From NCBI RefSeq assembly GCF_030684315.1, contig NC_081387.1, positions 28,019,771 through 28,083,770 on the forward strand: 64,000 nt of DNA. The letters are read 5' to 3'. Positions within the stretch are counted from its first letter, which is position 1. Every line of letters starts with the position of its first letter. The position numbers and the translations under genes are program-made. Of this stretch, positions 1 through 64,000 are shown piece after piece. The stretch is from Stegostoma tigrinum (lineage: Eukaryota). Under the pieces are notes generated by a model. The model was not told the DNA's origin, ran no database searches, and was given only the letters and a program-made list of their open reading frames with translations.

Positions 1-430
1 CCTTTCTGACCTCGTCCCAAGCACACGCTCACAATACTTAACCAATCACCAGGGTTCTAGACGTTGACCAATCGGTGACCGCGCTCATTGCAGCCAATCA
101 ACGGAGCAACCTCCGATGGCTGTCCACTCACGACATCTTCGAGCGCCTCAGCCAATGGTGAGAGGCACCCCGACCTTCAGCTAATGGAAGGAGAGGTGGT
201 GGGCGGGGATTGTCCCGGCAGGCCAATGGAATGTGGGTCCGTTGGGGGGCATGGTCAGACGGGGACCAATACGACAGCGTGGAGGCGAGCTTGATGCTCA
301 GGCCAATGGGAATGGGCGATACTTCGGTGTCGGTGGTGCCGGGAGGTGCGGATTGAGCCAATGGGGTTTGGTGTTGTTGCAGGCGGGCGGTTGTCCTGCG
401 GCTGAGGGAAGCAGCTTTTGTTTCGAGATG
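1..430 (+). promoter_or_regulatory. DAXX promoter: CpG-rich, TATA-less, eight same-strand CCAAT (NF-Y-type) boxes, GC box and YY1-like motif
   Basis: CCAAT at 42, 68, 94, 152, 223, 266, 303 and 358. GGGCGGGG near 201. GAGATGGCGGC at ~425-435. High CpG density directly upstream of the DAXX ATG. Confidence 0.75.
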
Positions 431-536
431 GCGGCGTTTGCCTTCGGCGGGAGGCGGCGGCGGCGCTGGAGCGGCGGCCGCTGAGGGCCCCCACATCCGC
501 CCCACCCCGTTCCGTCCCACTAGGAGCCCGCTGCTC

Positions 537-824
537 ATGGCGCTGCCGCCCGACACGGCAGTCGTGAACCTGCTGTCGGATGAGGAAGGAGGCGAGGCCC
601 AGGCTCAGGCCGAAGCCTTAGGCCCCACCGCCGGTGACGGGGGACCCCGCGACAGGCGCTCCCGCCGGGTCCGGCTGCAGCCGTTGGCGGCGTCTCCCCA
701 GCGGGGCCCCGGCCCTGGCCCGGAGTTGGAGCCGGCCCTGGGCCTGGGACTGAACGAGCTTCAGCTGGAGCGGGACCGGGAGCGCGGGCTCGTCCGCTTC
801 GAGAACCAGAGACTGTTCACCGAG
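537..824 (+). CDS. DAXX: DAXX coding exon 1 (N-terminal SIM-like motif, start of helical bundle)
   Basis: MALPPDTAVVNLLSDEEG...RFENQRLFTE parallels the DAXX N-terminal IIVLDDDD SIM and ENEKLFEE. Donor GAG|gtcagt, phase 0. Confidence 0.88.
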
Positions 825-899
825 GTCAGTGTCAGAGAGTAGGGCCCTGGGCGTTCCTTTGGGCGGGGGGGTGGAAGGCGCACTCACTCACTCACTCAC

Positions 900-1370
900 T
901 CCGCCCCTTCTTCCCCACCCCCCTTCCCCCCCCCCTCCCCCCCCCCGGCTGCTCTCCCTCACCTTTCCCCCACCCCCTCACACCCCCGTCCCCATTCTCC
1001 CCCATAATAGCCCCCCCCCCCCAATGACCCGCTCCCTTCTCCCCTGGCTGCTCTTACCCCCCCGCCCCCAACTTCCCCCATCCCTACCTTCCCAATACCC
1101 CCTTCCCCCTGGCTGCTGTATTTCCCCTGATCTGCTCTACCCCCTACCTATCCCCATTCCCCCCCCCCCCGGCTGCACTTCCACCCCATCTCCTCTTCTC
1201 TCTCCCCCCCCCCCTTGATCTAACCCCTACCCTTCCCCACCCCCAAATCTTCATCCCTCTCCTCCCCCTTCCTTCCTCATTTCTCCCTTTTTTTCTTTCC
1301 TCGTTACCCCCACTGAAACTTCCTTTTTTTCTCTCCCCTTTCTTTTCTTCTGTTTCTCCTCCTTGTTCTG
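900..1370. repeat. C-rich/pyrimidine-rich low-complexity tract in DAXX intron 1
   Basis: Repeated C runs and CT-rich sequence. The Pro-rich ORF 829..1218 is a by-product of this composition. Confidence 0.85.
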
Positions 1371-4300
1371 TGTCTTTGTCAGTAGCTACAACTTAACACT
1401 TATTAACTTACTTATACATCGCAGGTTTAATGGGGTGTCTTAACCCAGCGGAAGGGGTGTCCAGGGTATGAGTCACATTTGTTTGTGTTTGTTTGTTCCC
1501 AGCGCAAATGTCTGGAGTTTTTGTTTTTCATACGTGTGCAAGGGATGTTGAGAGTAGAATAGAAAGGCAAGAGGTAAACCTGAGGGTCCTTACAGCCGGC
1601 TCATGAAGACTGAGCTCTTTATTGGATAGCTGGTGCTCGTTTACAGCTCCTGTTGTAACTTTGGAAATGTTGTAAAGTGTTGTGCTTTGGTGACCAGTCC
1701 TGTGGTACAGGGTTCCACAGAAAACAGGGAGATAGATGACCAAGTATACTTTTCAAAAATTGATGCTGAGTGGCTTAAATGTCTGTTCTTTAAACGATTC
1801 TCACGGAGAGAAACTGTTTTACACCTCGCACCATGGGTTTGTTCAACCTTAACAAGACTTCAAACTGCTGCTAGTTTTTGATGGAATCATTAGTACAAGT
1901 GGTTTTATGTTCCTCTAGGCAAGACTTGACTTGGAGTTTGAAAGGTGTGCAGGGTGGAAACTTGCAGGCTCTAGCTGCTATGATAGGAACTTGGGTTCAG
2001 TCTGAACGTTCAGTTCCCCACTGTTGCTTTCTGACGTTGCAGTACTGAAACTGGCTGTCATTGGTGAGTTTAAATGTTGCTTTTACTGAGTCACTGGTTT
2101 TGTGAGGGAATGTTTTTAAAATGTGTATGTAGCTTTTATTGTCAGAACCTGAGATACAGCAAAATGGTGATCCATATGTACTGGACCACCACCAAAATCT
2201 TTCCAGTAAGGATGCTTAAGAGTTCCTTTGCTCTGGCAAGAGGTGCTTCTCTCAAACATTGACACCTTCTGTCTTTAAGAAACAGTTGTACTTTGTCTGC
2301 AGCATTTTGTTATTGATCAAAGTGCTGCTGTGTATTTTCAAAGCGTTGCGTGATGTGTGGGGGAAGTGGAAATGTTCTGTGTGTTCGATTTAGCCATACC
2401 AAGATTGAACTGTCATACAGTAGTTTCACTGGAATCAACTGACAATTAATAAATCTATTCTATTTTGTGAAGCCTGAACACCACACGGAAACTGACCATG
2501 GTTTTGTGATTTCCGGCATGTACTTTTGTAGCAGAAATTGTACAATTTGAGTGTTTGTCTAAGTGTTATTTCTGTAGCCAGATCGCTACTTAGCTGGTTA
2601 GTGCTTTTACTTGTGCCGTGACGTCTGATGTTTTACACATCTGTGCATGACAACAGCTCCCCACAGACTGTGCAGGAAGCTGGATTACTTTGGGAATTGT
2701 GAAGTTGAGTGAGCTGTTGGTCAAAGTCAGAATTCTGGCACGTATTTAGCGGCACTGTAAAAAACATGCTCTTATTGAGGCCCGAGTGGTTTTTCGGGAT
2801 AAAATCATCCCCCCGAGAAACTAAATTGATACGTCCTGTCAGCTCTGTGACCTGCTGGGTTTCAATCCAGCCCCAGACTGATCCGCTGAATCTCTTTTCT
2901 CTAGTGGGTGCAGATCCACAAGCACAAGATTGTCCACTATGGGCTCCTCAGAAAGGTTCCCAGCCTGGCTGAGAGATGGAAATGCGATACAAATGCTCCT
3001 GGGGCTAAGCCTTGTTGATTGGACAGATTGGCGGGTGTCTTGCCCTGCGTCTTATCTGGACGTTCAGCATTTACCAGGTACCCAAAGTGCAAATGTGTTC
3101 CCTTGCCGTTGCAGTCAGGGCCCTCAGGTTGTCAACGTTTTTTGTTTTTGTGAAGTTAAATAAATGAAATGTTTTTCTCGGACGTTCTGTTTGTGTTGAA
3201 TTCTGTGGAACCCCTTGCTATTGACAGTGCTTTAGGTACCTCTACCTGTGGCTGCAATCTGACCTTGGAGTCAGGAGCTTGTGACTTCAAACCCTGGGCC
3301 AGAGGCTTCGGTCGACAACTAGTCTGTCACTTCCAAACTCCCCATGTTCAGGGGCAATAATATCACTCGGTCATATAGCTAAGGACAGGTCTGTTTGTTT
3401 GACCTGTTTTGTGTTGGATTACGATCACACTATGCACAATATTTTTTGTTCAAAACCCAAACCTTACAGACTGAACCCCTGGAATCCCTTGGGCTGTGAA
3501 AAGCTCCACTGTGAACAGTCTCCCCCCACCACCACCACCACCTTGCACCAAATCTCAAGCAACAAAACAATGAGGCGATCTTCTGAAGGGATATTTATCT
3601 GGGATGTATGGCTGGGCTATTTAAAATCCTGCTCAAGAAACTCTGAAGACCAATAGATGATTTGTCCTGTGTGCTGTTATTCCATTCAAGACTGTGAATG
3701 TGAGATAATAGCTGTTCAGTGACCTGCAGATTGTTGGCTTGAATGGTTACTTTTATGTTGTCACGTTTCCTGAATCTCCTGGTCAGTTTTTAAGCTTGTG
3801 TTAGGTCCTGTAAATCCAAGGAGAGCAGCACTTGGCTGTGAGAAAGTACATGTCCACAGCACAGTGTCATTTTAATATATGAAACGTCCCAAGGTGCTGA
3901 GAAACCTGAGGGGAGGAAAAGAAAATGAACAGAACTACCAAGAGGAATTGGAACAGGGTGGCTAAAAATCCTGATCCGGTTTTCAGAAGGGCCTCGAAGA
4001 AGGAATGAGGTTAAATCACAGTCTGATCTGCAGAAACACAGACAACTGTGTTTAAATTGAAAGATTGGAATTGCCAGTCATTAGGTCCCTTGGAGAGGGT
4101 TGCACAGCTGGAGAAGGGGTGGGTAGGAACACGGTAGGTGGTCGTCCGGCTCCTTAAGGCTGTTCCATTCTTCACTGAGATTGTGGTCGATCTGTGCCCA
4201 ACTCCCAAGTTGGCCATCATTTCTAAATTTGCTCCTGAAGCAGAGAGAACTGCAGTTGCTGGAAATTAGAAACAAAGGCAGAAGTTGCTGGGGATAAAGT

Positions 4301-5967
4301 CAGAAGGTCTGGCAGCATTTGTGGAAAGAAATCAGTTGACATTTCGGGCCCAGTTGACCCTCTTTCAGTTCTGAATGGTCAATAGATCTGAAATATTAAA
4401 ATCTTAAAGATTTTGTGAACCATTTGTTTACTGTCTCTGGTCCCTGAAAGCTGAAGATTAATTTGTGATCTGTCTTCAGAATTTGAATCTGGCTTCCTGG
4501 AATATGTGGACTCAACTGAACCATTGCTTTCCTAACCCTTGAATTCTATTCTGAGCCTTTTCTGATATTTGGCTGGGTGTAACCGCATGCACAGACCTTG
4601 ATGCCTCTTCCCCATTTAGAAGCTGCCCAATTTTGATCCTCAGTGCACGGGTGCAGTCTTTACCCTGAAGACAGTGCTGATTGGCAAGTAGCATTGATAG
4701 ATCATAAACAGGAACCGGGGTAGGTCGATCCTGCTCTTCAGTTCAGTAGGCTTGTGGCTAATCAGACATTCTGGCATCCATTTACTTACCTTTCCGCGTA
4801 TGCCTTGATTCCCCAATTGATCAAGATTCAAACTATCTCAGCCTTAAATATAGACTTGGACTCCACCCCCACCCCCCACAGCTTTCAGTGGCAAGCAATT
4901 CTGAAGAGATGCTTTAGTTATAATAATCTTGACAATTTAATTTCTCCAATTCCCATCCTCTGTCCCCTCAGACTAAAACAGAAATTGCTGGAAAAGCTCG
5001 GTGGGTCCGGCAGCATTTGTGGAGAGAACTCAGTTAACGCTTTGAGTCTGGAGATGCTTCCTCTTTCTCTGTTCTGCCAGGTTTCAGTCATTTGTCCTGA
5101 TAGCACCTCAGATAGCTTGGTGCTAAATCCTGTTAGATAATGCTTCAGTGGAGCACCTTGGGATTTTGAAATGCAAGTTGTTTTTGAGAACTTCTGGCAT
5201 TGACCCAACTGCTCTGCACAGAGACCCCCATTCTTCACCGATTCAGAGCCCAGTCCTTAATAAATCGTTGAAAATCTCATTAAATTTCCTACATATGAGA
5301 TTCTGAAATTGTGCAATGCATATTCCGGCCCTCCCAGCTTGGGGATTCATTTTGTTTTCTGGTGAGCAACTTCTGTTCATCCCAAAGAACTATACAACCA
5401 GTAAATTAAATGCAGTGACCAATTTGGCACACAGCAAAATCCTGCCTGCACCAACAAAGTTACTAAGTGAGTATCACTCCTGTTGAGGGACATTTTCTAT
5501 TACAGAAAGACTGGGCTTTGACACAACATCTTGCCTGATCCAGCAGTATACCATTGTCTCAGCACTGCTCTTCTGAAGTGAGGGGATGGGTAGTGTGATA
5601 TATATATGTGTGTGTATATATCTTTGGGTTTGATAGACTTGGAGGGATGGTTCAGCTGTTATCAGGAACACTGCCCAGTACAGCTAACTTACCCAAACTG
5701 CACTGTGACCTCCAATTGTGGAGGCCTGTGCTCTGCTTTGATTGCGTTATGTACTTTGCAACACAGAGCTTGGGTATTATTGGAGAAAGACGTTGCGTTG
5801 CAGCTTTACATTGTGCGTTGCCTGGTTGGGTGTTAGGAATGTCGAGTGTCAGGAACAACAGATTCTCCTGCATGGAGTTGTGGCTGGTTGGCACGTACAT
5901 TCCCTGATCCACTTGGGAACAGGTATTCCAGATTGTTTAAATTGCAGAAAAGGGCGCAGGTTGAAGG

Positions 5968-6260
5968 ACGACACAGTGGCTCAGTGGTTAGCACTGCAAC
6001 CTCACAGCACCAGGAACCCTAGTTCAATCCCATTCTTGGGCAACTGTCTGTGTGGAGTTTGTACCTTCTCCCCGTGTCTGTGTGGGTTTCCTCCGGGTGC
6101 TCCAGTTTTCTCCCACAGTCCAGAGATGTGCAGGCTGGGTGGATTGGCCAAGCTAAATTGTCCGATAGTGTTCAGGGATGTGTAGATTAGGGGGATGGTT
6201 CTGGGTGGGATGTTCTGAGTCAGTGGGCCAAAGGGCCTGTTTCCACACTATAGTGATTCC
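5968..6260 (+). mobile_element. tRNA-derived SINE (shark HE1/V-SINE type)
   Basis: A-box TGGCTCAGTGG and B-box-like GTTCAATCCC, core GTGTGGAGTTTG...CTCCCCGTGTCTG..TGGGTTTCCTCCGGGTGCTCC, and CR1-like tail AAGGGCCTGTTTCCACACT. A second copy lies at 49597. Confidence 0.85.
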
Positions 6261-6735
6261 ATGATCAATTTTAATCAAAGATTCCCTCGGGAATGTAGCC
6301 AGGAAACAGTCTCCTCAAGGCTTGGGGATGCTCTTTGGTCTGTACGTGGTCATCTTGGATCCTTGTTGGGAAGGGAAATGGTAGATGTTGTCAGATGGCT
6401 CCCTGAGCCGACTGCCATTGTCGTTTGGCAGAATGCCTCATCGCCAGAGCAGGCGCCGAGCTTGATGAGAAGGGAATCGCAGCATTGCACACTGCAGCTG
6501 TATCCAAAACCTGCACAGCTATGCCCTCAGGGTAGGGAGGTTTTACACTCAAGCTCAGGGTAGGTTCGATAAAGATGCAGTGAGGAAAGTCTTACTCTGT
6601 GGCACACACATTGGAGACTGAGTGAAGCTCCTTGGTCTGTATGTGTTTGACCTGTAATGCCTTGTCTGTACAGGCGAGTTACGATAGCTGATTAATACTC
6701 TTCCTTCTTGTTCCCTCCCCGTCCTGTCCCTGCAG

Positions 6736-7615
6736 TTTGTTGAGTTCTGTGGGACTTTAACGGAAGAGAACCCGGAAGTGATCCACTTCCTGCAGAGGAA
6801 GTACAGCAAGGCCTTCCCGGAATATTTGGCCTCCACGGAGTTCCGCAATGTGCTGGGCCGTTGCCTCACCCGGGTCCAGGGCAAGAAAAGCAAAGTGTTT
6901 GTTTACATCAACGAGCTCTGCACAGCCTTGAAAGCTAACTCTCAGAAAACCAAACTAGCCTTGGCCAGCAGGGAGAATTCCAAGAAGGCAGCTGGACCAG
7001 GCACTCCATCCGTTCAGGATGGCAAAGAGCTGGGCGCGTGCCTGACTCAGGCTGATGGCCAGTCGGCAGATACAGCCTCCCCATCGGTGTCTCAGTCTGA
7101 CCCTGACAAGAAGAAACGGATGGGCAGTGGATCCCGTCGCCAGATCCGCTATTTGGAGAACCTCCTGAAGGTCTACGCTGACGAGATCAAGCGGCTCCAG
7201 GAAAAGGAGCTGGACCTGAACGAACTGGAGGACCAGGACTCCTCCTACATCCAGGAGCACCGGCTGAAGAAGAAGATGGTGAAGATCTTCGAGAAGCTAT
7301 GCGAGCTGAAGAACTGCTCGAGCCTGACGGGCCGCGTCATCGAGCAGCGCATTGCCTTCACTGGCACCCGGTACCCCGAGATCAACCGCAAGATCGAGAG
7401 GTTCATCAATAAGGAGGATCACTTCCCCGATTACCAGGACATCCGCAACATCATTCAGAAAGTCAGTGTCAAGCACTCGCTGGGACTGAGGCAGAGGCAG
7501 ATCCAGAGCATGGCGCAGGACGTGTTCCGAGAGGTTGGTAACCGCCTGCAGGAGCGGCGGCACCTTGATTTGGTGTACAACTTCGGAAGCCACCTCACGG
7601 ACGATTATAAGCCAG
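6736..7615 (+). CDS. DAXX: DAXX coding exon 2 (helical bundle and histone H3.3/H4-binding domain)
   Basis: Acceptor ccctgcag|TTT. Translation FVEFCGTLTEENPEVIHFL...GSRRQIRYLENLL...GRVIEQRIAFTGTRYPEINR...LQERRHLDLVYNFGSHLTDDYKP is a clear DAXX signature. Donor G|gtgggt, phase 1. Confidence 0.96.
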
Positions 7616-9076
7616 GTGGGTGTGTAAGGGTGGGATGGGGCGGTTGGAGGGGAGCTCATCCTGCAGTATTTGGGATATGTCCCACCAGTTACCCCCAAGT
7701 CTGTTTATCCCACTCTGGGTGGGGAGGGGGTTTGCTCAGTGCCAAGTGAAGTAACAGCTGCTGTCTGCTCTGAGCCACTCCATCCTGACCTCAGTCCCGG
7801 CACCGGAGCGTGGTCGCCCGTGAGGGGAGCAGGAATGATGCTGCAGAGTCCTGGGAGTTCCGAAGAGGAGCCCTGTTGGACTTCTCTCTCCTGGTGCTGC
7901 CGGAACTGCTGGGTTTCTGTGCCTGGGACATAGCGCAGTGCGATTATAACATTTCCCTTTGGGAGGTGGCACAAGGCAAGGAGCGTTTCTCAACTCCTGT
8001 GAAAAGGAACAGAAATGGGCAGATCATCTCCTCCAGCTTCCTCTGTCACTGTAAGATTTTGGCTGATCTGATTGTGGTATTAACTCCACCTTCGTGCCTG
8101 TCTCCCTCGCCCCTCCACTCCATTATTCATTAAAATCCTGTACGTATTGTCTAGGAGTGGGAGTCAGCCTTCAAAGCCGCTCCACTGTTGAATAAAATCA
8201 TGCCGTACCTAAATTTTAACCTTCCCCACTTGATATTCTTGTCCACCCTGATAACCTACCATCCCTTTGCTTGGCAAGAATATATCTACATAAAACAAGG
8301 AATAGGAACAGGCCCTTCAGCCCACTAAGCATGCACTGACACATTTTGCCCTTCCATATTAAACCTGTCATCACTTACAGGATCGGTATATACCTCTGTT
8401 CCCTTCCTATTCGTGTATTCATCTGGGTGCTTGAATGCTTCTGTTGTGTTCAGTTATTCAACCTTCTAAAAAGAAATAAATTCCCCTTGTGTCTGACTTA
8501 AATGAGAGACCCCTTGTATTTAAACAATGACCTCATTCTCGCTATCCACCCCCGCCCCGTATCGGCTGTGTCAAGGCCCTGAGGCGTCTTTTACACTGGT
8601 TAGCAAGCGGGCTCTCGTATATTTGCCATGTTACCATCAATTAGTGCTCTCGTCTCATAGTATGAATTGTTGCTCTTCGTATTGCTGATTACTGTGCATT
8701 GCCTGACTCGTATGAGACTGAAAGCTTTGACAAAATATCTTTTCCTTGCCATACGTCTTGGCATTCGCCCTGTCGAGTTCCCTGTTGGAATGATTCACTG
8801 GAACAAGCTCTTACTCCTTGTTACTTTTAGGTCCATCCTGCTCAACCCTTCCTTTTGTAATGAGGCTGCTTTGTTCCAGAAGTGAGCTGGCTTCCTTTCG
8901 ACTAAGCTTGTTTCCGTTACGTGTTAGCACTGGAAGTGGGTTGGAGGCTCCCCTGAGCGCTGTGTTGTGAATTGGGTGAAGATGACCTGTTTGCGTGGTG
9001 ACCCTGAAAAGAGACTGTTGGTGTAACTTGGCCTGCTGCCCTGCGCCACAGTATAACGTACATTTCTGTTTCCCAG

Positions 9077-9475
9077 GGAAGGACCCAGCCATGGCAGACG
9101 CGGCCTTGGAGAAGAGGCTGCGGTCAAACCGGACCGTTGCTCTTGGCCGCCTCGATGAGGTGGTGAGGAAATATGCTGAGATCCAGGACATCAGCGAAAT
9201 AGAGGAGGAGGAGAAGAGGAAGAAGAAAAGACTTCTGCAGTCGGCAGTCACCTCCACCTCCGAAACAAACACAGATGAAATCAAGGAGGGGCAGGAGAAA
9301 GCTCAAAATGTGAGTGAGACTAAAGGGGAAGAACCAGAGGAAGATGGTCGTGGCTCCGCTGACGAGGAAGAAGAGGAGGAGGATGAGGATGAGGACCTAT
9401 CGTCAGATCCTGATATTGAGGAGGAGCTGTCAAAGATTGAGGAGGTTGTGGCAGCTGAGGATGGACCACAAGATG
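9077..9475 (+). CDS. DAXX: DAXX coding exon 3 (end of histone-binding domain, acidic region)
   Basis: Acceptor ttcccag|GG. KDPAMADAALEKRLRSNRTVALGRLDEVVRKYAEIQD then an E/D-rich tract. Donor G|gtattg, phase 1. Confidence 0.9.
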
Positions 9476-9961
9476 GTATTGGTATTCTGATACGTAATGC
9501 TTTAGATGTGCCTTGTGCCTTGCCCATTCCAAACCCGGAACTAGAGGACACCCTTTGTCCCCTGCAGCCTGTCCCACCCCCACCATTCAAACCAAGTGAG
9601 CACCTGCCTTGGGTATGTTTAGTGATCCAACCTACATGGCACACTGTGGGAGAGAATTCCTCTGAATTGACCACTTTAGTTCCCAGAAATCCTTCCCCCT
9701 TTCCATCTTAAATGGGAAGCCTTTTAATTTTAAGCTCTGCCCCACATATTCCCAAGCACAGGGAAGCATCCCTTCGGCATTCATCCTGTTAGGATCTTCA
9801 ATCAAACTTCATTCCTCTAGAGCAAAATTCCCAGGAATTTAACCTGCTCAATCTGTTCCCTAACAGAATGCTTTACCCAGGTGTTAGCAAAATTAACCTT
9901 CCCATCCCTTCTTCACAAGGAGACTAGAAATATTGACAGTCTTGCACCTGTGTGTGGGGGG

Positions 9962-9963
<2 letters not shown>

Positions 9964-9991
<28 letters not shown>
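9964..9991. repeat. (GT)n microsatellite
   Basis: Uninterrupted GT run. Confidence 0.95.
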
Positions 9992-9992
<1 letters not shown>

Positions 9993-10955
9993 GCGGAAAA
10001 GAGGGGGAAGTGATTGATGGAGCAGCTGAAGTTGGTTGGGCAGGCAGTGCCCGAGTTACAAACGGGTTCTGCTCTCGAGTCCGCTCACAAGTAGATTTGT
10101 TTGCAAGTCCGAGCGTAATTCAGGACTGCGGAGAGCAGCCGCTCGTAAGTACCGAAACCGCTCATAGGTCGGGTCTTTAAATTTTAAAACTGGACGTCTG
10201 TATATCGGGGGTGCCCTGTTGACATGTCCTGAAATTGGGATGACTGGCATCCGACAACTCCAGCCCTTTTGCAATGTGCCGGGTGTGAATCCTGTCAGTG
10301 CAGAGTTTTCTCCCTGATTCCCGTTGACTCCAGTCCTGCTGGAGCTCCTTGATACTACTCTGCCAAGCACAGCTTTAGTGTCGAGAGCAGGCCCCCACCC
10401 ACCCTGCTTCCCTCCCCTTTGTGCTGTTTCTGTAATGACCATTCTTGACGAGCCAATAGGTTTGATATTTGGGGGTGGGGGGGAAGAACCTATGTGCGGG
10501 GAGGTAGTTGGAAAAGGAACTGCAGGGCCCCAGCTGTTTCCCACTTGCTTGTGACTGAGAGGTTTGACTCAGCCAGTATCCCAGGGAAACATGCCTGAAG
10601 TATACAAGAGACATCTGACTCTCTGCCTCACACGCTGTTCCCTACCTCATTGCTCCTGCCAATATACTCCTTTGGTGAGGGAACTCCCTGATTGTGAGGC
10701 AGCCTCAGTGTCATAAAGAGCAAGCAATTTCCTCTTTTTGAACTGAAGGTTTTGCTGACGTTTAATGCACATTTTATGCTGAACTTTTAAGGGCTAAATA
10801 TTTCAGCAAATGGCGCGCGCGCACACACACCCCCTCCCCAGAGTATGGGATATAATTGCTCAGGCTTCCTATTGGCCTGCTGCAGGTTTCTCTGCAGTTT
10901 AAATCAGTTGAGTGTCTTTCCCTTAGAGTAACTACACTGTCCGATTGTGTTTCAG

Positions 10956-11871
10956 ATGAGAAAGCAGAAGGCAGCGATGCCGAGGAGGAGGAAGACGATC
11001 AGGGCTCTGCCGAGTCAGCCCAGTCTTCGGAGGAAGAGGACAGCGAGGAGGACGCAGAGTCTGCTGAAGGCTCCCACGTGGAAGGAGGAGTGGGACTAGA
11101 GGCCGAGGCTAGCTCCAAGAGCGAGCTTAGCCCCGCCAGCCGGATGGACAAGTCCGAGAGTGGGAGCACCACGCCAGAGGTGGTGGGTGGCGATGTTGAT
11201 GGTGTCCCTGTGTGCCCCATGGAGGATGGAGTGGGCTCGAGTGTCGAGGGGAGTGCTGCTGTTCCTGTTCCTGCTCCCACTATGTGGGATGTGATCAGTG
11301 AGGAAGGGGTGGGCACCAGCAGCGAGAACGGGACTGCCCCTGCTGCAGACGAAGGGTTGACGTGTGCTGTTGCTGAGAAGGGGAACCAGCCCGACACAGG
11401 AGAAGGCCCCACCTGCCTGGCCGAGGAAGGCCTGGGGAGTGCAGAGGCCAGTCCCCTTCCTGCTGATCAGGAGGTGGCAGAACCTGACTTTGGGGGCCAA
11501 GCCCAACAGCAGGCCAAGAGGAAGCACGCAGACTCCAGTGGACAGAAACTGGGGCTGCCCCTTGTCGGACTGAGCCCCAGAACTGTCCCCGTGGTGGTTG
11601 AGGGAACAATAACAAACGATGTGTCAGTATGTGACGAGGGCAGTGCAGAAGCTTCCCCGTGCTCTGAGCCAAAGCCTTCGATACTGGAGGTTGAGAAGAG
11701 TCTGGACGGGAGGACCCCCGTCACATCAGGGAGAATGGATGTTCTGGAAACTGATGGCTTTGGCCCAGACCTCTATTTAACTGCATTAAACGGACAGAAG
11801 CAAAATTCAGTCGATCTGGACACGTCCCCGGTCGCAAAGAGAATTAAGCGAGCCCCAGACTTGGAAACAAA
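10956..11871 (+). CDS. DAXX: DAXX coding exon 4 (large acidic, Ser/Pro-rich disordered region with NLS-like KRK and KRIKR)
   Basis: Acceptor gtttcag|AT (phase 1), open for 916 nt, donor AA|gtaagt (phase 2). Phases match both neighbouring exons. Confidence 0.83.
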
Positions 11872-12329
11872 GTAAGTAGAAAGATGTTGAATTCCTTTTG
11901 GATAAGCACTTTCTGTTCCAACTCTACACCCCCACCCTTCCCCTCCCTCCCCAGTCATATTGGGAAGAAATTGCCACTGGGAAAGTAGATTCCTACCGTT
12001 GCTGTTTTCAGGTGGGCCTTCTCACTGATCAAGGCAGTTTGACAGGCCTGCTCCAGGCTGAGGAAGCACTGTCCCTGGTTATACTGACCTCCCAGCCAGC
12101 AAACCCGCTCTGTTCCTTCTGTGGCAATGGGCTACTGATGCCTGTGGGAACTGGCCAGCCACAGACTAGAACAGCTGGAGCTTCCCCACCCCCCTCGCAC
12201 TCATCATTTACACGGGTCACTCCCACGTGTTAGAGATGTCTGTTGATGAAAGGCATTGAAAGGAGTGCCTGGGGGGAATGAGAAAGACAGGCTGGTTGTT
12301 TTTGGCCGTAGACAAGTGGGGTGGGGTGG

Positions 12330-14200
12330 TTGAGATTACTGTCCTCACAATTGAGGAAACTGCCATCCTCACCTGGTCTGGGCCTACAGATGGCTCCAGT
12401 CCCACAGAAATCTTTGACTCTCATTTGCCCTCTGCAATGGGCTAACAAGCTGTTTGGATAGACCAATGGCTGCAAAGTCTCAAAAGAATTAAAACCAGCC
12501 AGATCCACATGGCATTGAGCTAGGCACCAGAAAGCACACAAGTATAAACACTCCCCATCAACACTGCAAAGTCCCCCTTACTTGTTCCTGGGAGTTAATG
12601 CCAAAACTGGGAGAGCTGTCTCTCCGACTAGTCCAACAACAGCCTGACATAGTTACACTCTCAGAATTGTATATTACAGTCGATGTCCCAGACACCACCA
12701 TCTCCATCCCTGGATATGTCCTGTCCCACCGGCAGGACAGACCCAGCAGAGGGGGCGGCGCAGTGGGATACAGTCAGACAGGAGTTATTTTGGGAATTTA
12801 ATTCCAGGTTATGTGAAGTCTCGTGGCTTCGGGTTAAACATAAGGAGCGCCCCTACTGATTACCACATAATGTCCTCCCTCAGCTGATGAATCAGTACTC
12901 TTCCATGTTAAACAGCACTTAGAAAGCAATGGGAATAACAAGGGCACTGAATGTGCTCTGGGTGGGAGATTTCAATGTCTAACACCAAGAGTAGCTCGAC
13001 AGCAGTACTACTGATCGAGCTGGTCGGGTCCTAAAGGACATAGCTGCTAGACTGGGTCTGCAGCAGGTGGTGAGGGAGAAATGTACTCAACCTCCTCCTT
13101 ACCAATTGTCAGCTGCAGTTGTCAGTATCGGTAAGAGTGACCATCGCGAAGTCCTGCCTTCACGTTGAGAACAACCTCCACTGTGTTGTGTAGCACTATC
13201 CCTGTGCTAAATGGGACAGACTTCACACACATCTAGCAACTCAAGGTTGAGCATCCGAGAGACGCTGTGGGCCATCAACAGCAACAGAATTGTACTCCAG
13301 CACAATCTGTAACCTTATCGTCCAGCATTTCTCCCCCTCAACAGTTACCATCCGGCCAGGGGATCAACCCTGGTTCAATGGAGAGCGCAGAAGGGCATGC
13401 CAGGAGCAGCACCAGGCTGTACCTGAAGATGAGATGTCAACCTGGTGAAGCCACCAAACGGGACATTCACATGCCAAACAGTGACAGCAGCAAATGATAG
13501 ACAGAGCTAAGTGATCCCACACCCAATGGATCCGATCTAAGCTCTGCAGTCCTGCCACATCCAGTCGTGAATGGTAGTGGACAATGCAATGACTCACTGG
13601 AGGAGGCGGCTCCACGAATACCCCCATCCTCAATGATGGAAGGGCCCAGCACATCAGTGCAGAAGATAAGGTTGAAGCTTTCACAGCAATCTTCAGCCAG
13701 AAGTGCCGAGTGGATGATCCATCTCAGCCTCCTCCAGATCCCAGTCTACAGCATTCACTTCAAGTGATATCAGGAAACGGTTGGAGACACTGGATACTGC
13801 AAAGGCAATGGGCCCGGACACATCCCAGCAATAGTACTGAAGACTTGTGCTCCAGAACTTTCCATTTGCCCGAGCCAATCTGTTCCAGTACAGTTACAAC
13901 ACCGGCATCTACACAGCCAAATGGAAAATTGCCCAGGTATGTCCTGTACACAAAAAGCAGGACAAACCCAGCCCGGCCAGTTCCCGCCCCATCAGTCCCC
14001 TCTCGATCACCAGGAAAGTGATGGGAGGTGTCACTATCAAGCAGCACCTGCTCAGTGACGCCCGGTTTGGGTTGAGTCAGGGCCACTCAGCTCCTGACCT
14101 CATTACAGCCTTGGTTCACACATGGACAAAAGAGCTGAACTCCAGAGGGGAGATGGGAGTGACAGCTCTTAACATCCAGGCTGCATTCGACTGTGTGCTT
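12330..14200 (+). mobile_element. Degenerate non-LTR retrotransposon (CR1/L2 group): APE endonuclease and RT N-terminal remnants
   Basis: Fragments QQQPDIVTLSE..IPGYVLSHRQDRPSRGGG (endonuclease) and YNTGIY..KWKIAQVCPVHKKQDKPSPASSRPISPLS (RT), with many stops and frameshifts. Confidence 0.85.
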
Positions 14201-14490
14201 ACCCTTGAGAAGGTGGGGGTGAGCTGCCACCTTGAACCGCTGCAGTCCGTGTGCTGTGGGATGACCCACAATGTCCCTTAGGGAGGGAATTCCAGGATTC
14301 TGACCCAGCGACAGTGAAGGAACGGGGATATATTTCCAAGTCAGTATGGAGAAGGGCTCAGAGGGGAACTTGCAGGGGGCTGGTGTCCCTAGTCCTTCTG
14401 GATGGAAGTGGGTTGTGGGTTTGGAAGGTACTGCCTGAGGAGCCTTGGTGAGTTTTTGCTGAGCATCTTGTAGATAACAGCAGTGTGTGG
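14200..14490 (-). mobile_element. LINE 3'-end fragment
   Basis: Minus-strand ORF remnant WKYIPVPSLSLGQNPGIPS...PTAHGLQRFKVAAHPHLLKG is typical of the CR1-group ORF2 C-terminus. Similar sequence occurs near 44080. Confidence 0.7.
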
Positions 14491-16009
14491 GATGGGAGGT
14501 GTAGTTATTTTTGAGGAAGGACAGGCAGATGCTTAAAGCCCAGCCCACTTCCAGGGGTGGGTCTTTCCTTGTTGGAGTATCTCTGTGGGAGCTTGCTGTG
14601 CAGAAATTGGCTGCTGCATTTCCTGCCTTCCTCTGAAAAGTACTTGATTGGCTGTGCAGGGGATCTGACATGCCCAGTGTTGGAAGTGCTGTCTAAATGC
14701 GATTCGGGTCCAGAGATATGCTGTAAAAATTTGTGTGCAGAGTTCAGACTGTGCTGAGTGTCTGCAGACCTGCTGAATGGATCCTGATCAGCTGGCTCAG
14801 TACTTGTGTTTTATTGTGAACTGCTGAAGGCTTTGTGTGCTTAATTTGTCAAAATAGTGAGGTGTTCAGTGTTGCTGACCAAAACTGAAACGTAGCCTTC
14901 AAAGGGAATGAATGAACCCCCTGCCCTTTCTCCGCTGTTCCCCACTTTACATCTCTGGTCTGTGGTTTTATTTGAGAGAGGGCTGTGCTCAAACAGGGGA
15001 CAGCTGCTCTTCAGTTGGGGTTAGACATTCCCATGGGGCTCAGTAAAGAGCCTGGATGAGTGCTGTTGGCAGCCTGTGCCCCCGGGCACTGGATAATTGA
15101 AATGTGTGAGCGTGCAGGAGAGGCTGCTGGCCACTGACGCCCAGGTCCTACGAGCAAATTTTTTTTTGAAAAAAACACTGCAACCACACAACGCTTTCAG
15201 GGTATCTCTCTCCAGATTGCTGTGTCACCTCTAATTTCTCTTAAACCTAGTTAATGTTAATTTCCTGTCAGGAATGATGAGGGAACTATGGGTTTGAGGT
15301 GATAGACTCGCAGGTTCCTATAGTGAGGGATAACATGTTAATAGTACAATCTTTTTCTAGTCTGCTCACTACTTGTAGGTTCCTGCAAGATTGAGCTAAA
15401 CTCTCCCGGGAGGACATCTGGTCAGGAGTTAGTCAAATCTGTTTACTCACAGGGTTGTGCACTGAGGATTTATTTTGAGTCGTTAGGGGCAGAGTGTTTG
15501 AGCAGATGGAGAAGCATGAACTGATCAGAGAGTTGGGGTGTGGATTTGTAAATAGTCAGTCATGTGTGATTTTGTTTAATTGAATAATGTTGGGTCGGTC
15601 TGCAGCAGCTGTCAGTGCTGAGGAACTTGGAACCAGCACTCCGATGTATTTTTGCTGGTTGACATTGTTGAGAGTCTTTGCCAGTGTCGATTTGTGGTGT
15701 GGTATCTGGCCTCCTGGCCCATGTGTTATGAGAGTCTGAGTTGAGTGGGTTTGGGAATGTTGCATTGGAGGTTCACACAGATCAAGCTGCCACTTTTACT
15801 GTTGCTGCTGAGTGTGTGTGCTCCAGCTCAGCCCCTCCTGCTCTCACATTCCAGCCAGGGCTTGTCTTCTCTAGCAGATGCTAAATGTTTCCCGCTGTAA
15901 TGATGGGTGATCCAGTTACAAACAAATAGGCTTCCTCATGCAGCCACTCCTGCACCTCCTTGATAAAGTGAGTTCCCTGACCCAGTCAGCCTCCACAACA
16001 AATAAACAT

Positions 16010-16800
16010 TCAGCAACACTGGATACCGCGAAGGCTATGGGCCTTGACAACATTCACGCATTGGAACTGACGACTTGTGCTTTAGGAATGTCCTGTACAC
16101 ACCCAAACAACGCAAAGCCAAAACTTGGCTAATTACATCCCAACAAGTGATACCGTGTCAGCAAGAATAACGCTACTCCTTGACAATCATTTGGCTTTCA
16201 ACAGGAGTAGGCAGCTTCATGTACAGCCTCTGCTCTGAGATGAGTGGCACAGCCTTTGACATCAGGGTCACGTTGACCGGGTGTGGCAGGCAGGAGCCTG
16301 GAGAAAGCTGGAATTGATAGTTGGAGTCATATCTGGTGGAAAGGAAATTGTTTGTGATTGGAGGTCAGTCATCCCTGTAGGAGTCCCTCAGGGTAGTGTC
16401 CTCTTCAGGTGCTTCATCAATGACCTTCCCTCCATCGTAAGCTCAGAAGTGGGGATGTTCACCGATGATTGCACAGTGTTCAGTGCCGATTGTGACTCTT
16501 CAGGTACTGAAGCAGGCTGTGTTCACATGCAGCAAGATCTGGGCAATATCCAGGCTCGGGCTGACGGGTGGCAGATAACATTTGTGCCACACAGATGCTA
16601 GGAAATAACCCTCTTCCTTTGACATTCATTGACATTGCCATCACCGAATCCCCCAATTTCTACATCCCTGGGCTTATCTTTAACTGGAACAGCCATCCAT
16701 GTAAATACTGTAGTTGCAGGAGCAGATCAGAGGCCAGGAATTCTGTGGCGAGTAAGTCTCATGACTCATCAACAAGGCCCAAGTCAGGAGTTTGGATTAA
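16010..16800 (+). mobile_element. Degenerate LINE RT fragment
   Basis: GVPQGSVL...FINDLPSIVSSEVGMFTDDCTVF contains RT motifs. Confidence 0.8.
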
Positions 16801-19800
16801 TAACAAGAAGTGTTAGAAATACTGTTTAGTCAGACAGCAGCTCTGTAGAGAGGGCAGTGAGTGTTTTATGCCAGTATATCATTTTCTTTTCTTAGCTGAA
16901 CCTTCCTTTCTGGCTATTCTGTCTGTCTTCAGTGACACTTTTTTGTTGAAACAGTTTTCAGTGCAGGTTGTTGAATGTGAATTGACCTGGGGGTGTGACT
17001 GCAGCTGCACACAGGGTCTGAGTCCTTGTAGTTGTCTTAACACTTACTGTTCCTCCAAGCTGCGTGCATGCTTTCCTGTGAGGGTAAGCAATCTGACCCC
17101 ACTCTCCAATTATAGGGACCCATTCGGGCAGGAGAGAGAAATGGAAATTACTTCATGGGTGGACGCTCCCTCCCTGGAGCAAGAATCCTGAAGGTGGTTG
17201 TGGACCTCCCTGGTGTAAGGCTTCAGGCTAGAAACAGAGGGATTCACTGTCATTCACATTGACACCAGCAACATTGACGGGAGTGCAAACTATGTTCTGG
17301 CTGAAAGATGTTTGTTTTAACCAGGTAGGACCTAAAATAATACTAGCAACTTGCAGGGTGGTAATTACAGAATTTACAGCCTGATAATTGACAAGGGGGC
17401 ACCATCTCCAAGAGAAACACTCATTGGCATTATCATAGTCCTCTGCCTCTCACATTCTGACCAGTAACTCAGCTGGACTAGCCACACAAATAATGGCTTC
17501 TGGTGAGTTGCCTCTCATCTCCAAATGCCTTTCCACCAGGTACAAGTTACATGTGATGGAATATTCTGCACAAATTCACAAGTTTGACCCTGCCCAGGAC
17601 ACAGCAGCCTGCCTGAAATGCACCACATCAACACCCCTCTCTCTCCCTTCACCTACAGGATGCTCAGCCAGCACCTTCTCAAGCTGTGGCTCCTTTCATC
17701 CAGAAGGTAAGGGACCACTGCACATACCCCTCTGATCACTTGCCCGTATGTCACCGTCCCTTCAGTGATTCCAGGTCAAATTCCTAGAATTCCCTTCATA
17801 ATAACACTCCAGGTACAACATGGCAGTAATCACCAGCCGAACCAATGTCTCCCACATCGCAGGAGCAAACTTAAAAATAAACTGCTTTACCAGTGACATT
17901 CCTTCCATCATCAAATCGGAGTTGGTGTTGATCATGTAGGGCCTTCTACTAGCCATGCTCCAGAGACTGAAGCAGTCCGTGCCTGTACACAGAAAGAGCT
18001 GGATGGTGGCAAACAACATTCATGTCACACATGGCCAGGCAGTTACCTTCAGCAGGAGAATCCAGCCGGTCTATGGTGTTACCGTCACTGAATGCTGCAT
18101 ATCAACATCTTGAAGGTTACTGCTAGCCAGAACTGGGCGTGCGGTGTAAATGTCGTGGTTACAGGGGCTGGATGTTCTTTGAGAAGTTACCCACCTGTTA
18201 GATGCTGGGCCACTGTCCACTCTGTACAAGCTGCAGAGTGCTGGGATACTCCCGTTCACCTTCAGTGTTTGTGCACAGGGACAGCACGATGTAACGCCTG
18301 CGAAACGTGCTGTGATCCAAGAAAATGCCTCCCCACCAGCTTCAGGAGGAAAATGAGGACAACAAATGTTGGTGCGCACTCTTTCTGTGAAAGACTTGGA
18401 GAGCGCCCCTTGTGGGGTACTGGCAGGATTTTCCTTTGCAGCCCCTCAGCCTCCCATTGAAGAGCTGAGTCCACCTCTGTTCACCCTGAAATGTAAATGT
18501 GGGCCAGTTTGTTTCTGGTCTTGTTCCTAAACTGCTGTTTCTTGTCTCGCTGGGTTGTGGGGTGGGGGTGTTGTTGGTATATGCCAGAGATTTCTTTGTG
18601 GCCTGAGCACACTGGCTCATGTCGAAATTTGTACTCTGCCAGCACCTGCAATCCTGTGTCTGTTGTAAATGTTTGGCCGTGGTTGGAGCTAATTTAATGC
18701 TCCATTACATGGAAGGATCCTGGTGGATGGGTTGTGTTCTTGGTCCCTGTAGGGCTGCAGCACCAGTTTGAGAATGAGACTCCCTTCACAATTCACATGT
18801 TTTCATTGCCTGTCCTACAGTTTGCCCTGTGTTCTTTTCTGGCTCCTCGTAGACACTGGTCCAAACCACTTCACCTTGTGATCTGAATAAGTTGAGTGCT
18901 GAACAAATTTCTTTCTTTATCTCTCTGGCTGCTGCAAAACTGAATGTAATACAGGAGCTGGTATTATAACCATTGAGTGTATGTCACTCAGTAACAGGAA
19001 TAAGTGAGCCAGGCCCCCCCCCCCCCCACCCCCCCCCCCCTCAACTAGTCTATTGCAAACAAACCTACTCTATTACAGATGTAAAAGTTGTTAGCTAAAA
19101 GGTTTAGACTGTACAGATCTGTATAATATCTTTCTGGAAAAGTGCTGAGTCTGAGGGGCAAAAGATCTCTGCATTGTGTTGTCTTAAAAGTACTTTAGCA
19201 AGGAACCGTGAAAATCTGACTGTAGAGTTAACACATTCTGTTTGCACTGGTACCCCTGCCTGGATCGGGTATTATGGAATGAATTATTCCTACCTAGACA
19301 GACAGAACTGCTTGGGAATTGTCCTTCTAGAATTATCCTGTAGAAACTCTCCGCTTGTGATCCTCTGGGGTTTTCAACAGAAAGCTGTGGTGTTATGCAA
19401 GCTTCTCTCATCTTCTCAAAAGCAGAAATTGCTGGCAGCATCTGTGGAGTGAAATGAGTTAACTTTTTTGCTGTAATTTCTGTTTTTGTTTCTGATTTCT
19501 GATTTCCAGCAGAAGGGTCTAGGCCCGAAACTTTTGTGCTCCTGAGATGCTGCTGGGCCTGCTGTGTTCATCCAGCCTCACATTTATTATCTTGGATTCT
19601 CCAGCATCTGCAGTTCCTATTATTACAGCAGTAGTTTTGGTATTCATTCACTGAAACTGATTTCCATAGATTCTGAGATTCTCCAGTAATTTGTGTTCCA
19701 AGTTTCTCTCATTGCAATCAAATTCAGTGTCTTTATTCTACCAGAACTGTGTCCTGTAATCACTCAAAGTAGTGTCGATCCTATTAATCCATCAAGTAAT

Positions 19801-20745
19801 TGTTTTTTGCAACTGTTGAAGTGTGTCTGCTTTTAATTGCTAAGATTCAGGGTGCATGTCCAATCAATGATATTCTAAAATGTTTTAGATGACCGCTCAG
19901 TAAGGCCGCTGTGGAAAGTGCAGTTTTTGTAATTGAATGACTGTGTGTGCGCATCTGTCACTGGATTCCAGTGGTAGCCCCACGCCTGGGTTACTATCAT
20001 TCAATGTTCGACAGTGTTCCATTAACGTATGGCACACTCTTGAGTAGTTGTCAGTGACGTAGCCTGTATTTCTTCTGACTGATAAATCTTCCCTCTTCAC
20101 CATGACCCATCGACCCCTAGCTGTGTTGTATGTGGTCCTATCCAGCCTAGCAGCTGGTAACCCCTTTAGGGAGGGACAGCTTTGAGTCGGAATTCTGAAA
20201 TCCTCTCCGAGGGTGGAGCAGGACCGTCAAGTGACTGTGGTATCAGGGGCTGGATTTTACAGTAAAGGTTCTGCAGGACTGGGATCACATGGGCAGGGAC
20301 TCGATAGTAAATGAGACTTATCCGGAGATGTACAGCACAGAAACAGTCTACCTCGTCCATACTGACCAAATATCTTAAATCCAGCCCCATTCGCCGGCAT
20401 TTGGCCCCATCCCTCTTAAACCCTTCCTATTCATGTCCCCATCCACATGCCTCTTAAATGTGCAATTGTACCAGCCTCTTCCACTTTCTCTAGCAGCTCG
20501 TTCCATACACGCACCACCCTCTGTGTGAGAGAGTACAGCATAAGGATGTCTGTTAGAGAAGTGAGTAAATACAGATCCCCAGTTGGATTGGGAAATGTTA
20601 TTTAATGTGTGGGATGTTGATAAAGAACGCTCCCTTTTTTTGACCGCAGTTGAGTGCGATTTAATTGTTCAATCAACTTTGATTTAAAGAAAGAAATCTC
20701 GCATTTTCTTTTCACTTTGTTTTGTTTGCTCGTGTTGGAAACCAG

Positions 20746-20926
20746 AAGTGTGGATGTGATTGAACTGATGGAGTCTGACGAAGGGCTGGAGGAGTCACTG
20801 ATGGACTGTGCCCAGTCTGCAGTCGGTGTCAAGCCTCTGCTGCCAGCTGTCGATTCAACCCGAGCGGACTCTCCCCTCGTCAGTGTGGTCACCAGCTCTC
20901 AGCCCAGTCCTGTCGGGCACCCCAGG
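20746..20926 (+). CDS. DAXX: DAXX coding exon 5
   Basis: Pyrimidine tract then accag|A (phase 2). SVDVIELMESDE...AVDSTRADSPLVSVVTSSQPSP resembles the mammalian DAXX ADSSTRVDSP...VTSS segment. Donor AGG|gtaaaa, phase 0. Confidence 0.85.
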
Positions 20927-21743
20927 GTAAAAACACCACGTTCTTTCATTCACCATTCACTCCTGTAAAACACAGGGGTGGGGTGGGCAGGGGGGAGCGG
21001 GCAGTGGGTTGTCAGTGTCCTGCTGTTCAGCCTGATGCCAGTGGCTGTGTTTTTGTGTAAAATTCCCTGGCAGGTGAGGCTAGGCTGGCTGCCCATTCAC
21101 TGCTGCTAGTGGAACACAGAATTGAAATACTTCTGAATAGTATCTCCTGAGCTGCTCTATGCAGCCCCCTCGTGATTTTGAGCACCTCCCTCCCCCTATC
21201 AGCCGCCCCCTCTCCAAGGAAAACAATCCCGACCTCTCCAATCTGTCCACACGTCCGAAATTCCTTGCCTGTTGAACTGTTACTGGAGAAATCTCCTTTT
21301 GGTGCCTGTGCACCCCTTTAACAGTGTGACCCCAGTACAGGACTGGGCCCAAAGATCCTTAAGCACCCAGGAGTACTTTGCCTAGCTGTGGTTGTAGTGT
21401 CTTGCCTGGATGAAGGGGTGGGGGAGGGTGCTGAGGGGTGATGGACCCTGGGTCCTCCAGGCCACACAGGGTGCTCCCTGTGAGCATTCTAAGGCAATGT
21501 GTTTGTGGCTATAAATACCGGTGGCTGGGGGAGGGTGCATCGTCACCTAATCTTGCCGCATGCATGTCCAAAATCTGACCGCTCTTCAAGTTGCCCCTCT
21601 GTTGTCAGTCGCCACCTTTCATCTCGAATGCTGTAGGTCCTTCTCCCTGGCAGTGAGGAGTGGGAAGGGAGCTTGTGTGTGGAGTATCTGTGTTCTGCAA
21701 GTTTCCTGACCCTCTTTTTTTGGTGTTTGTTCTTCTGTTTCAG

Positions 21744-21803
21744 GTGAACGTGGCCACGCAGTGTGACCCGGAAGAAATTATAGTTCTCTCGGACTCTGAC
21801 TGA
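21744..21803 (+). CDS. DAXX: DAXX last coding exon (C-terminal SUMO-interacting motif)
   Basis: Acceptor tgtttcag|GTG. VNVATQCDPEEIIVLSDSD* is the canonical DAXX C-terminus. Confidence 0.96.
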   Translation: MNVATQCDPEEIIVLSDSD

Positions 21804-24800
21804 CACTCCCAGAGGGAAGGTGTTCACTGGGTTCCTCGATTGCAGGCAGTAATGTAAATTGACTTTGCGGCAGGAGACAGCTTGCACTGATGCTGTGCGC
21901 TGCTTCCTCTCACTTGCTTATCTCTGTGTCCCCCTCACACTCTTCCCTCTGCCCATGTCCCTGGTATAAAATATGTGTTGCAAGACAAAAACAAAAGAGA
22001 AACTGCAAGCAACATGTCAGTTTTTAAAGATGTTTGCTTTGTTTCGGGCCTCAGGAAATTCCTGCCTATGGAAATGCCTGGAGCCAGGCCCAGTAACTGG
22101 GATGGGTTCTTCATCCACAAGGATCACTCCTATCAACTGACAGGGAAGGGAAGGGGAGGGGTGGTGGTGGGGGTGAGATGGAATCTGTCCTGTTTTGAGG
22201 TGAAGGCTTTTTTGTTTTGAAATTGATGTATAAATCAATCTACCGTCTTTTGTTCACAGTGCTTTCTACAAAGTGCACTGTGAAAAGTGCTGTCGATGCA
22301 TTTTCAGATAGCGAAAGGTTAGCATCACTTTTTAAAAGAAAAATATATCTCTATATTTAAAAAAACTTGTGGACTGATCAAGTGCTTCACTTCATCCTTT
22401 TCAAAACAGCTTGAGAATGGATTAACCAGAAAGTGTTGGAATTAAATTCCAATCTGAGATGTAATGTTAAAAGGTGATTTTTATAATTAACTGCGCAGCT
22501 CCTGTGTCCATTTTCAGAAGTATGTTTACAGTTCTCAGTTTTCTTTGTCCTGAAAATTTTGCGCCTGTGTGGGGCACTGTTTTCTGTTGTCCTGCAGTTC
22601 CTTGTCCCTTCGGCTCATTTGTATTAGTTACAGCCTCGGAGACCTTTTAACAGAAGTTGCAAAGACCAAGATTGACATTTGTAAAATGGGAAGTGGACCT
22701 GGCCCACACTGACCCAACCTTGCAATCTGCTGTTTGTTACTTCCTGTCAGTGGGGGCCTGTGCTGAGGCTGTGATGGCCCACATCCCACCTGCAAAATTA
22801 AAAAGTGTTTGCACACAACACAAGCAGCTGAAACACACTTCGCTGCGTCTTTTGCTAAACCCAGAGAATAATGTCTCATCATGCATTGTGTACCAGGAGA
22901 GTCCAGCAAGCTCCTGCAATGATGCCTCTAAGATGAATTAACACAATAGAGGTGATTTTACTGAAATGTCTTATGAATAGAAATTTGCTCACTGCCTTGA
23001 GCTGTTCTTGATGCGTGGTGGGGCAGGAGAGAAGTGTTTGTAAAGAAGGCTTTCTCAGGACCCTCTGTGTTCTCCTTACTGTGCTTTTAAAGATGATGAA
23101 GTGGGGAGGAGTTGGGGGAAGGAGTGGAGGTGGGCTGAGTTTAGTGGAACTGAAGTGCTGTATTTTTGACTGGTATCTCCTGTCTCTGGTGCCATCTCCT
23201 CCCACCACTGCCTGTACCTGGTGGGAGTGGTGGGGATCGTCCCACATTCCCAATGGCTCAGGTCTGCTCTTGCAGAGGTTGGAGATGGTCATTCACACAG
23301 CAGCGTGGCGAGGTTTGCTTGGAGCAGCTGAGGACATTCACTAGCTGTCTTATCCATGTGTCGAGTTCCTTCCTAGCTTGTGATAGAAAAATCACCCTGC
23401 TTTTAATTAATCCAGAGGCAGAGCCACTGTGTCACGGTACCCCAGAAGTGCCTGCCCTTTCTCTCCACCTTTAATGACCCACTGAACAACCGTCTCCAAA
23501 ATGAGTAGCAAATCAGCAAGTGTCTGTAATTTCATAAACACTGCCAGCACATAGGAGACTGCCATCTGTCCCCAGGTAACTCCTGGCTGCTACAGTCTGC
23601 TCCTCCCCACTTCCCCCTCAACCATACTCTGTGGCCAATCAGCTTCGGCCCCACTGCAACTCTGTAAAGGAATCTCTCTGCCTGCCACTCCATGATTAAA
23701 CTTCCATCTCCTCGGTATGATTTCCCCCGCCCCTCCATGACTCTGTCTGGGATTGGTAGACTTGACCGTGTTGCCCAAGGGGTAACCATTAGATTTGTGC
23801 AAACACTGATGGAGATTGACACCTCTCAGGGAAACTGCAAGTCTCCTGGAGCGCACGGCCTTTCTGTGAGGAGCGTTTGTTTGTGCTAGACAGTGATTAT
23901 TCTAATTTTCTGTGCCATAAACTCCCAGTTCTATGAAGTGCGGTGTCCTTCCAAATCGGAGGACGCCTCCCCCCTTCACTGTGACTGGGACCCCAATCAA
24001 CTCCAACCTCAGCCCTGGCCCTGTTCTTGTTAATAATTGCTTCAGGTTTTCGCCATCTCTCTCCCAGTGTGCCATATGTTTTCTTTCCTTTTCATTTTTC
24101 TTTTTGTTTCCTCCTCAAAACTCCAAATGTTAAACATAGATTATAACACTCTTATTTTGTAAACCTAACTGCCAGAGCTTTGCGCTCCTCTGTAAGCTCT
24201 GATCGAGTTTTAATAAGATGTACACAGCCCAGAAGTAGGTTAGGTTATTCAACCCTAACCCCTCCATCTAACCCTATCGGTGTTTCTTTCTGTCCCCGCC
24301 GTGGCTTTTTGTTCTGAGCATTCGTCTTGAAGAGTTCACCTCCTCTCCTGAGAAGTGAGGTCTGTCCTGAATTCTCTTTTGGTAACTGCCTCATGTTTAT
24401 GACATGTCTCTGCCAATGAAGATCATGAAAACACTTCATGGGTCAGACAGCAGCTGTGGAGGGAGTGGGAGCCACATTAACACGGTCCCAGTCTCGCAGT
24501 GGGTTGAAATGGGTTTGTTGGACTCACCAGAGTGAAGTGGTGAGCTGGGGAACAGCATTTACTCTACTTGGTCCTGAACTTGTGTCTACAAGCAAGTTAA
24601 CTGTTTGGCCAGAGTTCAGCCCATTTCGCAACTGGTGAGAGGTAGAGATGTTGTGCTGTAACATGGAGGGGCTAGAGAGGGTCTGATCAGGGGGATCCTC
24701 TCAGTGTTTGGTTGTGGACAGTGACAACATCCAGGATTGTTTTTAATTTTCTGAGTGACCAGGTTGATGTATATGGGGAGTCGGACAGTGTGTTCTATGG

Positions 24801-25850
24801 GTGCAGCGAACCCTGATCTCGGCTAAACGTCTTAAAGACCCCAGCAATTTACATATATTTTGACATGTAATGTGTGGTGGGGTTTGTGTACGTTTTATGA
24901 AGCTCTTCAAAAATATTTAATGAACTTTAGGATAGTAGTGGCATTTGCCATGCTGAGATTTGACACCACTACCCAAATCCACCCACTTGGACAGTGTCTG
25001 TTCCACCCCATCCTGCAGGCCTGTCTCTAATCTGCCAGCAGGTCTCTCTCTTTTTTCCCCTCCCAGATTTAACACAAAAACAGCTTATTCCCTGACAAGC
25101 TCCCCCCACCCTGGTGCACCCTGTTTCAGATTTGGGAAAAGGATTTTATTTGACTCTGTTGCTCTCTGACTGACTGTCCTTTCGCAGCCCCTGTCTTCCT
25201 GTTACTCTCCACAGTCTGGTGCTGTTCCTCCTCCCTCTGCTCGATGAATTTATTCCTCTGTCCCTGCCTCAGCCTTCCCTACTCTTTGCCGAACGTACGG
25301 CTGCCTGAGGGCAATCAGTATATGTTTGCTGCTGTCCTTAAAAATTCAATGGCTGGACTGTTTTTTCAAAGGGCAACCAGACACATTTAGATTCTATTCT
25401 TGCCCAGTAGCTTCATGTTGGGCTGCAGTAACTGGGGTATAGCTGGTGCAGGGACTGTTCTGAGAGAGACACTGGAGTGATCTATCCCCAGGGGCTCAGC
25501 GTGAAACAAGAAACCCAACTGAACTGCACTGCACAAGACCGGCCTGTCCCTGACTTCAAAGCAAAGGAGATTTGAGAATTGGTTGGAAGAGCCCATCACA
25601 GGGAGATGAGAGATTTATTACTTTTCACACAGCAGCAGAAAGCACCAAACTTTGATGCTGTGTTGATTTGAAGGAAGGCCAGGGTGGGTGGGGGTAGAAA
25701 TAAACCAGGATTAAGTATTTACCTCAAATGTGCTGTATATCTTTTAAGATTTTTTTAATTCCAGAGTTAATTTTCTATTGACGTCTTATGAGCAATTCAA
25801 TTGTTGGTTTAGTGTCTCATTAAAGGTACTGTTTTTGAACAGTGTGTCTT
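21804..25850 (+). other. Probable long DAXX 3' UTR with poly(A) signals
   Basis: About 4 kb nearly free of recognisable LINEs. AATAAA at 25699-25704 and ATTAAA at 25819-25824, the latter followed by GT/T-rich sequence; repeat-dense DNA starts just after. Confidence 0.5.
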
Positions 25851-26544
25851 GATTTTTCGGAGACTGTGCGGACCATATTCCGAGGGAGTTGGTCGAAGAA
25901 TTCCTATTTGTGGAGGATCCCTTGCTCCCCTGTTCCACCACCTGCAGGTGCATCAGGATTGAGAACTGCAGATTGCTACATCACATGAAGATGTTGCTAA
26001 AGAATGTGCTAGAATTGTATCTGTATTTCAGCTCCTAGAAATTACAACACCAGCCATTAAAGATGAAAATCCAGCACCATCTTCAATATTGAGAATGCCA
26101 ACAGCGGGAGGTTGGGGTGGTGGGGAGAAGAGGAAATGCAGTTGTGGTAATGTACCAAAATTGGCTGTCCTCTGAGGCAGTTCTGACCGATTGGAAAGCT
26201 GCAAATGTGACACCAGTTTTTGTTTACAAAGGACGTAGACAAAAAGGCCCATTAGCTTGACCCTCTGCAGCGGGGAAAATGCTTGAACCTGTCATGAAGG
26301 AAGAAATAGCGAGAGATCTGAATAGAAGTTGCCCCATTGGGCAGAGGCAGCGTGGGTTCATGAAAGACAGATCATGTTGGACTAATTTACTGTTATTTTT
26401 TGAGGATGGATGTGGTGTATCTGGATTTCCAGAAGGTATTCGACAAAAGGCTGTGGCATAAGGTGCACGGTGTTACAAAAATGGATGTTTTTCTGGTTGG
26501 GGATTGGTAGTTAGTGGCATGGCTCAGGGATCAGTTTGAATACA

Positions 26545-27790
26545 GTGTGAAGCTGGATGAATACCGCAGTCCAAGCAGCATCAGAGGAGCAGGAAAGCTT
26601 GACGTTTTGGGTCAGGACCCTTCATCAGAAATGGGGGAGGGGAAGGGGATTCTGAAATAGGGAGATGAGGGAGGTGGATAGAGGATGGATAAAGAGGAAC
26701 CAGACAGTTCAAGGAGGTGGTGTTAGAGCCAGTGAAGGTGAATGTAGGCGGAGAGTTGGGGGTGGATAGGTCAGTCCGGGGGGGTGGGTGGGGTGTGCGG
26801 GTTGAGGTTAGTAGGTGGGGGGTGGGGGTGGGGCTTGAGGTGGGAGGAATGGATAGGGAGGCAGGAACTAGCTGGCCTGGTTTTGGCATGTAGTTGGGGG
26901 AGGGGAGATTTGAAGCTTGTGAAGTCCACATTGATACCATGGGGCTGCAGACTTTCCAAGTGGAATATGAGATGCTGTTCCTGCAACCTTCGGGTGGCAT
27001 CATTGTGGCACTGCAGGAGGCCCAGGATGGACGTGTCATCCGAGGAGTTGGAGGTGGGGAATTGAAATGGTTCGCGACTGGGAGGTGCAGTTGTTTATTG
27101 CAAACAGAGCAGAGGTGTTCTGCAAAGTGGTCCCCCAAGCCTCCGCTTGGTTTCCCCAATGTGGAGGAGGCCACAACAGGAACAGTGGATGCAGTATACC
27201 ACATTGACAGATGTGCAGGTGAACATCTGTCTGATGTGAAAAGTCTTCTCAGGGTCTGGGATGGGGGTGAGGGGGGAGGTATAGGGGCAGGTGTAGCACT
27301 TCATGCTGTTGCAGGGATGGTGGGGCTGCGGTGTGGAGTGAACATGGGAGTCACAGAGAGAGTGGTCCCTCTGGAAAGCACATAAGGGTGGGAGGGAAAA
27401 ATGTCTGGTGGTGGGGTCGGTTTGCAGATGGCGGAAATGTCGGAGGATGATGTGTTGGATTTGGAGGTTGGTGGGGTGGTATGTGAGGACTAGGGGGATT
27501 CTGTTTTGGCTATTGTGTATAGGGGCTGTGAGGGATGAGTTGCGGGAAATGCGGGAGACACCGTCGAGGGCATTTTTGATCACTGTGGAAGGGATGTTGC
27601 GGTTTTTGAGAAAAGAGGACAGCCGGGATGTTCGGGAGTGGAATGCCTCATCTCGGGAGCAGATGTGGCGGAGGTGAAGGAATTTGGAATAGGGGCTGGC
27701 ATTTTTACAGGAAGGTGGGTGAGAGGAGGAATATTACAGGTAGTTATGGGAGTTTGTAGGTTTTAAATGGATATCGGTTTACAGGAAGTT
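26545..27790 (-). mobile_element. Degenerate Penelope-like element (GIY-YIG region and 3' terminal repeat)
   Basis: Frameshifted copy of the 27995-29310 element (RIPLVLTYHPTNL, FTCTSVNVVYCIHCSCCGLLHIGETKRRLG), in inverted orientation. Confidence 0.88.
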
Positions 27791-27994
27791 GGGCAGTTCC
27801 TACTATCTCAGTTTGAATATGTTTGGTTGAAGAATTAGAGCGGAATTAAGGATTCTGGTTTTCATTCCTGAGGCGAATGGTTTCGGAACCACTTGAAAGG
27901 ACAGTGGATGCAGCAAATTCTTGTCGCAGTTGGAAACATTTATAGCTGAAGGGATAACTCCTCCATATTGAGTGTTCCCTGAAAATCTCTCCAC

Positions 27995-29310
27995 GACTCC
28001 CACAGCTACCTAGAATACACCTCCTCCCACCCACCCTCCTGCAAAAACTCCATCCCCTATTCCCAATTCCTCCGCCTCCGCCGCATCTGCTCCCACGATA
28101 AGACATTCCACTCCCGCACGTCCCAGATGTCCAAGTTCTTTAAGGACCGCAACTTCACCCCCACGGTGATTGAGAACGCCCTTGACCGTGTCTCCCGCAT
28201 TTCCCGCGACACATCCCTCACACCCCGCCCCCGCCACAACCGCCCCAAGAGGATCCCCCTCGTTCTCACACACCACCCTACCAACCTCCGGATACAACGC
28301 ATTATCCTCCGACACTTCCGCCATTTACAATCCGACCCCACCACCCAAGACATTTTTCCATCCCCACCCCTGTCTGCTTTCCGGAGAGACCACTCTCTCC
28401 GTGACTCCCTTGTTCGCTCCACACTGCCCTCCAACCCCACCACACCCGGCACCTTCCCCTGCAACCGCAGGAAATGCTACACTTGTCCCCACACCTCCTC
28501 CCTCACCCCCATCCCAGGCCCCAAGATGACATTCCACATTAAGCAGAGGTTCACCTGCACATCTGCCAATGTGGTATACTGCATCCACTGTACCCGGTGC
28601 GGCTTTCTCTACATTGGGGAAACCAAGCGGAGGCTTGGGGACCGCTTTGCAGAACACCTCCGCTCAGTTCGCAACAAACAACTGCACCTCCCAGTCGCAA
28701 ACCATTTCCACTCCCCCTCCCATTCTCTTGATGACATGTCCATCATGGGCCTCCTGCACTGCCACAATGATGCCACCCGAAGGTTGCAGGAACAGCAACT
28801 CATATTCCGCCTGGGAACCCTGCAGCCTAATGGTATCAATGTGGACTTCACCAGCTTCAAAATCTCCCCTTCCCCCACTGCATCCCTAAACCAGCCCAGT
28901 TCATCCCCTCCCCCCACTGCACCACACAACCAGCCCAGCTCTTCCCCCCCACCCACTGCATCCCAAAACCAGTCCAACCTGTCTCTGCCTCCCTAACCGG
29001 TTCTTCCTCTCACCCATCCCTTCCTCCCACCCCCAGCCGCACCCCCAGCTACCTACTAACCTCATCCCACCTCCTTGACCTGTCCGTCTTCCCTGGACTG
29101 ACCTATCCCCTCCCTACCTCCCCACCTACACCCTCTCCACCTATCTTCTTTGCTCTCCATCTTCGGTCCGCCTCCCCCTCTCTCCCTATTTATTCCAGTT
29201 CCCTCCCCCCATCCCCCTCTCTGATGAAAGGTCTAGGCCCGAAACGTCAGCTTTTGTGCTCCTGAGATGCTGCTTGGCCTGCTGTGTTCATCCAGCCTCA
29301 CATTTTATTA
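27995..29310 (+). mobile_element. Young 5'-truncated Penelope-like retroelement: RT thumb, CCHH linker and GIY-YIG endonuclease (ORF open to 28996), plus 3' terminal repeat
   Basis: HSYLEYTSSHP...IPYSQFLRLRRICS, PCNRRKCYTC and FTCTSANVVYCIHCTRCGFLYIGETKRRLGDRFAEH...LGTLQPNGIN with no stops. Hammerhead-like core at ~29221. Confidence 0.93.
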
Positions 29311-30029
29311 TATAGAGAGAGCTGTTAGGTTAACCTGAGTCTAAAGGTTCGTCTGCCTCAGCCACTGCCTCAACACAATTGGATGCTGGAGTAGGGCATA
29401 GCCCATTGTCTGGGACAACTTCTCAGCTGCAGGTTAATGAGCAGGAATCTATAACAGAATCAGAACAGACCTGAGAGACCCAAACAGGGATACCTGTGCT
29501 GACTTATGAGCTTAGCTTGGTGGAATGTTGATCCCATGAATCCTGAGTGCTGAGCTTATTGCTTTGATCTCTACTGTATGAACACCCTCAAGCTTTGTTA
29601 TTTATAGACTGGCAGTGACCTGCAGAATGTTGGATGTCTCTGTGATTTCTCATCTCCTGCGTCCATCTCCTTAGATAGTGAGGACCAACGTATTACCATT
29701 CACTGTTCTCTCCCTCCTCACTTTCCTTCACTCATGACTAAAACTTTAAACCTGTTCCAAACAAGTTGCTGAATTAAATGTTTAAAATGGAGAGGAGGAG
29801 GGGTTCTCCTTTCCACCTCTTTAACTGCAATAAGTAGTAATGGGTCAGTTTTGAGCTCAATTCACTCGAGTTTAAAAGAGTGAAGGAGGGTCAAGAAATC
29901 TAGAGAATTTCAACAGGATTGGACAGTGTTAACACAGGACGATCAGCAAATCCAGGGCCAGTGATCACAGTTTAAGCATATTGCAGTCGGACACTTAGGA
30001 CTAAGATGAGGAGAAATATATACAAAAAA

Positions 30030-30900
30030 CAAGAACTATTGATGCTGGAAATCAAACAAAAACAAAAATTGCTGGAAGAACTCAGCAGTTATGGCTTCAG
30101 CTGTAGAGAGAAAGCAGAGTTAATATTTCAGGTCCAGTGACCTTGCTTCAAAATTGCTTGTAGATTGGTAAACATTGATATATATGCTGAAGGTGGAGTG
30201 TTTGTGATAGCAGCCTACACGATGACAAGGCCTGGTGTGTGGGGAATGGGGTAAGGATATGGGAGAAGGTGCTCGGGCCCGAAAATGATGGAACTCAATA
30301 ACTAGTCCAAAGGCTGCAGGATTCCCAAATGGGAAATGACATGGTGTTCTTCCAACTTGCATTGAGCTTTGCTGGAACACTACCACAAGCCTGAGATACA
30401 GATGTTGACCAGGAAACAGGGTAATGTGTTGAAGTGGCAGGCAGCAGGAAGCTCAGGGTTTATTTTGTGGACAGAAATTAAATGTTCTGCAAAGCAGTCA
30501 CACAGTCTGAGCTTTGTTTCCCCAGTTGGGAGGGTGGGGGATGTTAGAAAGAGCGGAACATGGTGACCTAAGGGAATAGTCCTTGTGGAAGGCGGACATG
30601 GGAACAGAGGGGAATATATCTCTCATGATGTCATCTCGCTGGAGGTGGTGGAAATCACAGCTAATGATCCTCTGGATGTGGATGCTGGTGGGATGGGAGG
30701 TGAGCATGGGCAGGACCCTATTGTTGTGGCAGAGAAGAGGGTGTGAGGGCAGAAGTGTGTGTAATGGGTCAGACCCAGTTGAGGGCCCTGTCGATGGTGA
30801 AGGGGAGTCCTCGGTTGAGGAAGAAGATGGACATTTCAGAGGCCCCCTTGTCAAAGTTGTCATCACTGGAACAAATGCAATGGAGACAGAGGAACTGGGA
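30030..30900 (-). mobile_element. Old Penelope-like element fragment
   Basis: Minus-strand remnant HPTSIHIQRII..FHHLQRD..DIFPS resembles the 28127 ORF. Confidence 0.7.
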
Positions 30901-31244
30901 GAATGGAGAAATGAGAATGAGAAGAAATGTCTTCACCAGAGAGTAGTGAGCCTGTGGAATTCTCTACCACGGAAAACGGTTGAGGCCAAAACAATGAATG
31001 TTTTAAGAAGGAGTTGATATAGTTCTTGGGGCTAAAGGGATCGAAGGGTGTTGGGAGAAAGTAGGAATGTGGGACTGAGTTGGATGATCAGCTATAATCA
31101 TATTGAATGAAGGAGCAGATTTGAAGGGCTGAATGGCCTACTATCTTCTATGTTTGAAGGAATCGAGCTGGACAGCAGGGAGGTGTATCATTGGTACAGT
31201 ATTGTAATGAAAATGACTGTCCTAGAGACCATCCCCTGAGAAAA

Positions 31245-31470
31245 AGAACAGGAAATGACATCACCAATGCAGGAAATGACATCACCAACCCAAGGAAACC
31301 TAACCAGATAAATAGAAAGCGGGACATAACACCAGCGCTTCATTGGAGGCTCACTGATGATGTTACCTAGAATGGTGACGAAACGTCTGAAAACTAACCT
31401 TCCAGCTCAGTGAGCAAACTCACATCCAGAACCTCAACCTGAGCTACAAATCTTCTCAAAACTTGCTAAC
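31245..31470 (+). mobile_element. 3' terminal repeat of a second Penelope-like family
   Basis: Short direct repeat AGGAAATGACATCACCAA (x2) followed by an intact hammerhead motif. Confidence 0.6.
31351..31390 (+). ncRNA. Minimal type I hammerhead ribozyme motif
   Basis: TCA-CTGATGA-T-GTTACC(tagaat)GGTGAC-GAAAC-GTC-TGA: both core boxes, a 6-bp stem II, a 3-bp stem I and a GUC cleavage triplet at 31385-31387. Confidence 0.75.
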
Positions 31471-32789
31471 AAGTCATTGAATTGGTGTCAGTCAGCAAAG
31501 GTGCAAAATGATTCAGTTCTCACAGTTCTGTGGCCCCTTGGATACAGGATGGGAGCCGGAAAGAGAAGTTTATGTCAGTTTAGATACAGCTTGGTACTGT
31601 AGAGGATTGAAGAAAGAGAAAGGACATTAAACTTAACAGCAAATATCATTGGATAATCAGTTCCCAATCTTGGTCACCTTACAGCCATGTTTCTGTGGTA
31701 GAAATCAAATTATATCCATTTCCCTTAATTTGTGCATTCAAATTGCTGACCCATGACTTATTGCCAATGACCCCCTGCCTGATGGGTGACTTCATGACCT
31801 TTGGTGATGACCGGTCCACTAAGCCTGTGACACTCAGCTTCCTGCCTCCTGCCTCCTGCCCATGCATTTCTTGGCTGTTTAATTGACAATTCACTGCTGC
31901 CCAGCCAACAAGAATCTTGCCCCATTACTTGTGAAAAGCATAAAAGATGAAATGAGAAATTCCAGACGATATGGACCGCACTGGTCTTTTTGCCTGAATC
32001 TGCCACACACCTTGCTTTAGCCCACATCTGTCAGACTCCTGTACAATTCTGCTCCGAGACATCCTGCAGCTTTACTATTTCACGTGAAGCAATTAGACAG
32101 AACTCCACATTGTATTCTAGGAATCATATCTTTATTCCACCTCCTAGAAATTACAATGAAAGCTGTTGTGTAATTGCTTGCAAATATGTCATATTTGGGC
32201 TCATGTCTGTACCTTCCTTGTGTCCACCGATCTCCAGAGTATTTGGGAGAATGGTGAGGGGTTTGCCTTTTCCTTCTTAAAATATTCCTCCCTCCAGAAT
32301 ACAGGAACCACCCCCCCCTCACCCCCACTCACCCCAGTTAATATCCTCCAGCTTTCACAAAGCAGAGAAAACGGAACAAATGGAAAATCAAACAGAGAGC
32401 GGTTTTCTGAACTTGGATTCAGATCGGTTCATTCTTGTCATGAGGCTGTCACCACAGCAGCCACTGTGGCAAGTCAGTCGTGTGTTTCTCTGGGAAGCTG
32501 ACTTACTCATTACCCTGCCTCATGTATTGCAGACAGCTAACACTTGCACAGCATGGGGCACAGAGCTGAGCTAAAGCCTCTGCCCTCCAGCCTTTACCAT
32601 GGGTTCTGCCTTTGTGACCAACAGGAGCCAAGCCTGAAGGAGAGAGGACTGAAACCCAGAGCACAAACTGAGGTGCCTGCAAACCTCCACCGCTAAATAA
32701 AATTCAAATCTTTGTAACAGGAGGAAGCCACTGAAGATTATCCCCACGCCTGGGTTTCTTAAGCTTCTTCTCCTCAGTTGAATTGTACA

Positions 32790-32864
32790 TCAGGTCTCTG
32801 ACGGTCCAGCAACTTCTTTCTCATGATCCGTTTCACTCTCTTCATCCTCGTCCTGGTAGCTTCT
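32790..32864 (-). CDS. Ig-5TM gene: terminal coding exon (acidic cytoplasmic tail)
   Basis: Acceptor tcttcccccaacacag|AGA, phase 0. Encodes RSYQDEDEESETDHEKEVAGPSET*. Minus-strand AATAAA at 32131-32136. Confidence 0.6.
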   Translation of the reverse strand, partial: RSYQDEDEESETDHEKEVAGPSET

Positions 32865-33369
32865 CTGTGTTGGGGGAAGACAATTACAACATGGTAAGAA
32901 ATTGATTAAGACAGTCTCAAAGTTCATTCAACATTTATTTCACAGACCTCCCTGACTGTTACACATCATCGGGTTAGAGCAGCTCTCTACTTTCACTATT
33001 CTCTTGCATTCTCTACAAATGAAACTATTGGCCAGGAACTGATTGCCGTGTGCAGAGGGTTGAGAGTCTTTGGAACTCCTTGCCATAGAGAGCTCTGGAG
33101 GAAGAGTCCTTGGGTCTAGTTAAGGCTGAGATCAAGAGATTCTTGATCAGTCAGGGAATCGAGGGAAAGGAAATTGGATGTGAGGAATGTTGCAACAGCC
33201 ATGCTCCTATTGAGTGGTGAACAGGCTCAAGGGGCAAAATGACCTACTCCTGCTCCTATTTTTTCATGGTCTTACAGCACTATTCTAACGAAGAGCATGA
33301 CAATGCCTCTGGGGTTCTCATCACTACTTATCCCTCAATCAGCATCACAAAAAACAAAGCTGATCATTA

Positions 33370-34230
33370 CCATCTCACTGTTTGTGGGAGCTGCCTGTCT
33401 GCATATTGACTGTCAGCCTAAGCCTGGGTATTGTCCAGGTCTTGTTACATTTAGGCACGGACTGCTTTAGTATCTGAGGAGCTGTGAATGGTGCTGACCC
33501 TTGTGCAATCATGAACAATGATGGAGGAAAGGTCATTGGTGAAGCAGCTGAAGATGGTTGATTTTCTTGTGATAAACTGGTAATGGTCCCAATTGAGGGA
33601 TCATTCAAGCTCCTACCTGCTCTGGAAGCATCACAACATGTCTGAAGCTGAGATGACTGACCAACAAGAAACCACCTTCCCCTGTGTCAGGTATGACTCC
33701 AAGCATCAGAGAGTTAGTCCCCCGATACCCATTGATACCAGTTTTGCTAGAGCTCCTTGATGCCACACTTGGTCAAAGGCAGCTTTGATATCAAGGGCTG
33801 TCACTCTCACCTCACCTCTGGAATCTCTTTTGTCCCTGTGTGAACTAAGGGCGTAATGAGGTCAGGAGCTGAGTGGGCCTGGCAGGACCCAGCCCTGGGC
33901 ATCACTGAGCAGGTTATTGCTGAGCAGGTGCTGCTTGATAGTGACACCTTCCATCACTTTACTGATGATCGAGAGGAGACTGATGAGGCAGGAATTGGCG
34001 GGTTGGAGTTGTCCTGTTTCTTTCACAATTTTCAATTTTCCACAATGTCGGGTAGATACCAGTGTCATAACTGTACTGGAACAGGTTGGCCAGGGGAGTG
34101 GTAAGTTCTGGAGCACAAGTTTTCGGTGCTATTGCTGGAATGTTGTCGGGGCCCATAGCCTTTGCAGTATCCAGTGCCTTTCTTGAAATCATGCTGAGTG
34201 TGCTGAATTGGCTGTAGGCTGGTATCTGTG
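33370..34230 (-). mobile_element. Degenerate LINE RT fragment (same family as 12330-14200)
   Basis: ALDTAKAMGPDNIPAI..KTCAPELTTPLANLFQYSYDTGIYPTLWK. Confidence 0.8.
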
Positions 34231-35034
34231 ATAAAAACCAAAGAACTGCAGATGCTGTAAATCAGGAACAAAAACAAAGTTGCTGGAAAAGCTCAGCAGG
34301 TCTGGCAGCATCTGTGAAGGAGAAAACAGAGTTAACATTTCCGGTCCGGCGACTGTTCCTCAGAACTGATAGTGGCTGTGGGAAAACATCAGTTTATAAG
34401 CAGAAAATAGGGAGGTGTGTAGGATAGGGAGTAAACGATAGGATCGAGTCCAATGAGATCTGTGGTGCTGGGAATCTGCATTTAGCTTCTGGTGACTTCT
34501 GAACAAGGGCACACAGGTTCTTCAACATTTAAAATATACTCTACACCTTCATTCCTCCTATTTAACCACATCATATTCCACCTGCCATGCTGTTGCCCAC
34601 TCACTCAACACCCTTGAAGCTTCTTCAAATGTTCCTCACAATCCTACAAAGTTGTTGTCATCTGTAAACTTGGAAATATCACAATTTGTCGTCACATCCA
34701 GTTCATTGATCAGCTGGGGCCTAATTCTTTTGGTAGCCCACCAGTCACAGCCTACCAATGCAAGAATAACCCATTCATTCCTCCTCTCTGTTTTCTGCTT
34801 GTTAACTAATCCATAGTTTAATGCTGGTAAATCCCGTGTGCTGTAAATTTATTTAATAGCCTCCTATGTGGGCCTCCTGAAAATATAAATGCACCACATC
34901 CACTTGTTTTCCTTACTGATTCTGCTAGTAACATTTACAAAAAACTATCATGGTGTCAAACATGATTCCCTCTTCACAAATCCATTTTGTCTCTGTCCAT
35001 TCAGATCATTGCTTTCTTGATATCCAGTGATTGA

Positions 35035-35063
35035 TTGATAGATAGATAGATAGATAGATAGAT
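35035..35063. repeat. (GATA)n microsatellite
   Basis: Tandem GATA units. Confidence 0.95.
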
Positions 35064-35741
35064 AAGTACAGCACAGTGCAGGCCCTTCAGCCCATGATGT
35101 TGTGCCATGGAATAATCCTAATCCAGAAATAAAATAACCTAACCTACATTCCCCTCAATTCACTGCTGTCCATGTGCATGTCCAGCAGTAATGTCACTAA
35201 TGACTCCATGACTACCACTGGCAAACTATTCCATGCTGACAACTCTGTGGGTGAAGGACCTCCCTCTGACGTCTCCTCTATACCTTCCTCCTAACACCTT
35301 AAAACTATGACCCCTTGTGGAAGTCAGTCCTGCCCTGGGGAAAAGTCTCTGGCTAATCTCATCCTTTATTCGATTCTAGTACTTTCCCAAGTCTGATATC
35401 AGATTAACAGGTCTGCAGCTTCCTATTTCCTTTCTTCTTTCTTTTCTTAAACAATGCAGTTCCAATCTGCAGGCACCATTGTAAATGAAATTGAAGTTTT
35501 AAAGATGATCACTAATGCGTCCTCTATCTCTGTCACCATCTCCTAAATTGGAGATATACCATACCATCACTATAAGGTGAAAGTCAGTGGCACCTGAATC
35601 TGTCACCCTCCATCCTGATTAATTTCTCAGTTCTACACTTTGGCTAATACTAATTTCTTCCAATTCCTCCCTTGGATCTCCATTGTTTCAGTGAGAATCT
35701 TTGCATCTTCTTCCATGAGAACAGACACAAATAATTCTGTG

Positions 35742-35947
35742 AGAGATAATGGGAACTGCAGATGCTGGAGAATCCGAGATAATAAAGTGTGAAGCTGGAT
35801 GAACACAGCAGGCCAAGCAGCATCTCAGGAGCACAAAAGCTGACGTTTCGGGCTCTCTGATGAAGGGTCTAGGCCCGAAACGTCAGCTTTTGTGCTCCTG
35901 AGATGCTGCTTGGCCTGCTGTGTTCATCCAGCCTCACATTTTATTAC
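35742..35947. mobile_element. Inverted pair of Penelope terminal repeats (palindrome)
   Basis: GCTGGATGAACACAGCAGGCCAAGCAGCATCTCAGGAGCACAAAAGCTGACGTTTCGGGC is followed by its reverse complement after a short spacer containing CTGATGA. Confidence 0.85.
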
Positions 35948-36920
35948 AAACAATTCTGTGCTATTTCTCTGTTACCATAATAAACTCCTGTCTCTGTCTA
36001 TACTACAACAGCACATGTCTTTGCTAATCTCTTCAGTTTCACATCTGCAGAGGCTTTTACAATTCATTTCAGTGTTCTTTCTCCTCCATTAATTTACATT
36101 TATAATTTATTTGCATTTTCTTTAGCATTTTTTGGTCTTACTTTGCTAGATTCTAAAATTCTCAATCCTCAGGTTTTTGGCAACTTTATAAGCTGCATCC
36201 TTTGTCTTTAGCTTCTTTTTTGGCCACAATTCTTTCACTTTTCCTCCTGGATATTTTTGCCTTTTTTGTTGAAAGGCAAAGTCTTTTTTAAGAAAGAAAA
36301 CTACCCTTGCTGATCTACCATCAAAGGTTCTTGTGTATTTTTCCAAACCACCACAGCCAACTTCATTGATACGATGCTCACAGTCCCCTAAAGGTTCTTT
36401 TACAACAAACAAATTAATGAACATTTCTCATTGCACAATACCAGATTTAAGACAGACACTGTTGACTGCTACATCCTGTACTTCAACTTCATTCACTGTC
36501 CTCTAGTTCCCATTGCGTTTTACTTGTCTTCAGAGCAGTGCTTTAATCATTGACATCTTTTCCATGGCTTCTGGAGTTTTCCTGTGTTGAATGCTCCAAT
36601 GTGCTGTCACAGTGGTCCCAGACTCTGCTGGCCTTATAATCCAGCAAATTCCTCCTCACTCACTCACCAACTGAATCTGCCACCCTGCTGGTAATTTCCC
36701 AGCAGTGGGAATGTTACTGTTTCCAGTCTTTGTGGAATGGTCTTTGTAAGGTGGCCACTGATTGTTAGAATTCAGTATCACCAAAGAGGATAATGTAAAT
36801 CTGCTGGTGGGAAATCCTGCAGGCAAAATGTGTCACTTACTTTTTGATGACTACTTGCATCGACGAGTTATGGGAACTGTCACTTGGACAAATAAACAAA
36901 TCAATCATGGAAATTAGCTT

Positions 36921-37130
36921 AACAAAGTGTGGAGCTGGATGAACACAGCAGACCAAGCAGCATCTTAAGAGCAAAAAAGCTGACGTTTCGGCCTAGACCC
37001 TTCATCAGAGGGTCTAGGCCCAAAATGTCAGCTTTTGTGCTCCTGAGATGCTGCTTGGCCTGCTGTGTTCATCCAGCTCCACACTTTGTTACCTTGGATT
37101 CTCCAGCATCTGTAGTTTCCATTGTCTCTG
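36921..37130. mobile_element. Inverted pair of Penelope terminal repeats (palindrome)
   Basis: Same arrangement as 35742-35947. Confidence 0.85.
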
Positions 37131-37893
37131 ATGGAAATTAGCTTTTTTTTATGTATAGATCTGTTAATATAATTTGATCATTGGGATTAAAACAATGTAT
37201 TGTTTCATTAATGGCTAGATTGAAAAGGACAGCCCAATTTTTTTCTGTATTTTTGAAGATCACCACAAGAATGCTTCACGTTTGACTCTGTAATATATTA
37301 ATAGAAGTGTCCAGTTTTAAAAGATCCAAATAGCACACTGTCACATTTGTTTTCTTTGGAAAACATTTTGCTGTCAGTGCCAAGAATTCCACTTCAGACT
37401 GTGAGTTAGATATCATTTTCAACTCAACCTGAGGAAATTAAAAGGAGCATCGCTGGCACTTCTAGGAAATTCCTCCAGCGTAAAACCTTTTATCTGAGTG
37501 TGATGATGGAAACACCCAATAGTAAGTCTGTGTTCATATTTTTTCCACAGTCTGGATTCCTGGTGGCTGCTGGATGAAGCTCAGGTGCGCTCCAAGCAAT
37601 GCGAATTCAACAAGGTTACACTCCTGGGTGAAATCGCTTAACTATTTAAACATTCACTCCAGTGCTTCTCAAGTGGGGAGAATATTAAGTAGATTTTGAA
37701 ATATTTATCTTTGGAAATTTTGGGGAGGAAATCGTCCATAACGCTCTTCAATAACATTAAAACACAGAAGTGAAACCATCAGTCATTGTCATATATAATT
37801 TTTTTTAAAAAATCATCAAATTTGCAAACTCATGAAGGAACAGTTGAGGGTATAGCAATTATGTAACAGCAAAGTTTGAGTAAAAGTAATTAC

Positions 37894-37925
37894 CTGACTT
37901 TCTTTTATCAATTCGGTAAACTTTT
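37894..37925 (-). CDS. Ig-5TM gene: 32-nt cytoplasmic exon
   Basis: Strong acceptor ttgtttttctctttgtag|AA and donor CAG|gtaatt. Encodes (K)KFTELIKESQ, phase 1 to 0, bridging the TM5 exon and the terminal exon. Confidence 0.65.
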
Positions 37926-38149
37926 CTACAAAGAGAAAAACAAACCCATTCAGGAGAGCAAAAAGTTGCAGGTTTAAGTTCAAAGAGATTGGCTTATTCT
38001 GTTCTACCCTGGCTTGTTCTTTTACCTCTTCCCAAAGTGATTTCACTGTCAACATTTGTTTGCACTTAATCATAAAATGTAACTGGAACAACGGCAAGAT
38101 GGAATATTGCTGCCTTTTCAATATACACATAAATTAAAATGCCAATCTT

Positions 38150-38720
38150 ATAGGATTTGTGAAGTCATGTTGAGATCGTACAAGATACAGGTGAGGCTTC
38201 TTCTGAAATATTGTATGCAGTTCCAGTCACCCAGGTACAGGAAGGATATTATTAAGCTGGAGAGACTTCAGAAGAGATTTACCAGGATGTTGCCGGGTAT
38301 GGAAGGTTTGAATTATTAAGAAAGGCTGGAGAAGCTGGGACTTTTCCACTGGAGTTTAGGAGGTTGAGAGGTGAGCTTACAGAACTTCATGAAATAATGA
38401 GGGGCATAGATAGAGGTAATGTGCTTGTCTTTTCCCTAGAATTGGGGATTTTCAAGATTATGGGAGACATTTTTAATAAGAGACAGATTTAAAAAGATAT
38501 GAGGGCCAAATTTTTTACACAGAGTTTTTCCTGTTTAGAATGAACTTCCTGAGGATGTGGTGGATGTGTGGACAATTTCAACATTTAAAATATAGTTGGA
38601 TAAGTACATGAACAGCAAAGGTTTGGAGGGATATGGGCCAGGAGCAGGCAAGTTTAACTGGTTTAGTTTGAGATTATAGCTGACATGGACTGGAGGGTCT
38701 ATTTCTGTGCTGTCTGACTC
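38150..38720 (+). mobile_element. CR1 LINE 3' fragment
   Basis: YCMQFQSPRYRKDIIKLERLQKRFTRMLPGMEGLNY plus a CR1 3' tail. Confidence 0.85.
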
Positions 38721-39679
38721 TAAGCCTGGCATGGCCACTCCAAGAATAAAGTCTTCCCCTGGTTTCTCTCTTTGGTGATATTGGAACACGTGAGCCCAAA
38801 GGCTTAAACTTGCCTGAGCACAATGCTAGATTTTTGTTGAAGATCACTTTAAACCAATTTACTCAGACATGCACAATTCATTTGGTAAGGCCCAACATGT
38901 AAGGCCATCAATAGGGATTAATGTTAATGGAACTGAGTACAGCCTGAATGAAATGGACAGAATCTAGGCCAGGCAACAGTATCAAAAAACGAAAAGCCCT
39001 GTTGGGGTTAGTGGGAATCAGCTCTCAGTCTGATGTTCAAACACTTGAGGTGAAATTACTTCCACGAGGTAAAAATTGTGGAAGGGAAAATAATTGTGGA
39101 TTGTTTCCAGTAATTGGTGAGGCAGAAGGAGAAGGGCACCATTAAAGATAATGGTGCCAAGTGGCTAGAATCTGTCATTTTCTGCCACAAACCATTGCTG
39201 AAGCAGTTTCTATAAATTATTTTGGACAAAAATTAGACAGGTGCTTGAAAAAGAACAATATTAGAAACGGAAAGAGTAGATGAGTTAAATTGTGACCCAC
39301 ATGAACAAAACCTTGAGGGGGAAACCATCGAGCCTCTTTGTGGTATAAGATGGTATGGGGTTGTAATTGGGTAACTTCATTAATACGAAGCAGACACTGG
39401 GTGCACTTCCCTGCCTGACGTGAAAGGGACTGGGGCACGTTGTAAGACAGACTGATGATTCACCATAAGCCCAAGAAAGGAAAATGGTCCAAAGGCTGAA
39501 AGCTGTGGGTACTGTAAATTTAAACAAATTTGTGTGTTGTTGAAATAATTATTGTTTTGTCAAAGATTTTTTTTGTCATGCACTCCATCAGGACACTTTG
39601 TAAGAAATATCCAAGTAAAGGGAAAACAATATGTATACTGTACAAGAAGATTGTCCTGATAAGTTCAAAATGATGATCA

Positions 39680-40530
39680 GAGATAATGGGAACTGCAGAT
39701 GCTGGAGAATCCAAGATATCAAAGTGTGGAGCTGGATGAACACAGCAGGCCAAGCAGCATCTCAGGAACACAAAAGCTGACATTTCAGGCCTAGACCCTC
39801 CATCAGAGACAGGGATGGGGTGAGGGTTCTGGAATAAATAGGGAGAGAGGGGGAGGCGGACCAAAAATGGATAGAGGAGAAGGTCTTACGAGGAAAGGCT
39901 GAGGGACTTGAGGCTGTTTTCATTAGAGAGAAGAAGGTTGAGAGGTGACTTAATTGAAACATATAAAATAATCAGAGGGTTAGATAGGGTGGATAGGGAG
40001 AGCCTTTTTCCTAGGATGGTGACGGCGAGCACGAGGGGGCATAGCTTTAAATTGAGGGATGAAAGATATAGGACAGATGTCAGAGGTAGTTTCTTTACTC
40101 AGAGAGTAGTAAGGGAATGGAACACTTTGCCTGCAACGGTAGTAGATTCGCCAACTTTAGGTACATTTAAGTCGTCATTGGATAAGCATATAGACGTACA
40201 TGGAATAGTGTAGGTTAGATGGGCTTGAGGTCGGTATGACAGGTCAGCACAACATTGAGGGCCGAAGGGCCTGTACTGTGCTGTAATGTTCTATGTTCTA
40301 AGATAGGTGGAGAGGAGAGTATAGGTGGGGAGGTAGGGAGGGGATAGGTCAGTCCGGGAAGGACGGACAGGTCAAGGTGGGGGGGAATGAGGTTAGTAGG
40401 TGGGAAATGGAGGTGCGGCTTGAGGTGGGAGGGGATAGGTGAGAGGAAGAACAGGTTAGGGAGTTGGGGACGAGCTGGGCTGGTTTTGGGATGCAGGGGG
40501 GGAGGGGACAAGCTGGGCTGGTTGTGGCAG
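39680..40530 (-). mobile_element. Penelope 3' fragment interrupted by a younger CR1 3' fragment (+, ~39883-40299)
   Basis: Penelope sequence stops at ...GAGGAGAAG and resumes at AAGATAGGTGG. The insert encodes LFSLERRRLRGDLIETYKI...FFTQRVVREWNTLP and ends in a TGTTCTA tail. Confidence 0.85.
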
Positions 40531-42486
40531 AACAAAACGAGCTTTGTTCTGTCAGACCAAATTATTGTAAACATTTCTGAGGAAGGGTACCGGACCCGTA
40601 ACGTTAACTCTGATTTTTTTCCTCCACAGATGCTGCCAGACCTGCTGAGCTTTTCCAGCAGCTTCTGCTTTTGTTCCTGATTTACAGCATCCACAGTTCT
40701 TTCAGTTTTTGTACTGTAAACAATTGTTCAGTTTAAATGAATGGGATTTCTGATTTGGAACGTGTAAATTGAAAAAAAAACAGCCTTGATTCAAGCCAAG
40801 AATTAAACATTTTCTTTTAAGTAGGGTGCATGAAAGTCACTGCTGATGTTTTTCCAAGGATTTCTGCTGAAAACATTGCTCTTTGGGAACAAGCTTTCAG
40901 GAGAAATGGCTAATATTGTAAATATTCGCTCAAAAAGCTGAACACTTATTTAAGGAAGCTGCGAATCCTTCACACCGTTGGAAAGTATGACAATCCACAG
41001 ATGTAACCTTTGGAAGACAATTGTCAACAGCACAACAACTGTGATTAAAAACTACAGTAATAATTTGCATTGGTATAGAACTTTTAACATGATTCCATTT
41101 AACAATGCACTTCACAGTCACATTATGAATTAAAATCAGACACAGCCACACATAAGGTGATGTTAGTCTCAAAGAAGGAGACGTTGAGTCACACAAGTTT
41201 AAGAGAATTCCAGAGATTAGTACCTAGTTACCCAAACGCATGGTCAATAATTTCAGGCACGGCCAGGCCTTCAGAATTAGATGAGCATAGATATCTTGGA
41301 CAGTCATGGAGCTGAAGGAGATTATAGAGAGCAGACTATACAAACAATTTGAAAGGATGAGAATTTTCCATTTAAGGTATTGCTTGACACAGAGCCAACA
41401 GGTCAGCAGGCAGAGGAGCAGTGCTTAACAGAATTTTGTTCAAATAAGAACAAGGACAAACGAGTTTAAATCATCTCAAGTTTACAGAGATTAGAGTGTG
41501 AGAGGCCAGGCAAGAATGCACTGGAATAGTATATCTGGATGTAACAAAGGGATGGTGGAGGGGTTTAGAAACAGATGTTAAGGGGGATGTTAGGGTTAGA
41601 GGTAGAAATTGAGAGTCCTAGACATGGCATGGGTAGGTGAATCAATAGGTCATCCTGTGGTCAGGTATAACATCAAAATTGTAAAACCAGATTCATAACC
41701 TATTTTTGTTCATGTTGAACTTTTGATCAGCCAGGGATAAAGATTCATAAATCTTTGCCTTCTTGGAGGCTTAATTACTGATGTACCACCTCCCTGGAGA
41801 GACATGGAGAACTTACTACAAAATAGTAGCAAAACATGGTTAATCATTTCGCAATTAAGTCTGAGGATTGTTTGAAGAAAATATCATGGGTCACATTAAT
41901 GTACTATTAAGAGTTCAAAAAGAAATTGGCTGGGCACTTGAAGAAAATAAACTTTCAGGGACAGAACAGGGAATGAGGCTGTTTGGGCTGATCTTTGGGG
42001 AGTCAGAATGGATTCGTTGGGCTGACGGGCCTGTCTCTGTGCCACATAGCTCAGAGTTTTAGAGCTTACATTTCGCATACTTGACATTGACTTTACAGCA
42101 TCTCTAGATTAGCTTTCTTTTCTACATGCCCTGAAAATGGTTGCAAACTACTTGCTGTGCATCTCTTGTACAACATTGCCATCAGGCAGTATCATTTCAG
42201 ATCTTTCCAAACAGCAATGTTACAGTGGAAAACGAGAGACAATTTACTCAAACTTCACATCAAACTACATCAACACAGGAAATATTTCAACCCAATTCAA
42301 AACTAATTGGTATGAACAAATAAAACATTCTAAATTGTCCCAGGTGTAAAACAAGTCTGGAATATAACACTTAGTACATTCTGACAAAGCTTTCAACAAT
42401 TCCAATACATATGAAAATGCAACTGAGTAATGAATGTAAGTCAAAGCTTCATGAAAAATGTAATTTTATTAAACAATGTGTGGTTA

Positions 42487-43811
42487 CTATTTATATTTTC
42501 TACCTTTCCACTTTTTCTTTCGTAAACTTCTTCTTGTGGGCACCGATAGTTCTTTAGTTATTGCATTGTTTTTGGCAGAGGAAGTATGGGTTGGTCTACT
42601 TGAAACACATTTGGTAAACCCAATTTCAATAGAAGCTACACCCTCATTAGTTTCTGAGTTCACCTCTTGTTCTCTTAAGTCACCTGATGTTTCAAAGGTT
42701 TCGGTCCTGCTGAACTGTGCAGAGCTTTGATTGTCTACGACTTCAGTGAGGAGGCTGACTACAGAGTCAGCTTCCTCACTGATCTGAGCTAAACCCTCTA
42801 ACACTGTCGTGTGTACTTTCTGAATGCTTGAATCTCCTTGGGTTAGGCCACTGTGAACAGTATGCCTTATATCCGACAAGCCTCTGCAAAGAACATCCTG
42901 AATGTTGCCTAATCCTGTCCTTACAGCTGTTAGATGCTCAGCTATGCCACTCTGTAAGACACTCTGCAATCCTGTAAACCCTGTATGAATTTTGGATTCC
43001 AGGTCTACGATGCCTGACTGCATACTTGTGTGTACATTATGTAAATCAGTATGGAAGGAGGCCTGCATGTCTGCCATGGCAGACTGTATGTCATTAAACA
43101 GGCCTCCAACACACAGATTTTCCAGCTGCTGTACCCTGGAGAATTCATCATGGAACATCAGGGCCAGAAGATCCTGCTGTGATGCTGTGTTTACACCACA
43201 TACTGGTACACGCCAACGTCCTTGTGGCCTTCCAGAAGTTCCAGCGAATGCTTCATCCTCCTGCTGTGCTACAACTACTGGTGTGGAGTTGGACGGTTGT
43301 GCCAGTTCATCGTGTGTGATTATCACAGGATAAGGCCCTGCAGAATACCCGGAGATGATGGGTGCTGTGGCAGTTGGTGTAACAGCCACAGTCAAAGTAT
43401 TGGTGGGTCTGGTGGTGGCAAGGGTAGTAGGTGTGATTCTGGTAGGAGTGTGGATGACAGCAGTGGTAACGTTAGTGTCAGCACATGTGCTCTTGGGAAT
43501 GTTGGAGGTGATGCTGGATGCAGGGGTAGAAGATGTGATTTTGATGGGAATAGTATCTGTGCTGGGTGTGACATGGATACAGTTGGGTAGACTGGTGACA
43601 GCAGAGGAATCGATAATATTAGTGAACATGGCATTGGTGACAAAGCTGGAACTTATGGACCATGTGGATACTGTGGTGATGGAAGTAGATACAGCATCAC
43701 TGGCAGCAGTGATTGGCATGACAACACCAGTCGTGGAGGCAGGAGTGATGGTAGCAGCAATCTCTGTTTGTTGTCTTGCAGGCTTCTGTTCTGCCAGAGG
43801 ATCTGGCTTTT
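42487..43811 (-). CDS. Large terminal exon (440 aa plus stop): Thr/Pro-rich region, 11-mer amphipathic repeats, basic C-terminus; candidate alternative last exon of the Ig-5TM gene
   Basis: 1.3 kb stop-free frame in AT-rich surroundings. Acceptor tttaaatctatatacag|AA, phase 1. AATAAA at 42465-42470 on the minus strand just past the stop. Confidence 0.7.
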
Positions 43812-44059
43812 CTGTATATAGATTTAAAAAATCTTTATGTACTGAGATAACCATTGTTCAAGCATAATAAGTAAATAATTATTTATAATTACTTTATGAA
43901 GGTATGACAGAGTAGTTCATGTCTGACTGGGTTATGGGTGTAAATGGGAAATTATATTTCAAAACACAAACAGGTCAGCCGCGATATTATTGATTGGTGC
44001 AGCAGGGTCTATTAGTTTGCTTCAACTTCTATTTCACACATTCACAAGTTCTCAAATCA

Positions 44060-46100
44060 CAGCAGACCCTGGTGTGTAGGGCCACACATAGTGTTTTTAG
44101 GGACAGAGTTCCAGGATTATGAGCCAGTGACCATGAGGAAACAGTAATACAGTTCCAAGTCAGGATGGCATGTTAGTTGGACAGGATCATGGATGTGGTG
44201 TTTTTCTTGTGCACTTGTTGCTCTTGTCCTTGTAGACATTGAAAGTCACAGTTTAGTTCGGAGGTGTCAGAGAGCCTTGGCAAGTTACTGCAGTACATCT
44301 TGCAGATAATACACACTGATTCTATGGAATATGGATGGTGAGGGAGTGAAATGTGATCCAATCAAGTGGGCTGGATCATGGCAAGCTTCTTGAGTTTTTC
44401 TGAGGCTATACTCATCCAAACAAGTGGAGAGTATTCCATCAAACTTCTGTCTTGGGCCTTATACGTGGTGGTCAGGTATTAGGGAGATGGGAGGTGAGTT
44501 ATTTGCCACAGACCTGCTTGCAGCCCCAATACGTACATGGCCAAACCAGGATATTAGTAGGGAATTCAGAGATGGTAATGCCATCAATGGTTCGAATCAC
44601 TCTTGCTTGCCCTTGGTTGTTGTCCATATCTTGCTGCATATGGGCATGAACTGTTTCATTATAAGGTGTCCGAAATGAACGTTGATGATTGCACAATGAA
44701 CACCCCACTTAAGAAGGTCATTGATGAAGCAGCTGAAGATGGTTGGACCTAGGACACTATCCTGAACAGTTCTCGCAAGTATGTTCTGGAAGTGAGAATG
44801 ACTGTACCTCAATCCACAACCTTCGGGCCACGTATGGCTCCAACCAACAGAGAGTTTTGTACAAAAACAAAGTTGCTGGAAAAGCTCAGCAGGTCTGGCA
44901 GCATCTGTGAAGGAAAAAACAGAGTTAATTATTCTGAAGAAGGATCACTGGACCTGAAATATTAACACTTTTTTTTCACAGATGCTGCCAGACTTGCTGA
45001 GCTTTTCCAGAAACTTTGTTTTTGTTCCTGATTTACAGCATCTGCAGTTCTTTCAGTTTTTAACAAGAGAGTTTTGTCTCTGATTCCCATTGATTATAGT
45101 TTTGCTAGGCTCCATCATGCCACAATTGGTGAAATATTGTTTTAATGTCAAGGACTGTCATTCTCACCTCACCTCTGGAGTTTATCTAAGGTGGTGATGA
45201 AGTCAGGTACCAAGTGGCATTTGCAGAATGCAAACTAAGCATCGGCGAATGGATTATACCTTTTTTGACTGCCACTTGATAGCACTGTTGACAATGCCTT
45301 CCATCGCTTGCTGGTGATTCAGTATAAACAGCTGGGGTAGTAATTGGCTGGGTTGGATTTGTCCTGTGCTTTTGTCCTTTTCTGTACAGGATATACCTGG
45401 GTAATTTTCCACATTGTCAGTAGATGCGAGTGTTGTAGCTGTACAGTAAAAGCTTGGCTAGGGGTGTGTCAAGCTCTAGAGCACAAGTTTTCAGTATTAT
45501 TGCTTAATCTTGTCATAGCCCATGGCCTTTGCAGTATCGAGAGCTTTCAGCCATTTCTTGGAATCACTTGCAGTGAACTGCACTGGCTGAAGACTAACAA
45601 TTGACTGTGATCCTGGAGACCTCAGGAGGGGGCTTTGGTAGATCATGCACTTGTCACTTCTGGCATGACGATGGATACAAATACTTCAGCAATGTCTTTG
45701 ATGCGTTGGGCTCGCCATCATTGAGGATTGATATATTGTTCAGTGTTCTCCTCTGGGTGTAATAGAACTGCAGAGCATAGATTGGTTAGGGAATTGGTTG
45801 TGGAATAACGTAGCCTTATCTATCACTTGCTGCTTCTGCTGTTTGACATAGAAGTAGTCCTGTGTTGTACTTTCACCAGGTGGACACCTCATTTTTGGAT
45901 ATACCTAGTGCTGGCATGTCCTCCTGCACTCTTTCATTACATCAGGGTCAATCTACTTGCTTGACAGTAATGGAAGAGTGAAGGCTGTGCTGGGCCATGT
46001 GATTACAAACTGTGGTTTAATATAATTCTGTCGCTAATGGCGCACAGCACCATGTGGATACCCAGTTTTACACTGCCAGAGCTGTTTAGCACACTGGTTG
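44060..46100 (-). mobile_element. Degenerate LINE (same family as 12330-14200) with an inserted palindromic Penelope-end element at ~44860-45062
   Basis: VQDSVLGPTIFSCFINDL RT remnant. The insert is flanked by a CAGAGAGTTTTGT/AAGAGAGTTTTGT-like duplication. Confidence 0.75.
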
Positions 46101-46399
46101 TGCTGCATATCAGGCTAGTTGTAATGGCCTGAGGGTGGCCTCAATAAAATCAATAGGATGCCCTCCAGCTTGGAAATAGCAACAGGGGACAGTGTTTGTG
46201 ATTTACTTGTATGAAAATGGAATCACCCAATCTCCAACAGTGAGTGGGGATGTCACATTTTTGGTGGGGGGTGAGTGCTGACAATTCCTCTATATGTTGA
46301 CCTTTGTCCACAGCTGACTGTGGACAAGGAACTCAACTGCAGCACTGAGTCCCCAGTCTGCCACCAGAATGCTGCCTCCCAGCCGCTTCACTTATCTGA

Positions 46400-46680
46400 G
46401 AGTTAGCAGGAACTGTTGATGCTGGAGTCTGAGATAACAAGGTGTGGAACTGGATGAACACAGCAGGCCAGGCATCATCAGAGGAGCGGGAAAGCTGACG
46501 TTTTGGGTGTGGGGAGAGAGATAATAGGAACTGCAGATGCTGTAGAATCCGAGATAACAAAGTGTGGAGCTGGATGAACACAGCAGGACAAGCAGTGTCT
46601 TAGGAGCACAAAAGCTGACGTTTTGGGCCTAGACCCTTCATGAGTTTTGGGTGTGGAGCCTTCTTCAGAATACTCATCTG
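46400..46680 (-). mobile_element. Tandem/nested Penelope terminal repeats
   Basis: Two successive copies of GCTGGATGAACACAGCAGG..AAAAGCTGACGTTTT. Confidence 0.75.
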
Positions 46681-47382
46681 AGTTTCCTGCGGAACCTGGA
46701 GACTGACTAGACACTCCAGTCAGCTCCCGTCTATGCTCTCAAATAGCCATTAATAGGACCATAGACTGCCTACTGCTTGCAGGTGGGCAACCCTGCCACC
46801 CTCCACATCTATGGTGCAGGGACATGTTTTAATGTGTGCCCACTTCTGCACCTGCTTAAGCGGGGATCAAAAATCACCCAAAGGACTCAACTCATTTGTT
46901 GAGTTGTTCCAGTTTTTCTGTTTTTAACTTTAGATTTATCAGTTACCTGAAATATTTTCCATTTTGTAAACTGTTGTTTGCAGTATGCTTTAAAATATAA
47001 TTTGCTGGCTGTGTAGTATTTTGTAAGGACCTGAGGATTTGTTAGGTAAATATGGTTTAATGAAGATGGCTAGATGCTGGAAGATGTCAACAAACAAGGA
47101 AAAGGAAATGCTGAATTTTATGAATGTGCAAATACTGGTTGTTAAAGTCACAGTAAAGGAGCAATGAAAAACTTAGACAAAGTAATAGTCTGGCCAGAAT
47201 TGGAGTGTTACTATAAAAATTACCAAAAAGCCAGTGAAACTGTTCAGAAAGGAAAAGTTGTGATTATGAGGAATAACTTAAGAGACAGGAGTTTCTCCAC
47301 CATAACAAAGAAGACTTAAAAGCTGTTTTAAAATAATAACACATTTTGATGTACTTTCTCAATATACTCTTTGTTTCATTGT

Positions 47383-47430
47383 GGACAAAGTCAGAAGTCA
47401 CATGACACCATGTGACTTCTGACTTTGTCC
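47383..47430. repeat. Perfect 22-bp inverted repeat with 4-nt loop
   Basis: GGACAAAGTCAGAAGTCACATG-acac-CATGTGACTTCTGACTTTGTCC. Confidence 0.95.
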
Positions 47431-48465
47431 GCCCCAGTCCAAAAACAGCCTCTCCACATCATGGCTCTCATTGTGAAATCGGTGATAAGGGATTCTTCAA
47501 TTTAAAATTGTCATGAAGGAACCAAGGACTTGATGACCAAATGCTCTCCTAAACTGCTGCAAATTACTATGACAATAATAATGAAGGATGTAGGATAAAT
47601 TGTAACAGTGATTGCAGCATTGAACGCTTTGTTTAAAGAGAAAATTTCTAAGAAAGAGCAGGAAAAGTTTTGTAATAGAGAGCAAAGAACAGAAAACACT
47701 GTTCTGCATACCTTGAATAAGGGGGAAATTTCTGTGTAGTAGTTTTAAATAGTTCTCAAGCAACAGCTAGGAACAAAAATCTCAGGGTAAAGGGAAACAG
47801 AAATAAAATGCAAAAGTGGTATGATGAAAACTGTTTTCATGCAATGAATGGTTAAATTCTTGAAAGCACTGCCTCAGAATGTGATTGAAGTGGCTTCAAT
47901 CAAGGTATTCAAGTGCAGATTAAATTGTTGATTGAAAGGGAATAATGTGCAAAGTAATGGGGAAAGGGCAGGACAATAGCATTAAGTGGGATCTCATCTG
48001 GAGAGCTGACGCAGATACAATGGGCCAAATGGCCTCCTCCTGCACTGTTACAATTCAGTGGAACTATCTGTTTACTTCATAAAGATAACAAACACAATTC
48101 TTCCACAAGAAAGAAAGGAACATTTTGAAAAAGGTTCAGAAATGCTAATGGCAGTATCTTCCTTGCAGTTAATGGACAAATCCATTTAGTGTAGCACTCA
48201 GCCACAAATCAGTGGGTAAATTCTAAAGCAGAGAAGGATAAATACCAGGTAGTTCAGGATGGCAATGGCAGTGGCCTGGGTGCAGGTCTAATTGTGTGCA
48301 ATATAACATTTTAAAAGGCAATGGAAGAATCATGAATCTGTTTTCACAACCTTCTACAGAGCACTAATTTTCTGACTTATTTTTAACGCAACACCTCTGT
48401 AAAGTCTTTTCAAGTTTTTCACTTCAGATCAGCAATGGGCAAGCATTGATACTTGCAATACTTAC

Positions 48466-48558
48466 TGTAGCTGAAGACAAGCAGACATAACACAAACGGT
48501 GAAGCAACAGCACCAAATAACTTGTGTATCAAGGGCCATTCAGAAGCACATCCTTCCT
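48466..48558 (-). CDS. Ig-5TM gene: exon for Cys-containing loop and TM5
   Basis: tttttattgtgtttag|AG...A|gtaagt, 93 nt, phase 1-1. Encodes EEGCASEWPLIHKLFGAVASPFVLCLLVFSY. Confidence 0.8.
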
Positions 48559-49289
48559 CTAAACACAATAAAAATATATCAGAATTTTTGTTTTAACTAC
48601 AGAAATTGTTAGCTTAAAGAACTATGAACAAAATCAAGACGCTACTGAAGTTTCTGTTTCAGTGAAATAATAGGTAGCAACAAGACTATCTGTTGTAAAC
48701 AAAGAAGGCTACAGTTAAATTAGAAATTGTACTTTGTATATTATAGCAGTCACTAATTCCTGTCTAGTTGTAGCATGAGTTGCAACTTCAGTCAACCTGA
48801 CAGAGTCGTTTATGTTCAACTTAATTTAACTAATGTAGGCATTCCTCATCCAACTTGCTGGTATGGAACTGATAGGAACAAGAGTAGGAACCTTTAAAGT
48901 TATTGGGACCTTTTGTTTATGGTACAGGGTTCTCACAATTTCAGAAGTTTATAGTTGATGCCAGCAGGATGGCACCCTAGAACACGGAATCAGGTAAACT
49001 GACTCGATACAGGTGGCAGGAAAACTCTTAACACAAACCCGGCCAGGGAGCACTCAATCTCCTCAAGGAAATGGAAATCTCTGATTCCTAACAAGGGTTT
49101 TTGTGGTGCAGTTATAGTGTTCCTAACCCCGAACTATGAGGCTCAAGCTGCTCCAGAGCTGCGCAATAACATTTCTGAACAGATTGATTAGAAAATATTT
49201 GCTCTTATCCCTTGCAGCTCCATTTTGATTTGGCCCCTCCCTCCCCTTTGTGTCATTGCACTGCCCTACATCAATGGAACTGAGTTTGA

Positions 49290-50230
49290 AAAGGTGACGA
49301 TGACTGACAAACTGTCATGGATTTCCCACGTAGATAGAACAGTCAAGAAGGCCCAGCAATGCCTCTCCCTCCTCGGGCGGCTCAGGAAATTTAGCATGTC
49401 CGTAAGGTCCCCCACCAACTCCTACAGATACACCATTGAAAACATCCTGTCCAGGTGCATGACAGCCTGGTAATGGCAACAGCTCTGCCCAAGACCGTAA
49501 GAAACTACAGAAGGTGGTGTGCACAGCCCAGCAGAAGTCAACTTTCCATGGACTCCATTTACAAGGCTCGCTGCCATGGAAAGGCTGCCAACATGTGGGC
49601 AGCACGGTGGCTCACTGGTTAGCACTGCAGTCTCACAGCTCCAGGGACCTGGGTTTGATTCCCGCCTGGGGCGACTGTCTGTGTGGAGTTTGCACATTCT
49701 CCCCATGTCTGCGTGGGTTTCCTCCGGGTGCTGTGGTTTCCTCCCACAGTCCAAAGATGTGCAGGTTAGGTGGATTGGCCTTGCTAAATTGTCCATAGTG
49801 TTCAGGGGTGGGTGGGTTATAAGGGGATGGGTCTGGGTGGGATGCTTCAAGGGGCAGTGTGGACTTGTTGGGCCAAAAGGCCTGTTTCCACACTGTAGGG
49901 AATCTAATATAATCAAACATCATCAAAGACCCATCACACTCCAGTGATGATCTCCTACAATCTCTCCCATGAGGCAGAAGATACAGAAGCCTGAACACAC
50001 ATATGAGCAGGTTCAGGAACAGCTTCATCCCGGCCGTTATCAGACTGATGAATGGGGTCTCTAGCCTCAAATAACGTTGATCTTGCGAACACTGATTTTG
50101 CTTAGCACATGCCCTGTGCAAAATAACCTGTATGCCTTTGGCTAAGTCTTTTTGATCTGTACATCCCTCGCCTACCAGCGTCTGCCTGTACCGCTCGTAA
50201 ACAAAGCTTTTCGCTGTATTTCAGTACTCA
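49290..50230 (+). mobile_element. Rex1/Babar-like LINE 3' fragment
   Basis: LSWISHVDRTVKKAQQCLSLLGRLRKFSMS..YRYTIENILSRCMTAW, resuming after the SINE as IIKDPSH. Ends in AATAAA plus (TCAA)n. Confidence 0.75.
49597..49905 (+). mobile_element. tRNA-derived SINE (HE1/V-SINE type) nested in the Rex1-like LINE
   Basis: Matches the 5968 copy. Flanked by an AACAT duplication. Confidence 0.85.
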
Positions 50231-50640
50231 TGACAATAAATCAATCAGTCAATAATTCAATCAATCTTAACAAGCTCTGCACATCAATTAACTACTTGCA
50301 AAACACAGGTGATTTACTTTAGTGGCTAATAAGTGAAAAATACCATGGGTGATTAAGTGATGGGAAAATAAAAACCATTCAGTTGTGTAAGGGCACTTCT
50401 GAATATGGAAATAAAAATATATTGTTTTGTCCTTGTGGTGCGGTGATACTGTCACCACCTCTGAATGAAGAGACCCAGATCTGATAGCGAAAAATGATGG
50501 AAATCTGTACTAGATAATACAATATTGTTTCATAAATCTACATCCAGAATCTCCCCTTCATGCAGAATCTTGCATGTCTAGGTTAGAAACAGTTTAAGAT
50601 ATTTTTGTTCTAGTCAATAAAAATGACTGACTATGCTCAC

Positions 50641-50724
50641 CACTGTACTCATACTTCTTCATAATCAAAATTATGGTTGTGATGATTGTTATATGCACAA
50701 ACATAGCGACTAGAATAGGTAACC
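50641..50724 (-). CDS. Ig-5TM gene: TM4 exon
   Basis: ttcttgtgtttggcag|GG...G|gtgagc, 84 nt, phase 1-1. Encodes WLPILVAMFVHITIITTIILIMKKYEYS. Confidence 0.8.
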
Positions 50725-50869
50725 CTGCCAAACACAAGAATATTAATAGCATGTTATTAAGTAGCAACCACATTTACCTTCTGTGTATGTCAGATTACAA
50801 AATAGAAACAAGTTATTACACTTCAGTAAACAGTTCATTAGTTGTGCAACATATTACTTAAAAGCACAT

Positions 50870-52410
50870 GAAAACAGGAGTAGGTCAATCAGTTCCTCTA
50901 ACCTCCTCCAACAATCAACAGATTTATGGCTGATCTGACAGTCCTCACGTCCATTTCCTGTCCTTTGTCCATAACCCTCAAGTTTGTGTATATTTAAGGC
51001 TGAGATTAGTCTCTGACTCTCTAGCAAGGTGTTCCAAAGATCTCAGAATTGAAGTTCTTCCTCATTTCAGTCTTAAACTGGCACCCCATTTCTTTTGAGA
51101 TTGTACACTCTGGTCCTAGAATCTCCCATGAAGGGGAATATACTCTGTTTTAACCCTGACAAGCCCCTTAGGAATCCTAAATGTATCAATGAAATCGCAT
51201 CTCATTCTTCTAAACTCCAGTGAATAGTGTCCTAACCTACTTAGCCTTTGCTCATAAGACAATCCCTCTATACCAGGAATCATTCTCATGAACTTGCTCT
51301 GAACTGCCTCAAATGAAAGAGGTCTCCAGATGTTGTCTCACCAGTATCTAATACAGCTGCAGTAAGATTTCCCTTCTCTTACATCCTAACCCCAATGAAA
51401 TAAACTCTAACATTCCATTAGCCTTCCTGATTCCATGCTGTGACTGTATGCTAGCTTTCTGTTTTTCATGCACAAGTACCCCTAAGTCCCCATGTGTTGC
51501 AGCTTTCTGCAGATTTTCTCCATTTTACTCTTTTATCCCCCCCTTCCAAAATGAACTACTTCACATTTTCTCACATTATACTCCATTCGCCAACTTTTTG
51601 TCCACTTATTAACCCATCAATATCTCTCTGGAAGTTGTCTATATCCTCTCACAACCTGCCTTTCCACCTATGTTTGTGTCTTTTGCAAATTTGGCTACAG
51701 TACATCCACTTATTTCCTCCAAGTCATTGATATATTTCGTAAACAGTTGTGGTCCCAGGAAACCCGCCGGTTAGGTTGCCAACCTGAAAGAGAACCCCTT
51801 TTAGCCACTCATTGTTTCCTGCTCATTAGTTAATTCTCTACCCACGCCAATATACTACCTCCAACACCATGAGTTCTCATCTTATAACTTAAACTTTTGT
51901 GAGGTACCTTGTCAAACACCTTCTGCTAGTTCAAATACGTCTACTGGTTCTGCTCTTTCCACTCTGGTTGATTCTTCCTTGAAAATCGCTAAAAAAAATT
52001 AGTTAGATGCGATTTCCCTTTCACGAAGCCGTGCTGACTCAGCTTGATTAGATTATAATTTTCCAAATGTCTTGTTATTACTTCCTTAGTAATTGATTCG
52101 AATACTTTTCTGGCAACAGATGTTAGGCTAATCGGCCCATAGTTACCCTTCTTTATCTCTATCCCCTTTTTGGATAGGGATGTCCCACTGGCAGTTTTCA
52201 CCATCCTCTGGTATGCAATGTTTTGTTTTGGAAATTTACAACCAATGCATCCACTATCTCTGTAGCTACCTCTTTCGGGTTGCTACAATGCAAGCCATTA
52301 TGGCCAGGGCTTGTCAGTACCACTTCCCTAGTGATAGTGATGATCCTGAATTTGTTCCCTGTATTCTTTAGTAAAAGTGGGATGTCTGAAGTATCTTTCG
52401 CCATAAAGAG
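50870..52410 (-). mobile_element. Degenerate CR1 LINE
   Basis: KKG..KGNYGPISLTSVARKVFESI..SQHGFVKGKSHLTNFF RT remnant. Confidence 0.8.
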
Positions 52411-52419
52411 GAGATAGCT

Positions 52420-53455
52420 GGAACTGCAGATGCTGGAGTCAGAGTCAATACAGTATGAAGTTGGGAGAACACAGCAGGTCAGGCAGCATCAGAAGAGCAG
52501 GAGAGTCGACATTTCGGGCCTAGACCCTTCATCAGGACTGGAGAAGGAGAAGGGAGCTGAGAAATAAACAGAAGGAAGAGGGATGGGGCTGGGGAAAGGT
52601 AGGTGGAATGGCAATAGGTAGATGCAGGTCGGGGTAGTGGGGATCAGTCAGTGGGAAGGGTGGAGCAGAAAGAAGGGGAAGAAGATGTACAGGTAGTGTC
52701 CAATCAAGGAGCCAGGGATGAGAAGGGGGGTTGGGCCTGAGATGAGCACGAGAGTGGGCAGATTTTGAAACTGGTGTAAGGACAAGTTCCATTAAGTAGA
52801 TGAGGGTGTTAGTGGAGGGGGGCTGGTTGGGCCTGCAAGAGAGAAGGCCAAGTTCCATTAAGCGGAAGATGAATTTTCCATATCCGTCAGGACCTGTACA
52901 TCCTCCAATCTGGTCTACAGTATCTGATGCTCCTGATGTGACCTCTCTTCTACATCGGTGAGACCGGTGATAGATTTGCGGAGCATTTAAGCTCGGCATG
53001 ATACAATCAACAACACCTTCTGATCGCTAACCATTTTAACTCCCACTCCCACGCCCTTGATGACGTTCATCCTGGGCCCACCCCAGTGCCACAATGATGC
53101 CACATGCAAACTGGAGGAACAACACCTCATATTCCGCCTGATGGCCTAAACATAGAATTCACCAGTTTTAAAATCTCCCCACTCCTGGCCTCATCCCATG
53201 TCCAACCGTCTCTCTCAGCCCCGCTTCCTTGACCTGACATTACCTATCCCCACCTATCCACCCCACCCTTCTCATTGACCAATTGCCACTACCCCTCCCT
53301 GCATCTACCTATCTCCATCCCACCTATCCTACCCCAGACCCATTCTCTTCTATTTCCCAGCTCCCTGCCCCCTCCCCAGTCATTAAGGGTCTAGGCCCAA
53401 AACGCCAACTCTCCTGTTCCTCTGTGTTCCTCCGGCTCCACTCTGTATTGACTCT
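52420..53455. mobile_element. Divergent pair of Penelope fragments inserted in the CR1
   Basis: Minus-strand terminal repeat at ~52420-52760. Plus-strand GIY-YIG remnant (CTSSNLVYSI*CS*CDLSSTS...) and terminal repeat at ~52890-53455. Confidence 0.7.
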
Positions 53456-54959
53456 TCCACTGTAAAGACTGACACCAAAATATCAGTTTAACACTTCTGC
53501 AATTTCCTTGTTCCCCAACACTATCTTCCCAGATTCATTAACTAACAGGCTTATGTTCACTTTGACCTTTTTGTAATATATTTAAAGAATCTGTTATTGT
53601 CAGCTTTCATATTCCTTGCTAGTTTGCCCTCAGTTTATTTTCTCTGTCTTCTTATTTTTTTAGTCTTCCTTATGACTTAAGAGGATATACTGTATTAGCT
53701 TGGTTTATGCTCCCCTAAATATAGAGATCAGGTGTTTAAAATGTTAAAAAGCTTCAAGAGGTTAGATGGCAATAATTTTTTGAAAATTGCTGAACAAAGG
53801 TGCATTTTATCAAAGCTTTTTGTCTTGCACTCATCAGAACGACTCATGAGAATACCAATTTAAGAGGAAAACCAACATTTATATTGTATAAAAGGAGAGT
53901 TTTGAATGGTTGACAAGTGGATTCCACTCAATAGAGGTATTTCAATGTAGAATGCACAATTAATAATGTTTGACAGTTAGCTGCCAGCCTTTGTCTAAAT
54001 TTTAAACCAGGCGGGTGGACTCTTGACTATCAAGAATATCACCTATTTTGTTGAACTGAAACAGGTATACTGCTTCTTAGTGTCTGCAAAGAATAGAGCC
54101 CTGTGTATTAAAATATGTAGCTTCCAGTACATGAAGGTGCACCATCAGACTGTCAGCCTGAAGCTGTTTCCTCTGGTATGGGAATCAAGAACAAGGGCAC
54201 ATAATCTTAAAATTAGATTTGGAGGAGTCCACCTAAGAGGGAAATCACAAGCAATTTCTTTCGGAGAGGTAGGAAAATCTGGATTATTTTCCTCACAAAG
54301 GCTTAGAAGATGGGCAATTGAAAATTTTAACATGGAGACGCATAGATTATTGCAAATGAATATAGAGCTATGTCTGATAAAGGGAGGGATCTACAGATCT
54401 AACTGAATAGCAGAACAGCATTGAGGGGCTTACTCCTATTCCTGACTGTTAAGTTGTTCTATAGTATCAAAGGAGGAAATCAGAACTTAAAAAGCAGCAC
54501 AAATTAATCAAAAGAGAACTGTGGATGTACTTACAAACACTGTTGGCAACCAATTATTTTATAGTTTCATTATCTTGTAAAAGCTGGCAGCTGTGGTTCC
54601 ACAGCATATAATATTTCACCAATATACAAATTTACTTGTAGCAACAGAGCTGATTGAATGCTTGGTATCATCGAGCATGTGTATCCCCACTTGGGGAGGT
54701 GTTTCAAGGTCAGCATATTAATCTGTGAACTGTATCATAGTCATCAATTCTAGACACAGGAGCTTTGAGACTTCCACAAAAAAATTGAATGAATATGATA
54801 GTGAGTAAAATTATAGCATAAAATATGTAACACCCTAACAAATCTGCTACTTAAATCTGTACTTCAACAAAACTAGTGTGAAGAAGGGTCACCGGTCCCA
54901 AAAAGTAAACTCTGATTTTCTTTTCACAGATGCTGCCAGACGTGCTGAGCTTTTCCAGC

Positions 54960-56750
54960 AGGGGGCATGAGAATACCATGACAGATTAGATCAAGGAAAA
55001 CTCCAAGGCTTTTTACATATGTGTGAGGAATAAAAGAATGGCCAGAGAAAGGATGGGCCAATCAAGGATTGTAAAGGGAATTTGTGCACGGAGCCTGAAG
55101 AGATAGGACAAGTCCTTAATGAATAGTTTTCTTCGGTATTCACAACTGAGAGGGACCTAGATGTAGGGGAAGACAGTGTGAATCAGGTGGATGTTAGTAA
55201 GGAAGATGTACTAGAAATTTGGAGGAACTTGAAGATAGATAAGTCCTCCAGGCCTGATAGGATTTATCCAAGGATTCTATGGGAAGTGAGGGAAGAGATT
55301 GCCGGGCTTTTGGCAATGATCTTTTTTGTCCTCACTGTCCACGGGTATGGTGCTGCAACAGTGGAGAGAGACAAATGTCATTCCCTTGTTCAAAAAAGGG
55401 AATAGGGATAACCCCAGAAATTACAGGCCAGTTAGTCTTACTTCAGTGGTGGACAAATTATTGGAGAGGGCTCTGCGAGATAGGATTTATAATCACTTGG
55501 ATAGGCACAGTTTGATTTGTGATAGTCAGCATGGATTTGTGAGTGGTAGATGACGCCTCACAAACCTTACTGAATTCTTTGAAGAGGTGACTAAACACAT
55601 GGATGAAGGTAGACCAGTGGATGTGGTATACATGGATTTAAGTAAGGCATTTGATAAGGTTCCCCATGGTGGGCTCTTGCAGAAAGTAAGAAGGCATGGG
55701 ATTGGGGGAAATGTGGCAGTTTGATTCAGAACTGGCTGACTCTTAGAAGACAAAGGGTGGCAGTGGACAGAAAATATTCAGCATGGTGCTCAGTTACGAG
55801 TGGTGTACCACAAGCATCGGTTCCGGATCCTCTTCTATTTGTGATTTTTGTAAATGATTTGGATGTAGGAGTGGAAGGGTGGATTAGTAAGTTCCTGACA
55901 ATATGAAGGTAGGTCACATTATGGATAGTGCAGAGGACTGGTCCAGATTACAAAGGGACAGTGATAGGATGCAGAGCTGGGCTGAGAAGTGGCAGATGGA
56001 GTTTAACACTGAAAAATGTGAGGTGATTCACTTTGGAAGGACAAACTTGAAAGCAGAATGCTGGGTTAATGGAAAGATTGTTGGCAGTACTGACGAGCAC
56101 AGGGATTTTGGGGTTCATGTCCACAGTTCCCTGAAAGAGTTGTTAAGAAGGTGTATGGTGTGTTAGCTTTCATTAATAGCAGGATTGAGTTCAAGAGCCG
56201 TGAAGTTATGCTCCAACTATACAAAAGCCTGGCTCAACCACATCTGGAGTATTGTGTCCAGTTCTGGTTGCCTCATTACAGGAAAGATGTGGAAGTGTTG
56301 GAAAAGGTTTACCAGGATGTTGCCTGGAATAGAGGGAAGGTATTACAAGGAAAGGTTGAGAGACCTCAGGCTTTTCACTTTAGAACAATGAAGGATGAGA
56401 GGTGACTTGATAGAGGTGTACAAAATGAGAGAGTGGTCAGCCAGAGACTTGTTCCTACGGGCAGGTAGCTATTATGAGGGGGCATACTTTTAAAGTGAGT
56501 GGAGGTTGATATAGGGGAGACGTCAGAGGTAGGTTCTTTACTCAGAAAGAGGTAGGGGGCATGGAATGCAATGCTGGAGAGGGTAGTGGAATCGGCCTCA
56601 TTAGGGGCATTTAAGTGGCTATTAGATAGGCGTTTGGATGATAGTGTAAGATAGGGGTGGAGGTTAGATAGACCTTAGGATGAGGGCAAAATTCAACACA
56701 ACATTGTAGGCCGAAGGGCCTGTACTGTGCTGTACTGTTCTATGTTCTTC
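54960..56750 (+). mobile_element. CR1 LINE ORF2 3' half, decayed
   Basis: VIPLFKKGNRDNPRNYRPVSLTSVV..SQHGF, VTSGVPQAS, WAEKWQMEFNTEKCEVIHFG, HLEYCVQFW, and a CR1 tail. Confidence 0.92.
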
Positions 56751-56943
56751 TGTTTTTGTTCCTGATTTACAGTATCTGCAGTTGTTTCAGTTTTTATTAG
56801 TGTGAAGACTATCTTTGGTTACAGTCAAAAGTTACAAGATGTTTCATTTTGTCACATTCGATATCATTAGTAGCTGTTATTATGAGTTGGAAAAGATGAT
56901 ACATAGACTTAGAGCATACACAAGAATTAAGCCTCTTACTTAC

Positions 56944-57060
56944 AGGTATTTGACCAAACCCGTTTACATGGACCTATTCTTCTGCCAATATACATTATCA
57001 TTGGTGTTAACATGAAGACAAGTGAAACTGTTAGAAGACCCACTGATTCGACTGACCAAC
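56944..57060 (-). CDS. Ig-5TM gene: TM3 exon and basic cytoplasmic loop
   Basis: acttcttttcag|GT...T|gtaagt, 117 nt, phase 1-1. Encodes GWSVESVGLLTVSLVFMLTPMIMYIGRRIGPCKRVWSNT. Confidence 0.82.
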
Positions 57061-58671
57061 CTGAAAAGAAGTTTATTAACAAAGTCATTGTGGAAAATGA
57101 TTTTTGGGTTAAAAAGCACTCTTTGATGTAACTACAATAGCCACATTGTCACTTTATAGTTGTTGATGAACACAGTGAGCTTGATTTTAACTCCCAGGCA
57201 GGAACACTACCAAAAAAGTGCATAAGGTTGAGTGTAGCAAGAAACTTGGCTCGATGTAATGGTCGGCTTTCATTTTAACACACTTCTGATTTCACAATAA
57301 ATTGGCTGGTAAGTGCCTCACTGACTATTAAAATGAGGAGACAGAGGCTGGCCTGCACAGGTTCGTATGGCAATCATCGCTGGCTTAATCAGTTGAAAGG
57401 TTTGAAGAGAAAGTCCAGGTCAGGGAGATTTGACGGTTACTTACAGAACCAGAGGAACACAGCAGCTCCCTATCCTTGCACACAAGGAAACAAAATAATT
57501 AAAAACTTATCCTTGTTGGGCTCTCCTAGCCCTGGCTGCTGCTCCTGGCATCAATGCTCAGGCTTCAGGTTAAATTGACAGATCAGGCCCAACAAAATGA
57601 TCAAAGTCTGATGAACCACACTAGTTTCAAGTGCCCTGAGCCTCTATAATTTATTGTTGCAGTCAGCCAGACCAAGGAGCAAAAGGAGCTGGTTAAGTCC
57701 CCAAGCTGTTCCATTTTAATCGTTAAAGTAAACTTCTGAGAGGGTATTCACAATATTTCTGTTTTTATCTAAGGTGGTCTACATTACTCATCTCAGAACA
57801 AATCAATTTCCTCAGCATGACAATTCTATTTCCGTAAAAGCTTAAGTACCATGTTGTTGAATATAGCAGGCAACATCTCCACATCCAGCTCTTTTAAAGG
57901 ATAAATCAATACAACATTATTGCCTTAGCTGGAGATCAATTCCATACATCATCACTATGAAATATCCTAATCTTGACTTGCCTGAGGTCTATGAAAATAT
58001 CAGCTTGACTTTTTTGGCACAAGCTGTAAAGGTCACTTTGAAAGAAAGAGAGCCTTACAAATGGCTACATTTTTCTTGGGAACACACAGGAATCAATGTT
58101 AAGGTTAGCATTGAGATTTGCTTCAATATACCTAAAGAACCATTTACACCAAACTTGCAACATCTGGCATGACTACAGGAAGGCCAGAGATGCAGCAATT
58201 GTAAAAGGTCCCCCAAGTACTGTGCTGATTCACACTCAGGCACAAGGGAACACAGAAAAGTGGATAAGATTATTTACAGCTTGGAGTCTACCATGTAATC
58301 TATATGGTTTACCATTAGTGAATGCAGATTTAAGTATAGAATTACTGCCTTTTCAAAACTAAAAACCTTTCCCAATGTCAAGTGCCCACACAAAATAAAA
58401 CATAGTGCAAGTAAATAAACATTCTCTATACCCTGACATTTTTGCATGATATCTGACCTGCAGGTAGGTAAAGCAGCTTGAGATGTTCCAAACCTACATG
58501 ACAATGAGTTTACTTAAAGAAAGGAATTTGAGAAAACAGCTTACAATATTACTTTCTATCCTTTCATGTAAGGTTCTAACCTGAACCTCTTGCTCAACAG
58601 TAAAATAAGCAAAATTTTATTAAATGCTTGAAGAGAAGCACAATAAAGAAAAACAGATTCACGATATTTAC

Positions 58672-58773
58672 CATCAATAAAGATCCACAAAGTGGTTGCG
58701 GCTACAAGCAATATCAGTGATGACATCAAGCAGAGCAGACAGAGGGCAATCAGGAATTTCTGTGTTTTCTGAT
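58672..58773 (-). CDS. Ig-5TM gene: TM2 exon
   Basis: ttctctttactttag|AT...G|gtaaat, 102 nt, phase 1-1. Encodes DQKTQKFLIALCLLCLMSSLILLVAATTLWIFID. Confidence 0.85.
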
Positions 58774-59937
58774 CTAAAGTAAAGAGAATAAAACATGTTT
58801 TAGCAGATGTGTCCTTTAAATCTCTGGGCTGAAAGATTGTATCTCGGGGATCCAAACCATTGCTGCCTATTTCAAACCAAAACCAGATACTGAATTATCA
58901 TTAATTTGTTGGTGTAAAATGCCATAGGCAGACCTGCCAAAAGGTCTTTCAGGCTTTCACACCCCATAATCGAATTATTGCCACAGCCTACATTTCTTTC
59001 AGTTCCAGAGCCAAAAGGGGACTTAGGCATCTGTCCAATGCAACACACTGGATGCCTTGCTGCATGTCATCAGTAGATAAGACAGTGCTGACACTATGGA
59101 GGGTGACAGGGCAAACCCGCAATTTTTCCATTCCCAAATAAAATGCACAAAACTGACCCTTGTGGTGAGATTTCCAGCATTGTCTTTAAGAATCATTGGT
59201 CAAGCTTCTCTACATGATATGAGCCACAAACATTTCTCTTTGGAAGGTGCAATACCATCCTACATTAGGTATAGGACACTGAACTGTATAACTCATCCCG
59301 TTTGGGCAGTGGTCCTGGGTCCTACAAAGTTCCTTTGAACAGTAAATGAGCACTCCAAGGGGGAAAAGAGAAGCCAATAGTTGAATTTCTCTACCAGGAC
59401 TCTTTATCTTTTGAAAGTGAAAGAAGGGTTATTACATAACAATTTATGCATATTGGAAAGCTTGATAAAAAGTACGAAATTCTTAAGAAGATACAGTAAA
59501 ACCTTCCACAATCCGAATTATAACAGAAATCCTAAAAACAGGACTCTAAGTATCCACCATGCCAGTATCAATTGCAGATAAATATGAGCTTTGAAGAAGC
59601 GACCTGACACATTGATTATATGGCCATTTTCACACAGTGATAAAGAAAATGGTTTTATTGTTAAAAAACATGAGTGATACAAATTAGTGAATGCAGGTTC
59701 ATATCCAGAATTGTCCATTGGGAAGCTCTTATCTACTTATACTGTCTTTGAGAAAGTTCAAGATGATGCGATGTACATACTGTGTCACAGTGACAAAGGC
59801 TGCACAATAATCTCCCCAACCTGGGTTTTGCTTTTAAATTTTTGAGCTCCACCTCAATCAGAACATGGTTTCCTCTCCAACTTATACTAGGAAATAACCC
59901 ATACAATATGCATACAAAAAAATCTCATAATTAATAC

Positions 59938-60045
59938 CTCTGTTTCGAAATATAGTTGACAGCATGAAGGCACTAACTGATGTCAGCATGCACCCAAGAC
60001 CTGCGATAGCTGTTGTTATTATCCTATATTCATATGGAAGGATAC
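59938..60045 (-). CDS. Ig-5TM gene: TM1 exon
   Basis: tttttcaactgctttag|GT...G|gtatta, 108 nt, phase 1-1. Encodes GILPYEYRIITTAIAGLGCMLTSVSAFMLSTIFRNR. Confidence 0.8.
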
Positions 60046-61539
60046 CTAAAGCAGTTGAAAAACAAAATACACCTCAACATCGTTAATATTGGCCGTGACC
60101 AATGCTGCATTAGATAAGCTCATGAAACAAAGTTTAAAATGGAGTCCAACATATGAACATTTCACATTTCTTTGTGTAATATTTTAAAAATGTACATAAA
60201 TGCCTGTTAAAACAGCAATGTAATGCCAGAGAAAAAGAAAACACTGCTTTATAATCACAATGCTGATAATTCTGTATTTCATAATTGTGCTTTGGCAATA
60301 GGAAGGAATTGTTAAGAGAAAGGATAGAGTGAGACTAAATACAGTAACATAATGAAAGAATATACATTTATATATCATCTTTTAGATCAGATGTCCTACA
60401 GTATTTAAACCAATAGATAACTTCTGAAGTTACCATTATTTAGGGTGCGAATTAACTAAAAAGTAAATAATATCTATTTAATCTGTTGACAAATGTTATA
60501 AACATTTTGAAAGAAATTGATCTTTTTTATTGTATTCTACTTTACTTTCACTCTCCTGCATTCTCTGCTCTTAGGTGCTTCCACAGAGTGACTTTTTTGT
60601 CAATTGAAACTAATAACACTGCCCAACCACAATGAATCATATTTTAAAGAAAATATCTGTAATTTAAACAAGAGGGCATCCCTAAGCTTGCCCATTGTTC
60701 TTCATAGAGACGTTTATATTAAATCTGACTTTCTTGTCCAAAATGCATTATACTTGAATCCCTTGTCCTCCTTTGGCTTCAAGAATCTTGTAGATAGATG
60801 GAACATGTAAGCAAGAGGAGCAGAGTAGACCATTCAGTCTGTTGAGCATACTCTGCCATTAATGCTCTCAAGGCAGATTCTGAGCTTCAACTCAAATTAC
60901 CTGCCCATTCTCCATGTGCCTTGACTTCCTGAGACACCAGAAATCTGTCTATCCCAATCCTGAATGGATTCAATGATAGAGTTTCCACAACCTGCTAGGG
61001 CAGAGAATTCCAAAGATTCACCAGTTTTGGAATGTAGATTTTTTTTTTCCTCATCTCAATCCCTTGTCAAGCGATTTCCCCACTTCTTAGATTCCTGGAC
61101 CCATGACATTAATCTCTCAGCGCCTACCCTATCAAATCTATTCATGGTCTTGGTGACACCATGCTGGGAGCACTATGTAAAGGTTTTAGTCTCCTTATAT
61201 AAGGAAGGATACTCTAGTATGGCGGGAATGCAACAAGTATTTCCCAGACCACTTCCTGGGATGGCAGGACTGACATATGAAGAGAGGCTGGATCAATTCA
61301 GACTATATTCACCAGCTTTTCAGTCTGAACGCATTCCGAGAGAGGGGGCAGCACATTTAGAAGAAGTGTGGAAAGCAGAGAGTGGCTTCATTCCAAACAC
61401 AGTGCCAAGAAAGGAGGCAACAACATTTCCCAATTTATCATAGCTAGCTCATGCCTCATACTATCATAGTGCCAGTTATTTAGATGTGAGACATCAATCT
61501 CCAAATCAATCATGTGACTCTCCATCCTAATGAAGAATG

Positions 61540-61912
61540 GGAAGGTGATGGCCTAGTGCCATTACTGCAGGACAGTTAAATCCAGAGACCCAGGTAACAT
61601 TCTAGGGACCGGGTTTGAATCCCGCCACAGCAGATGGTGGAATTTGAATTCAAAAAATATCTGGAATTAAAAATCTAACGATAACCATGAATGAATAAAT
61701 GTCATTACGAATGTCGAAAAAACCCATCTGGTTCACTAACGTCCTTCAGGGAAGGAAACTGCCATCCTTACCTGGTCTGGACTACATGTGACTCCAGACC
61801 TGCAGCAACGTGGTTGACTCTTAACTGCCCTCTAACCGTCTGGGCAATTACGGATGGGAATACATGCTGCCTAGCCAGTGACACTCTCATCCCATGAATG
61901 AATAAAAAAAAA
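61540..61912 (+). mobile_element. tRNA-derived SINE with LINE-related body and A-rich tail
   Basis: TGGCCTAGTG A-box-like, GGTTTGAATCCC B-box-like, ending in CCCATGAATGAATAAAAAAAA. Confidence 0.7.
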
Positions 61913-63832
61913 TTAAGGGCTTCACACAGCTCAGTTGCCAAGTACTTGTTTCTTATCACACAATACCCAGTCTAGGATGGCCTGTTCTCTCGTTGGTTCT
62001 TAAATGTATTATTCAGGCAACCATTCAGTAGCCCCTCCAGGAATTCCTCCTACATGATATTGCAACTGATTTTATGTGCGCAATCTACACGTAGATTAAA
62101 GTCACCCATTTATTTTTCTTTAATAGTTATTTCACTCATGGGGCTTGAGTCCATGGCTGGCCAGCATGTATTGCCCATCCCTAGCCTATAATTACAGTTG
62201 TACCTTTACTGCTTTCCACCCTGATTTCCTGCTTCGTACTTTCCCCGACATTACCACCGCAGTTTGGGGTTTACACAAAACCGTAAATGAATCTAAATAG
62301 CTTAAATTTTTTTAAAAAAGGAGAAATAGCTACTTGGATTTCAGAAATGAACACTAGCAAGAGAGCTAAAAATAAATCAAGTCAATTAACTAAAGCAATA
62401 AAGCAACACCAAAGGAAAATAAGGTTAACATAAGTGAAGTTTAGCTACCAACAAGTATAAGTAGGAAAGATTGTTCCCAGAGGTACAGGATGGTGAGTCA
62501 GTGGGAAAAGTGGAATGTACATCTTGCAATACATGAGAAATCATGCGCATACCCGTTTCCATTTTTGTTAAGAGCACTGTATTCTATTCTTCCTTTCTTT
62601 AATAGTTTCTTGGTCCTCTTTGCTGAATTCTAAAAGCTTCCTTATCTTCAAATTTATTGCTATTTTTGGGTACTTTTAAAGACTTTTCTTGAGTCTTTTA
62701 TAATCTTTAAGTTCCTTTGTCAACCATGGTTGCCAGACTTTTTAAATTTATGCACCTCAAAGGAATGTATGAAACTATAGTGCTGTAAGCATATAATAAT
62801 TACTTAAAGACTGTCACTGCCAATTAATGCATTTTCCCAATCTACCTCAGCCAATTTGTATCTCATGCTTTCATAATTTCCCATATTTGACTATAAAGAT
62901 CCTTGCTTCAGATTGAACTTTCACTTCCAAACCCAAAGTCATATTCAGTTGTATTATGATCACTCTTCCCTAAAGGTACTTCTATAATGAGTATTAATTT
63001 GCCCTTTTTTGAAATATATTTAAAGATGAGGTTGATAGATTTGCAATTATCAATGGCATAAAGGGCTATGTGAGGGTGGGTAAAAGACACCGAAGTGTTA
63101 AGATCAGCCATGATCTTATAAAATGGCGGGGGAGGCTCAAGGGGTCAGGTGGCCTATTCTGCTCCTACTTCTTACATTCTTATGTGTTTGATCAGCAGTG
63201 AATGTATTAAATGGCAGAGCAGTTTCAATGGGCTGAATAGCCTATCCCAATGTTCCAGCTGCTGTTCCTCACACACCTACACTGATTACTCTTTTTTATC
63301 AGTCCCCTCCACTCCACCTTGGTCGTCACTTTTTTCGACATTATACCTTTGCACTTCTGCTTAGATTCTTCTTATTTTCAAAACCCTTTCAGACTATGCA
63401 TTCGAACCCCAACTATTTGCGTTTTTCCTCCTGCTTGGTCTTCTTCCTCCGGAACATAAATTACTTCAAACTACTGTATCTTCCCATGTGTGGGATCAAG
63501 CAAACTTGAATGAGTATGTGTATACAGAATCTTCATCCCAGCTTCACAAAAGCCCCGAACACTCCACACCCAATGAGTTATTTCTGAAAGACAGTTACTG
63601 CCTGTAGTTAGTAAAACACACAAAAAAGAGAAAGCAGTTGTTTGGCTTGGATTTGAATCCAACTTCCAAGGATAAAAGATGCATTTCTAACAGCATCCAG
63701 TTTCTATTTTACCTGGTGATTTAATGACTGAGAAGTTCGCACTTTGAACAACAAGGCCATTTGAGGCCTGTGATTGGGAGGGCAACTCACTTGAAGAGCT
63801 ACCAGTCACTATCGGGCCATATCAAAACTCAC

Positions 63833-64000
63833 CATCAATAATTAATTCATACTCTGCTTGCTGTAATTTGCCATTATGTTCTGTAATGCAGATATAAAGT
63901 CCACAGTCCTCGAACACAGCATCAGGAATATATAGAGTGGTATTGTCTTTGGACAGTCTATAAATAGTCACAGCACTGACATTGCCTTTCATCCATTCAT
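63833..64000 (-). CDS. Ig-5TM gene: membrane-proximal Ig domain exon (C2/I-set, CEACAM/CD2-like), truncated by the window end
   Basis: EWMKGNVSAVTIYRLSKDNTTLYIPDAVFEDCGLYICITEHNGKLQQAEYELIID has the Ig C-strand Trp, LSxDNxTLxI and DxGxYxC. Donor G|gtgagt, phase 1. Confidence 0.88.

Follow-up and report, generated by a model that had tools for sequence, protein, structure and literature searches.

A receptor gene adjoining DAXX

The analysed window is a stretch of 64,000 nucleotides from Stegostoma tigrinum. Its minus strand carries a gene for an immunoglobulin (Ig) domain and five transmembrane (TM) segments, which adjoins DAXX and whose signal-peptide and Ig exons lie at or beyond the right window edge. 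This host gene is probably an MHC-linked, CD47-like Ig and five-transmembrane receptor gene without a name. The exons of its short form, taken from the exon map unless another basis is given, are the following:

L004 3001-2926 (-), outside the window: signal-peptide exon
63833..64000 (-): 3' part of the Ig-domain exon (Pfam Ig_3/I-set on orthologues)
59938..60045 (-): TM1 exon, 108 nt, phase 1-1
58672..58773 (-): TM2 exon, 102 nt
56944..57060 (-): TM3 exon, 117 nt
50641..50724 (-): TM4 exon, 84 nt
48466..48558 (-): second outer loop and TM5 exon, 93 nt, phase-1 donor
37894..37925 (-): 32-nt short-tail exon (exon map; ray short tails align with it)
32790..32864 (-): last exon, coding part, completing the short acidic tail (70% to the end of P0010)

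The complete Ig exon measures 261 nt and begins outside the window, at L004 863-603. The second outer loop contains an invariant Cys in GCA, and the 32-nt and last exons together encode an in-frame acidic tail of 35 residues. A signal peptide followed by five TM peaks is seen by hydropathy in all five orthologues tested, and the AlphaFold model of the short form P0014 shows TM helices at a mean pLDDT of 62.6.

DAXX exons occupy 6688-11875 of the window on the plus strand and mark the extended MHC class II region; the first of them matches Pfam Daxx and its histone-binding domain, while the later acidic exons are placed by position. The white shark orthologue, LOC121291358, likewise neighbours daxx, near TAPBP, VPS52, KIFC1 and WDR46, and its annotation cell is empty in the accessible part of the PMC10751288 supplement. 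Neither DAXX nor CD47 had a match in the main text of that paper. Among the papers listed by literature searches, no title or abstract opening points to the host gene, which supplements other than that of PMC10751288 might name.

Several models from different species (P0001, P0006, P0010, P0011 and P0019) skip the Ig exon whole and join the signal exon to TM1; going by these gene models, such skipping would yield an Ig-less five-TM isoform. Upstream of the signal exon, L004 3000-3600 is GC-rich and CpG-island-like, which suggests a broadly active promoter.

A long exon between TM5 and the short tail

The initial annotation had placed a 441-codon exon between the TM5 exon and the 32-nt tail exon. 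An open, phase-1 exon is indeed present there, with the following features on the minus strand:

42487..43811 (-): long alternative exon, 1325 nt to the stop, 441-residue tail (frame and gene models)
43240..43752 (-): Thr/Ser/Pro-rich spacer, exon residues 20-190, of variable length across species (composition)
42715..43134 (-): 11-residue-repeat helix region, exon residues 226-365 (periodicity)
42490..42549 (-): polybasic C-terminal 20 residues, 10 K+R (composition)
42498..42504 (-): candidate internal phase-1 splice donor, exon end at 42504 (in frame; model P0010)
42465..42470 (-): candidate AATAAA poly(A) signal (motif)

From stop to stop the frame runs over 456 codons (42487..43857, minus strand), and 440 open codons would arise by chance at the local base composition with P about 1.5e-10. 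The acceptor AG just before 43811 is in phase 1 and fits the donor of the TM5 exon, so that the join reads VFSY-KKPD in frame, as annotated, with 441 residues after VFSY and the C-terminus RRSLRKKKWKGRKYK directly before the stop. This acceptor is the weakest of the eight compared, at 52% pyrimidine vs 67-76%. The AATAAA noted after the stop begins 17 nt beyond the stop codon, at 42470; with 15 such hexamers on the minus strand of 32901-63800, the chance that one falls within 30 nt is about 0.014. At the other splice signal, the in-frame donor after 42504 could extend the long exon into the short-tail exons. Joining the exons by coordinates gives three open isoforms, of 315 aa (35-residue tail), 721 aa (441-residue tail) and 751 aa (internal donor).

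Whale shark is the closest named relative over the long exon, at 92%. Residues 226-365 form its most conserved part: identity over the helix region ranges overall from 64 to 95% (133/140, 123/140, 121/140, 121/140, 112/140 and, in Narcine, 89/136), and that over the Thr-rich spacer from 28/74 to 147/160, with length changes between species. Purifying selection on the helical part was also detected, with a pN/pS of 0.21 (7 synonymous and 5 nonsynonymous changes; binomial p=0.009); the estimate uses 12 of the 14 differences from a single contig of a related organism (X1, depth 2.9), gap-free over 42839-43220. The X1 contig, which we guess to be RNA, also covers intron stretches, and no informative exon joint was found in it. 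Taken on its own, the existence and conservation of the long exon is a conclusion that we hold with high confidence.

Architecture of the long tail

The layout proposed initially, a Thr/Pro/Ser-rich stretch followed by a helical repeat region and a basic end, was borne out. Ser, Thr and Pro make up 44% of exon residues 20-190. The region that follows has the 11-residue hydrophobic periodicity and a/d/e/h core of a hendecad repeat: of the 11 repeats, 11 have a hydrophobic residue at a, 8 at e and 9 at h, and 7 have Gly at d. Its hydrophobic period of 3.65 was reached by none of 300 shuffles, and power at 11/3 is about fifteen times that at 7/2. AlphaFold draws a single helix of about 130 residues (residues 33-165, mean pLDDT 84.6). 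The basic end, once described as NLS-like, is conserved in sharks as a basic end, while its identity as an NLS is unsupported. At the DNA level, an 18-nt inverted repeat (94%, 4-nt loop) lies within the sequence coding for the helix region, at window positions 42743-42782.

Structure searches with the lone helix gave no Foldseek match at E<=0.001, and in the ESM Atlas all leads for the helix scored under 0.9 and the TM part had no match. A profile search of 1.84 billion proteins returned 7 matches at E<=1e-30, all within the three helix groups described below. Of the best 150 matches 32 were scanned, and the distant ones among them are tape-measure, CCDC90-like, paralemmin and similar repeats. 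These 11-residue-repeat proteins, namely the CCDC90-like family (PF07798), phage tape measures and paralemmin-domain proteins, resemble the long-tail helix in a shared periodicity and fill the profile hits from E 1.7e-22 down; scores fall from 142 bits for the last clear homologue to 96, and profile comparison with the best distant match aligned only 10 columns. This likeness is probably convergent. CCDC90-like proteins are trimeric coiled coils.

Related helix exons at two further loci

Three reciprocal genome searches led to the same three loci and no others, which we take as lower bounds: the long exon itself, one copy on C36 and one on C15. All three are open frames behind phase-1 acceptor candidates, and exact look-ups of the two paralogous open reading frames (ORFs) found no match. 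The two further genes are laid out as follows:

L012 4885-324; L003 2184-1411 (C36) (-): TNFR-superfamily gene, three cysteine-rich exons, then a paralogous helix exon
L023 3279-3857, L022 5132-5365, L010 9482-9560, L002 1451-2355, L027 3902-4015 (C15) (+): TRIM gene (RING, two B-boxes, coiled coil), with acidic exons and a paralogous helix exon downstream

The C36 copy (L003) begins about 1.2 kb after the last of the three TNFR-like cysteine-rich exons, and a crude motif and exon scan of about 50 kb downstream revealed no convincing TM exon. A database protein, P0036, contains TNFR cysteine-rich domains and the same helix, joined as in C36, and is 55% identical to L003; it has no hydrophobic or TM segment, Pfam found no death domain in it, and no signal peptide was identified. 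The C36 gene may possibly encode a soluble decoy receptor. Osteoprotegerin and DcR3 are soluble TNF-receptor decoys, which the C36 paralogue and P0036 resemble in combining TNFR cysteine-rich repeats with a C-terminal extension and no TM segment, and from which they differ in that the extension is an 11-mer helix. A multimerising part would fit P0036, because TNF ligands are trimeric. A short alternative end, DPGVLIAPSMK before a stop, may exist at about L003 746-713 on C36.

A RING/B-box exon precedes the C15 copy (L002) by about 48 kb, and a pair of similar acidic exons flanks the copy; upstream of this copy are candidate coiled-coil and 23-nt exons typical of TRIM genes. A crude scan of 80 kb (C15:48963001-49043000) found no PRY/SPRY exon. 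Two relatives of this copy, P0034 and P0035, have their first residue within the helix exon and continue into the downstream acidic exons; since they do so without TRIM parts, the TRIM link of the C15 copy is unproven. In a tree of 12 helices, the C36 pair and the C15 trio sit on long, fully supported branches apart from the seven rows of the window type, Narcine included, which suggests duplication before the shark-ray split.

These data also bear on a suggestion made at the outset, that the exon is the captured end of a PIF/Harbinger Myb/SANT ORF or belongs to a nested gene separate from the receptor mRNA. Large single exons with low-complexity and helical parts do resemble such ORFs, the presence of one module at three unrelated loci points to some mobility in the past, and the models P0002 and P0008, of which P0008 sits on a 2,374-base contig, treat the long exon as an ORF of its own. 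Against this, the genome holds only three copies, all intact, so that a high-copy transposon ORF is not indicated, and in DNA runs X2 and X5 a single contig spans the whole long exon without the pile-up seen at nearby repeats. Genome searches, which score best candidates only, gave 7 PF13837 and 14 PF13873 matches, none of them on C44, C15 or C36. The long exon itself has no Myb/SANT match, and no Myb family is among those listed for the 32 profile hits scanned. The upstream Myb exon reported missing stayed missing: the 25 flanking minus-strand ORFs scanned, of 72 listed, match neither Myb nor transposase. No inverted repeats tightly bound the exon among the 25 longest of 58 pairs, although old captures lose such features. 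With no Myb/SANT match near any copy among the candidates and ORFs scanned, and a low copy number, an origin from PIF/Harbinger gains no support, and we regard the captured or nested ORF as highly unlikely.

Gene models and isoforms

Evidence on splicing comes from public gene models, not reads; a look-up of RNA runs that contain the long exon listed none. Models of Rhincodon, Chiloscyllium plagiosum, C. punctatum, Mustelus, Scyliorhinus torazame, Pristiophorus and Narcine all join TM5 to the long exon at the same point; this set of seven species comprises the first search (6 proteins among 637 candidates) and their cluster members. No fused form of 771-2200 aa was present among 982 candidates. 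The electric ray Narcine has two long models (X1 and X2) and a short one (X3). In five other batoids (Amblyraja, Leucoraja, Hemitrygon, Hypanus and Mobula) all models measure at most 320 aa; the sequences inspected terminate in the acidic tail, and none of the models retrieved has the long one. The Carcharodon model ends after TM3. As no short-tail-only form occurs among the shark models retrieved, and the five batoids lack the long tail in theirs, the case for two isoforms within one species rests on Narcine and on the intact Stegostoma exons. The 314-aa short form P0014 is encoded on a 1,425-base contig, which would imply a spliced transcript; no comparable short-contig record was found for the long form.

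The same models could mean that in sharks the long exon effectively serves as last exon constitutively, or that it is an internal cassette used via the 42504 donor, with regulated switching of minor importance. The exon is used in all six shark species whose models pass TM5. Furthermore, P0010 leaves the long exon at the internal donor and goes on with the short-tail exons, a path that is in frame here and gives a tail of 471 residues, and P0034 and P0035 at the C15 locus also run on into acidic exons. Yet both forms are present in Narcine, the window keeps intact short-tail exons that can be aligned with the short tails of rays, and P0010 is a doubtful model because it includes an apparent retroelement stretch. 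We consider such constitutive or cassette use quite improbable. The giant alternative C-terminus after TM5 that the initial annotation put forward is supported by the models of seven species, by both Narcine isoforms and by purifying selection, and on the gene models alternative use of the last exon is likely.

Topology of the long tail

The long tail is probably cytosolic, since five TM segments come after an outer Ig domain and the counts of N-glycan sequons agree: the Ig domain has 2-4 against 0.6-1.4 expected, an excess, and the tail 0-5 against 1.4-4.3 expected, no excess. The tail could instead be extracellular or luminal, a mucin stalk and coiled coil, if TM5 failed to span the membrane or if splicing took place after TM4 or the Ig exon. 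Thr-rich stretches such as the spacer are more typical of extracellular mucins, and with every exon phase equal to 1, joins after TM4 or the Ig exon would stay in frame. In some orthologues the TM5 peak ranks lowest or nearly so (1.65-2.43), and the TNFR paralogue probably puts its helix outside the cell. But basic residues follow TM1, TM3 and TM5, the acidic short tail shares the junction, and every retrieved model joins after TM5. The mucin form envisaged earlier, in which TM4 or the Ig exon would be the splice partner, is thus used by none of them, and an outer location of the tail seems very unlikely.

A possible mechanism

Our main reading, to which we give a probability of roughly 0.58, is that an alternative last exon swaps the 35-residue acidic tail for a 441-residue cytosolic tail whose 11-residue-repeat coiled coil bundles receptors. 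The weak acceptor at 43811 would be used and the RNA cut past AATAAA, in which case the downstream tail exons would be dropped. The Thr/Ser/Pro spacer may serve as a flexible tether, and the pattern of the repeats suggests that the long-tail helix self-associates as a coiled coil. This helix, about 130 residues long, would assemble into a parallel homo-oligomer and thereby cluster receptors or provide a scaffold for partners, and the basic end may be a sorting signal or a binding site for lipids of the inner leaflet.

With the same exon and splicing, the helix might be a lipid-binding amphipathic 11/3 helix, apolipoprotein- or perilipin-like, that anchors the receptor on lipid droplets or on curved membranes without self-association. 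A hydrophobic period of 3.65 and an 11-residue amphipathic helix fit lipid binding too, the C36 copy has Gly/Thr-rich repeats, and Pfam Apolipoprotein gives sub-threshold matches to the long exon (E 0.0027) and to P0036 (E 3.5e-05). Every one of these scores is, however, far under the 90-bit cut-off; the helix is net acidic, with 15 D+E vs 5 K+R, and the interfacial lysines typical of such helices are missing. Lipid binding in place of self-association is in our judgement unlikely.

The helix exon may be a portable module of phase 1 whose duplication predates the split of sharks and rays. We tentatively propose an undescribed elasmobranch plug-in oligomerisation exon, shuffled into three unrelated genes of immune type: a second, MHC-linked lineage of CD47-like five-TM receptors, a TRIM ligase and a TNF receptor, which it would make a multimeric soluble decoy, with the choice of splicing or poly(A) site switching between plain and clustered forms; this wider idea is doubtful. 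The same helix exon at a TNFR gene and near a TRIM gene would be a compact case of exon shuffling, with a shared module on unrelated proteins.

Comparison with CD47

Human CD47 (PDB 7MYZ), the poxvirus CD47-like proteins and the shark gene are alike in having one Ig domain, five TM helices and alternative C-terminal tails. In the accessible parts of PMC8410850 and PMC10902115, CD47 is described as having alternatively spliced C-terminal tails; the former calls it the only five-TM receptor of the immune system and stresses its Ig-to-loop disulfide, and the latter lists tails of 4-43 residues produced via exon skipping. In the shark gene, the N-terminal single Ig domain and five TM helices of the CD47 family are found by hydropathy, AlphaFold helices and exon map. 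As in CD47, there is a second-outer-loop Cys and a spare Cys in the Ig domain; both the loop Cys and this third Ig Cys are conserved in 5/5 orthologues, the Ig position differing from that of the CD47 C15-C245 disulfide.

Foldseek with the P0014 model found 7myz_C in the PDB at E 4e-3 (267 columns, 13% identity), the only full-length row among the matches listed. Against viral structures, poxvirus CD47-like proteins rank first and second, goatpox CD47 with E 7.7e-6 over 302 columns, and the next at 3.2e-4. The superposition on CD47 is poor (rmsd above 19, TM-score under 0.3), with a query model of low confidence. VIA-align placed CD47 outside its top 50 and returned generic helical bundles and Ig domains instead, and a PDB sequence search gave Ig-domain matches, with CD47 absent among the matches listed (22 in one run, the best 60 of 165 in another). 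The CD47 TM-domain profile, PF04549, had no match at E<=1 in six of six orthologue proteins; a genome search with it found none either, the control being equally silent.

There are clear differences. The CD47 Ig domain is V-type, whereas that of the shark is short and I-set/C2-like, with Pfam Ig_3 and I-set as best matches and V-set at E>=0.038. The SWF linker motif given in the accessible text of PMC8410850 is missing, and all covering rows have DGILPYEY or similar as linker. Unlike CD47, the shark gene has an MHC location beside DAXX, and its tail has 441 residues vs the 4-43 in the list of PMC10902115 as far as accessible. The accessible part of PMC13262535 contains nothing on shark CD47. 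The shark gene is probably a distant relative of CD47, not a shown member of the family.

What we describe is a probable CD47-like receptor whose unusually large tail, likely to be switchable, is supplied by a small and apparently undescribed exon family. The signalling role of the short CD47 tails is unclear, and a tail ten times any listed for CD47 may serve as a natural experiment on the function of such tails. A relative linked to the MHC in the oldest jawed vertebrates also bears on the origin of CD47.

Two further observations concern repeats in the window. Positions 26581-29265 hold two opposed repeat copies with a GIY-YIG-like YIGETKRRL motif, presumably Penelope-type retroelement ends, with similar copies in L008, L012 and L013. 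A perfect 22-nt inverted repeat with a 4-nt loop lies at 47383-47430, in the intron upstream of the long exon.
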